Source: Piromyces finnis finn | Taxonomy: Eukaryota > Fungi > Neocallimastigomycota | Reading direction: 5' to 3' | Length of the DNA: 64,000 nucleotides | NCBI GenBank assembly: GCA_002104945.1 | Contig: MCFH01000003.1 | Span: forward strand, 1,054,001 to 1,118,000 | Shown: positions 1-64,000 of the stretch, in pieces | Layout of the letters: each line of letters opens with the position of its first letter | Position numbering within the stretch: the stretch's first letter is position 1 | Position numbers and translations under genes: made by a program | The notes under the pieces: model-generated | The model's input: the letters and a program-made list of their open reading frames with translations, nothing else | Databases searched by the model: none | Told to the model about the DNA's origin: nothing

Positions 1-1
1 A

Positions 2-946
2 GCAAATATGACAGTATGTACGGTGGCTTCTGTTTATATTTCTTCTACTACCGTAGTTTTTGTTCTTTGTTTATTTGTTTTCTTTACTAACAAAATCAAC
101 ATCCATTGGATCATCAACTTCGTCATCTTCATCTTGGTCGTTGTTGGTCCAATCTTCAAAGTTGGATTTGGCATTGATGTAACTTTTGACCTTCTCATAG
201 AGCTGATCAGAAATTTCATCTAAAGTTACGTTCAATTGGTTCTTGACACTTCGTGGAAGAGAATTGTACATATATTTCAATTTTTCCCTTTCACTTAAAG
301 ACATTCTTTATTCAGACATCACAAGGAAGATTTCCTTGATTTTATCAATGGTTTTACTGACCTTGCTTACATCTTCAGTATGTAATTTTCTTAACTTCTT
401 TAGCCAGTATTCGATGTCTTCATTTGCGTTACCATATTTTGTATTCAACTTCTTGAATACTTGGTAACAGCTAGTACTATGACCAATCTCTCTGAGGATC
501 TTCTCATCCACATTTTGAATGATCATAAGGTGTACATCAGCATTTAGACTTTCAGCTGCTGATATTATCTCGGCCTTATAAATAAGCAAGTTTGCCAATT
601 TATCGGCGGCTACAACATTAATATTATTAAAGTTACTGCTTGGACTGACATCCTCCCCCATAGCTTTAGTAAGGGTTTTGTAAACGGACGCGAGGATGTT
701 ATTAGTACGGTAGTTAGCAATAATTTTTACAATAGCCATAGTGTAAACATCTTTAAGATTAAAGTCTATCTCAAAGCTGTCGTCTTTGATGGTTCCAACA
801 ATGTCATAATCAAGATAGCTAATTAGACCCTGTCTAGAAGCAGCTGACTTGATTAAAAGACTCCAAGTGTCAAAGTTGGATTTTCCATGAAGACGTTGGT
901 CATTGGCTAAAATTAATTGCTGGGATATACTAAAAATTTTAATCAC
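2..946 (-). mobile_element. Ty1/copia-like gag, decayed; element continues beyond the window start
   Basis: One minus-strand frame with two in-frame TAA stops (308-310, 71-73). It has RLHGKSNFDTWSLLIK (copia gag N-terminal pattern), KKLNTKYG..IEYWLKKL, DPMDVD, and ends in YCHIC, the start of a CCHC zinc knuckle, at the window edge. Confidence 0.75.
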
Positions 947-1015
947 ACAAAAATTTTTGTTTTGAAATTTTCTTAAGAAATTTTTATTATTGATTAGAGT
1001 TTGAGACTCTTAATC

Positions 1016-1169
1016 TGTGAAATAAATTTAATTAATAAATAATTTTATTAATAAGGTTAACAAAGAGAAAAAGTTACATTGTAAACATTACAGTTATATA
1101 ATAAGATGTAAGGTCGTATGACCATAGAAAATAAAATAAAATAAATAAAAAATAACTATCTCTACAACA
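1016..1169 (-). repeat. Putative 5' LTR (~154 bp) of the copia-like element
   Basis: Bounded by TGT...ACA and lies directly upstream of gag. It is followed on the minus strand by GATTAAGAGTCT, an 8/12 match to the copia PBS GGTTATGAGCCC. The second LTR is outside the window, so this cannot be confirmed. Confidence 0.4.
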
Positions 1170-2071
1170 CGTAGACATTACGTTTACAACACTTTTAATA
1201 CATTTATGTTTTTATAAATTAGTCACGTGTCATGAATATATGATATAGATAAATGATATAAGTTTCTTTTATGTTGTAGTAATTTAATATTAGTTTATTT
1301 ATAATTTATTATATTAGGTGAAAAATATTTTATTACTATTAACTTCTCTCTTATTAATAATTTCACTTATAATATTTTCTTATTAATTATTAAAGCTCTT
1401 CTCTTTCTAATTATTAATTATTTTTACATGAATATTTTTATATTATAAAATTCCTATAATATAATTGAATATCAACTATATAATGTAATGTATTCATAAT
1501 ATATGAATAATAATTAAATAGGATATAGTATAATATCTTTTACATTTTATATGAAATATTACTATATAAGGAAAGGTAATGTAATACAAATAAGTATTAC
1601 AATAAAATTAATACTAATATATAATATTAATATTTAAGAATATAATGAAATATGTACATGAATTCTATAACTAATATATAAATAATGTATTATAATATAT
1701 ATCAATTATTATATTATTATTATGAAATATTATATATAAATTTTTATAGATGAAATTGAATATTTTAAATAATAAAAATTATTTTAAATATTGGCTAATA
1801 TGTAGCTAGACATATTAATTTCATATCAGAAACTTCCCTGCTAGAATTGAGCTATAATTATTAATTATTTGATATAATTAAAATAATTATATGCGAAATA
1901 ATTTAATAAAATTTATATTGAAATATTTTTATAATTATATAAAAAAAAATTAAAAATTTTTATAAAAATTTTTATATTTAAAATTTTTTTTTTTTTTGTT
2001 TTGTTTTGTTTATATATATATGTATATATCTTTCTATTATTATTAATAATTAATATAATTATTAATCTACT

Positions 2072-2094
2072 AAGTTATCAATCTTCCTCTTACT
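2072..2094 (-). other. Possible polypurine tract and start of the 3' LTR of the gypsy element
   Basis: Minus strand reads AAGTAAGAGGAAGAT then TGATAAC, about 80 nt after the integrase stop. The LTR end could not be located. Confidence 0.3.
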
Positions 2095-2170
2095 TATTAT
2101 TATAATTATATACTTATATAGTTAGTATATATATATTTTAATACATTTATAATTTTATTTCATTTTATTT

Positions 2171-3409
2171 CTACTCCCTGAATGGTAATATATTTTTAAA
2201 ATGGACATTTCTTTCTAAATATTGTCCCGTCAGTTCATCTTGTAATTTAGCTGTGTTCCAAGATATTTCTCTAATAATAAAAGGACCAATAAAATAGGGT
2301 TCTAACTTGTTTCTTTGTTGGTTCCTAATCTTTACCTTATCCCCTATTTTGTAGTTAATTTTATTGTTCATACTTTGTTGAGCTAATCTTCTACTTTTCC
2401 AATAATTTATCGTCCCTAGCATTTTACTGGCAGCTTGTTTTACCCATTTGGCGTGGTCTATGAATCTTTCCATTAATAATTCTTCTATTGATCTTTCTTC
2501 TATACTTAATATTGAATTTCTTATATTTATATCAATTGGAATATTTTCTGATCTTCCATACAAGAGTTCAAAACTTGAATAACCAGTAGAAACAGATTTA
2601 CAAGTTCGAATAGCCCATAATGCAATTGGTAACAATACATCCCAGTTTTCATTGTTATCAGAGAAATTTCTTAATTGCTTACCAATTTCTCTGTTTCTGT
2701 TTTCCACCAGTCCATTAGATTCCGGATGGTATGTATTAATGAAATGAATGTATACATCATAAAGATCTACAAATATTTTTGTGTACTCTGAAACAAATTG
2801 TACACCATTATCTGTTATTATTAATTGTGGAGTTCCATGCCTACTAAATACTTCAACTAAGAAATTAGTTACGTCTTGAGAAGTAGTAGTTCTAACTGGT
2901 TTTGCTTCCACCCATTTTGTAAAGTAATCCACACATACCATTATATATTTATTCCCAAGTGTGGTTTCTCTTAATGGACCTATAATATCAAGACCAAGTC
3001 TAACAAAGGGTGCTTCTACAGGAGTTCTAAACTTTTCTGTCGGCTTTGGTAATGGCTCAGATTTATTTAACTGATATATTTTACATAAGGAGACATATTT
3101 TTTTACATCAATGATTAAATTTTTCCAATAAAATTTGTTTTTGATTCTTTCATAAGTTTTCTGTACTCCTTCATGTCCAATTCTATGCTCTTTTGCAATT
3201 ATTTTAATTTTAGTGTAAGGGTCATCAATAATCTCCCTAAAATTATTATTATCCTTGAAATATAATTTATTGTCAATAGTGACAATTTTATCATTTAAAA
3301 TTTTTTCATAAAATCGGAAACAAATTTTTCGTTCTCCTCCTCGGTAAAATTGGAACTATTGGTTTTGTTGGAAATATCGATATTATTGATATTATTATTA
3401 TTGTTTTTA

Positions 3410-3456
<47 letters not shown>

Positions 3457-5225
3457 TTCCAAATTATCCAAATTATTAGCAATAAACTTATTAATGTTAC
3501 TATTATTCTCATCTTTATTATTATTGTCATTACCATCAGAAATAGTAGTGTTAACAATTAAATTCTCTTTCAAAGTTATTCTGGATAAGGCATCAGCAAT
3601 TTTATTAGCTTTTCCTGGTTGATAAATAATATTAACTTTTAATTGACTAAATTTATCACACCAGCGTTGATGTTTCTTTGTATTCGGTTCTCCTTTCTTA
3701 ATGATGGGAACTAAAGGTTCATGATCAGTATAAAGAATGGTTTGAAATGGATTCCCTAGAATATATGGTTCAAATTGTAAAAGACAATAATAAGCAGCAG
3801 TACCTTCTAATTCAGTAGTGGTATAATTTTCTTCCGTTTTCTTAATACTTCTACTAACAAAATAAACTGGGTGTTCAATATTGTCATCATATAACTGTAG
3901 TAAAACACCACTAATTCCATATCCACAAGCATCAGATCTAATTATAAAAGGAACATCAAATTTAGGAAAACAAAGAATTGGTGCATTAACTAGGCAATAT
4001 ATCAGATTTCTGAAACTTTGTTCTTGAATTTCTGTCCATTCATATTTAATTTTTTTCTTTAATAGTTTGCAAAGAGGAGCTGCAATAGCAGAATAATTTT
4101 CAATAAAATTTCTGTAATAACTAGTCATACCTAAAAATGAACGTAGTTCAGAAATATCTCGTGGTGTGAGTCAAAAATTTCTTTGATTTTAGGTAGGGCG
4201 TATGCATCTTTAACAGTTACATTATTTAATTTTCTAAAATCAATGCAAAGGCGCCATTTTCCATTTTTCTTCTTAACCATAACCACTGGAGAAGCCCACG
4301 GAGAATGAGACGGTTCAATTAGACCTTTATTAATTAGTTTTTCTAATTCTTCTTTTAAACCTGATAATTGAACTTGTGAAATATTATAAGCTTTTTGTTT
4401 AATAGGGCGCACATTATCCTCCAAAATAATGTGGTGTGGTAACAAATTTGATGGTTCCAAATCATCAGAAGATACAGCAATAACATCATTAAAATTTTTA
4501 AGAAGAGAACTAAATAAATTTTTATCAACATCGTTATCAACTTTGATATTAGAAATTATATTATTAATAATATCCATTTTATTATTATTATTATTTTCTA
4601 TTTTGTTAGGTCTATTTTCTTCAACTACAGCTAAAATAGTACTAGCGGTTATATCTTCATAATCAAAATAAATATCTTCTACATCATTGGAATAGCAAGA
4701 AAGAGCTTGGGATTGAAATATAGAAATATCTTCAACATCAACAATAGGAATAAATTTTTTATCAGAAGATTTCAAAATTAATGTTTTATCAACTGTATCA
4801 ATCATAATGCGATTTTCATTTTGTGTTTTAAATCCAATAATAGCATCATAAAATGAATCGTTTTTATCTGATATTCTAAATATAGAATCAAATTCAATTT
4901 TGCCTATTTTTACATGAAGTTTCACTAGATCATATACTCTAGCAACATCATCAACCATTGCTTGTCTTATTCTTCCTCTAATTTGTCCTACAATTTCAAA
5001 ATCTTTAATTTTATTATCTAAAAAGGAGCGCGTAATTAAATTTGTATTACTACATGCATCAATAAATATAGCTGCTGAATGGGAATTGATTGTACCATGA
5101 ACAACTGCAACATCATGATCGTTTACTTTGGTTCTTCCATCGATATTAATGAAATTATTATTTAATTTATACAAATTATTATTATTTTCATCAACTTCAG
5201 TGGTACTAATAGTAATATTATCCAA
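2171..5225 (-). mobile_element. Ty3/gypsy pol remnant (PR-RT-RNase H-IN), non-autonomous
   Basis: Gypsy domain order. Protease [13 protein letters not shown]; RT N-terminus [27 protein letters not shown]; thumb [15 protein letters not shown]; RNase H IRSDACGYGISGVL, TELEG, LYTDHEPL; integrase HRIGHEG, CVDYFTKW, ITDNGVQF, YHPESNGLVE, GPF. Frameshifts near 4165 and 3295, RT core missing, no gag upstream. Confidence 0.95.
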
Positions 5226-5308
5226 CTTTAAATTATATAATTAATATATTTAAATTACAACTAAATATTATATTAATAAAAATTTTTACTGCAGTATAAA
5301 AAAACTTT

Positions 5309-5904
5309 ATTAAAATTTTTAACATAAATTTAAATGTTTCAATAAATAAGGCTAACTTGATAATATCACAATTTGTATTTAGTAGATAAATCATTAGGTA
5401 CAATATGTAAAAGGTCAATTTAATATATAATTAGTATTGATATATTATTAATAGAGATAAAATAACAAAACCTCTCAAACATAAAATAAAATATCATATA
5501 TATCAATCAAAAGTTATCGCGCAAGATAATAATAAAAGTAACAAATTTAAATATATATATAAAATGAAAAACTTAAATAAATATATAATGTAAATATATA
5601 ATATATATATTAATGTTAAAAAAATATATATAAAAATATATATTTTATTAAATCTGTGAAATAAAAAGAAATAAATTTTATTGATTTGAAAAAAAAATAA
5701 ATACTTTTTATGATAATAAATATGCTGGAAGAGAAAAAAAAATAAAACTTACTAATATTTAAAAAACAATTTTAATATTAAATAAAATATGTTAATAAAA
5801 CTTTTTGTTATAAATAAAAATATTAAAAAATTTGTTAATTTTTTTTTACTTTAAATAACTGTATGATCTATGCTTTAATTATTAACTTTAAATAACTGAA
5901 ATTA
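5309..5904. repeat. Copy A of a ~555-bp duplicated non-coding segment (3' flank of CMS1)
   Basis: 5309-5609 is the reverse complement of 9081-9383 and 5610-5861 of ~9386-9634. ATTA is present at both ends (5309-5312, 5901-5904). High identity by eye, with a few substitutions and indels. Confidence 0.9.
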
Positions 5905-7576
5905 GTAAAGAGCAATCTTTTGAGATTGATCTTTTATTCTATCAATACAATATTGTTTTATAAAGATAAGAAGATCCTTTCGAATTTCCGGTATTTCAAA
6001 TATATTTCTATTTTTGGAATCTTTATAATTGTAATCAATAACTAATAAATCTAATTTATTCATATTCAAAGAATCTATAAAACATTTATATTGTAAAATA
6101 TATTTTTTGATTAATATTTTCATTGACTCTTAATAAATTATTTAAATAATTGCTTATTTATCAATAAATACCATTTTCTGCTAATTTGATCAATCTATTT
6201 GGAGTACCAACAGCAATTTTTACAACAGATTTGCTTAAAAATTCAACTTGTTCCTTAACTTTCATATGCTTAGAAAAAAGTTTACCAACTTTACAATATT
6301 TTGAAAATTCGCTTAAGGCACTATTATGAATATTTATAAATAAATAATATATAAATTATTATTATTATTATTTAAAATCTATGAAAATATGAAAATTTTT
6401 TTCATTTATTTTAATAATAATTTTTTAACTACAATATAAAGCTAAAAATATAAATATTTCTTACCGAATAACTTCAACGGCTCTTATAGCAGATTGAGTA
6501 ACGACTAAAACACTAGGTTGACCATGGTAATCTGATTCTTTTGGAGGTTTTCCAAGATGTTTTTTCCAATTTGGATAAACTTGTTTAATGTATGATGAGA
6601 GATTAGTTAATGTACGTTGTTCGGAAGAAAAACTTGAATTAACAAATGAACCATCTATTAATAAAAGAAAGAGTTGATTTAATAATTTTATTAATTAAAA
6701 TGAATAATAATTGTTGTCACTAGTAATGATATTTTAAATAATTTTATTTTCATAATTTCTTCAGTTTAAAGATAAATTTTTATTATATAATTACCATTAA
6801 TTTCATCCTTTTCAATTTGAGTAACTGAATTGTTTCCATCAATAGAACTCCAGAAGATTTCAGAATCTGATTTACTTTTCTTTTCATTTTCTTGCTCTAA
6901 TTTTTCTTTTTCTAATCTTATTCTCTTTTATTCGAAATTTTCAATGAAATCAATAATTTTTTATTTAAAATTTTGAAATTTAATGTTTTTTTTTTTTTTT
7001 TTTTTTTTTTTTTGAAATTTATTATTTGTAATAAATATATATATATTATTTTTTTTAAACAATTAAGATATAAAAAAATATAATATTAGGAAATTTAAAA
7101 TACATTTATAAAATTATTAAAAAAAAAAATAATTTTAAAAGATTATTAATACTAGTTTGAATATATATATTGTCATTAAAACTTTTAAAATAAATTGTTA
7201 CCTTTTTCTTTTTCATCTCTTCACGCTTCTTTTTTGCTTTGGCTTTCTTTAAAGCTTCCTTTTCTTTAGCTTCTTGTTCTTGTTTAGCTTTCTTTTCTTC
7301 GCTAATTTCATTATCTTCTTCATTATCATTTCCATCTTCTTCTTCCTTTTCTTCTTCATTATCTTCTTCTTCTACAATATTGTCATTATCATTATTTTCA
7401 TCATCACTATCCTCAAGTTTACGTTTTTTATTATCTGTTTTTTCATCTTCATTTTCACTACTATCTATATCACTACCATAAACAAGATTATCATTTAATT
7501 CATCAGCACCTGCTTCATCCCCGCTAGCTATCTTTTCGTCATAAATAAGATTATCGTCCAAATCGTCAGCACCCAT
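5902..7576 (-). CDS. CMS1: CMS1/CMSS1-like 90S pre-ribosome-associated protein, 5 exons (7576-7202, 6924-6796, 6654-6465, 6320-6172, 6074-5902)
   Basis: GT-AG junctions keep the frame. MGADDLDD start, acidic/basic N-terminus, then PSVLVVTQSAIRAVEV, KVGKLFSKHMKVKEQ, KIAVGTPNRL, LLVID...DSKNRNIFEIPE, a degenerate DEAD-box-like fold typical of CMS1. Confidence 0.9.
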
Positions 7577-8367
7577 GATTTATTTGATATTTATTTTATA
7601 TAATAATAATTTTTATTTTATAAAAATTTAAATTATTTTGAAATTAAAGAAATATATATAAATAAATTTATACTTCCTATTAATTTGATTGGGTTAAATT
7701 ATTGAATATTTTTCATGTTTTTGATTTTAAAAATATGAAAATAATAATTAAGGAAAGGAGGTTAATAAAATAAAAAAAGACTTTAAAGAAAACTTCAATA
7801 TATTAATACGAAAATAAAATACTCATTCTAACTATAATATCCTTTTTCATATAAAGAAAGTGATATAAAAGGATATATAAAAAATACTTTTTTTAAATAT
7901 TTTAAAATTTTAAAAACAATTAATTCATTATTCCCTTATAATAAACTTATAATAAACAGTCAGTATTTTATTTGAAATGCTTTTCAAATAAAATACTTTT
8001 AATTTGATTTTGTATTCCAGGGTACACCTTTTATATTTATTAGCATCTTTCAATGTATAAAAGATGCCAGGAAAAATTATGTAGAAAACGTCATTCCCAA
8101 TTATCATATTTTCAACATGAGTAAACTACTAATTTTAGTTTTCACAACAGAAAATTAAAAAAAAAAAAAAAGTACTCAATCATTTAAAGGATAATAAAGT
8201 AGTGAAATAAAATAAAATGATAAATAAAAAATATTATTGCTATAAAAGATTTGATTATTAAAGGAAAGATTTTTGAAATAGAAATCAGAAAATGCAAGAA
8301 ATCAACCAAAAGTGAAAAAAAACATTCTAAGAAATAATGTCAGAAAGGAATAAAACATAGCGAACAA

Positions 8368-8425
<58 letters not shown>

Positions 8426-8515
8426 CAATTAAATACAATAGAATGTATTAATAATATCAATTGAAATGTGAATCATTTTTAAACAAGACTATAATAATTA
8501 AGGTAAAAAATAAGT

Positions 8516-8740
8516 ATGATTCAACTAGTTGCTCAAAATCAAAAGTTAATAATATCAAAAAGTATTGTGAGTTTAGAAAAATTTCAAGTTGAGTATTGGA
8601 TTCAAAAACTTTCATTAAAATTATTAAATTAATTAAGTTCCTGTTAAATATTAATGAAATGTTTTACATATAATAAATGGAAATCAAGAAATGAATTATA
8701 TATACATCAATATTCAAAGGATATTAAACAGGATTAATAA
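8516..8740 (+). pseudogene. Possible highly decayed copia-type gag fragment
   Basis: QVEYWIQKL resembles DIEYWLKKL of the gag at 308-946, and later frames give INEMF and EMNYIY against IKEIF and EKLKYMY. Many stops. Confidence 0.3.
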
Positions 8741-9080
8741 AATATATTTAATTCTTATTTGCAAAAATGTTACTTTTTGTTTTTGAGGAATATTATACAG
8801 TGAATTAAAAATATATATATATATATTTCAAAAATCTATAAAATTCATTCACATAATGACAGCAGAGTTTACCAATTTTTGATTAATAACTATTTTCAAA
8901 TGACTAATATAACTTTTTTACATTATGGTTTATAAAATAAATACTAATATTCAAATATATTTAATTAAAAAAATGTATTGGTTTTAATTAATAAAATGTA
9001 AAAATTACAATTTAAATATTATAGTTTTATATAATGAAATAGAATATAATGATGTTATTAGTTAATTATTTCTAGTATTC

Positions 9081-9634
9081 TATATATATTATATATTTAC
9101 ATTATATATTTATTTAAATTTTTCATTTTATATATATATATTTAAATTTGTTACCTTTATTATTATCTTGCGCGATAACTTTTGATTGATATATATGATA
9201 TTTTATTTTATGTTTGGGAAGTTTTGTTATTTTATCTCTATTAATAATATATCAATACTAATTATATATTAAATTGACCTTTTACATATTGTACCTAATG
9301 ATTTATCTACTAAATACAAATTGTGATATTATCAAGTTAGCCTTATTTATTGAAACATTTAAATTTATGTTAAAAATTTTAATTTCAGTTATTTAAAGTA
9401 AAAAAAATTAACAAAATTTAATATTTTTATTTATTACAAAAAGATTTATTAAAATATTTTACTTAATATTAAAATTGTTTTTTAAATATTAGTAAGTTTT
9501 ATTTTTTTTTCTCTTCCAGCATATTTATTATCATAAAAAGTATTTATTTTTTTTTCAAATCAATAAAATTTATTTCTTTTTATTTCACAGATTTAATAAA
9601 ATATATATTTTTATATATATTTTTTTAACATTAA
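9081..9634. repeat. Copy B: inverted and circularly permuted duplicate of 5309-5904
   Basis: The two halves are in swapped order relative to a simple inversion. The junction at 9380-9383 is a single TAAT. Confidence 0.9.
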
Positions 9635-9916
9635 GTTCAATTCTAATTAAAATAATAGTAATAATAAATAGTAAATAAATAAATAGTAAATAATAAAATA
9701 CTGTAATTTAGTAATAACTTATAGTTGAAAAGCAACTCTAAATGAAATCATATTTAAATTATAAAGAATAATTTTGAAAATACCGGAAAAAAAAATTACT
9801 TAATATTTTTTTTATTAACATTTCATTTTTATTTACATTAATACAACTATTATATATAAAATATATTTAAACTTTAAAAATCATTATATGTTGATATTAA
9901 GAAAAAAGTATATTAA

Positions 9917-11102
9917 TTAATATATATGATGCTTTTTAGTGATTTCAATGTTTTTACATATACCGTATTCTGGTTGACATTCCTTAGCAATTGCACAATA
10001 ACTTTTAGTTAATCCACAGTAACCTTTTTTACTACAACATTCTCCAGTTGGACATTTTCCGTATTTTGGACCGCATCTTTTAACTGTTGGGGTTGCAGTT
10101 ATTGTAGTAGTGGAAGTGGTAGTGGTTTTTGTAGTAGTTTTTTTGGTAGTGGTTATTTTCTTTGTAACAGTTGTTGTTGTTGTTTTTGTAATAGTAGACG
10201 TTTTTTTGGTTGTTGTTGTTTTTTTAGTAGTTGTTGTTTTTTTAGTGGTGGTAGTAGTTTTTGGAATGGTTGTTGTTTTTTTAGTAGTAGTAGTGGTTGT
10301 TTTTTTAGTGGTTGTTGTCTTTTTAGTGGTGGTAGTAGTTTTTGGAATGGTTGTTGTTTTTTTAGTAGTAGTAGTGGTTGTCTTTTTAGTGGTGGTAGTA
10401 GTTTTTGGGGTAATGGTTGTTTTTTTAGTGGTAGTGGTAACCTTCACAGGCTCTGAATAAACTTGACGTCCTAAAATATTACCAGTGGCATATCTACAAA
10501 CTAATAAATTTTTATAGGATAAATTTGAACAATATGTTAATCCACAACCAAGTTTAGTATTTGAAGCCCAAACAATTTGTGAATAGTGACCAACAACTTT
10601 ATCATTAAATGAAACAGATTTGAATTTTTCTCTATAGCCAGATTCGTCAAATGCTTCTTTTTCTTTCATCCATTGATTAAACATTTTCGAAACATCATGA
10701 ACACTATTACCAGCTAAATTCTCTCCACCAGAGGCGTCAGAATGGACCATTCCTTTGCATAAATTGGAATATTCCTTATTATCAGTATTAATAATAATAA
10801 TGTTACATTAATAAATTAAGATTTATTATTAACAAATGTATAAAAAAAAATAAAAATAAAAAAAAAATAAAATAAAATCATAATATATGAAAAAAAAAAG
10901 AATTTTCTAAAATAATTACTTGAGCACTAGCAGCCATAGTATCATCCCAATATAATTCTTTCATATCAGGGGCATTGAGAATTTTTCTTGCATTTCTATG
11001 AAGTTCTAATAATGTATTTTTTTCTTCTTTAGTTAAATCTGCTTTTGTTTTTCCACATGTTAATAATGAAAATATAAAAATTAACGAGGTATTGATTTTC
11101 AT
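9917..11102 (-). CDS. Secreted CAP (SCP/PR-1) domain protein with Thr/Lys-rich linker and C-terminal CBM18 chitin-binding module; exons 11102-10920 and 10774-9917 (~346 aa)
   Basis: Hydrophobic N-terminus MKINTSLIFIFSLLTCG. CAP motifs LLELH, WDDTMAASAQ, HS..GGENLA, GHYSQIVWA..TKLGCG, VCRY. TTKKTT repeats. Hevein-like CGPKYGKCPTGECCSKKGYCG...C...CQPEYGIC. Confidence 0.92.
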
Positions 11103-11945
11103 TTTTTTTTAAAAAAATTATCTAATCTAGATAAAGTAACAAGAATAAAAATTAAAATTCGTTAAAAAAAAAAGTAATACTTTTTTTTTATTTTTATAAT
11201 AATATATAATATTATATATTAATTAAACTTTAAAATTCTTTTGTTTATAGTATTTTAAAAAGTACATTATTATTATAAATAAAATTATTAATAATTTAAA
11301 TGTAAAATTGAAAGGTGATATATATAATGATTTATAATATTTACAAATACCAAATATTTATATAAAATAAAAAAATAAAAATTTGGTAATATTAATAATA
11401 CTTAAATCAAAAAATCAAGATATTCTGTCTCGGTTATGCAGTTTCGAATATAATTACTGAAAAGTTTATTTTATAATTTTTTAATTAAATACACGTTTTA
11501 AACTTTTTGTTTGTTTGTTTATTTTAAATAATTTAACTGCATATAATTAATCCATGAAAGTAATATTTTATATATAAATCGTAAATTTGAGTATAATGTA
11601 TAATATTATAAAATTTGAATATCGTTTACCAAGGTTTGTCATAACAATTTAATTAAAACTTTATACATTTTTTAATAAAAATTCTTTAAATTAATGTAGA
11701 TTTATCATATATATAGTTTTTTTTTTCATTTTATTCATTGAATTATATTTACGAGGTGGTAATTAGATAGTTAATATTATAATATTATAATACTAACAAT
11801 TATAGCTATTATATTAAAAGAAAATAAAAAAAAAGGTTAATAATTAATAATTTTTTTGTATTTTTATTTTTAAATATCTAATACTCCTAATTTAAATTTA
11901 AATTTTATCAAACTTTAAACTTTAATAGTGATTATATAGTTAATA

Positions 11946-12152
11946 GTGTATATCAATAATGGAATGAATACGGTTGATGGTACCTCTTCTGATCATTGTG
12001 ATACAAGTTGTCAATGTGAATATGGAAATACTGCTACAACCACTAAAAAGATGACTTCCATTATTAAAACTAAGAAAACCACTACTAAAGCATTCCTTCC
12101 AACTTTAATAGATAAATGTGTTTTGGAAAGGATGTATTCCTTGCTATTTTAA
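11946..12152 (+). pseudogene. Relic of a CBM18/Thr-linker gene
   Basis: GTSSDHCDTSCQCEYG resembles the CBM18 C-terminal half, followed by a TTTKK linker and DKC. No start or signal peptide, and most cysteines are lost. Confidence 0.6.
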
Positions 12153-12742
12153 TTTTGTGAGAAAAAAAGTGAACTAATAATATCAATTATTTAAATAATT
12201 TAGAAATAAGAAACAATAATAAAAAAAATAATAAAAACAAATAATATTATTTATAAAATTAATTCTAATGAAGAGTATAATATCAAGTAATTTTGGTAGA
12301 TATGTTATAAGAGTTGGTAACTCACAAAATATAATTTTTTAAGTTTTTATTTTTGTTTTATTTCATATATGTGTTTTTTCATACTTTGCATTTATAATCA
12401 TTAATAATTTTTAAAGCAGAAAAATAAAGCTTCTTTTTACTTTTTTTTTATTTTTTTATTATTTTAACTTATCCTAGAATGGTCGCGAACAGTTTTAATA
12501 AAATATTTAAAGAATATTTCAAGTAAATATATATATATATTTGTGTGTTAAAAATAGAATATAAAATTTTTTTATTTTATATTTTAAACTCAAAAGAAAA
12601 GTTTAAATTTAAAATATGCAGAAATAATGTAATAGTTTTGAAAGTTCAAAACCAATTTCAAATATTTTATATATTGATAATAAAAATGTTTATGATTATA
12701 GTTAAAAATAAAAAGTAATATATATATAAGATATATATATAT

Positions 12743-14326
12743 TTATTTTAATAACTGAATTGGAAGTTTTCCTGTGGCATCAATTTCTCCCTTTAAAAAT
12801 TTTATTACACTTTTTATTGAACTTGGTGTATATTCATATAAAGTATAATAATTGATATTTCCACTCAAGGATAAATAATCATATGGATTACGAATGGCGA
12901 TAACATAAAAATTAGAACATTTCATATTTAATTCATTAATCAATTTAGATTGTAAAGTATCGGTAAAAGCGTCATATGAAATAAAAATTACTGTATCGTA
13001 TGTTTGAGATGTTGTAATGAATGTATCATAATAAGTATTCCTTTGGTATTCTATGGTATGAATAGAGCAACAATTTTTTTGCACTAAATCTATAATATTA
13101 ATTTCATGATTAATTTCCTCCGCCATATTAGATGCCTGTGCTTTACATCCAAATAACAATATTTTACCTTTCAACTCTAGTTTTTTACCTCTAACATGGG
13201 TTAATGAGGCATCTACTATTTTTTGATTTATCAATGAAGACGAACTCTCGTTAAATATATCTAAGGTACATCTGATATTTTTAAAAAATAAGTTAGTCAT
13301 GACGGAAAAAACTTTATTTTTCACTTGTAATATTCTTTCCACTTTTTTATTTATATCTTCTATAGAAATAATCTGTTCATCAACAGCATGTTTTAGTTTT
13401 TCAATGGAGTTGATTTGATTTTCTTTGGTATGACATACACATGCTAAATCAATTCCTGCAGCTATACCCTTAACAACACCTACTGGGGTTGTAATATTTT
13501 CAGATATTGCTTTCATTTCCATACAATCACTAGTTATTAATCCATGATAGTGTAGCTCCTCTCTTAAGATATCTTGTAATAAAGATTTAGAAAGAGTTGC
13601 TGGGTTTTCAGGATCAATATCCTTAAAAATAATATGGGCACACATAATATTTTCTACATTATTAGCAATAGCCATTTTAAATGGTTTCAATTCTACATCA
13701 TATAATCTTTGTCTATTGAATGGTAAAACTGGTAGACCTAAATGGCTATCCATTTCAACATCTCCATGTCCAGGAAAATGTTTAGCGGTGGCAATAATAC
13801 CTTCATCTTGCATTCCTTTTATTAAACTTACACCAAATTTACCAACGATATCAGGATTATCAGAAAAACTTCTCACACCAATAATTGGATTTTTAGGATT
13901 ATTATTAGTGTCTAGTGAAGGAGCCATATTCATATTTATTCCTAAAGCCATTAAATGTTTACCCATTAAATGACCTACTATTTTTCCATTTTCCAAATCT
14001 GTAGCTGCTAATGTCATAGATCCTGGATAGCATGTTTCTTTGTTTTTAATTCTAATTACCATTCCACCTTCTTGATCAATAGCAATAAATGGCATTACAC
14101 CAACAGATTTTATAACTTCATCGTGAATATCACGAGTTAACCTTACCAACTGTTCTAAATTTACGATATTTCGAGAAAAAAGAATAAAATTTCCAAATTT
14201 ATATTTTTGAATTAGAGAACGAGTTTCATCTGTTAGAACTGGACCGTCGAACCCTATTATCAGTAATTGACCTAATTTTTCATCTAACGAAAATTTATTA
14301 ATATTTTTTAATTGATAATAATTCAT
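12743..14326 (-). CDS. nagZ: GH3 beta-N-acetylglucosaminidase, two-domain NagZ type, intronless, no signal peptide
   Basis: 527-aa ORF: EKLGQLLIIGF, IAIDQEGG, NMAPSLD, IGVRSFS, KHFPGHGDVEMDSH (NagZ signature with the Asp-His dyad), ITSDCMEMKAI (nucleophile), C-terminal AIRNPYD. Confidence 0.95.
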   Translation of the reverse strand: MNYYQLKNINKFSLDEKLGQLLIIGFDGPVLTDETRSLIQKYKFGNFILFSRNIVNLEQLVRLTRDIHDEVIKSVGVMPFIAIDQEGGMVIRIKNKETCYPGSMTLAATDLENGKIVGHLMGKHLMALGINMNMAPSLDTNNNPKNPIIGVRSFSDNPDIVGKFGVSLIKGMQDEGIIATAKHFPGHGDVEMDSHLGLPVLPFNRQRLYDVELKPFKMAIANNVENIMCAHIIFKDIDPENPATLSKSLLQDILREELHYHGLITSDCMEMKAISENITTPVGVVKGIAAGIDLACVCHTKENQINSIEKLKHAVDEQIISIEDINKKVERILQVKNKVFSVMTNLFFKNIRCTLDIFNESSSSLINQKIVDASLTHVRGKKLELKGKILLFGCKAQASNMAEEINHEINIIDLVQKNCCSIHTIEYQRNTYYDTFITTSQTYDTVIFISYDAFTDTLQSKLINELNMKCSNFYVIAIRNPYDYLSLSGNINYYTLYEYTPSSIKSVIKFLKGEIDATGKLPIQLLK

Positions 14327-14500
14327 AGTAAACTTTTTAAGAATGCAAATAATAATGTTTTTTTTTTATCATTAATTATATATATTATGTATATATTTAA
14401 CTTTATTTATGACTTCATAAGTAAATCGTATTCACCTTTAATATTAAATTACCTTGATAAATAATAAAATATTTTTTTATTATTTATAATATGCCATTAC

Positions 14501-14592
<92 letters not shown>
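14501..14592. repeat. (TAT)n microsatellite, ~30 units, upstream of nagZ
   Basis: Directly visible perfect trinucleotide run. Confidence 0.95.
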
Positions 14593-14594
<2 letters not shown>

Positions 14595-16476
14595 ATTATT
14601 ATAAATAAATAGTTAATATGAAATTTACAATTTATAATATTTATATTTATTACCTAATCTTTTATTGGATAATTAAAAATGTTGACCCATTTAAAACCAA
14701 AAATAAAATAGAAAAAAACTGACAATGTAATATGAAAAACCTTTCCTTTTTTTTATTTAATTTTGCATTATGATGTTGATTGTGATAAAGATAGTGCTAA
14801 CTTTAAGAAATGTGTGGGTTTATTAGATAATTCTAAAGTACAATGTGAAAAATAACATTTTAAGAGATTTAGTATACACACACTTTTTGGCCTGAAAATT
14901 TCTTCCCTCTGGTTCGGTAGGTTATATACTAAATCATCTATTTACTTGTTTTTCTATGAACTATATTAGCATGTTTTATATACTATTATTATTTAATGCT
15001 TTTTTTTTTTTTTTTAGTACTTTTAATTACATTTCATAAAAAAGACATTTTTATTTAAAATAATTTTTTTTTTTTTTAATTTATATTCTAATTAATTTTT
15101 AATTTATGAAATATTTTTTTTCTGTAAATGAAGAAATATTAATAAATAAAGTTTTGATACAAAAGATTAAAAATATAAATTTTAATTTTAAAATTAAACA
15201 CAAAAACCGTTTTATTCCTTTATTCAATGGTTAATACACTTTTTTGACGGAATTTTTGTATGGAAGAAAGAAGTAACAAGCACTACTATTTGATAAGTTA
15301 CAAACTTTATCTGTGGAGTTATATTATATATATTATTCTTTACCAGAAAAAGAAACGAGACAAAAAAAAATTATTTAAAACTAAAATTAAGATTTTGACA
15401 TTAGTTTTTAAATAATAATATTTAGCCAAAAAATAAATAGGGAATAATATTAATGTATTAATGTATTTAGGAAAATTAAAATAAAAATTTTTTTTTCAAC
15501 ATTTAAATCAGGTGCAATAGTTTAAAAATAATCATTCATGATATTTATAGAAAACAGCATGAGAGAGTTGGTATTGAATAGTAGCAGGAGATATTTTTCA
15601 AGAAAAAGTATAATAATGAATAAAAAAAAAAGAAAAAATAATAATATGGTTGATGAATATATATATATTCAAATAAGTTTATAATTAAATATTAAATATT
15701 ATAATAAGGTTAATAGAGGTAAATATTGTTAAATAAGAAACAGAGAAAAAATAAGAGCAATTTAATAATTCATAATAAATTCAGAAATTATGACTTGGTA
15801 AAAGATAAAATTTCTACTTCTAAACCTTTTGGGAAGCAACGATAGCAATAATATACAAATATGAAATATAAAAGAAATATATTTATTTAAAATTTCATAG
15901 TAAATATAAATGTTTAAAATTTCCAACGCTTACTCTAGACAAAGTATGCTATTCATATTAATTAAATTAAAATTGTTAACATCATTTGAAATATTGTTTT
16001 AAATTAGTTTAGTTAGGATAATTTTAAATTTATTGTATTGAATTAAGTAATTTGTGTTCTATATTACAACCACACACTGTATAATTAAAAAATTTTCAAT
16101 ATTTTATTTATAAATTAGAATATTAATTTAATATAATAATAACAAAAACATATAATAAAAGAAATATTAATGACTAAACATATTAAAAAAAGAAAGTTTC
16201 TAAAAAATACTTTTTTTACTTTCTTACAATTACCATAATTTTAATAATTTTTTAATTCATATCCTTTATCGGTTTTGCAGGTATCATATATGTAATACTT
16301 TGCCATAACGCCTATATAAAAAATTATCATTTATAAATATAATGATAAACGGTTATACAAAATATTCAATTGTATTTTCTCTTTATTAAAAAGTATAGAC
16401 ACTATCAATACATTTATTGTCTAAATATTGTGAGTTAAATAGAAGTAGACATTTGTTGTATTCTATCTTTGTTGTA

Positions 16477-16507
<31 letters not shown>

Positions 16508-16915
16508 GCCTATTCATTTAATTTTAAATCATCTGTTTTATATATATATTTATTACTTTTTTTTTCATCTGAAATTTAAACAAATCTATGTAAAGTATTA
16601 CAATTTCTATTTGCTTGAAGTACTAATATTTTAACAATAATAACAAAAGGTTAATCATTCTTTTTTTAATTTTTGATACTTTGAATTTAAATTTTTTATT
16701 TTTAGTTATAAACACTTGTTTACTTTGTTGCTATTTATTAATAAAAGCTCTAAAAAAATATAGATTGAATATATATTAAAATTATTTTTAAATAAAATTG
16801 GATTTAAGTTCTTTTTAATATAAAAAGTATTATAAAAAGAAAGGAAAACGTTACCCATGAATGTATTCTATATATAACTTAATATTAACTTTTTTTTATT
16901 TATTTATTTTTATAT

Positions 16916-16946
<31 letters not shown>

Positions 16947-17359
16947 TTACACATCAATATTTTTAATTTAATATAAAATTTTCCAAATATGGAAATTGTA
17001 AATTACAATATAATTATTTTCCATTTCTACAATGATCTCATTGGAGCTTTTTCTCTAGAAAATGAATCATTAACCCTAACCTATGACTATTCAACATAAA
17101 TGAATGAATACATAGGATAATAAAAGAATCTGGTTCTTTCTAATGATTATGCCTATACTACATAGTAATCGTAATATAGCATATTGAAAAATAATAATAT
17201 TTAATAATAATTGTGTATATTATTATATTATTATTTTCTTTTTTAAACATTGGATATATCATCCTCATAATATTTAAAAAAATCAAAAATTGCAAATTTA
17301 TTTATATATTATATATATATAATATTTATTCATATAATATGAAATTATAATATTTTTAG

Positions 17360-18320
17360 CCAAACATTTTGTGATTGTTTTGTTAATCATTCCAATGAAG
17401 AAATTGCCTTGGATGTATTATCATCAACCGATGATGACGGGAAAATTGAAAAATATCCCGGAACTTCTACAAATATTAAAATTAATGTAAATAAGTATTT
17501 TGATCCTAGCTCAATCAGCGAAAATACTAAAACTGTTGGTGAATACACTTATAATGTTAATGAAATTCTAAATTATAAGTGTAGAGAAAATGAATTTATG
17601 CAAATTGATAATACTAATCCAGATGGTATATACTACCATTTACCTAAAAACCACTTTTCACACACAAATTTTTAAAATGTTCCGCTTGATTTTTTTTTTT
17701 AACTTCCGAGTGCATTTCTCCCATCGATCAGAGTTAGCTCCAATGGTGGTTCTTAGAGAAACGTTGGCTCATTCCTATTGCTAGGTGGTTGTGACCCTCC
17801 TGGTCTGTCATACTGTTTCTTCAGCTTCGACGCTCACTTAATCCATGTACATTAGATGCATGTCGTTGTACGATATTTCACAACTACAATGCTAAGCCTC
17901 TTATAGTCAATTTGATCACGTGTCAACCGCCCCCTAATGTTTACACTTAAATTGATTAAGGAATATTATGTGTTTTTGGCATAGCCTAAGTCACCACTTA
18001 TTAAGTTCTAATTTGGAATGTACCATGTACACTAGACCCTCTCAGGCCGGCTAGACGAGTGTTATTATCATAGTAGTAAATTAGAAAGTTCATTTATACT
18101 TACCTGAATATCATAACCCAACCCATGGCAAACCCAGTGGGAAAATCCACAGGCACTGACATCTGCGGGGTCGAACCAGAAGCCTTATGTATGCTAAGGA
18201 AACGCCTTAACAACCAGGATAAAAACTGGAACGACTTCCGCTTGAAAATGCTTCAAAATACTTCAAAACATAATTTAAAATTTATTATTTTTCTTCCTCA
18301 TCATGAAAATGATTTGCACT
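17360..18320 (+). pseudogene. Decayed exon of an unidentified protein, split by SINE copy 1
   Basis: Acceptor TTTTTAG at 17359 and open frame QTFCDCFVNHS...HTNF. After removing the SINE and one TSD, the frame continues NVPLENASKYFKT with several stops. Confidence 0.45.
17690..18235 (-). mobile_element. tRNA-Ala-derived SINE, copy 1
   Basis: 10-bp TSD TTCCGCTTGA (17680-17689, 18236-18245) and 11-nt poly(A). Head has A-box-like TGGTTGTTAAGGCG, anticodon loop TTAGCAT and B-box-like GGTTCGACCCC. Near-identical to 31103-31655. Confidence 0.9.
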
Positions 18321-21300
18321 TTTAATTAATTAATTAATATTTTTTTAATTAAAATTTAATATAGATTAATTAAATAAAATTACTATTATGGATTAGAAAA
18401 CAAAAAAAAATTTAAATTAAAAAAAAAACGTTTTAAATTTAATTAAATCTCCATATTAATAATTTCATTCTATGGACATTTAGCCTAAAATATCATACCA
18501 TGAAAATCAAAGGTTACTATTACATTACCCAAGTAGTATTGAAGTATAACTAGTAATTTTCATATAAAATCTAAAAGTTATATTTCATTTTAACTAGTAA
18601 TTTAAATTATGATTAGTTAGAGGATTTATTTGTAAAAAAATAGTATCCTTATTTTAACCAGTATAAAAATTATTAATTTTAATCTTTTTTTTTTTATATT
18701 CTATGGCTATATGATTAATTATTAAAACAATTCTATGGTTCATATTCAATCTTTATGGTTTTTTTTATTTTCGTTTTTTACCTACCGTTGTGGTATCCCA
18801 TTAAATATTTATGGTGCCATTGAAGGAAACAGAATAATTTTATACACCTTTATTGAAATATTATAATTACAATAGAATTACAATATAATCCAATATAGTA
18901 TCCGATATATTCTATTATATATTAATTTTAATTCAATTATTTAGGATTTAATATAATTTAAATATTCTTTTGTAACTTGATCCAATACAATGAATAATAA
19001 ATTTATACTTTCTATGGAAATAATTTAATTTAAAATGAAAGCGGATTATTGGTTATTATTTTAATAAATTAATTAAAATGTTTGACTGTGTAACATAATA
19101 TAATCTAATAACTAAATTTGGTGTTTACGTTTTATTAAAAAAACCACACATATACTTTATTATATATTAGAATATAGTTAAAAGTATAAATAATATATGA
19201 GAATGCAATAGTATATTAATAGTAATATATTATTTAATTAAAAAAAGTTGTAACTTTATTGAAACAAAAATTTCTATATTAAATATATATTAAATATAAT
19301 ATATTCTAATATATGATTATTTAATAAATAATTTATTTAATTTATTAATGTATATTATAGTAAACTAATAATATATATAATATGAATTGAAATACTATTA
19401 AAGTTTATTTTAATATAATAATAATATAATATAATAATAATTTTTAATTTATATTTTGTTATCATAATAGCATGAAAAAAATTTGTATCATAATTAATAA
19501 TAAAAAGATTAATAATAAATAAATAAAAAGTATAATATTAACTAATAATTAATAGGATATATAATAAGTAAATAATAAATAAATAAATAATAATAATAAT
19601 AATATAAAAATAATAATAATAATAATAATAATTAGAATAATAATAAACATAATAATAATAATAATAAAAATAATAATAAACATAATAAATAAATAAATAA
19701 ATAAATAATAAATAAATAAATAATAAATGAATGAATGAATGAATAAATAAATAAATACTATTTATTTATTATTTAATAGTAATAATTATTTAATGATATT
19801 ACTTAATAATTATTCTCTCTTATTATAATAAAATAGGTGGTGGTAATGAATGGTTAAACTTTTTTATTATTATTCTTTGGATGATCATAATTTTAAAATC
19901 TCATAATTATAATAAATAGTAATAATTATAATATTTATTAATAAATATTTATTTATTATTTCTTTTATTCATTTATTTATCAATATTTATTTATTTATTA
20001 TTTCTTTTATTCACTTATTATTTATTACCAATAAAAATTTTTTTTTAAAATATTATGCCATAATAAAAAATTGTTTTCATTTTTGTAATAAAGAAACCTT
20101 ATTTATTAATATTTTTGATGTTGTTTATTTTTTTTTAAATAATAAATAAAAAATTTTTTTTAGAATATCATAAAAAAATTATTCTTTTTTTTTTAAAAAA
20201 AAAGTGTTCATTTCAATCTAAATAAAAAGAGAGATTGATTAGTTTTTTATTTATTTACAAGTAGTCTTTTTCTTTTCTTTTTTTTTTTGTTAATAAAAAA
20301 TATAAAAAGGAAATAATATAAAGTGTAAAGAAAAAAAAATATATATATATTTAGTTTACTCTTTTCTTTATATTCTTGTAATTTATTTCAATTTCAAAAA
20401 CTTTAAAACTTTTCTTTATAGAGAAACACACTAAAAAAAAAAAAAAAACTTTTTTTTTTATTCAGGAAATAAATAAAAAGCTTATAATAGAAAAAAGTTT
20501 ATAGACTTAAAGCATATATAATATTTTATATATATAATCAATTTAATCATAATGAAAATAATTATTTAATAAACAAATAAAGAACAACCAAATTAAAAAT
20601 ATACTTTAAAAATAAACAAAAACCAATAAATAAAGAATAATTAAAACTTTGTCAATTTCAAATATTTAAAAAAAAAAGTATTTTTATAACTAAACAAAGA
20701 AAAATATAAATAAAAAAGCTAAAAAAAAATCATCTACAATAAAAAAAAATTCTGTCAATTTTGATAAGATTTATATTTAATAGTAAAAAAAGCTCTATGA
20801 TAAAAAAGTAATTATTTTAATATAAAGAAGGTATAAATTTAATAATTTCATTGAAAAAAATCAAAAATTCAATTTTAATAAATAAATAAAAAAAATAATA
20901 ACAATCAATTATTATTTAATTTTTGTTTAAACCTACAAACAAAAAGCCTAAATGAAATATAAATAAAAAATATATAATAAATGGAGGGTAAGAAATAAAA
21001 CTTTATATAGAATAATATATAAGAAGCAAAAAATTTTAATGTAGAAAAAAAAATTATTGTAAAAAAATTTCTTTATTTTTTAAATATAAAGAATTTATGT
21101 AAAAAAATATTTAAAATAAAAGAAAATAAAAGACATTTATAGCAAAAAGAATTCTTTAAAATAAAAGAATCTTTAAAGCAATAATATATACAATTTTATG
21201 TTTTTAAAAAAAGAATTTTTTTACAATAAAATAAATTCTATTTTTTAACCCATTTTTATTAACTTATAGCAAATCTTATATTATTCTTGTTATAAAAACT

Positions 21301-21377
21301 TTATTAAAAAAACATGTATTAATAATTTTATATTATTTTTAAATTTTATAGACATAAAATATAATAAATATAGAAAT

Positions 21378-24300
21378 ATGCCGATGGAAGATGCCATCCA
21401 AAAACTAAAACAACAAAAACAAAAATTAAATGAATTAAAGGAAAAACAACGTTATTTAGTGGAAAATGATCCAAATAATCAAAAATTGAAAAGAGAGTTC
21501 AATAAAGAATGGAATGAAATTTTAGGAGAAATTAGTGATATTTATGCATTAAATGAAAATATTAATAGAATAAATGAAACATCTACATCAAAGATGTCTT
21601 TGAAAGAAAAAAATATGACCATGGAAGGCAATAATTATCCACAAAAATATGGGGAAGAAAATCCAACCATCGATGATATTAAGGGTTTTCTAACCGACTA
21701 TAATTCAGAATCAAATTCCGAAGAAGAAAGTCATCACAGAAAAGAAAGAATTCGTGAACATCATAAAAAGAGAATTCAAGAAAGGTACTTTGAGGTGATG
21801 TCTAGAAACCTTCAAAATATAAATACAAATGGTTACAATGACTATAGTAATAATCGTAACTACAATGACTACGAAGATTCATCAAAAATGAAAATTGAAG
21901 AATTAATGGAAAGTCGTAATAAATTGGATTTTACAAAAAATGGTGGTCGCTTTTTAGATGATTACGATGAAACAGGTCATCGTATTGTAAATAATAATAC
22001 TAACTCAAAACTATCATCAATTAATAATAAAATGAACCCTATTGGTAATCGTATTCAATCTATTGATTCTACTATTACTGATGAAAAAAGTGGACCTATC
22101 ATTAATGAAGATATGTTAAAAGATTTAAATGATATTAAAGAATTAAATAAAGCAATTCAACGTGCCAATTTGGTGGATGACTATGATGATTTGGAAATAT
22201 TAAAAAATCGTCGTATGCCACCGGCTCCTTCTACAGCTGGTGTCGTCAATGCTATGTCCAATTCTCCAATGAACTACGAATTCATTGATAAAATACCAAT
22301 GGGTAACGCTGCTTACCGAATGGACAATTTTGATGCATCCCCAGAACGTAATTACACCCCAACCTACTCTCCAATGTTAATGAAACATGGTGGTAGACCA
22401 AAACGTCAACCTGTACCTTTAGATGACCTAGACGACTACATTGACGTCAATGCTATAAGAAATAATAACGGTATGAAAAATTCACCGGTGGTTAATCCTC
22501 GCGTTAATAAAAATCCAATGTTGGGAGGCTATGAAATCCCACCATTAGATAATAATTTTATGGATGGTCGCTCGATGCATTCTGATGCTATGTATAATTC
22601 ACCTACTCTTCGTACTAATCCAGGTGTTATGACCAATAGTCCTCTTATTAGTAGCCGTTCTTCAGGTAGATCATCCTTGGCAAGTCCACCCCCTATCAGT
22701 GGAATACCTAGAAATGGTTTAAGTCCAAGAATGAGTCCAACCGTTAACCCAAGTCCAGGGGGTGTAATGTCAAATGCGGCTGCAATGGAATGGAATCAAC
22801 TGGAGGATGAACTTGATGATGGTGATATTGAAGACGATCTTAGCGATTTAGATGACTATATGTCTCCAAAAACAAAGGAATTCAAGGGAAATAAGGCTCT
22901 TAAACTTCTTGGTGTAGGTACTAAAAGTGGTGCTATTAATAAAAATAAATTTTCTCTAAAGAATCGACCAATGGCTCCAACCGTGGCCCCAATGGCCCCA
23001 ATAAAATATCCAAATATTGGCATGTTATCCAAACCAGATTATATTCCAATGAGTGGTATTGGTGTGGGTGGAGTTAGTATGAGTCCATACCTTATGAAGG
23101 AATCCAAGAGTGTTGATAATATCCCAGGTATCGATTCACCCTACGGTTCTGAAAAATTGGGAATGGGAGGTCCTGAATTTGTTTCGGTACCAGAAAAGTT
23201 AAATAACCTCTCCTCTCTAGAAATGAATAGAAATGTCGCTCTTCCTCCCTCTGAAAATAATAGTAATGGTAAGGCAATGAAACTTTTGGGCCTTAAAGGT
23301 GGTATTAAACCAACCTTAATTAATACCAAAGGTGTTGGACTTGACTATAGCAATAACCCTTCAGCTAATTCTTATAAAAACTTTGGTGTCTCTCCTCTTA
23401 CTGCCGCCGGAGGTTCTTCCTTTATGATTAATAATAATTCAAACATAAAGGGTTTCCAAACCCTTAATTCCCCTTCAGCCGCTGAGATTTCTCCTATTAA
23501 AAATATAAACTATGAAAATGCGGTACCGCTCAGTGGTCCTAATAATTCAAAGTATAATAATAAACCAAATCTACTCAAAAATGATCTTCTTAATAAACCA
23601 AATCCAAGTGAATCTCAAGTCAAACGTCTTAATGACGTTCTTAATAATACTTTTGGTAGTTCTGGTGAAATGATCCTAGGTAGTGAATCCATGATGAGTA
23701 GTAGTTCCTATTCCCATTCCTATTCTCATTCCTACAGCAATAACAACAGCAATAACAATATTAACAACAACAGCACCTTTTCCAGTAATAACAACATCAA
23801 TAACAGTACTTTTTCCAATAACAACAACATCAACATCAATAACACATCATATAATAGTAATGGTAGCAGTCATAATCGTTCTGCCACAAACAATGAAGGT
23901 ATGGACTTTAGTCGTCTACGTGATCCAAAGAATATGAAACCGGAAGAAAAGTTAGATGTGATGCTTTTTTCCTCCTTAACCTATACCATGAAACAAATTA
24001 CGATTCATGAATTGACTGCATCCAAAAATAAAAATATTTTAACCTCTGGTTATCTGTTAAAACGTAGTTCTAGTCTTTTTAAGAAATGGAAACATAGATA
24101 CTTTATTCTTTGCTCTGATCATCTTTATTGTTTTGCATCTAATCAACCAAACGAGAAATCACTTTTAGCTATTCCAATTACTAAGGATGCTGTCGTTCGT
24201 AGTCACGTTGAAGAAAATAAATTTATTATCATATTTATTGCTGTATGGTACGAATTTAGCATTGTCCAAAAGGAGTTCTATTTCCAAGCCATTAACGAAG

Positions 24301-26045
24301 AGGAAATGAATTTATGGGTGAAACAAATTAAGATGGCCATTACCGTGGAAAAATTCAAAAGAACTAGCCTTCCAAAGGTTCCAGAACTTCCAGCTTCATA
24401 TGCAAGTAATAATGATGTAAGTTCCAGTTCTATACCAAATCTCAATGCCAATGTTAGTATTAGTAGCATTCCAAGTACCACAGCGGCCATTGTTTCTGGT
24501 AATCCAAAAGTAGGTAGTGTCGATAGTTATCTCAACAAAAACAAACATACAAGTAACAATCCTTCAAATACCAATACCGAAGAAACCTACAGAAACAGTA
24601 AAGACATAGACATCAGCTTGGATTCCAAGGGTATTACCAATGTTTCTATGGCTATGTCCATCCCAGAAAATGCCTCTTTTGTATCCACACAATCTGCCCA
24701 AGCAAACCAACGTGTGAACGATATTAAAACTGAAAATGGTCTTGGTGATGGAAGTTTCACTTCAAGTAATTCAAACAACAATACCGATACCAATACCAGT
24801 ATTACCTTAAGAAACGGATCCCCTGCTTTAAAGCAAGGTAATAAAAAGGAGAATAAATTAGAATTTCCAGCAAGAGTTTCCAGTAATCATCATCAACATC
24901 GTCATAAACGCATGGATAAAATATTGAGAACAACAGCAGCAAAGAATTCTTCAAATAAAACCATTGATACCAACAATATTCTTAAACATCTTTCCTTGGA
25001 TTCTGTTGTTCACAATGAGAATACGATGGATTTGAAATTCTACAATAAAGATTTAGAATTTAGCGATGAGGAAGAATTATCTATTTTGATGGATGAAGAT
25101 TTCATGAATAAGAGTAAAATGGCCGAAAATAGTTTCTATATTCATGGAGATGATAAAAACAAAAGTTTCAATGAAATTGATCCTCTTTACCCAAGCAGTA
25201 AAAGTAAACTTTCTCAAGACGCCAATATAAATTTCAGTCGAGTGATTGTCACTGAAATTAGTCGTAAGGATTCTGATGGTGCAGATAGATTTGTTCGTCC
25301 AAGAAAGCATCACCGTTCAAAATCTGAAGGTAGTAATCTACGAACATTAGCTAGCTTTTCCAATCATGGTAACTCTGATTCTCGAACCTCTTCCTTTGTT
25401 AGTGTTGATAGTAACGATGAAGTTGAAGTGGATAATCTTTCCATGTATCAAGAAATATTATCGTCCAATAAAACTGATTATCGTATTTCCCACGGAAATC
25501 TTACCCTTAAATCCACGGATAAAGAAAAGTCTTCCCACAAAAAGAAGGAAAAGGACAGAAAGTCCAAAGAAGATGGTAAGGAAGAAGAAGAAGTAGATAA
25601 AAAGAAAAATCGTCGTTCTTTAACCGTATCCGTTTCTAGTCTTTCCTCCTCTTTTTCCTCCATTACTTCACCTCTTAAAGATGATATCAGTGTATCCTCC
25701 CTATCCTTATCCTCTTTATCCTCCCCAACAAAATCTATAATTTCAGATGTGAATGAAGAAGCAGATAAAGAAAAGAAAGGCGATTTATTAACCCCACCAC
25801 AACTTTCTCAACCTGTCTCAGAGGGTCAAAAAATTTCTATTTCTAAAACATTTTCTAGTTTTATGAATGAATTTGATGAAAAAATAAAGGATAAAGAAGA
25901 ACATGACGACGACAGTGTTTCTATTGATAATGAAAGTACCGTAATGAAATATACTGGTAAAAATGCCATTACCCCAACCGACGAATACTTTAATAAAGCA
26001 TTAACAGAATTGGCTGCACTTTCTGATTTAACCAAAAAGAAGTAA
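21378..26045 (+). CDS. 1555-aa single-exon PH-domain protein, mostly low-complexity or disordered
   Basis: Uninterrupted ORF. PH domain LTSGYLLKRSSSLFKKWKHRYFIL...EFYFQAINEEEMNLWVKQI at about 24040-24345. N-terminal coiled-coil-like segment. Confidence 0.9.
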   Translation: MPMEDAIQKLKQQKQKLNELKEKQRYLVENDPNNQKLKREFNKEWNEILGEISDIYALNENINRINETSTSKMSLKEKNMTMEGNNYPQKYGEENPTIDDIKGFLTDYNSESNSEEESHHRKERIREHHKKRIQERYFEVMSRNLQNINTNGYNDYSNNRNYNDYEDSSKMKIEELMESRNKLDFTKNGGRFLDDYDETGHRIVNNNTNSKLSSINNKMNPIGNRIQSIDSTITDEKSGPIINEDMLKDLNDIKELNKAIQRANLVDDYDDLEILKNRRMPPAPSTAGVVNAMSNSPMNYEFIDKIPMGNAAYRMDNFDASPERNYTPTYSPMLMKHGGRPKRQPVPLDDLDDYIDVNAIRNNNGMKNSPVVNPRVNKNPMLGGYEIPPLDNNFMDGRSMHSDAMYNSPTLRTNPGVMTNSPLISSRSSGRSSLASPPPISGIPRNGLSPRMSPTVNPSPGGVMSNAAAMEWNQLEDELDDGDIEDDLSDLDDYMSPKTKEFKGNKALKLLGVGTKSGAINKNKFSLKNRPMAPTVAPMAPIKYPNIGMLSKPDYIPMSGIGVGGVSMSPYLMKESKSVDNIPGIDSPYGSEKLGMGGPEFVSVPEKLNNLSSLEMNRNVALPPSENNSNGKAMKLLGLKGGIKPTLINTKGVGLDYSNNPSANSYKNFGVSPLTAAGGSSFMINNNSNIKGFQTLNSPSAAEISPIKNINYENAVPLSGPNNSKYNNKPNLLKNDLLNKPNPSESQVKRLNDVLNNTFGSSGEMILGSESMMSSSSYSHSYSHSYSNNNSNNNINNNSTFSSNNNINNSTFSNNNNININNTSYNSNGSSHNRSATNNEGMDFSRLRDPKNMKPEEKLDVMLFSSLTYTMKQITIHELTASKNKNILTSGYLLKRSSSLFKKWKHRYFILCSDHLYCFASNQPNEKSLLAIPITKDAVVRSHVEENKFIIIFIAVWYEFSIVQKEFYFQAINEEEMNLWVKQIKMAITVEKFKRTSLPKVPELPASYASNNDVSSSSIPNLNANVSISSIPSTTAAIVSGNPKVGSVDSYLNKNKHTSNNPSNTNTEETYRNSKDIDISLDSKGITNVSMAMSIPENASFVSTQSAQANQRVNDIKTENGLGDGSFTSSNSNNNTDTNTSITLRNGSPALKQGNKKENKLEFPARVSSNHHQHRHKRMDKILRTTAAKNSSNKTIDTNNILKHLSLDSVVHNENTMDLKFYNKDLEFSDEEELSILMDEDFMNKSKMAENSFYIHGDDKNKSFNEIDPLYPSSKSKLSQDANINFSRVIVTEISRKDSDGADRFVRPRKHHRSKSEGSNLRTLASFSNHGNSDSRTSSFVSVDSNDEVEVDNLSMYQEILSSNKTDYRISHGNLTLKSTDKEKSSHKKKEKDRKSKEDGKEEEEVDKKKNRRSLTVSVSSLSSSFSSITSPLKDDISVSSLSLSSLSSPTKSIISDVNEEADKEKKGDLLTPPQLSQPVSEGQKISISKTFSSFMNEFDEKIKDKEEHDDDSVSIDNESTVMKYTGKNAITPTDEYFNKALTELAALSDLTKKK

Positions 26046-27034
26046 TCCATCACTCACTCTTTTTTTTTGATATAATTCGTCTTGTTATTAAAATATAGAA
26101 TAAATAGAATAGAAATGTTGTAAAAGGAGAATAAGTAATTCTATTCAATAATTATTATTTTTTTTTATAAACGTTAATCCCAACACTCCAAAATTGATAT
26201 ATTATAATTCCATTTAAAAAAAAAAGAAGAAATAAGAAAAAGAAAAATCACCAATTAAATTTTTTTTACAACCCATTCTTATATATTATTAAAGCAATTT
26301 ACCACGTACATTGTTTATTCAAAAAGAAAAAAAAAATTTTTTAACAGTTAAAAAAATTATTATTTTATATATCTTTTTCTTTTTTCTTTTCCTCTCTTTT
26401 CTTCTTTTTTTTAAAAAAAAAAAAAGTATCTTTTTTAATTTTAAAAGAACATACTAATTTTATAAAGGTAAATTTTTTTGACTATTTAAAAATAGTAATA
26501 TTATGTAATATATATTAAAAATATAGATAATATATATATAGCAATAAACAAAACAAAACAACAAAAAAAAAAAAAAAAAAAAAATTACAAAACCATCAAA
26601 AACAATAGATAAAAAAATATCAATAATAAATAGCTTTTTTTAAAAAAAAAAAAAAATGTATTGATAATTTAATTTATTTTTAGAGGTATATATTTATTCA
26701 TTATAAAAGTAATAAAAAAAAAAATATACTAATTTTAAATTATCTTATAAATAAAAATCAACAACAAAAAATAATAATAGAAAGGAATAAGAAAGGAAAA
26801 AAAAAAAAAAAAAAAAAATTTACCAATTTATAGTATTAAAATTTTATTTAAAAAAAAAAAAAAGAAAAAAAATTAATAGTATTATTATTTATTAATATTT
26901 TTTTTTTTTTTTTTAATAGAAAATCAATAATTATTTTTTATTAAAAATTTAAAAAGAAATTATTATTAACATTATCTAGACATCAATAATTAAATTTAAA
27001 AATAATCAAATAGTTATATTCAAATGTAAAATAC

Positions 27035-27070
<36 letters not shown>

Positions 27071-27424
27071 ATATTCCTTTTAACAAAAAATAAAAATAAA
27101 AATAATTAAAAAAAAGAATGAATATTATTTTTTTTTTATTAAAAGTTTTGTTCTATTTGAAATTAGAAATCTTTGGCAAAATATTTTTCCAATTTTTTTT
27201 TTAAAAATAAATTTATTTTTATATCTTTTTCTGGTTCCTCATTTTCAATCGTTTTACCGAATTTAACAACAACTAAGGAATTTGTGGTAAAGTGTCATCT
27301 ATCAGGTCCAATTGGTTGTTATTGAACTCTTTTTAAAGTCTTTTTTTTTTTTCTTCAACCTTTTAACATTCTGATTAAGCTAACTCTTGAGTATTTGAAT
27401 TAATTCTAATAGTGAAAAATTATC

Positions 27425-27455
<31 letters not shown>

Positions 27456-29019
27456 TTAGTATTCGACCTCTATTCTTTTGTTTCATATTCCAAGGAAAAG
27501 TGATCTATTATTAGAAATATAATAATTATCAAGATATTTTACTCACACCTATTATATATCAAAGATTATTACAAATAAGAATATCAACATATGCCTTTTT
27601 TTTTTTTTTTCTACATGATCTCATTAGACCTAAACAATTTGGATTCCATAGCAAAGGAAAAAAAAAAAAATTAATTTATTCATTTCAAGTAGAGAAATCT
27701 GTCTAGAGATAAAAAATTATATAAAAACTAAATAGAATTTGTGTTACAATTTTCAACATTATTACCAAAAAACTTTTATTTCTTTACTTCTTTACTAATT
27801 GATACTTTTCTATAGATAAGCCGGATTAAATGTAGATTTATCCTTGATGTCAAGAATATTATTAAAAAGATACTTTGTGTCAGACACCTTCCTCAACATT
27901 TATTCTTGTTCCAGTAATATTAATAGTATTCCAAGTTTTATACTTTATAATATCATTATTAGTAAAAGTTATTTTAGACTAACCTAATCATAATAAAAAA
28001 AAAAAAAAAAAAAGAAAAAAAGAAAAATGGATGATTCCTTTTCAAATAGTTATTTTTTTTTTTTGATATTAATATAAATCAATGGATGATAACACGTGTT
28101 ATCATGAAAATAATATATTTTTTATAATTTAATTACATATTTTTATTTAAATTAAAAACTTTAATTTAATGAAAGTTGAAGAAATTCTTTAAAGTAAATT
28201 AAAAAAAGTATTTATTTTGCTTTTTTTTTTTTTTTTTTTACTATTTATTTAACTATTCTTTATATGATACTAGGATATTATTTCTTATTTATCTTTTATA
28301 AACTATTTCTACCTTTTTTTTTATTTCTATGTTGTTACTCAATAGTTTTTTTTTATCTTTGACAATAAAATAAAAAAAAAACTTTATTGTTTCCCTTATC
28401 CTACAATACAACAAAAATTATAATGTACATTATAGTTATGTCCAATCTTATTATTATTTTTTTTTTCTTTGACTTTCCAAATTCATGGAATTTCTTTTAG
28501 TGACCATTTTTTAAACTTTAAAACTAATAAAATTTATGACCTGTGTAACTTTAAATTACTGCCTAAAATTTTTAATTTAGATAGGTTTTTGGTATAAAAA
28601 GAAAAATCCTTTTTTTTGGTACTTTGAAATTTATTTGAAATAAAAAGATAAATACTCATTTTATATTCCTTTTTATTAACTAACAAATTAAAAAAAAAGT
28701 AAAAAAAAGGGTTTCTTTCATTCTTTTAAAGCTATTTAAATATTTTGATTATTATTCTTAATTATACCTATTATTATTTTTAATTTATTGTTCTTCTTCT
28801 TATGAACCTATAAATATATAACTATTAAAAATAAAAAAAAAAAAAAAGATTTTTACTTTTAATACTATATTAAATATATACTTATATTCATTTTATTATT
28901 CTTATTATTATTATTTCTATTTATAAGGTAGATTAAATTATAAAAAGTTATTTTTTTCTTATAATTTTGATGAAAAATGGTCTTTCGTGAATTAACTTCC
29001 TGGAAAAAGTAATATTAAA

Positions 29020-29103
29020 AAAAATATAGATACATATAAAAATATAAATACATATAAAAATATAAATACATATAAAAATATAAATACATATAAAAATATA
29101 AAT
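29020..29103. repeat. 18-bp minisatellite (AAAAATATAAATACATAT) x ~4.5
   Basis: Directly visible tandem units. Confidence 0.85.
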
Positions 29104-31102
29104 ATAAATAAATATTATTGTCAATTCATTCTAATGTGTTTTTTTCTCTTCATTATTACAATATTAGTATCAGAAGAGAATGTAATGTAACTACTAAACT
29201 AAATTCTATCGGTATTATTCATTTTATTTCTTTAATAATTCCATAATTTAAATATATAATTATATTAATAAAATTGTTATCGAGTTTAACTGACGATTTT
29301 TTTTAATACTTTTATAATATAGATTCATTATATATCGATATGAATGGTCTAGTTAGTAATAAATTACATAGTCTTAAAGACAGTATTGATGAATACTCTA
29401 TTGAAGAATTAACAGATTCTATTTTTGATTTAATCGATATTGAAACTAATACTTTTAAACCGAGGAAATGTGTAGGAATATTTTTTGATGGGGTTTCACC
29501 GAAAGCAAAAATGAATATTCAAAGACAACGAAGAATTCGCGAATATTATAAATATAAAGATAGGTGTAACTTTCAATTTAATTCTATTTCTATTGGAACT
29601 GAATTTTTTACTCAAATTTCCAATATAATTCATGAGAAAATTAAAAAAATAAAAGAGGACAGCAATTTAATTTGGAATAAAGTCAAAGTGGTTTTTTCTG
29701 GTCCTGATGTTGTTGGTGAAGCCGAACAAAAAATATTTGATTTCATCAAACAAAATTCAAAGAATACTTTAGAAAATGGATGTATCTATACCTCTGATAG
29801 TGATTTTTATTTATTAGCATTAGCTAATCGTCAATACCATTTATTGGTTTATAACGATTGCAATTGCAATATAAAAAATAATAAATCAATGAAAAGGAAT
29901 TTCTTTTCCGTTAAAAAATTATATCAATATATTTTAAGTCATTTCCAAAAGGTACAAGAAGAAAATCAAAGAAAAATTATTGATGATTTTGTTTGTTTAT
30001 GCTTTCTCACTGAAAATAATTATTTGCCAGGAATTCATGATGTTCAATTTAATGATATTTTTGAAATATATAAGGAAAATTGGAAAACGATTGGATTTAT
30101 TAATAATAATGGAAAGTTAAATGAAGAAAATCTTAAGAAATTCCTTTCCAAGTTAAATGATAAGGTTTCTATTAAAAATAAAATAATTTATCATTTAGAT
30201 GAAAAATTTATAAATTTTTGTAATGGTAAAGAGGATAATATAAATAGTAATAATGATGAGGATAGAAATTATATTATAAAATATGGTAAGTTTATAATAA
30301 TCAAAAAAAAAAAATAATAATAATATGACTTAAATATTATAAAATAAAATAAATACATTAATTGAAAAAATTAACTATTATCTGTTTTTTATTTTTAAAT
30401 ATTTTATAATTTATTATAGAATTAGTCAATCACTATATGTTAAAGAGTGAAGTTTTTGATGATATTCAATATTTTTGTAAGGATCAAAAATCCAAATCTA
30501 AAGATGTTGATTACAAAGATCCTATGGCTATTAAATATTTAAAATTCTTATGCTCTATCTTTAAATTTGAATACAAGGAAAATAATAAAATTCTCATAAA
30601 TGATCCAGAGAATAAAAAAGGATTGTATGACTCTGACCATTATTGGCAATTTAAAAAGTATTTAAATCAAAATAATTTAAATATTAATCATCTTAAAAAT
30701 TTTGATGATAAGAAAAAAGTGGAACTTTTAAATATGTGTAAAGAATGTAATATTAAATACAAGAGAAATAACTACATAACTATATTTAAAGGAGATGATG
30801 AAACTACTCCATTAAACATCATGAAAGAAATTGAATCGGAAGTCTATAATAAAAAAGACTTTTTCTTGAGTAAAAATGAAGAATATTACAAGGTATAAAA
30901 AATCTTTAATTATTTTTATATTTTTTTAAATAAATTAAAAAAATTCTAATTATAAAAAATATGATTTAATTATACTATATTAAAACAATACTTTTATTAC
31001 ATATTATATATTCTATTGTTATATATCTATTGTTATATATATAAATAGAGAAACATTCCAAATTGTAATAAGGGTCAATTGATTAATCAATTTATTAAAG
31101 GA

Positions 31103-31655
31103 GTCGTTCCAGTTTTTATCCTGGTTGTTAAGGCGTTTCCTTAGCATATATAAGGCTTCTGGTTCGACCCCGCAGATGTCAGTGCCTGTGGATTTTCCCA
31201 CTGGGTTTGCCATGGGTTGGGTTATGATATTCAGGTAAGTATAAATGAACTTTCTAATTTACTACTATGATAATAACACTCGTCTAGCCGGCCTGAGAGG
31301 GTCTAGTGTACATGGTACATTCCAAATTAGAACTTAATAAGTGGTGACTTAGGCTATGCCAAAAACACATAATATTCCTTAATCAATTTAAGTGTAAACA
31401 TTAGGGGGCGGTTGACACGTGATCAAATTGACTATAAGAGGCTTAGCATTGTAGTTGTGAAATATCGTACAACGACATGCATCTAATGTACATGGATTAA
31501 GTGAGCGTCGAAGCTGAAGAAACAGTATGACAGACCAGGAGGGTCACAACCACCTAGCAATAGGAATGAGCCAACGTTTCTCTAAGAACCACCATTGGAG
31601 CTAACTCTGATCGATGGGAGAAATGCACTCGGAAAGTTAAAAAAAAAAAAAAAAA
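31103..31655 (+). mobile_element. tRNA-Ala-derived SINE, copy 2, inserted in an XRN coding exon
   Basis: TSD TTTATTAAAGG (31091-31101, 31656-31666) and 17-nt poly(A). Two differences from copy 1 seen by eye. The flanks rejoin as LINQFIKGIEWLLKTYY. Confidence 0.92.
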
Positions 31656-32738
31656 TTTATTAAAGGTATAGAGTGGCTATTGAAAACCTATTATGATAAG
31701 GTTCCTTCATGGACTTGGCATTACGAACATCGTTATTGGAATAACAAATGTAATAGTTATGGTCCATTAATATCTGGTATTTATCACTTTTTTTTATCCT
31801 TAAAAATAATAAATTTAATTATTCATATATATATAAATATATAAATATTTACTCTTTTTTATAATATTAAAATTAAATTTTTATTTGTAATTTTATTTGA
31901 TAAAATGTTATTTTACTTATATAATATGTATTATTTATATAGATTTATGTGAATTTAATGAAAATCAAGTTTTCCAATTTGAACAAGATGAACCACTTCA
32001 ACCTTTAACTCATTTATTAACTATTTTACCTTTAGAAAGTTTTACTTTACTTCCAAATAATTATAAAGAGGTATAATTATTTAAAAGAAAAGTTGGAAAT
32101 TCCTCTTTTTTTTTTTTATTTTCTTTTACTTTCGATTTAAAGAAATAATAAATTTTTTTGATAATTAAATGTTTATTTCTATTAACTTATTTTACATTAT
32201 TATTATATCAATTAATATACCATTGAATCATTGATTATTTATGGGGAAAAAAAAGTTATTAAATCATGAAGAGATAAAAAAAATTGTATCCAGCAATAAA
32301 TAGTTTTTCAGATAAATCTTCTATGTTTAGATATATTTCTGGTCTTCCACTCATCAATTCAAATGACTATAAAGAAGAATTAAAAAGTAAATTCATTTTT
32401 CATCATCTTTTTAATATTATCTTCATATAAAAATAAACATAATTGATACAAATAATATAAAATATATAAAATATAATACAAATAAAGAAAAAAAATTTAT
32501 AATTCATTTAAAATTTTATTTTATATTTTAGCATTAAACAAAAATCTTACAAATAAAGAAAAATTAAGAAATGAATTTGGTGAAACGATTGAATATCTTT
32601 CTAATCAGTAAACACTATAATTTTATATATATATATATATTATTTATATTATTTTATTTTATTATTTGCTATTTAATTATTAATAAATTTAAATAAATAT
32701 CTATTAATATTGATTATAAATTTTTAAAAATATAATAG

Positions 32739-33240
32739 AGAAAAAATTAAAGATCAATATCAATGTTTAATGGACAATGAAAAATATAGGGAAGCCCTTC
32801 TAACAATCAATAAATTAATAAGTAAATAGAATATTTTTTATAAGAAAAGTAAATTAATATATAATTAAAACGAATAATTAATTAATTATTATATAAATAT
32901 TAATATTAATATAAAAATTAGTTAAGAGTGATAATGAAAATGATGATCATTACATTAAACGTGCAACAACCAATTTAAAGATGTATAAATATACAGATGT
33001 TATTGATGATTGCCATTATGCTTTAAAAATTAATAAAAATTGTGTTAAAGCTTATATACTACTTTCTAAATATTATAAGCATCGTGGTCAACTTAGTATA
33101 TCAAAAGAATATCTTAATAAAGGTTTAAACATATCTGAAGAAAATAAAAATTTATCAATTCATATTTCAAACTTGAAAACTGAAGTAAAATAACAAATAA
33201 TAAAATTGAAATAAATTTTATAATAATAATAATAATAATA

Positions 33241-33273
<33 letters not shown>

Positions 33274-35638
33274 TTTATATAATAATATATATATATATAT
33301 TTATATTAATGTAGTTGAGTATCATTGAAAAAATGGAAAATTTATTTGAAAAAGTAAATGAACAAATGAAAAATGGAAATTATAAGAATGCTCTTCAAAC
33401 ATTAGAAGAAACTATGATACTATGTGACAGTAAAATTAGTTCAAATTACCAGTCTAACAAATCATTAAGTATATTAAAGAGTGATGAATTAAGAGGAATT
33501 CCAATTAGATGGAGATTATTACGAGCCGAAATATTAATCATGAATAATGATTACCATGAAGCTATGACTATTGCTGAAATTATATTAGCTAAAGATAAGA
33601 ATAATTCTGAGGCATTAGCTTTAAAAACAAAATTACTTTATATCATGGGTAAAAGTAATATTGATAATGCAGTTAAATATCTCAGAAAAGCTGTTTATTA
33701 TTATAATAAAAACGAAGATGCAAAAAAATTAATTGAAAAAATCCCGGAATTAGAAGAAAAAAAGAAAGAAATTATTAATAATCTATTTAAAGCGGAGCAT
33801 TATGAAGAAGCCATACAAAAATATGATAAACTAATTAACGATTGTAAAGAAATTTATTTAACTGGTATAGTATTAATCATTTTATTAAGAAATAAAAGTA
33901 CATGTTTATTAAAGGTAAAAAAATATATATATAATTAAAATATAAAATAGAAAATAATAAGAATATTAATATTTAAAATTAATAATAATTCTTTTCCAAC
34001 TTTATTATTTATTTAATGATGAAAAAAAATTAGTTGAAAAAATATTCAGAATGTATTGAATGTACCACTGAAGCTATTGAAATTTTAAAAAGCATTGTTT
34101 TTGAAAATGGAGAACCAAAATCCAATGATGAATATAAACATTGTAAACAACAAGATCTTTTCTTTGAACTTTATAAAAAAAGATTAGAAGGTTATATCAA
34201 AGATGAAAATTTCCAAAAAGCTAAAGAAGACTGTGAAATTTTTAAAATGCTTAAACCAATTAAAAAAAGTAAAAGTTTATACACAAAAGACAAAGATAAA
34301 AATAATAAATATAGCTATAAATAATAATATTAATTATTTCTATTTATTCAAATAATATCTATATTTATAATTATATATTATTTGCGTATTATCTTAAAAA
34401 ATAAGAATTGAATATTGAAGAATTGTATAGAAATGAAAAGTAATATTATATAATTTTTTATCCTAATTTTAATATTATATATTTAATTATTAAAACTTAA
34501 TAGATTGGCAATTAATGCTAATGATATAAATATTATTTTTAAAAAAATTGGTTATTATAATAGGATAATTCTTTCAAATTTAGAAAGAGAAAAAGGGAAC
34601 AATTCATTTAATGATAATGACTTTAAGAAAGCATTGGATTTTTACAATAAATCTCTAGGTAATTAGAATTTTTTTTTTAATATATTGAAAGTTTAATAAT
34701 TTGATATGTTTTATTATAATGAAATAATAATTTAATCTGAACTTTTTTTTTTAAATATTAGAAATTTATTTAAATAATAATAAATCTTATTTCAATAGAG
34801 GTTTAGCTTATATGAAACTTTTTAAGTATGAAAAAGCCATTGAAGATTTTAGGAATGCTTATAGATACGATAATCAATATATTAAAGCAATTAATAACTT
34901 GTCAATTTGTTATCTTCAAATACTTGAACCTGAAAAAGCTTTAAATGAAATTGGAAATATTGATTTCCATTCAGATAGCAATTGCGTTAAAACATATAAT
35001 ATATCTAAAAAATTACATGACATGTATAAGGAAATTCGTAATTATTCCTTCAATTATGAAAAGTCTATAGAAAAATATAAATTATTGCTTGATGAATATC
35101 ATAATTACAAGATTTCTGGTTATATTGATGTTTTAATATATAAAAAAATTGCAAGTTTATATCAAAATGTATGTATTAATAATTTAAAAAAAAATTATTA
35201 TAATATTTTTTTTAAATGTATATTTAACTATAAAAAAAATAGTCAAGTAAACATATAGAAGGTATTGAATGTATCACAAAAGCTATTAAAAAATTAAAAG
35301 ATCTTGTTTTTTCAAATGGAGAATCAGAATCCAAAGAAGAGTATGAAAGTTGTGGAAAAAAAGATCTTTTCTTTGAACTTTACAAAGAAAAAATAGAAAG
35401 TCATATTAAAATTAAAAATTTCAGCAGTGCTAAAGAAGATTGTGAAACCTTAAAAATGATTAATCCAATTAATAAAAGTAAAGTTTTATTATAAAAAAAT
35501 AATAATATAAAAATAATATAATATATTTTATTCTTATTTGTTAAAATAATATATATATACTTATTTTTTGTATATCTCGTTAAATAAATAGGATTAGATA
35601 TTGAAGAAATTTTCGAAAAAATAAAAAAGTAAACTATC

Positions 35639-35688
<50 letters not shown>

Positions 35689-37201
35689 TAAAACTTTTTA
35701 TGTTGACTATTGTAATAGTGCTGATCTTTCAAATTCTGAAAAAAAAAGGAAACATTGCTTTTAAAAATGATGATTATAAGAAAGCATTTGAATTTTACAA
35801 AAAATCTATAGGTAATTAGAAATATTTTTTTTAGTTCATTATCTATCATCATTCATTATTATTATTATAATAAAAAGTCATAATAATAATTTAATATTAC
35901 TTAATAATTGTATAGAACTTAATAGAGAAAATAATGAATCTTATTTCAATAGAGGTTTAGTTTATATGAAACTTTTTAAGTATGAAAAAGCCATTGAAGA
36001 TTTTAGGAATGCTTATAGATACGATAATCAATATATTAAAGCAATTAATAACTTGTCAATTTGTTATCTTCAAATACTTGAACCTGAAAAAGCTTTAAAT
36101 GAAATTGGAAATATTGATTTCCATTCAGATAGCAATTGCGTTAAAACATATAATATATCTAAAAAATTACATGACATGTATAAGGAAATTCGTAATTATT
36201 CCTTCAATTATGAAAAGTCTATAGAAAAATATAAATTATTGCTTGATGAATATCATAATTACAAGATTTCTGGTTATATTGATGTTTTAATATATAAAAA
36301 AATTGCAAGTTTATATCAAAATGTATGTTGTATTAATGGTATATATACTTTTTTTTATTTAAAAAAAAGTTATAAACTAACTATATCTTTTTTTTTTACT
36401 ATTTAATTATAGTTGAACAAAACTAAAGAATGTATTATCCATATTTCCATTTCAATCGAAATGCTAGAAAAAAAAGTAATTAAAGACAATAATCCTACAG
36501 CTTCTACTTATAAGGAATCTGACTTTTGTGATCTTTTTATTGATCTATTTAAAATTAGAGCTAAAAGTTATTTTGATGACAAAAACTATCAAAAAGCTTA
36601 TGAATATTATAAAGATCTTTTCCATATGTGTCCATATGATCATGGTAAATAAGAATATTAATTAAAATATAATTAATATTGATAGTATATAATTATTAGG
36701 AAAAAAAAATTAAATTTTCTTTTTTTTTTTTTTTTTTTTTTTCCTATAATGAATAATATATTTAAATATTATTAGACATTGAAAACAATATGATATTTGC
36801 ATATATGCATAGAAATAATTCTTCTTCTTCTTCTTCCAGTTCTAGAAATTCAAGCAGTGGTTATAATTTATAACAGTTACTCAAACAGTGGTTATAATAA
36901 TTATAACAGTTATTCCAGCAATGGAAATAATAGCTACAACAATAATTCAAATTCTAACTCAAGAAGGGAAAGAAAAAAGGGTTCAAATTCTTATAGTGAA
37001 TATGAATGCTGTACTATTCTTGGTTTAGATCAAAATAATAATCCAACTATTAAAGATATTAAAAATGCATATCGTAAACTTGCCCTTAAATATCATCTAG
37101 ATAAATGTAAAGATGAAAACTTAAGAAAGGAATACGAAGAAAAAATGAAAGAAATTAATATTGCTAAAGAAACTTTAATGAAAATCAAAGGCAAAAATTG
37201 A
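32739..37201 (+). pseudogene. DNAJC7-like TPR-repeat array plus C-terminal J-domain, splice-compatible with the upstream XRN exons
   Basis: TPR motifs HYIKRATTNLKMYKY...CVKAY, EAL..KTKLLY, EKGNNSF...ALDFYNKS, SYFNRGLAYM..EKAIEDF. J-domain ILGL...DIKNAYRKLALKYHLDK...EEKMKEINIAKETL. An apparent -2 frameshift near 36876 uncouples the J-domain. Confidence 0.85.
34034..36328 (+). repeat. Intragenic tandem duplication of a four-exon TPR module (~34034-35174 and ~35233-36328)
   Basis: Homologous exon series with the same intron positions. 34783-35174 and 35937-36328 (392 bp) differ at one base by eye, while the upstream exons are clearly diverged. Confidence 0.9.
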
Positions 37202-37840
37202 TTTATTGTATTTTTCAACATATCATTAATTTCTTTAATAATAAATATTGAAAAGAATAATATTTTGTTTTAAAGAAATAGAAATTATATATATATTTTA
37301 AAAAAAAAAAAAAAATTAAAAATAATATATATATTTAGTATTTAATTAGAAAATAAGGACTTTTATATTATTAAATACAACATACATAAAGTAGTTAAAA
37401 ATGATATTAAATACAATATTTTTATAAAATATATAGAAAATTAAACAATTAAATTTTAAAAAAAAGAAAAATAATAATTATAATTTTATATTATTTAAAT
37501 AAAAAATTATAATTGTATTAAGTATAAAATATAATAAAAAGATAAAAAGGGAAAAAAATAAATTGACCATTTTCTAATTTATATTTTATGTGTATTATCA
37601 AGTATTTTTTATTTTTATTAAAATATACTTTTTTCTTACTAAAACTATCCCTTTTGTGAAAAGGGATGCTTGAATTAATTTTCAAATATATTAAAACATA
37701 TGATAATAAATAAAGTTCAAAAGGTACAACATAGAAAACATATAATTCATGTAATTAGTATTACTTTACCCTAGTATAAAATATTGATATTATTATAAAA
37801 TTCTAATAAAGATATTTTAATAAATAATAATTAAACTATA

Positions 37841-38170
<330 letters not shown>

Positions 38171-38355
38171 AAGGATAAGAAAAGAATGTAAATAACAAAC
38201 TAGAAAGAATTAAACTTTTAATGCATTTTTTTTTTATTTTATTTTATTCATTTTCTGATAGTAATATTTTTTTTTATCTTATTTTAAAAAAATTTATATT
38301 TTAATAAAAGTATTATTAATTTTAATATTAATCACCAATTTTATACTTTCTTTAA

Positions 38356-39730
38356 CTATTTGTATAAGTATACTTTTAATTTTTGATTTGGATTATTAAT
38401 ATTATAATTCCCAATTTCCTTTCTTAAATTTTCATACTTTACTGAACTACTTAAGGATAGAGGTAAAATATATAATTTTTCTAATGATGGTGCGGCTTCA
38501 ATTAATTTTGGTAAAAATCCTAATGAACCTATTTTAACGGAAGCAATTAAAGTTAATATTTTTAAATGAGGCATCTTTTTAACTGCTTTTGTTAATTGAA
38601 ATCTACTTATTTCATATTTACTTTTATAATATATATATATATATTATTATTATTATTTATTTGTTTTTTTAAATTATTATTATATATTTTATTAAATACT
38701 TACTCATAGTCAGAATTATCAATTTCTAAATATTCAATGTTATTACAACAGATTTTATTGATTTTAAATATATCTAAATTTATCGTATTTGATATGGTAA
38801 AAGAAAATTTTTTTAATTTCAAAGAACTCAATAATAATTGTTGAATTCCTTTATTTGTAACTGAATTACAATGCTTAATTTCTAATACTTCCAAATCATT
38901 TTCTTTTGAATACCTGGACCACTCAATGAAAAAATTGTCAACAACATTAGCGTGATTTAATTGTAATATTTTTAATTTTGGACAACAATTAATTAAATAT
39001 GTATATCCCAATTTTGTAAACCGAACTTGTCTTCCGATATAGAGGTGAATCAATTTTTTACTATTCATAACAATATTTTGTATTGAAATGTCTGTTAAAT
39101 TATTATTTGAAATTAATTTTAAAGATAATAAATTTGGTACACTTTTAAGAAGACAATTTAATGAATTATCTTTTTATTTTTATTATTATTATTGTTATTA
39201 TTGTTATTATTATTATTAAAAAATTTTAATTTTAAAAAGGTTAATTATTTTCAGTAAATATAAAATGGATCACCTATTAATATAAATAATTAAAAGAATT
39301 AAATTATATTTTTAATTATAATTATACCTGTTAACATTCTACAATCTTCAAGTTTTAGTGATTCCAAATTTAATTGAGAATCTGATAAAAGATAGATATC
39401 GTCATTGGAAGGATAACAAATGCTTGATATGTGTAAATGCTTTACAAAATAATAATAGTTCCTTATTAAAAAAAAGTTTGTTTCATTATGACCATAAGTC
39501 TGTTGTCTTTCGTACGATTCAAAAATTGTATTTAAGAATTTTAAAAAACTTTCTTTTGACTTAAAGTGTGGATTTGTATATATTAATTCAAATAAGGCAA
39601 TAAACCATGATTTATTTACCAACATACATGAATGTAATATTTTATAGTATTCTTCTAAATTATTACTATATTCAAAATAAACATTTTTCAGTATTTTATA
39701 TAATATTTCTCTTGGAATAATCCCTTTCAT
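38356..39730 (-). CDS. F-box/leucine-rich-repeat protein; exons 39730-39328, 39169-38704, 38620-38356
   Basis: IPREILYKILKNV...HSCMLVNKSW (F-box-like), then LRRs LESLKLEDC, CPKLKILQL, LEVLEIKHCNSVTNKGI, PSLEKLYI. Splice phases consistent. Confidence 0.85.
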
Positions 39731-40615
39731 ATTGTTTTGTTTGTCTTTATAATAACCGAAATAAAATTATTAAATTGTATCAAATCCCAATTTAAATTTA
39801 AATATATATATTTTGTGTAGTAATTTTAATAAATTATATAATTATAGTTTATAATTTTATAAAAAAAAATTAAAATTTTTCAACTTTGGTTTAACTATTA
39901 TTTAATATACAATTTTTTTAAGTTTTCTTTTATATATACATATTATGTATATGTATATATATTTAAAAAAAAAGAGTTAAATTAAAATCTTTTAAAGTGA
40001 ACATTGACTAATTATTATTATTATTATTTTTTTTTTAATTTTAAATTATTATTTAATAATAAAAAAAAAAAAAAAAATTAAGATTTTTTAATAATAAACT
40101 CTATTAAATATCAAAAATAATATTTAAAGTTTGGTTAAAAAAAAAATATTTTTTAAATATAAACTTGAAAATCTGGTTAAATGATTAAAATTGTTTTCTT
40201 TTCTTTTTCTTTTTTTAGCAATTAACTAAACTACGAATTATAATAACCATAAGCAAGAAATAAAAAAGTATATTATTATCTCTCTCTTTGTATATATATA
40301 TTTAGAACATTTAAAATCTATAATCAAATTATTTTAATTAAAAGATGATGGTACATTCAAATAGAAAATATATTAGTTAATATAGGAATATCAAAAAACT
40401 AAAATTGATAAAAAATAACATTTTTAATTTATTTTTAAAAATTGAACTAGTATATAAATAAAGATGTACTTTGAGTAAAGTTAAATACAACATATACATA
40501 TATAGTAGAGTATAAAGAAGAAGAAAACTCTAAAATATTTCATATAAAATCCTTTCACATTACTTTTACTTTATTATAAAATACACAAGAATTAAATTTA
40601 ATTTCAAGCTATTTT

Positions 40616-40664
<49 letters not shown>

Positions 40665-40859
40665 AACATTATTTTAGTGATAGAAAAAGGATACATACAT
40701 TTTTAAAAATTTATAAAGTATAAAACATTTATTAAACTATATTATATGTATAATGTAAAAATGTATATATATATATATTTTTTTTCCTTTTTTTTAGTCA
40801 TAAATACCTTTTAATTGACATAAGCTATATTTTTATTTATTTAAAAAAAGTTTGATACT

Positions 40860-43800
40860 ATGACAAATGAATTTAATATAAAGGATATGAATTTTACCGA
40901 ATTACTGGATAAAGGATGGTTTGAAATAGAAACTAAACCAAAATCTTATAAAGAAGATTTAATGGTTGAAGTAGAGGATAAGAGAAAAAAAGGAGGGTAC
41001 ATATTAAACAATATATATAATAATATATATTAAATAATATATATTTTAAATTAAAACTAATGAAATTCCATTAAATTCAATTTTTAAATTTTATATAGTA
41101 TAGCAATGAAAGTAATTATTGATCAGTCTGTATACAATATGTTATTGTCACAGGTATTATCTGATAAATATAATAGTGTATTAGGATATTTAGGAGGTTC
41201 CTTTATTAGTATTCCGAACAGTAATGTTAATAATAGTAGTAATATATCAAATAAAAAAGATGATTATCATATATGTCATATAACTCATTATATCAGTTCA
41301 GAAAGGTATTTATTTTATTTATAAAGTAAAAAGGGAATCAACCATTAAATTAAAAAAAAATACTATAAAAATATTAATATTAGGAAAATTGGTGATTTAA
41401 TTACTAATAATCTTAATGAGGTGGATACTTCATTTATGGATGCTGTTCAATATTTCGAATCTAAAAAAGTTAATTGTGTTGGTTGGTATAAAAGGTATGT
41501 ATATTTTAATATTAAAACTATTTTAATAATAAAAAAAATTAAATAAATCTAATCTTTTTTTTTTCTAGTAATTCAATTAATAAAGTTTTACTACCTACTT
41601 TTAATGATATAGCAAAACAAGCAAGACTTCAACAACTTGTAATAATAATAATAATATATCAAATATTTATTAAAATTTAAATAAAATCTTACAGTATAAC
41701 TTTAAATTTTTATTAAATTATTTTATTAAATATCTTCCTTATAATATCAAAAGATACCAAATAGTGTTGCTGTATTACTATCATCAAATCATTTAAATAA
41801 AAACTCAAAAGAAAATAAAATAATATCAGAAGATTCAAAAATAATGCTAATTTATCAAATATATTTGAAAGATGTAAAAAATAATGAAGTAAACCTAAAA
41901 ATACTGGATAATAACAATAAAAAAATTGATATATCCACAATCAATTATAATCCGTTTGAGAATTTATTATTCCATAAAAATCTAAAATATTATTGCATTC
42001 CTTATGGAGTAGAAGCTAAATTATATCCTAGTGTTGATAACATGGAAAATAATCAAAAAAGTTTATTGGTATTTATTTAAATTATTTTATTTTCACCTTT
42101 TAAATTTTTAAACTTTTTATTGTGAATATTAAATTTATTATTATTTCTGTAATATATATACATCATATCAATTTCAATTAAAAAAAAATATATCAAACAT
42201 TTTCATATGATAAAATATAAATTAATGGAAGATATCACTTAAAGAATCAAGAGAAGCGTATGTAAGTCAAGTTGTTGAAGCAAAATCCAGAATTGGTCAA
42301 AAAATGTTTATTGATGCAGAGTATGAATCGTTTTTAATGAAGTATTGGAAAAATAATGTTTTAAATTCAGGTCATTATATTGATCAGTCATTTAAAAATC
42401 TTTCTTTGAAAAAGTTTCAATTGAAGAAAATGATAAATTTAAGATTAAATACTTTATATAATATGAATTATAAAAACAAATTTGATGCTTCATCACAACA
42501 TAAATATCATATCATTGAAAGTATAAACAAAGAATTGAAAAGGGTAATTATTATAGTTCTAATATTATATTTATTACATAATGTAAAATCTATATTAGAT
42601 ATTTTAATATATTGACATTTAATTATTTTAATTATTATTATTATTATTATGTGTTATCAAATTTTTTTTAAAAGTTGACGTTTTGTAATTCATTTAAGAA
42701 ATATGCTAAAGATTATTATAAAAATTGTGATTATGTATCAAAAATCAATGCTATAAATTCAATTAAAATAAAAGAAGATGTAAAGAATCTATTAAAGGAA
42801 AATGATCATGAAAATTCATCCATTACTTCAGTATCTTCTACTAATAATAACAACATGAAAGAAACAAAAATAATAGAAAAAACACCAAAAGTTAAATCAA
42901 TATCTGATGAAAGTAATAAAAACAATAAATCACGTATTAATAATCGTGATATAGGAGCTGTTCATGAAACGAATAACATAAAATTACCTTTTGATAATAT
43001 TCCTGAATCCAGTTCAATAAAAATGGATAAAAATAAAGAGACAGAAACACAAATTTTAAATACTATTGAAAATGATGCTGTAAGTGATAATGATTTAAAT
43101 CTTGACCTATTAAGTGATGGAAATGATGATATTGACGATGTTGATGGAAATAATAAAAATGTATTACTTTCATCCAATACTAACTCAATAAATAATATAA
43201 ATGAGAATAAATTAGATAATAAAAACAATAGTATCACTGGTGATATTACTAAATCCTCTAGAGGTAGCAATGAAAATTCATTCTTTAATCCTGTTCAAAG
43301 TAATGAAATAGTAAATAAGCACAGTTTTTCCATAACTTCAGAAAAATCTAAAGATGATAAGGATAACAAAAATAAAGCAGGAAGTATTGATGCAATAATG
43401 ATCCCAAAGAAGAGAAAAATTAGTTCTAACCTATCTAACGAAAGATTAAATACGGAATTTTTAATTAATAAAAATAATAGTAAAGGCATAGATAAAAATA
43501 ATAAATTCAATAACACAAGTCAAAATATGGAAATAAATGAAATTAAGAAAACTAGAATAAACAACGAAAATAATGTAAGTGTGAATGTTGAAAAGTCGAA
43601 AAACGATAATAAGAATGAGCAACAACAAAAACAACCACAAGAATACGAGCATTCAATATTAGATAATAATAAATCTGAAATAAAACAAGAAGGTTCATCT
43701 CAAATTTTAACGAAAAATAATACTATTACCGTTTCTTCAACTAATACCTGTCCTATTCAATCATCATCAGCATCACCAATAAAGTCAATATTACCTAATA

Positions 43801-46772
43801 GCATACCCCAATCACAAATGTCGCAACAACATCAACCAGCACTAAATCAAAATTCTCAATCGCAACAACAATCACAAATACAAAAACCCTTACTACCAAT
43901 ACAACCTCAACAAAATCAAAGTACATTACAATCAAATCAAACACCATTATCAGCGTATTTCCAACCATCTCAACAACAATATTCATCTTCAATGGCACAA
44001 TCACAAAAATCAAATCTTAAAAATTCGAAATCACAATCTCAACAATCATCTCCTGTAAGTCAACAAAAACAAGGACATTATCAAGTACCATTGCAACCAA
44101 AGTTAAATACTCAAATGCAATACCCAATACCAATGCAACAACAATCACAGCAACAACAGTCTCAATTCCATTCAATGCCACCTACTCCTCAACAATCACT
44201 ACCATCACAGACACCAATAAAACCAAAATTAATGCCATCACTTCCAATTTCTCAATCCGCCTTACCATCTTCACCAACGTTTAACCAACCATCTCAAACT
44301 TCTCAATCGTCAATGTTACAAGGTAAATTCTCTATTCAACAGCAATCACAACAACAAAAGCAGAATCAACCAACAAAAATTCAACCAAAAATCCAAAATA
44401 ATAATAATAATATGCATCAACCATTACTTCCAAGAACTTCTTCTCCTTTGATACAACAACAACATACACCAATGACATCGCCATTATTACAACAATCCCA
44501 AATTTTCCCAATGCAAACTAAACAATCAAATATTTCAATGAATATTCAATCAAATATTCAACAAAATATACCAATAACATCGAAATTACCACCAACAATA
44601 TCTCAATCAATGCCATCACAATCTCAATTACAACCAAACATGTCTTCACCAATAATACAGCAAATACCATTAAGCGCAAAATCACCATTAATTCCACAAA
44701 TGAAAACAACCATGCCATCTCCTCAATTACAGCAAATGCAATTAGCTATGCCATCTCCTCGATTACAACAGATACAACCAACAATGCAATCTTCACAATT
44801 ACTACCAAATATTCAATCTCCACAATTACAACAGGTACAACAAATTCAATCATCAATGCCATCTCCAATTCAACCAATCCATTCAAGACTCTCTACATCA
44901 CAATCTTATTCGATGTCAACATCTTCCCAATCAAAATTGCAAACACCAAATCAAATTAATACTTTACAACCATTACCATATAATTCTCAAAGCACTGCAC
45001 AACAACAACAACAACAACAACAATCATCTCAATATATACCAAATCAAAATCAAAACCAAAGCAATAATTATAGCAACAATAACAACGGTGATAACAATAA
45101 CAATAATACAAAATTATATCCAAATACAAATAATAATGATAATTTAACAAACCCATTAAGTCGAAGATCATCTTATGCAGATAATAGTAATAATGATAAT
45201 AGAAGATCATCAATGTCATCTCAAACATTCATGTATCATAATAAGATGAATGATACATATAATTCTAATAAAATGCAAAATAGACCTATCTTACCATATC
45301 AACAAAATAATATTTCATACAATGATCCTCAAACCAATTATTCTAATAAAGGAATGTATTTAAATGATAATGAAATTCCAAAATCATCTTCCATAGATAA
45401 TAAGCCGATAAATTCACCATTCTCTTCACCAAAATTCCAAAATATTATTCCACAATCAAAGAATGGACAATATTCATTATTAATGGAATCTTCACCATCC
45501 GAAGAAACATCCATTTTCCAACATAAATATCCATCAAATCAAAATTCATTACATGACTCTACCAATAACTCAGATTATAATAATTACAAAAACAATAAAC
45601 CAAAATCTAGTATTCAATCAAATTCTAATCAATCCATAGGTGATGAAAAGCTAATTAGTCAAGGGGTATCAAATGGTTTTTACGATAGAAATATGAATTC
45701 TTTTATTCCACCATCATCAAAATCCATATTAAGACCAAATATTCAGTCACAATCAATAATAACACCAAATGTGACATCTCAATCGATGTCTATGTCTCAA
45801 TCAATGCCATCCCCATCATTTTCACAAATGCATATTCAACTTCAAACATCACAATCTCAATTTAAAAATATAGCAATGTCACAACAACAATCTTCCCAAC
45901 AAACCAATATAATCCATCCAAAACTAAAACCAAAAATACAACCAAAAATTTTACCTATGCCACCTCAATCAAATTCTGCGATTATTCCAAATACACAATC
46001 AAATCAATATCAACAATTTTATCCTATTGGAAATTCAGAACAGAATATTCAAATGACGTCAATGCAACAAACATCAAATTCACCAGCATTCTTTAAACAA
46101 GAGCCTATGAGTAATAATATCAATAATAACAATAACATTAACGATAACAACAATAACAGCATTAATAATAATAATAATGGTAATAATAACATGGACAATT
46201 ATAACAACAAAATAAATAATAGTATGAACAATGATAGTTTAAATAATGATATGGACAATTCTAACAATAGTCATTTTATACCTGTTAATCAAGATATGAA
46301 TCAATCTCGTAATGGTTACGATAATATGAAAATTAAAATTGAAGTTACACATGAAAAGAAAGCAAAGAAAAAGAAAGAGAATAATGAAAGTAATATGGGT
46401 AGTATTTCATCAAGTGATCCGAATCAAATCCAAAGTAATAATCAACAAATTAAGGAAAGAGGTAAAAAGAAGAGGAAAACAATTAAAGACAATTTAATAA
46501 ACATTAATAATGAAAATCTATTATCATTAAATTTAAATAACAATGATAATAACAATAACAACAACAACAATAACAATAGTAATAATAATATCAATAATAA
46601 TATTAATAATAATAACAATAATGATAATAAAGGTTATAATACTAATTATACCAACTTTAATAATATGAATAACAATGATATTATAAATAATAATAATATA
46701 AATAATGTGAATAATAATAATATAAATAATGTGAATAATAACAACATTATGAATAATATGAATAATATGAAC

Positions 46773-46822
<50 letters not shown>

Positions 46823-47151
46823 TAATAATAGTAATATGAACAATATAAATAACGAGAATATGAATAATGTAAATAATAGTATGATAAATAATATGAATAT
46901 GGGAAATATGAATAGTATGAGTAATAACTCCATGAATATGATTAATCATAGTGATAATAATAACAATAATTATTATAACTTCAGCAACAATCATAACAAT
47001 ATTAATGATAATAAGAGTTTAATAAATATGAATCCAGATAATTCATCACAAATAAATTCTAATCCATTTATTCATTCATCACTACCACCACAATCTAGTA
47101 GTACCTATTCCTTAAATTCATTTAGTAATAATTCATATAATAATAATAGCA

Positions 47152-47201
<50 letters not shown>

Positions 47202-47609
47202 TCTCTTTCAGTTAATAATCCGGTACAACAAGGAAAATTATCTAAAGGAAAGAAAAAGCAAAGTAAGAATGAAAATTCAAAACAATCCGTTAAAAGCAAT
47301 ACAAAAAAATATAAAGGACATGTATCTGAATTATTACCAGATCTTTCTAACGTTTCCAAAACTTCATCATCTATTATTAATTCTGTAGTTAAATTGGAGC
47401 CTAATTTCAATAATAATAACAACAGCAACAATAATAATGGATTTATTAATTACAATTATGATAACAATAATAGTAACAACAACAATTATAGTAATAAAAT
47501 GAATAATTCTAACTATTTATATAATAATAACAATAATAATAACATATATAATAATTATAATATGAATAGAAATAATGGTAATAGTAATGATAACAACAAC
47601 AACAACGAC

Positions 47610-47665
<56 letters not shown>

Positions 47666-48959
47666 GATTATAACAGAAGATAAAAATGAACGTAGTGGTA
47701 ACTTACCTAGTATTCAAAACTTACTTAATAATACGTCTGATGATAATAAGTCAAATGAACCTTCTAAGCAAATGGGAATAATGAATATATCCCAAAATTA
47801 TAATTTAAATAAACCGTTAAATCTTCCTAATACATCTTCACAATATATGTCAAATTATTCTCCGGAAAATTCACCAATGCCAATGAATTACACATCATTC
47901 TCCTCAGTTAATTCACCAATACCTCAACAATCTAAATCTTTTTCCCAAAATATAACATCAGAATCTATGTCTATGGATTATAGAAAATCTAGCAATATTT
48001 TACCTAGATTAAATCAATCGTCACAATTAGGAACAAAATCTATGGAAACATCTTCAATGTCGTATAATCCAAGAAAATATAGCAATTCAAATATAGATAA
48101 TGATAACAATATCAATATCAACAACAACAACAACAACAATAATAATAATAATAATGATAATTCATATGGATCTTCTAATAATAATCAATATTCTAATAAT
48201 TATCAAAATTCCTATCAAAATCAATATCAAAATAATAATTTTAATGATAAAAACAATAATAATAATGACAATAACAACAATAATTTCTATCCAGTAAATA
48301 ATTCTAATATGAATGAACAAAATCTTAGAAATAATAATTATAATAATTATAATAATAATAATAATTATAATAATAATAACAATAACTATAATAATAATAA
48401 TAATTATAATAATAATAATTATTATAATAAGAATGCAAACGAAAATATAAACAATAACTATAACAACAACAACAACAACAACAATAATAATAATAATAAT
48501 AATAATCAATACATGAATACTAATAATCAGAATAATAATTATTCTTATGTTAATTCAAATCAATATCAAAATCAAACGTCATCTATGTATAATAATAATA
48601 ACGCATCAAATAATAACTCTTCAAATAATTATAATCAGAATTATTCAAACTCAAATGATAATAATGGTCAAAATTTTTCCTCAAATAATAATTCAATGTA
48701 TAATAATCAATATACCCCGTATCACCAACAACAATCAAATTATAAAAATTCAAACGGATATGAAAATAATTCAAGTAATACCTGTTCTAATCAATATATG
48801 AACAACAATACAAATATGTATGGTAATAACAACAATAATGGTGGCAGTATTAATAATAATAATAACAACAATAATATGAATTATTCAAATCAACAAAATC
48901 AATATAATATGAATCAAAACAATCATTCTTTTTCAAATTCGTATAATAATCAATCTTAA
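40860..48959 (+). CDS. BRCC36/MPND-like MPN-domain protein with degenerate JAMM site and a ~2000-aa Q/S/N-rich tail
   Basis: Short exons encode KVIIDQSVY...VLGYLGG, VGWYKSNS...LPTFNDIAKQ, PNSVAVLLS and ESREAY, followed by the 42675-48959 terminal exon. GT-AG sites present and frames compatible where checked. Confidence 0.75.
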
Positions 48960-49622
48960 AATATTTTGAACTCATAAAAAGTTAAAATAATATAATGTAT
49001 ATTTTTTTTTTTCTTTTCTTTTTCTTTTAAACATTCGTTCTGTGATATAAAAAATTTTGTTTTATCATAATCCTATTTGTTTATATATATATATATTATT
49101 TTATTTTATTTTATTTTATGTATTTATGTTTTTCTAATCAAAATTAAATTGAATTAAAAATTGAAATAATTCAATTTTAATAATGTATGCAACTTTCTTT
49201 TCCTATAAAATTAATCATATAATGGATAAATATTGTAAAAAATAAGAATAGTTTGAATGCCTTCTTTTATAAATTAAAAAGTATATATATTATATATTAT
49301 AGAAATGATAAATATATATTATTTTTAGTAATAATTAAAAGAAGAAATAATAATAAAATATAAATTCTTTTTTTTTTTTATTATTATTATTATTATTTTT
49401 TAGTTTCATTTCTTACAAATTAATAAAAATTTATATAAATCAAATTTAAAGTTTTTAACGTTAACATTATAAAAAATAGCCAATATTTTATAAAAGTTTA
49501 AAGAACATTATTTTTTTTTTTTATTTTTATATTTTTGTTACGAAGAACAAATGCAAAATTTTTATATTAACTCAATAAAAGATATTTTATGATTTTAATA
49601 TTTAATATAATATCAATACAAA

Positions 49623-52600
49623 ATGGATAACGAAGGTGTATTTAGATCTACAAATCCAATACTAAATAAAATAGAAGTAAATATTATATGTATCATGTAA
49701 TAACAATAGCTAAGAATTATTAACGCCTTTTGATTATTATATAATAATTATTTAATATATATTTTTAGGAATATCTATATTCTTTTTATTTTAAAGTATC
49801 ATTAAAAATAAGAATTCCGTTAAAAATTGCTTATATTTTAATTTTTTTAGAAGGTATTTAAATTTTATCCAAACCATTATAAATATAATCAGATCAGAAG
49901 AAGAAAAAAAAAAAAAAAAAAAAAAAACTTTATATATTTTATTAATATAACATTATTTACATATTATGTATATATATATTTATATTAAAATTATTATAAT
50001 ACAATAAACAACTGGGAAAAAAAGATATACAATTAATTTATTTTTCTTATAGCAATGCATTATATAAAATTCCAAGTTTCATTCAAATACCTATTTCATT
50101 AATTGGTTTTGATTTCATTCCTGATAATTACTTAGGTAAATAGTTATAATACATCCATGATAATAAAAATCCAATCTATTATAATTATAATTATTTCTAA
50201 CTCATTATTATATTACAAATGAAAGATTTTGCCGTTATATTAGCATTTTCGATGATTTTTATATTTTTAATATATCAAAGTAAAAATATAATAGTTTTAT
50301 ATATATATATATATATAATATAATTTAAAATCTTTTTATATTACTAAATATACATTATTGTGTTAATTTAAACAGTTTCTTCTATATTTTTCTTAGTACC
50401 AAAAAAGTACAAATATATATTTATATTTATATATTATTTACTTTTATCAACAATATTTTCTAATAACATTAAAAAAATATTTATTTATATTTTAAAAATT
50501 AATATTTTTGTATAATAGAATTTTGAAAATCGAAATAATTAAAGTAAGAATTTATATACAACACCAATAGAACTATAATATACTTTATATAATTTAAACT
50601 ATTATTAATATTTATTACTATTTATAAAAAAAAAGAAATCAAATAACATCACAATCGCATTATTCAAGTATGTATATCATTTTATATATAATTTCTATTA
50701 AATTAAAAAAAGAAAATTACTAATAATTATATATTATTATTAGGATTCTATTTTATTTAAGTATGTAATAACTACATATACCTTTATTAATATTTATATT
50801 TTCTTAAATATTAAAAACTAAAGAGTTAACTATCAACTATCAATATATAAATAAATAGTTTCATCAATTTTTATTAAATTCATATTTTTAAGTTTTCAAT
50901 CTCAAAACTATAAATCATTTGCTTTGTATGTATAATAAACAACATTAAAATTTAAGAATCTATTAATAATATAAATATTTTTAAAATATATTAATTAATC
51001 ATTATTATATAATATATATATATATAAAGAAATTTACTATCAAGTATTGGAATTACAATTTTTGTATTTCTGAGTGTATTAATTTCTCCAATATATATGA
51101 CACCTATTTCAATGAATAATAAAAATTATTATGATCAATGTTATTCAATATTTCCATATGTTTATTTAGCAGGAAAAATATTATTGGTATGATAATCCTA
51201 TAATAAATTCAGTGTAAATCAAAAGTTTTAACTATTATCATATAAATAAATAATCATATTAAATATATTTATTATATGCTTATATAGATAATAATTAATA
51301 ATATTTTTAGAATGTTTTCAATTTCAGAATATATGTATATTCCTTTACTATGTATAACACTCTATTTATATAAATTGAATACTAAATTACAACCTTACTA
51401 CGAAATCAATTTAAACACCTTTAGAGGAGGAATTTTTGGATTTATAATATTCATTTGTTTCTTTAGTATAGTAAAATCAAATATAAAATCCAATAGTACT
51501 ATTATGTTTATTTTGTCATTAGTTATTGGAATTATTGGATTTTTCATTGGAATGTTCATATCTATTTTTATATACAAAAGAACTATGAAAAAAATATATT
51601 ACAATTACAAAAAATTGATAAATATTCATGATCCTGATATGGTATCACCTGATAATGAAGAAAATGAAGAGGAAGATGAAGAAGAAGATGCTGATGATGA
51701 TAATAATAATGATAATGATCAAGATGAACAGTTAGTTTCAATATCAGAAGAAGAAGAAGAAGAAAGTCAAGATTCAAGGGAAGAAAATTCAAATGATGAT
51801 GAAGATAATTCTTCATATTCCTCAAATTCAGAAAGTCAAGGAAAATCAGAGAAATATTTAAGTAATGATAATTCTAGTGATTCTTATGATTACAATGGGG
51901 ATGATGAAATTGTATTATTTAATTCGATTTATCAAATAGGTAATTTATTCAAAAAAAATAAAAGTTTTATATTACATTCGAAATCATATTTTAAAATTAA
52001 AATATTTAATTTAATTAACAATAAAAGCAAATACAATATCACTTAATGAAAAAATGAAAATATTTTCTTATCCTGAAAGTTGTGAAATTGCTTGTCGTTT
52101 TACCAGACATAATATTTCGGGTAATGCTATGCAATTGGCAATTAATATAATAAGAAAAGGGTGTGTATTTTATTTCATATATATATTAAAATTATGAATT
52201 AGTTTTTTTTTTTATATTTAATCTATATTTTTAATAATGATAATAAGGATAATAAACAGATAATAAATAAAAAAAGCATTTATATTTTTATTTTAATTAT
52301 CAATACTAATACCTATAAATATTTTTAAAAAAAAATATTAATTACATTATTATTAAAATATTTATTAATCAAAATAATTATTAATGTTTAGAATTAACCA
52401 ATACCCAAAATATATTCCGGTAAAAATCTTAAAATAAAAAAAATTATATATATACATTTAACGAATATTAATAAAGATTGCATATATATTTTTTATTTTA
52501 TATTTTTTGATTATAGTTATTTGTTCATTTTATCTATTTAAAATGGCTTGATGAATTAAATCAAAAAAAATACAATAATTTAGATGGAGAAGGTGATTTT

Positions 52601-55600
52601 AATTGTAATACTAAGTTAAGTAGAGACAGAAAACCAAATTTAAATATAAGGTATTACTATTATCATTTTACACAATATACTTTAAAAGAAGAAAAGAAAT
52701 TAGAAGAATATGAAGACAAGTAAGAATCCATTAATTTATTATCTGCTAGACATATTTAAATATGATAAATAAACTAATATTTAATTGGTGATACGTTTAA
52801 TAATGATAGACAGATATTAACAAAATTTGTGGATATGGAAAGCAATGCTGTTAAATATCATTTAACAACTACTTTTATATTGAAGAGATTATTTGAAAAA
52901 ATCAAAGAAGAGGAAAATTTTGATTTTGATTTAATAGTTCAATATATAGTAGTTATTAAAGCTCTAAAGATTAAAGTCGATTCATATTATAAGGAATTAC
53001 TTAATATTTTTAAGGAAGAAAAAGTAAACAATATAGAATTTAATATTTTTAATATTATATATAAATGACTAATATATAATTTAATGTTTAAAATAATAAT
53101 ATAGAGTATTCCTAATCTTTATAATCTCTTTAAGAATAATATAATGGTAATTTTAACATAACTATATAAACATATATTTTAAGATGAAATCATACCATTT
53201 AATTATTCTATTTTATTAATATATTTATTATAATATTTTAGAATGAAAATGATATTGAAGTAAGTATGATATAATAATTATATAAATTGTTTTTATAAAT
53301 TTATATTAATTCATACTAATGATATTGTTAATCATAAACAAAGGAACGGTATAATAAGGTACATTTATAAGTTATTATTAATTATTAATAAAAATAAAAA
53401 TTTTAAAATATAATAATTTTAATAATAATAAATAAAAAAATAGCTTTATCAAGATTATTTAACAGCAAATCAAGGAAAAAAAACAATCAGAAAAATAAGA
53501 GCTATAAGTAATCAATCCATCGATAAATCAAAATCAAATTTAGAATTAAATTTTAATGATGATGATGATTACAATAATATTGCAAAATGTCAATATGAAT
53601 TAAATCAATATAAAAGGAAATTAGAAATTAAGTAAGTAATATTTATTATTAATGATGATTCAATATTAATTGAAATTATTAAATTATTTATTTTATAAAA
53701 AAAATTATTATTTCTATCTCAGAGAACGTTTAAGAGAAATTCTTCATAACAAAATAAAAGTATATAGAAAAATTCTTTATATAATTTTTCTTATTATTGT
53801 GATATTATTCTTTTTACAGTTAGTATAATAAATAGTTAATTTATATAAAATAATATGTAAATAACTAATTAATACATTTTTTATATGTAGATGCTATTTT
53901 TATTTTAATTTTTATTACAAAGTATCCTCTAGTGATGATGTAATAACCAAAAGAATTAAGTCAAATACACTTGTTGAAAAGATATATAGAGATGTTAGAT
54001 TAATGAGTATTAGTGGTGCATCTGAAGATGAAATAAATTATGAAAAGTATTATCAAGATGTACTTTCTCTAAAAGATAAAATTACAGATATATTTATAAA
54101 TAGATTTAAAACAACATCATCAATAGATAAATCACAATATCCTTTAATTACTACAAATAATTACTTTCAAGAAGTTTCCTATGTTAATTCCTATGAATTT
54201 GCAAAATATTTCGAATCATATACGTTTTCTATTTATAACTATGATATAAACGACTGGAAATATGATAAAAATAAGATATCATTATTCGAAGGCAACACTT
54301 ACAAATTCTTCATTGGTAATTATTACTACTACTATCAACAGGATTTAAAAAATAACAAAATAGATGTAATAAATAATTAATAATAATTAATAATTATTTT
54401 TATATTAGAAAACTTCAAAGAAAATATTAATGTTATAATGGATACATCATTACAACTTGAACTTGGAGATTTTGAAAATAGTGTGAATAACTTTTATAAT
54501 TATTGGATATTAATTAATATAATATTATTACTTTTTGTTGGTCTTTTCTGTTTCTTCAGTAATATATATAATAAAAATATATATAATATAATATAAATAA
54601 TATAAGATACTAATTACATAATATCTATATAAGTTGTTAAACCCATTGATAATACAGCTAAAAAAATCTTTGATGATTCAATCAAAGCAATTAAAACCAT
54701 TTCATTAGGTAAATTTATATTTAAAATATCTAACTATATATAAATATATATTTATATCAACCCCCACTTGTAGAATTATAATAAATATCTTATAAATATT
54801 TTTACCATTTTTTGTATCATCAATAATAGAGTATATTGAAGATATTATAGATATATTTAATAAAGACGTAGAATTACTATCTAAAACATATGATGTAAAT
54901 CCAGATTATAATTTACATGAACTGAAATATATAAAAGATGATTTAGATAATACAACTGATAGACACAGTTTAATAATAAAGAAAAAGTTACGCAGAAAAT
55001 TAAGAATGACTTTATATATAATTGTATTCATATTTATAATCTTTATAGTTGAAATTCCATTTATGGTAACATAACATACTATATCTTTTTAGCAATATAT
55101 TAAATATATATAATATAACATTAAATTGTTTTAATTATTGTGTATATGTATATTTATTAAATAGTATAAAGTTATTGATATAAATAATTCTGTTAATATA
55201 TTATATAAAATGGTTAGTATATATTAAAAATAAATATAAAATATATTTATTAACCAGTACTTAATACAAGAACAATAGCAAATACAACTTAATAATAATG
55301 TATTTTTTTATTATTTTTCATTTTAGTCCAATGCCAAAAAGTATATCTATAATATATGTATATATTCATATGAAACAGTGATTCAAGATAGGGATGCATA
55401 TTATCCAGGTGAATCGGAGATGTATTTATCAGATAATATTCTTAATATGAATGTAAGTCTATTAAACATTATGATATAATCTATATATTTATATTCTAAA
55501 GTTAATTATATTTTGAAATTATTAAAAATTTTAAATGAAATTTTTAAAAAATACAGAAATTATCTGAGACTTTATTTAAAAAATCAAATGAAGCTTCGTT

Positions 55601-56302
55601 ATTAGATTATGATACTTTGAATGGGTTTTTATATAAGAATTTCTGTAAAAATGAAGATGAAAACTGTGATGAATTTAACAACTATAAAGATATTTGTACA
55701 TATATATTCCATTATTAAATATAGTTTTTTTAGATCTATATTATTTACTAATATATATTTTATAAAAAAAAATATTATTTATTTATTTTTTCTTTTTTTT
55801 AGATTTAAATAAAAACTATATGAGTTCACCAATTAATGATATTATATATGAATTTATTTCAAGAAGTTCGGCATTATTAGAAAACCATGAAATAAAAGAT
55901 ATGAAAACTAGTGAATATATTGAAAATATGTATAATGACAATACTAAAATATATCAAAGAGCAAAAATGATATTTGATGAAACAAAAAGTAATGAAATTA
56001 TTGAATATATTAATGCAACTACTGACTATATCATTAAAACATTGGAAATCATGGAGGATATACTTTTAGAAGAAGTGGTTGATGAAATTAGATCAACATA
56101 TTATATAATGTTGATAATAGCATTTATTGCTGGAATCATTGTTGATTATATCATATTTAAGATTTTAATTAAAGAATATATTAAGATAAGATTATTTGAA
56201 ATAGATGAATTGCTTAATATAGTATTCTTTGTTCCGATGAGTGTTATTAAAATTTCTAAAATTTTTAGAAATTATATTCAAAGTGGAAAACTCGAAGCCT
56301 AA
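49623..56302 (+). CDS. Multi-exon multipass membrane protein, TmcB/TmcC-like (paralog A)
   Basis: N-terminal TM cluster with QPYY..NLNTFRGG, acidic tract, CEIACRF helical region, KPNLNIRYYY, internal TM helices, C-terminal TM then ELLNIVFFVP. The family label is from recalled pattern, not a search. Confidence 0.6.
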
Positions 56303-57096
56303 CTATTTTAATAAATATTTAAATTCTCAAATTTCAATTATAAATCATTGATGCTTAATATTTTTGAAATATTGTTATCTATAAAAGAATAAGATATATT
56401 TATTTCATTTTACATGATTAAAAAGTTGTATTTATAAATATAAAAATTATTTTAAATAAAAAATATTCAATTTTTTTTTACTATTTTATAAAGAAAGAAA
56501 TTATTATGATAAACAAAATTTGCCAGTTTATTTAATAAAAATAAAGTGACTTCAAAAAAAGAAGTGATTTATACATAAAAAATTTATAGTAATCTTTTTT
56601 TCTTCATTTAGATTATTTAACCATTTTTTATAAATATATATATTTTTTAAAATTATATTTGTATAATTATACAAAGTAATATATAAGGCCATACTAATAA
56701 ATAATTTATTACAGATTATTTATGATATAAAAAATGATAAAAACACTTTAAAATGTAGTTTTAGTAGCTAAAAAAAATAGTTTTTTTTTCTTTTTCTATT
56801 TCATATCTTTTCTTATTCAGAATTTTTCAAAATGACACTTTCAAGAATTCTTTACTATGAATTAAAGTTTTAACAATTTTAAATTTAATTAATTTTTTTT
56901 TTTTAAATTTTAAAATTTTAAAATTAAAAAAACATTTTGATTTAATATGTTCACAATTTTGTTTTAACTATAATAACATTGAAAAAGTTTTATTTAATAA
57001 AAACATAAATATTTTAACATAAATATGAATTATTAAATAATAATTATCATTAATTATCAACAAGTATTTTAATAAATATATGTTAAAAATTTGAAA

Positions 57097-60000
57097 ATGA
57101 GTAGTAAAGATAAAGATTTGGATATATCTGATGAAAAATCAATACAAAATGTATCAAGAGAATATTATCTAAATACATTTTTCTTTTTTTTTTTTAAAAA
57201 AAAAATAAAACAGTTTTTAATCTTTTTAATAATACTAATAAATATTATAATTATAATGAATAGGCGATATGTAACTTTTGCTATGTAATTTCATCTCACA
57301 CTCATATAAACAATGTTATCGGTTGTATTTTAGTTTTCATAGAAGGTTAATATTTTTGTTATTTAAAATAATCAAATCTCAATATTTTACTATAGTATAC
57401 ATTATGAATATTAAAAATAAATATACTTTGTTTTATTATCCTTCATTCAGATATACAAATGTTATATTTTGTATTTAATGAAAGCGTAATTCAAAAACTT
57501 CCAAATGTGTTACAATATCCAATAAAATTTATCGCTTTTGACAATTTTGACTATTCTATTATGAGTAATATAGCAATATACTATATTTAAAATATTATAT
57601 ACTACATATATTAATACATTTTTTATTTTTTTTAGCGAGAATACTTACATTTAGTATGACGTTCTTATTTATAATAACATTACATAATTGTAAGCCTATT
57701 AATTATAATCATATGTAAAAATAAACTATAATCATTTAATACTAATAATCAATACTATTTTTTAATTAAATCTAAGCATATATTCAAATGTTAAAAGTAA
57801 AAACAAGGTATAGTTTATTATTATTTTATGATGATGATGATGTTGTTGTTGTTGTTGCTATGATTATAATTAATAATTATTATATTATATAATAATTTAA
57901 TAACTTAGATTATTAAATGACACAGTTATATCCGTAAGTATAAATTATATATGAAATATATATATTTATATAAAGTAAAAAAGAGTATACGAAATATTAA
58001 TCAAAGTAATTATAATGAAATAGTATAGTTCTTTTTTGTATGTTTTATTAAATACGTAAGTATAGTAAATCATTTAAAAATAAATAAATATATACTATTT
58101 AAGTAAATCATTCAATTTTTATTTTTTATCTATTTTAAATAATCATTTTTATACTCCAATCTAGTATCTATTATATGCCATGTATGGGAGTTACTATTTT
58201 ATTTTTTAATTGAAAAAATTATGAAAATATTTACTTATTTAATATTTTTTTTAAAAAAAAAAACAATTCAACATAGTACTTCATATGTCATTCAAATTTA
58301 TTCTTCAAAAAGATGTATTTTCAAAAAATGTATCTGATACTACAAATTTTGAATCATCATATTCATTATGGTAAAATGAAATATAAATAAATATAATTCT
58401 TTCCATCACAATTTATTAAACAAATAAATATATAAAATAGGTATAATTGTTCATTTGTAATTATATTTTTAACATTTTGTATGGGATTTATGGTAAAAAT
58501 ATATATATTTTTAAATTATTTTAATAAAAATAATGAGAATAAAAATTTTATTATTATTAATTTTATAAAACCAAAAAAAAAAAAAAATGTATAAAATTTT
58601 TAGTATCAAGTTGTTTATATGAATCCAACACCATTAAGAAAATCAAACTCGATATGTCAGTGTTATTCGTTTTCAAATTTAGAATATACTCTATCAAAAT
58701 TTTTAATTGTAAAATCATATATTTATAAATATTATTTAAAGGGGAAAAAAATGAACTAAATATAAAAACTTTTTTTTAAAATTATTATAAAAATAATACA
58801 GGTTTTATTATACTATTTATCAAAAACAACAAATGTTAACATATTATATATGCAATGTTTTATGTTGATATCCTATTTATATATTTGGAAAAAGTTTAAT
58901 ACAGAACACCCATATTATTATGAAACTTTAAATACAATAAGATCAGGATCACTAATGATGATTATACTTTCAAGTATAATTTCATTGCTTGCAAACTTTT
59001 TTAATATAAATGCAACAGTTATTGCAATAATTACTATTATTGCTTCAATTGTTGGATTTATTTTTGGAATATATATATGTAAAAAATTATATAAAAAAAA
59101 AGTTTCAAATATTTTTAAAAAATTAAAAGAAAAATCACTTTTATATATTAAACTTGAAAATGAATATATTAATCCAAATTCAGAAAGTTCAGAGGATTCT
59201 AACAATGAAGAAAAATTTGATTCTTCATCAAACAGTGAAGAAGAAGAAGAAGATGATAACGACGATGGTGATGATGACGAGGAAGAAGAAGAAGAAGAGG
59301 AAAGTAACAGTGTAAGTAGTTCATCAATTAATAGTGAAGTAACTCAATCAAATAATGAAAAAACAACAGAAAAGACCATATTCTTTTCAGAAGAAACTTT
59401 AAGTAAAATTGATATTAAAAAAGACATATTTAATTCAATAAATGAAATTGGTATATTTATAATTAAAATTTTAAGTATATTATTTATATATATTTATGTA
59501 TAAGTATTTTACTCATAAAAAAATAAATATATATATATATATTTATTTACTGCTTTTAAAAAGTTAATAAATATGAAATAAAAGAACAAATCATAGTTTT
59601 TAAATCCCCAAAGCAAATAGAGCTTATATGCCGATTCCTAAGGTATTTTATATATATATATAAAAGAAATAAAATTTAATGATAAAAATAAAAATTCAAA
59701 TAATAAAATGAATCATTTTAATAAAAATGATAAATATAGAAATAATATTTCAATGGAAGCCTATCAATTATTAACATCAATATATGTTGAAGGGTATGTT
59801 TTTTTTTTTTTTGAATAAAAATAAATTTTCTTCATATAAATTATTTTAAAAGAAAGTAATAATTATTAATCTGTAATATAATATTTATATATATTTATAG
59901 ATTTTCACAATACTATAGTAATGCATTGGTAAGTAATCCCAAATATTTTTTTTTAAAAAAAAAAAAGTATTTATAATCTTAAAATACTAAATATTTTATA

Positions 60001-63000
60001 AATATATTGTTAGATACATATCTACTATTCATACTATTACTGGTACATTGAAAGATACTACAAAGATGAAAACAATTATCATGAAAATTATAAATTAGAT
60101 GTAGAATTATTACTTAAATCAGAAATTAGTTCTAATTCTTTGTCATTTACAGAGATAGCTGATGGAATTAAAAGAAACTTCCTTTTAAAATATTATGTAA
60201 ATTTTTTAGTAAGATTAATGGTTGATAAACAAAGAGATAATACAGAAAATGAAAATAAGTTAATATTAAGCACACAAATTTAATAATTCTATAATAGATA
60301 TTTATTGAAATAATTAATAAATTTATCTATATTAATTAATATATATAATTTAATTGTTTTATAATTAGGGAAGTATTAAATAAATATAATAAATATCAAA
60401 ATAATGCAGTAGAAAACCATATTTCCTCATTATATATATTAAAAGTTTTTTTCAAAAAAATAAATCAAAATTTGGACAATAATGTTTCAGCAATTTTAAA
60501 AGAAGTTGATATAAGTAGTTTTTTAGAGTTATTAATGACATCAAAATCAAATACCGAAAAGCATTATAAATTTTTAATAACAAACTTTCCAAATGAAAAA
60601 GTATGATAAATATATACAATTAATATGATAATAAGTCTGAGACTATTTTACCTAATTAAAAAAATTTATAAATTTATAGAAAACATATCTATTATACTCC
60701 ACCTTTTTAAACATTATCACAGTAAATATTTTTACTATTATTAAAAATAATATATATTATTATTATTATTATTTATTTTTTTTAATAATAAATTATTGCT
60801 TATTTTACTAATAACAAATATATTTATATATATATATATTAAATATAGAATAACTACGATATGGCGGTAATTAATTATATATAAAATTTTCATGAAAAAC
60901 AGTATATTTATATATACATAATCAAATACTAATACTAATCTATTTAATATCATAAAAAGAATAAATATTCTCAATACTGTGAAATAGTAAGTATATTTTA
61001 TTTTTTAATATTTAAAATTTATAATATAATATATTTATATTTATTAAAAGTAAATATTGAAATTAAATAAATAAATATTTAAAAATATCCTTCTTAGAAT
61101 TCAACTTTTGATATAAATAATGATTATAAAAAAAATAAATCATCTATAAATTCCCTTAATAAATCAGAAGGAACATCTACAGCTGGTGAAAAAAATGGTA
61201 GAAAAATTAGTGTATTAAAGTAAGATAAATATTATAATGAATCTATTAGTATTATAACAGAGAAAAAAAATAAAAATTAATATGTAAACCTATCTTATAA
61301 ACCTATTATAGAAAAAATTTAAACACACTTTTTATGAAAGAAAGTAAAATTATCTTCAAAATCATTTACTTTTTATTCATATTAATATTAATTGGATATT
61401 TGGTCATGTAATTAGTAAAAAAAATTTTTTTTTAATTATAATAACATAAATTTACACTTTAAAAGTTTTATATATAATAATCATAGTAAACATAATCAAT
61501 AATAATACTAAGCTTTTAATTTAAATGTTTAACCTATATAGGTCCAATTGTTGTCATGTATATTTACGTAAATTACAAGAAGAAATATCATTAATGGATG
61601 GTTTATTAAATGTAGATTACATAGCAACGAAATTATCAAGATCTATTAGATTATTAAGTTTGTATATGATGAATGATGATTTCGAAAATGTAAATAAAAT
61701 TAAAGAAGATATTATAACAAATCAATTACCTTTAATACAAGAAAAGATAATACCATATTTAAAAAGAGATCAAGCAACCGAAGCATCAACCTATCCTGTT
61801 TTTATTAGTAGTCTTGATGATGATGTTAATAGAGGAATGAATTTTTACATGAACGGGTATGAATTATATAAAAAAATGGATACATTTGCAAGGTTTTTTA
61901 TTAATTTAAATGATGACGATTGGTATAACATATGCTTTTATGATGAAAATAAAATTCAAAATAATAATGAAAGAAGTTACTTAAATGAAATGAAAGATGA
62001 AAAAATACAATATAACAAAGAAAATGATAAAATCGTAAAATATTGTTACAATAATGACTCTGAAAACCATAAAAATTGTACACTTCAAAATAGTTTCAAT
62101 ATTAATACTATACAATTATCTTCCTATGATAAATGCATAGACGATACCGTTATTAATTATAAAGAAGAAATTTTTGATGATAATGATACTATGTGTTATG
62201 AAGAAAGTACTTTAAAATATATGGATAATCATTGCATTCGTGATGATACACCAATTAATTTTGAAAATAATTATAATAATTATAATTTTAAAGAACGTAA
62301 TGACCAAAAAGATTATATATATGTTGATAGTTTACATGAATCACCTTTATTACAGTTAAATAATAATAAAAATATTTACATAAATAAAATTAATAATAAT
62401 AATAATGAAAATTATCATAATAATGATACTAATAATAATAATAGAAAAACCAATATAAATAATGACAATGATGATAACAATAACAAATATAATACTAATA
62501 ATAATGATGATAACCGTAGTATAAATAATAATTGGAATAAAGAAATGTTAAATAGTATTGTATATAGAGATGTCGATAAAAATAATTGTAATTTCTTAAA
62601 TGATTACCGATTAAGGTATATATAACTTTATTATAATGAAAAAAAATATTATAATTAATTTTTATTCTAATGATTTTAAATTTCATAAATAACAAATATG
62701 AAATATTTACACTAGATTCTTTTCAGGTAATTTTTTTTTTAAAAAAAAATGAATATAAAAAAAATATTAATAATAAAAAAATACATAAATAATAATATAA
62801 CAATTAAATAATGATTTTTTTTTAATTTCTTATATATTTAATTAATTTAATTAGAAAATATTAAGGACTATGTATTTAATATTCTGGAAGAATCAAAAGA
62901 TAGAATTAATAATAAAATAGATTTAATAAAAAAAGTATTTTATATAATTATTATTGTATCAGCTCTCTTCTGTATTGTAATTTCGTTCTTCCTTAATATG

Positions 63001-64000
63001 TTTTGTAAGTAAAATTAATTATGATAAAACAAAAATAAATAATTATAGTTGAAAAAAATTATATAATATTCTTAATTTATTATAATTATATAATTAGGTT
63101 TAATCACTTTACTTGATGAAAGAACAAATATTCAAAAGAAAACATTAAGATTATTTAAAACAATTTCTAAAAGTATTAAATATTTTTATTATTATACTCT
63201 TCTTTATTTAATATTAATTCAATTTTTAAAAAAAAAAACATATTTTAAAATTACAAAATTATTTAAATATTATTATTAGGTGTTTTTGAAGACTTACATG
63301 ATTTATATAAAAAGAATATTAAAATTATTGCTGATTCAACAAATGTAAATCCTGAAATATTCCAAAAAGAAATTAAGAAGAAAGTTGGAATGATTTTAGA
63401 AAAATCAGGAAAACCAAGATATAATAATACGAAAGCATATATTTGTAATTTATTTATGATAACATCCATTGTATCTTTTTTAGTTCCTTTTATTGTAAAT
63501 ATAATTATATCAAAAAAAAATAATATATATATATTTATTCTTTCCTTTTATAATATATATTATATAATATATTCATATTTCTAATTTTTTAATTTTTTAC
63601 TATAATCCCAACAAATATTAATAAAAAAAGATTTGTAATAATTATATTGAAGATTCTATAAGTTATGCCGTCAATATTGTAAGTTAAGTAATAATAATAA
63701 ATGTAATATTGATTTAAGTATTTACTTTATATTTTTCAATTTAAAATAGTCAGATAGAAAAAAAATGATTGAAGAAATAAATTTATATACCATGGAAACA
63801 GTATTCCAAGATAGAAATATATACCCACCAGGTGATAGTGAAATTAAATTAAAATTTGTATTAAATAAGTTAAAGGTAGTATTGAATTAAAAAAAATTAT
63901 TAAATATACAATGGTTTAATTAAAGAATAAATAAAAAACATTAAATAGTAATGTTATTAAGCATTATTCATGGTTTTTTATATATATATATATATATTTA
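57097..64000 (+). CDS. Second TmcB/TmcC-like membrane protein (paralog B), truncated by the window end
   Basis: Same motif order as paralog A: ILVFIEG vs ILIFLEG, HPYYYETLNTIRSG, acidic tract, IELICRF, ETVFQDRNIYPPGDSE vs ETVIQDRDAYYPGESE. Confidence 0.6.

Follow-up and report, generated by a model that had tools for sequence, protein, structure and literature searches.

Xrn1-type nucleases and TPR/J co-chaperones are each well studied. Xrn1 is a cytoplasmic 5'-3' exoribonuclease; DNAJC7 (TPR2) and DNAJC3 (p58IPK) carry a C-terminal J domain behind a TPR array, and the HPD tripeptide is required for the stimulation of Hsp70 by J domains. A search of the full-text literature found no paper with an Xrn1-type nuclease and a TPR/J co-chaperone in one chain, and the XRN-TPR-J gene of gut fungi appears to be previously undescribed. 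An earlier note had proposed such a fusion at positions 28977-37201 of the window (the whole stretch of 64,000 nucleotides analysed here), with all exons on the forward strand. Taking comparative evidence and public gene models together, we consider it probable that this is a single gene locus in which XRN, TPR and J parts are fused, a claim made at the level of the family. The locus comes from Piromyces finnis contig MCFH01000003.1, and the family seems, as far as we searched, to be restricted to the anaerobic gut fungi (Neocallimastigomycota).

Searches were run exon by exon, and joined translations were used for frame checks only. Pfam places XRN_N at 29340-30284 (E 3.5e-32; 112 bits, cut-off 22.9), XRN_M in fragments (28 bits, cut-off 23.8, plus one further fragment), TPR matches between 32981 and 36649, and DnaJ at 36797-37198 (E 3e-11; 43.7 bits, cut-off 27.8); for the relatives P0159 and P0160 the XRN_M score is 65-82 bits. 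Two runs (X1 and X2) supplied RNA contigs, which were placed on 31660-35905, avoiding the SINE described below and the duplicate pair of TPR exons C1 and C2. Exon E1 (28977-29008) provides the start codon and the residues MVFRELTSWK, which form the N-terminus of the annotated model P0008 and are conserved in the relative L025; E2 (29168-29211) lies within the same model, and its frame was checked. The XRN_N core and the start of XRN_M fall in E3 (29323-30285), as assigned by Pfam, by residue mapping on K. lactis and yeast Xrn1 and by the family alignment. E4 (30420-30892), next in order, encodes a variable linker that separates the two conserved XRN regions; this exon is included in P0008 and has homologous exons in all relatives. 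Exon E5 is an uninterrupted exon in L025 and L009; here its 5' half (31049-31101, RNIPNCNKGQLINQFIKG) is truncated by a SINE (31102-31655, forward strand, with a poly-A tail), and its 3' half resumes at 31667-31776 with IEWLLKTYYDKVPSWTWHY..., an XRN_M core motif found in X2 RNA contig record 6 and compared with relatives. E6 (31943-32070) matches XRN_M profile positions 242-274, and RNA joints at 32070/32256 and 32386/32532 connect it through E7 (32256-32386) to the last XRN exon, E8 (32532-32607), which has a phase-2 end and completes the Xrn1 catalytic core.

Judged on its residues and boundaries, the XRN part appears to be an Xrn1-type catalytic core that halts where domains D1-D4 would begin. 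Its best PDB matches are Xrn1 (4e-30), and all six of the long non-family matches that were tested are Xrn1-type, with D1, D2/D3 and SH3 domains. As in Xrn1 (K. lactis 3pie, yeast 6q8y), both conserved core regions are present, with XRN_M reaching to about profile position 344, and the window copy keeps six acids, the 5'-phosphate pocket and the SWxW motif. The motifs listed in the earlier note (IDMNG, FDG, K..QRQRR, GEAE, SDSD and ENNYLP) are all found in the window. The metal-binding catalytic acids D35, D86, E176, E178, D206 and D208 are retained, six of seven, and E3 carries D35, D86, the GEAE and SDSD motifs and the 5'-monophosphate pocket K93/Q97/R100/R101; at the pocket, PKAKMNIQRQRR lines up with PRAKMNQQRARR in K. 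lactis Xrn1 and is invariant in the family alignment. The seventh acid, the Asp of GNDFLP, is replaced by Asn in ENNYLP (codon 30018-30020), which had been taken for an oddity of this copy; the Asp-to-Asn change is in fact shared by all members of the family. The family further differs from Xrn1 in having Ser for His41 and a divergent N-terminal 30 residues, and identity is only about 32%. E8 ends at the point where the XRN_M match of Xrn1-type proteins stops, and beyond it the fusion, unlike Xrn1, lacks D1-D4/SH3 and the C-terminal region and has a TPR array and a J domain instead: D1, D2/D3 and SH3-like domains are absent after the core, and TPR motifs come next. Metagenome contigs searched with the family alignment yielded only distant XRNs (21-33% identity), none of this family. 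A conserved fusion would give biochemists a naturally minimal Xrn1 core.

The TPR array opens with T1 (32739-32821), which holds the first TPR motif and has no start codon at its head, and proceeds through T2 (32922-33184, with Pfam TPR matches) and T3 (33315-33914, supported by Pfam and by RNA contigs with the joint 33914/34034) into tandem units of the order A-s-B-C. Unit 1 (34034-35168) comprises A1 (34034-34268), s1 (34406-34439), B1 (34564-34658) and C1 (34762-35168), with every joint present in X2 RNA contigs and the frames checked; unit 2 (35243-36322) comprises A2 (35243-35477), s2 (35592-35628), B2 (35719-35811) and C2 (35916-36322), with its joints in X1 RNA contig record 4, and C2 is 98.5% identical to C1 in the repeat comparison. 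The last TPR unit is represented by A3 (36413-36650; Pfam TPR, frame check), and the last exon (36776-37201) encodes a Ser/Asn-rich linker and then the J domain assigned by Pfam DnaJ, with the stop codon at 37199-37201. The label DNAJC7 given in the earlier note holds no further than as an architectural class, a TPR array with a C-terminal J domain, DNAJC3-like proteins matching equally well: closest in the Atlas, on protein-language features and predicted structure, are the clusters 'DnaJ and TPR domain protein', DNAJC7 and DNAJC3, with scores of 0.93-0.95. By sequence, the TPR exon has no significant match in the PDB to any solved TPR co-chaperone. The carboxylate-clamp residues K, N, N, K and R, scored by eye, are present at four of five positions in the B-C unit and at all five in the C' type of the relatives. 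In contrast to DNAJC7 and DNAJC3, the family has a much longer array, whose units vary in number between lineages, and is joined to a nuclease core. The window copy also departs from these co-chaperones in reading HLD for HPD (37094-37102); the tripeptide is HLN in L006 and is retained as HPD in A. robustus copy 1 (L001), L002/L030, L009 and L025.

The two parts meet at E8 and T1, and the in-frame joint described in the earlier note is present: E8 closes with AAT CA|GTAAAC at 32607, and T1 begins at 32739 after TAATAG, where AG|A GAA opens the first TPR motif. The intervening junction intron (32608-32738) is 131 nt long, GT..AG, with 6% GC and no ATG, and its retention would, as the note had it, give CAG TAA. 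We compared this joint across eight independent gut-fungal loci, from Piromyces finnis (the window), Piromyces sp. E2, Anaeromyces robustus, Neocallimastix and four metagenome or Logan contigs (window, L001, L002/L030, L006, L009, L025, L028 and L029). In all eight the spacer is in frame, with phase 2|1, a GTA start and an AG end, at a length of 90-161 nt; the lengths all differ, and GC is 4-10% in the seven loci measured. Retention of the spacer places a stop right after E8 (CAG TAA or AAG TAA) in four of the seven loci counted, and in the other three the stop comes 3, 14 or 37 codons later. The conserved feature just after E8 is the GTA splice donor and not the stop codon. Among the RNA contigs compared with 31660-35905, none spans 32607/32739; the nearest ends at 32585, and none reaches 32586-32738. 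What stands of the proposed fusion is therefore its family-level form, carried by the junction in 8/8 loci and by two gene models that bridge it, and not an RNA contig across this junction.

The first of these models is P0160 of Piromyces sp. E2 (855 aa), in which XRN_N, XRN_M and TPR occur in one chain. The second is a 165-aa model of A. robustus at 9041-9887, which is reproduced by a single GT/AG combination, one that splices E8 to T1. Intact relatives, we infer, produce the fusion as a single protein. When exon E3 was used in an exhaustive representative search, it recovered only short family ORF fragments (five non-self matches below 1e-30) and no fused chain, because gene callers fragment the gene. 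At least four gut-fungal genome annotations split it inconsistently, so that the family is invisible in protein databases.

An alternative that we think unlikely is that the locus has a dual output, the fused protein being accompanied by an XRN-only product of intron retention, a TPR-J-only product initiated internally at a Met in T1, or both. The immediate stop on retention in four of seven loci would suit the XRN-only product; as for the TPR-J-only one, six of the eight lineages have a Met at T1 residue 2 or 5, and the other two lack it. X1 contigs over 34776-35811 have a word depth about 100-fold above that of the XRN exons, an excess over the distal TPR exons that could reflect an internal promoter, although contig depth is unsuited to ranking parts of one gene. 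Against a dual output, no contig has a retained intron or a 5' end near T1.

The possibility that the locus comprises two separate co-oriented neighbours, one a short XRN-like nuclease that terminates with the TAA following 32607 and the other a TPR/J co-chaperone, with merely their adjacency conserved, seems to us quite improbable. The annotations of P. finnis and Neocallimastix do assign an XRN protein and a TPR-DnaJ protein to separate genes, and both the stop after E8 and the Met near the start of T1 would fit such a pair. However, four annotations break the locus at four different places, none of them at E8|T1: in Neocallimastix the conserved exons E7, E8, T1 and T2 fall in an unannotated gap, and the TPR-DnaJ model of the present genome at NCBI (P0167) is labelled 'partial' and begins at a non-ATG codon inside T2, at 32939. 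Two genes would need to fit a promoter with its 5' UTR, as well as a poly-A site, into a spacer of this size and composition, and the GT/AG pair is placed in frame exactly at homologous exon edges in every locus despite the differing lengths. The stop itself is not conserved, T1 of A. robustus copy 2 has no in-frame ATG at all, and the two bridging models span both halves.

If the parts are indeed fused, an intact member would combine an Xrn1-derived core with a modular TPR array of the DNAJC7/DNAJC3 class and a C-terminal J domain with HPD. The J domain would recruit and activate Hsp70, the TPRs may dock Hsp70 or Hsp90 by their C-terminal tails, and the XRN core would bind, and probably degrade, 5'-monophosphate RNA; chaperone-driven remodelling of protein-RNA complexes would thereby be coupled to a 5'-end RNA module. 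We tentatively suggest, as one possibility, that intact members are active machines, in which recruited Hsp70 strips or remodels RNA-bound proteins and the minimal Xrn1 core then degrades the RNA from its 5'-monophosphate end. To our knowledge, covalent coupling of chaperone action to RNA decay is known in no other eukaryote; were the fusion conserved throughout the phylum, it would suggest that Hsp70-driven RNP remodelling and the handling of RNA 5' ends are directly linked in function. The earlier note had proposed a role in RNA quality control or in defence against viruses or transposons.

The window copy is transcribed and spliced: ten introns of the model are confirmed by spliced RNA contigs from the two runs, the junction intron not being among them. 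It is nevertheless decaying, and is unable to make the full fusion protein because of the SINE in E5, +1 frameshifts and the HPD-to-HLD change; the earlier view that this copy is damaged is borne out by these lesions, and intact relatives exist. Phase compatibility, which had been claimed up to the final exon, is broken by a +1 A in B2 and a +1 T in the J exon. The former lies in an A9 run (35739-35747), leads to a stop and is present with the same letters in X1 RNA contig record 4; the latter (36867-36869, in the linker) is known from the assembly alone and could also be an assembly error. One further frameshift in the assembly falls in E7, where an A8 run (32276-32283) produces a premature stop in the genome; the X2 RNA contig has A7 and reads in frame, contradicting the genome, and this shift may be a long-read assembly error. 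A similar A-run shift occurs in the A. robustus assembly, and E7 is intact in the Illumina-derived relative L028. That the window copy is intact throughout, its frameshifts being long-read homopolymer errors as the E7 comparisons might suggest and its SINE being spliced out through an in-frame bypass from an alternative donor at 30869 to an acceptor at 31666, is very improbable, given that the B2 run recurs letter for letter in spliced RNA, that the SINE sits with its target-site duplications inside conserved codons, that the bypass would remove 26 conserved residues, and that the change of HPD to HLD involves a substitution rather than an indel.

In L025 a homology-guided splice path gives a frame of 1,702 aa that opens at the E1 ATG and closes with the stop behind an HPD-bearing J domain, with no invented exons. 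The same script applied to the window has to leave out portions of E6/E7, A2/s2 and the J linker and to invent a 5-nt exon in the SINE; it is heuristic only and can invent introns, so that it always finds some open path.

The 554-nt insertion at 31102-31655 is flanked by an 11-nt target duplication, tttattaaagg, at 31091-31101 and 31656-31666. Model P0008 runs from the 5' half of E5 into the SINE and ends at 31144, matching the stop that is met after 13 codons when E5 is read onwards. An intronic position for the SINE, with the E4 donor at 30869, was considered and is ruled out by P0008 and by the relatives, which place it inside E5. An Rfam scan and an ARAGORN tRNA scan of the window returned nothing, and no intact tRNA. 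Its poly-A tail, its target-site duplication and the existence of two near-identical copies mark the element, from its sequence features, as a SINE retroposon and a very young one, and the window copy offers a dated example of gene death by such an insertion. The second copy lies inverted at 17690-18236 and is 99% identical to the first, each having its own target-site duplication.

A locus combining an Xrn1-type exoribonuclease core, a TPR array and a C-terminal J domain (hereafter the XRN-TPR-J family) lies at 28977-37201 on the forward strand of the window, where GC is about 18%. Pfam searches with single exons placed XRN_N at 29340-30284 (E = 3.5e-32) with the start of XRN_M after it; a further piece of XRN_M fell at 31945-32073, TPR motifs lay between 32981 and 36649, and DnaJ matched at 36797-37198 (E = 3e-11), all on the + strand. 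Exons 1-4 of the model match P0008, the genome's own annotated protein, which is named a hypothetical protein of Piromyces finnis; exact protein matching assigns the window to contig MCFH01000003.1 of assembly GCA_002104945.1. Independent related loci were reached by searches with TPR exon T3 and then with P0008: in Anaeromyces robustus (L001, MCFG01000063.1; two tandem copies), in Neocallimastix 'constans' (L030, identical in sequence to metagenome contigs L002-L005), in Piromyces sp. E2 (L029) and in four other contigs from metagenomes or Logan (L006, L009, L025, L028). All the evidence is drawn from the window locus and from these loci of other species. All the relatives keep the order XRN exons, TPR exons, J domain on a single strand. 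A. robustus carries the complete gene as a tandem pair (L001 83-3128 and 6523-13263), and so does one metagenome lineage (L006 309-1451 and 4331-8647), where the TPR array of the second copy is short and the J motif is a degenerate HLN.

Taken together, the comparison of the XRN-to-TPR junction, the public gene models and the open frame of contig L025 make it likely, at the level of sequence, that the family is a single fused gene. The junction stands exactly where the earlier note had put it: the last XRN exon, E8, finishes AAT CA/GTAAAC at 32607, and a spacer of 131 nt, with 6% GC and no ATG, leads through the acceptor TAATAG/A GAA AAA in frame into the first TPR exon, T1. In all eight lineages the spacer (90-161 nt; GC 4-10% across the seven loci for which it was measured) begins GTA and finishes AG, and E8 stops two bases into a codon whose third base comes from T1. 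Spacer length is different in every lineage, so that indels have taken place, and exon edges and phase are nonetheless preserved. Hypothetical retention of the spacer gives an immediate stop in only four of the seven loci counted, and a stop after 3, 14 and 37 codons in L002, L006 and L025, respectively, so that the conserved signal is the splice donor and not a stop codon. The sole ATG of the window's T1 falls midway along the first TPR helix, and T1 of A. robustus copy 2 contains no in-frame ATG. A Met is found at T1 residue 2 or 5 in six of the eight lineages (L002/L030, L006, L009, L025, L028, L029); it may be either an alternative start codon or a residue under conservation.

The public models divide the locus inconsistently: four annotations split it at four different places, and the E8/T1 junction is never the cut site. 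P0160, an 855-aa protein of Piromyces sp. E2, combines XRN_N, XRN_M and TPRs in a single polypeptide; E8 and T1 are omitted from it, and as these sum to 159 nt the skip stays in frame. An annotated 165-aa model of A. robustus (9041-9887) is reproduced by only one GT/AG combination, which makes the E8/T1 splice at the homologous positions. Both models bridge the XRN and TPR halves. Along a homology-guided, heuristic splice path, the L025 reading frame stays open for 1,702 aa, beginning at the E1 ATG and closing at a stop past an HPD J domain. P0167, the P. finnis TPR-DnaJ model, is labelled 'partial' by NCBI and its first codon is AAT, inside T2; the first residue of the A. robustus model P0166 is a Met midway through a TPR motif; and in the Neocallimastix annotation the four conserved exons E7, E8, T1 and T2 fall in an unannotated gap. 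Frameshifts in A-runs of E7, in both the P. finnis and A. robustus assemblies, may be one cause of this inconsistency. Annotation cut regions were noted at L030 12411-13541, L001 8868-10001 and L029 10001-15569.

By sequence comparison the XRN half is nearest to Xrn1: the yeast and Kluyveromyces lactis enzymes are PDB matches over residues 2-310 (4e-30 and 7e-29), most Rat1/Xrn2 chains align over the first ~80 residues only, and C. elegans XRN2 over 74-281. Among the 1.8 billion representatives of a sequence library, just five non-self proteins scored below 1e-30, all of them fragments of the family, followed by ordinary XRNs at ~32% identity. The Xrn1 D1, D2/D3 and SH3 domains are present in all six long relatives scanned from outside the family, and the end of E8 coincides with the end of the XRN_M match in these Xrn1-type proteins, indicating that the TPR-J module takes the place of Xrn1 D1-D4. 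Relative to K. lactis Xrn1, the family retains D35, D86, E176, E178, D206 and D208 and the phosphate pocket K93/Q97/R100/R101, whereas the Asp of GNDFLP is replaced by Asn, and His41 by Ser, in every member. Most active-site residues are thus kept and ENNYLP is present, as first described, but with Asn in all members it is a conserved family trait and not damage.

In architecture and in its Atlas look-alikes the TPR-J half is similar to the DNAJC7/DNAJC3 class; a PDB sequence search gave no specific match, and the J domain is generic. A-s-B-C units make up the TPR array, in numbers that vary among lineages. In the window, C1 (34762-35168) and C2 (35916-36322) are 98.5% identical copies with no intron, whereas two-unit relatives have two distinct C types, both of them interrupted by an intron; set against these, the window's C exon looks like a chimera of the first half of C and the second half of C'. 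A. robustus copy 1 shows this apparent C/C' chimera too. Judged from known domain roles, the most likely mechanism would be that the J domain and TPRs draw Hsp70 or Hsp90 to a core that binds and degrades RNA 5' ends. Full-text literature searches turned up no account of a fusion of this kind.

The window copy is damaged, as the earlier note held. A SINE of 554 nt (31102-31655), poly-A-tailed and flanked by an 11-nt target duplication, lies within exon E5, between the FIKG and IEWLL codons, which are contiguous in L025 and L009; P0008 runs into it and terminates there. An inverted copy at 17690-18236 (- strand) shares 99% identity with this SINE, and the target-site duplications of the two differ (tttattaaagg; caagcgga). 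A consensus donor, CAG/GTAAGTAT, occurs in the SINE near 31233. An A8 tract (32276-32283) throws E7 out of frame; as RNA run X2 has A7 there, this may reflect an error in the assembly or a polymorphic site. A comparable A-run shift in E7 occurs in A. robustus and is absent from the Illumina-derived L028. The suggestion that later junctions stay phase-compatible up to the final exon is not confirmed, given two further lesions: a frameshift and stop in exon B2, in an A9 run (35739-35747) read with the same letters in a spliced RNA contig of run X1, and an extra T at 36867-36869, which puts the linker and J-domain frames out of register. The J motif reads HLD instead of the HPD retained in relatives. 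The locus is transcribed yet unable to encode the full fusion, and we read it as a decaying paralog.

Three public runs from the same organism contain spliced contigs and are therefore RNA. These contigs confirm joints in the XRN part (32070/32256; 32386/32532), from T3 into and within TPR unit 1 (33914/34034; 34268/34406; 34439/34564; 34658/34762) and at the entry to and within unit 2 (35168/35243; 35477/35592; 35628/35719; 35811/35916), all on the + strand. No RNA contig from these runs covers 32586-32738, the closest stopping at 32585. Contig depth is similarly low over the XRN and TPR halves in run X2 (2.6-4.2); X1 shows ~100-fold more depth over the distal TPR exons than over the XRN exons, a contig-depth ratio not to be over-read. 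Word depth in X1 is 160-250 across the distal TPR exons (34776-35811) against 0-15 across the XRN exons and T3, and is flat in X2; the excess could stem from a promoter inside the gene, from another, identical locus or from an artefact. Intron 1 carries an 18-nt tandem repeat, ATACATATAAAAATATAA, in about five copies (29004-29111).
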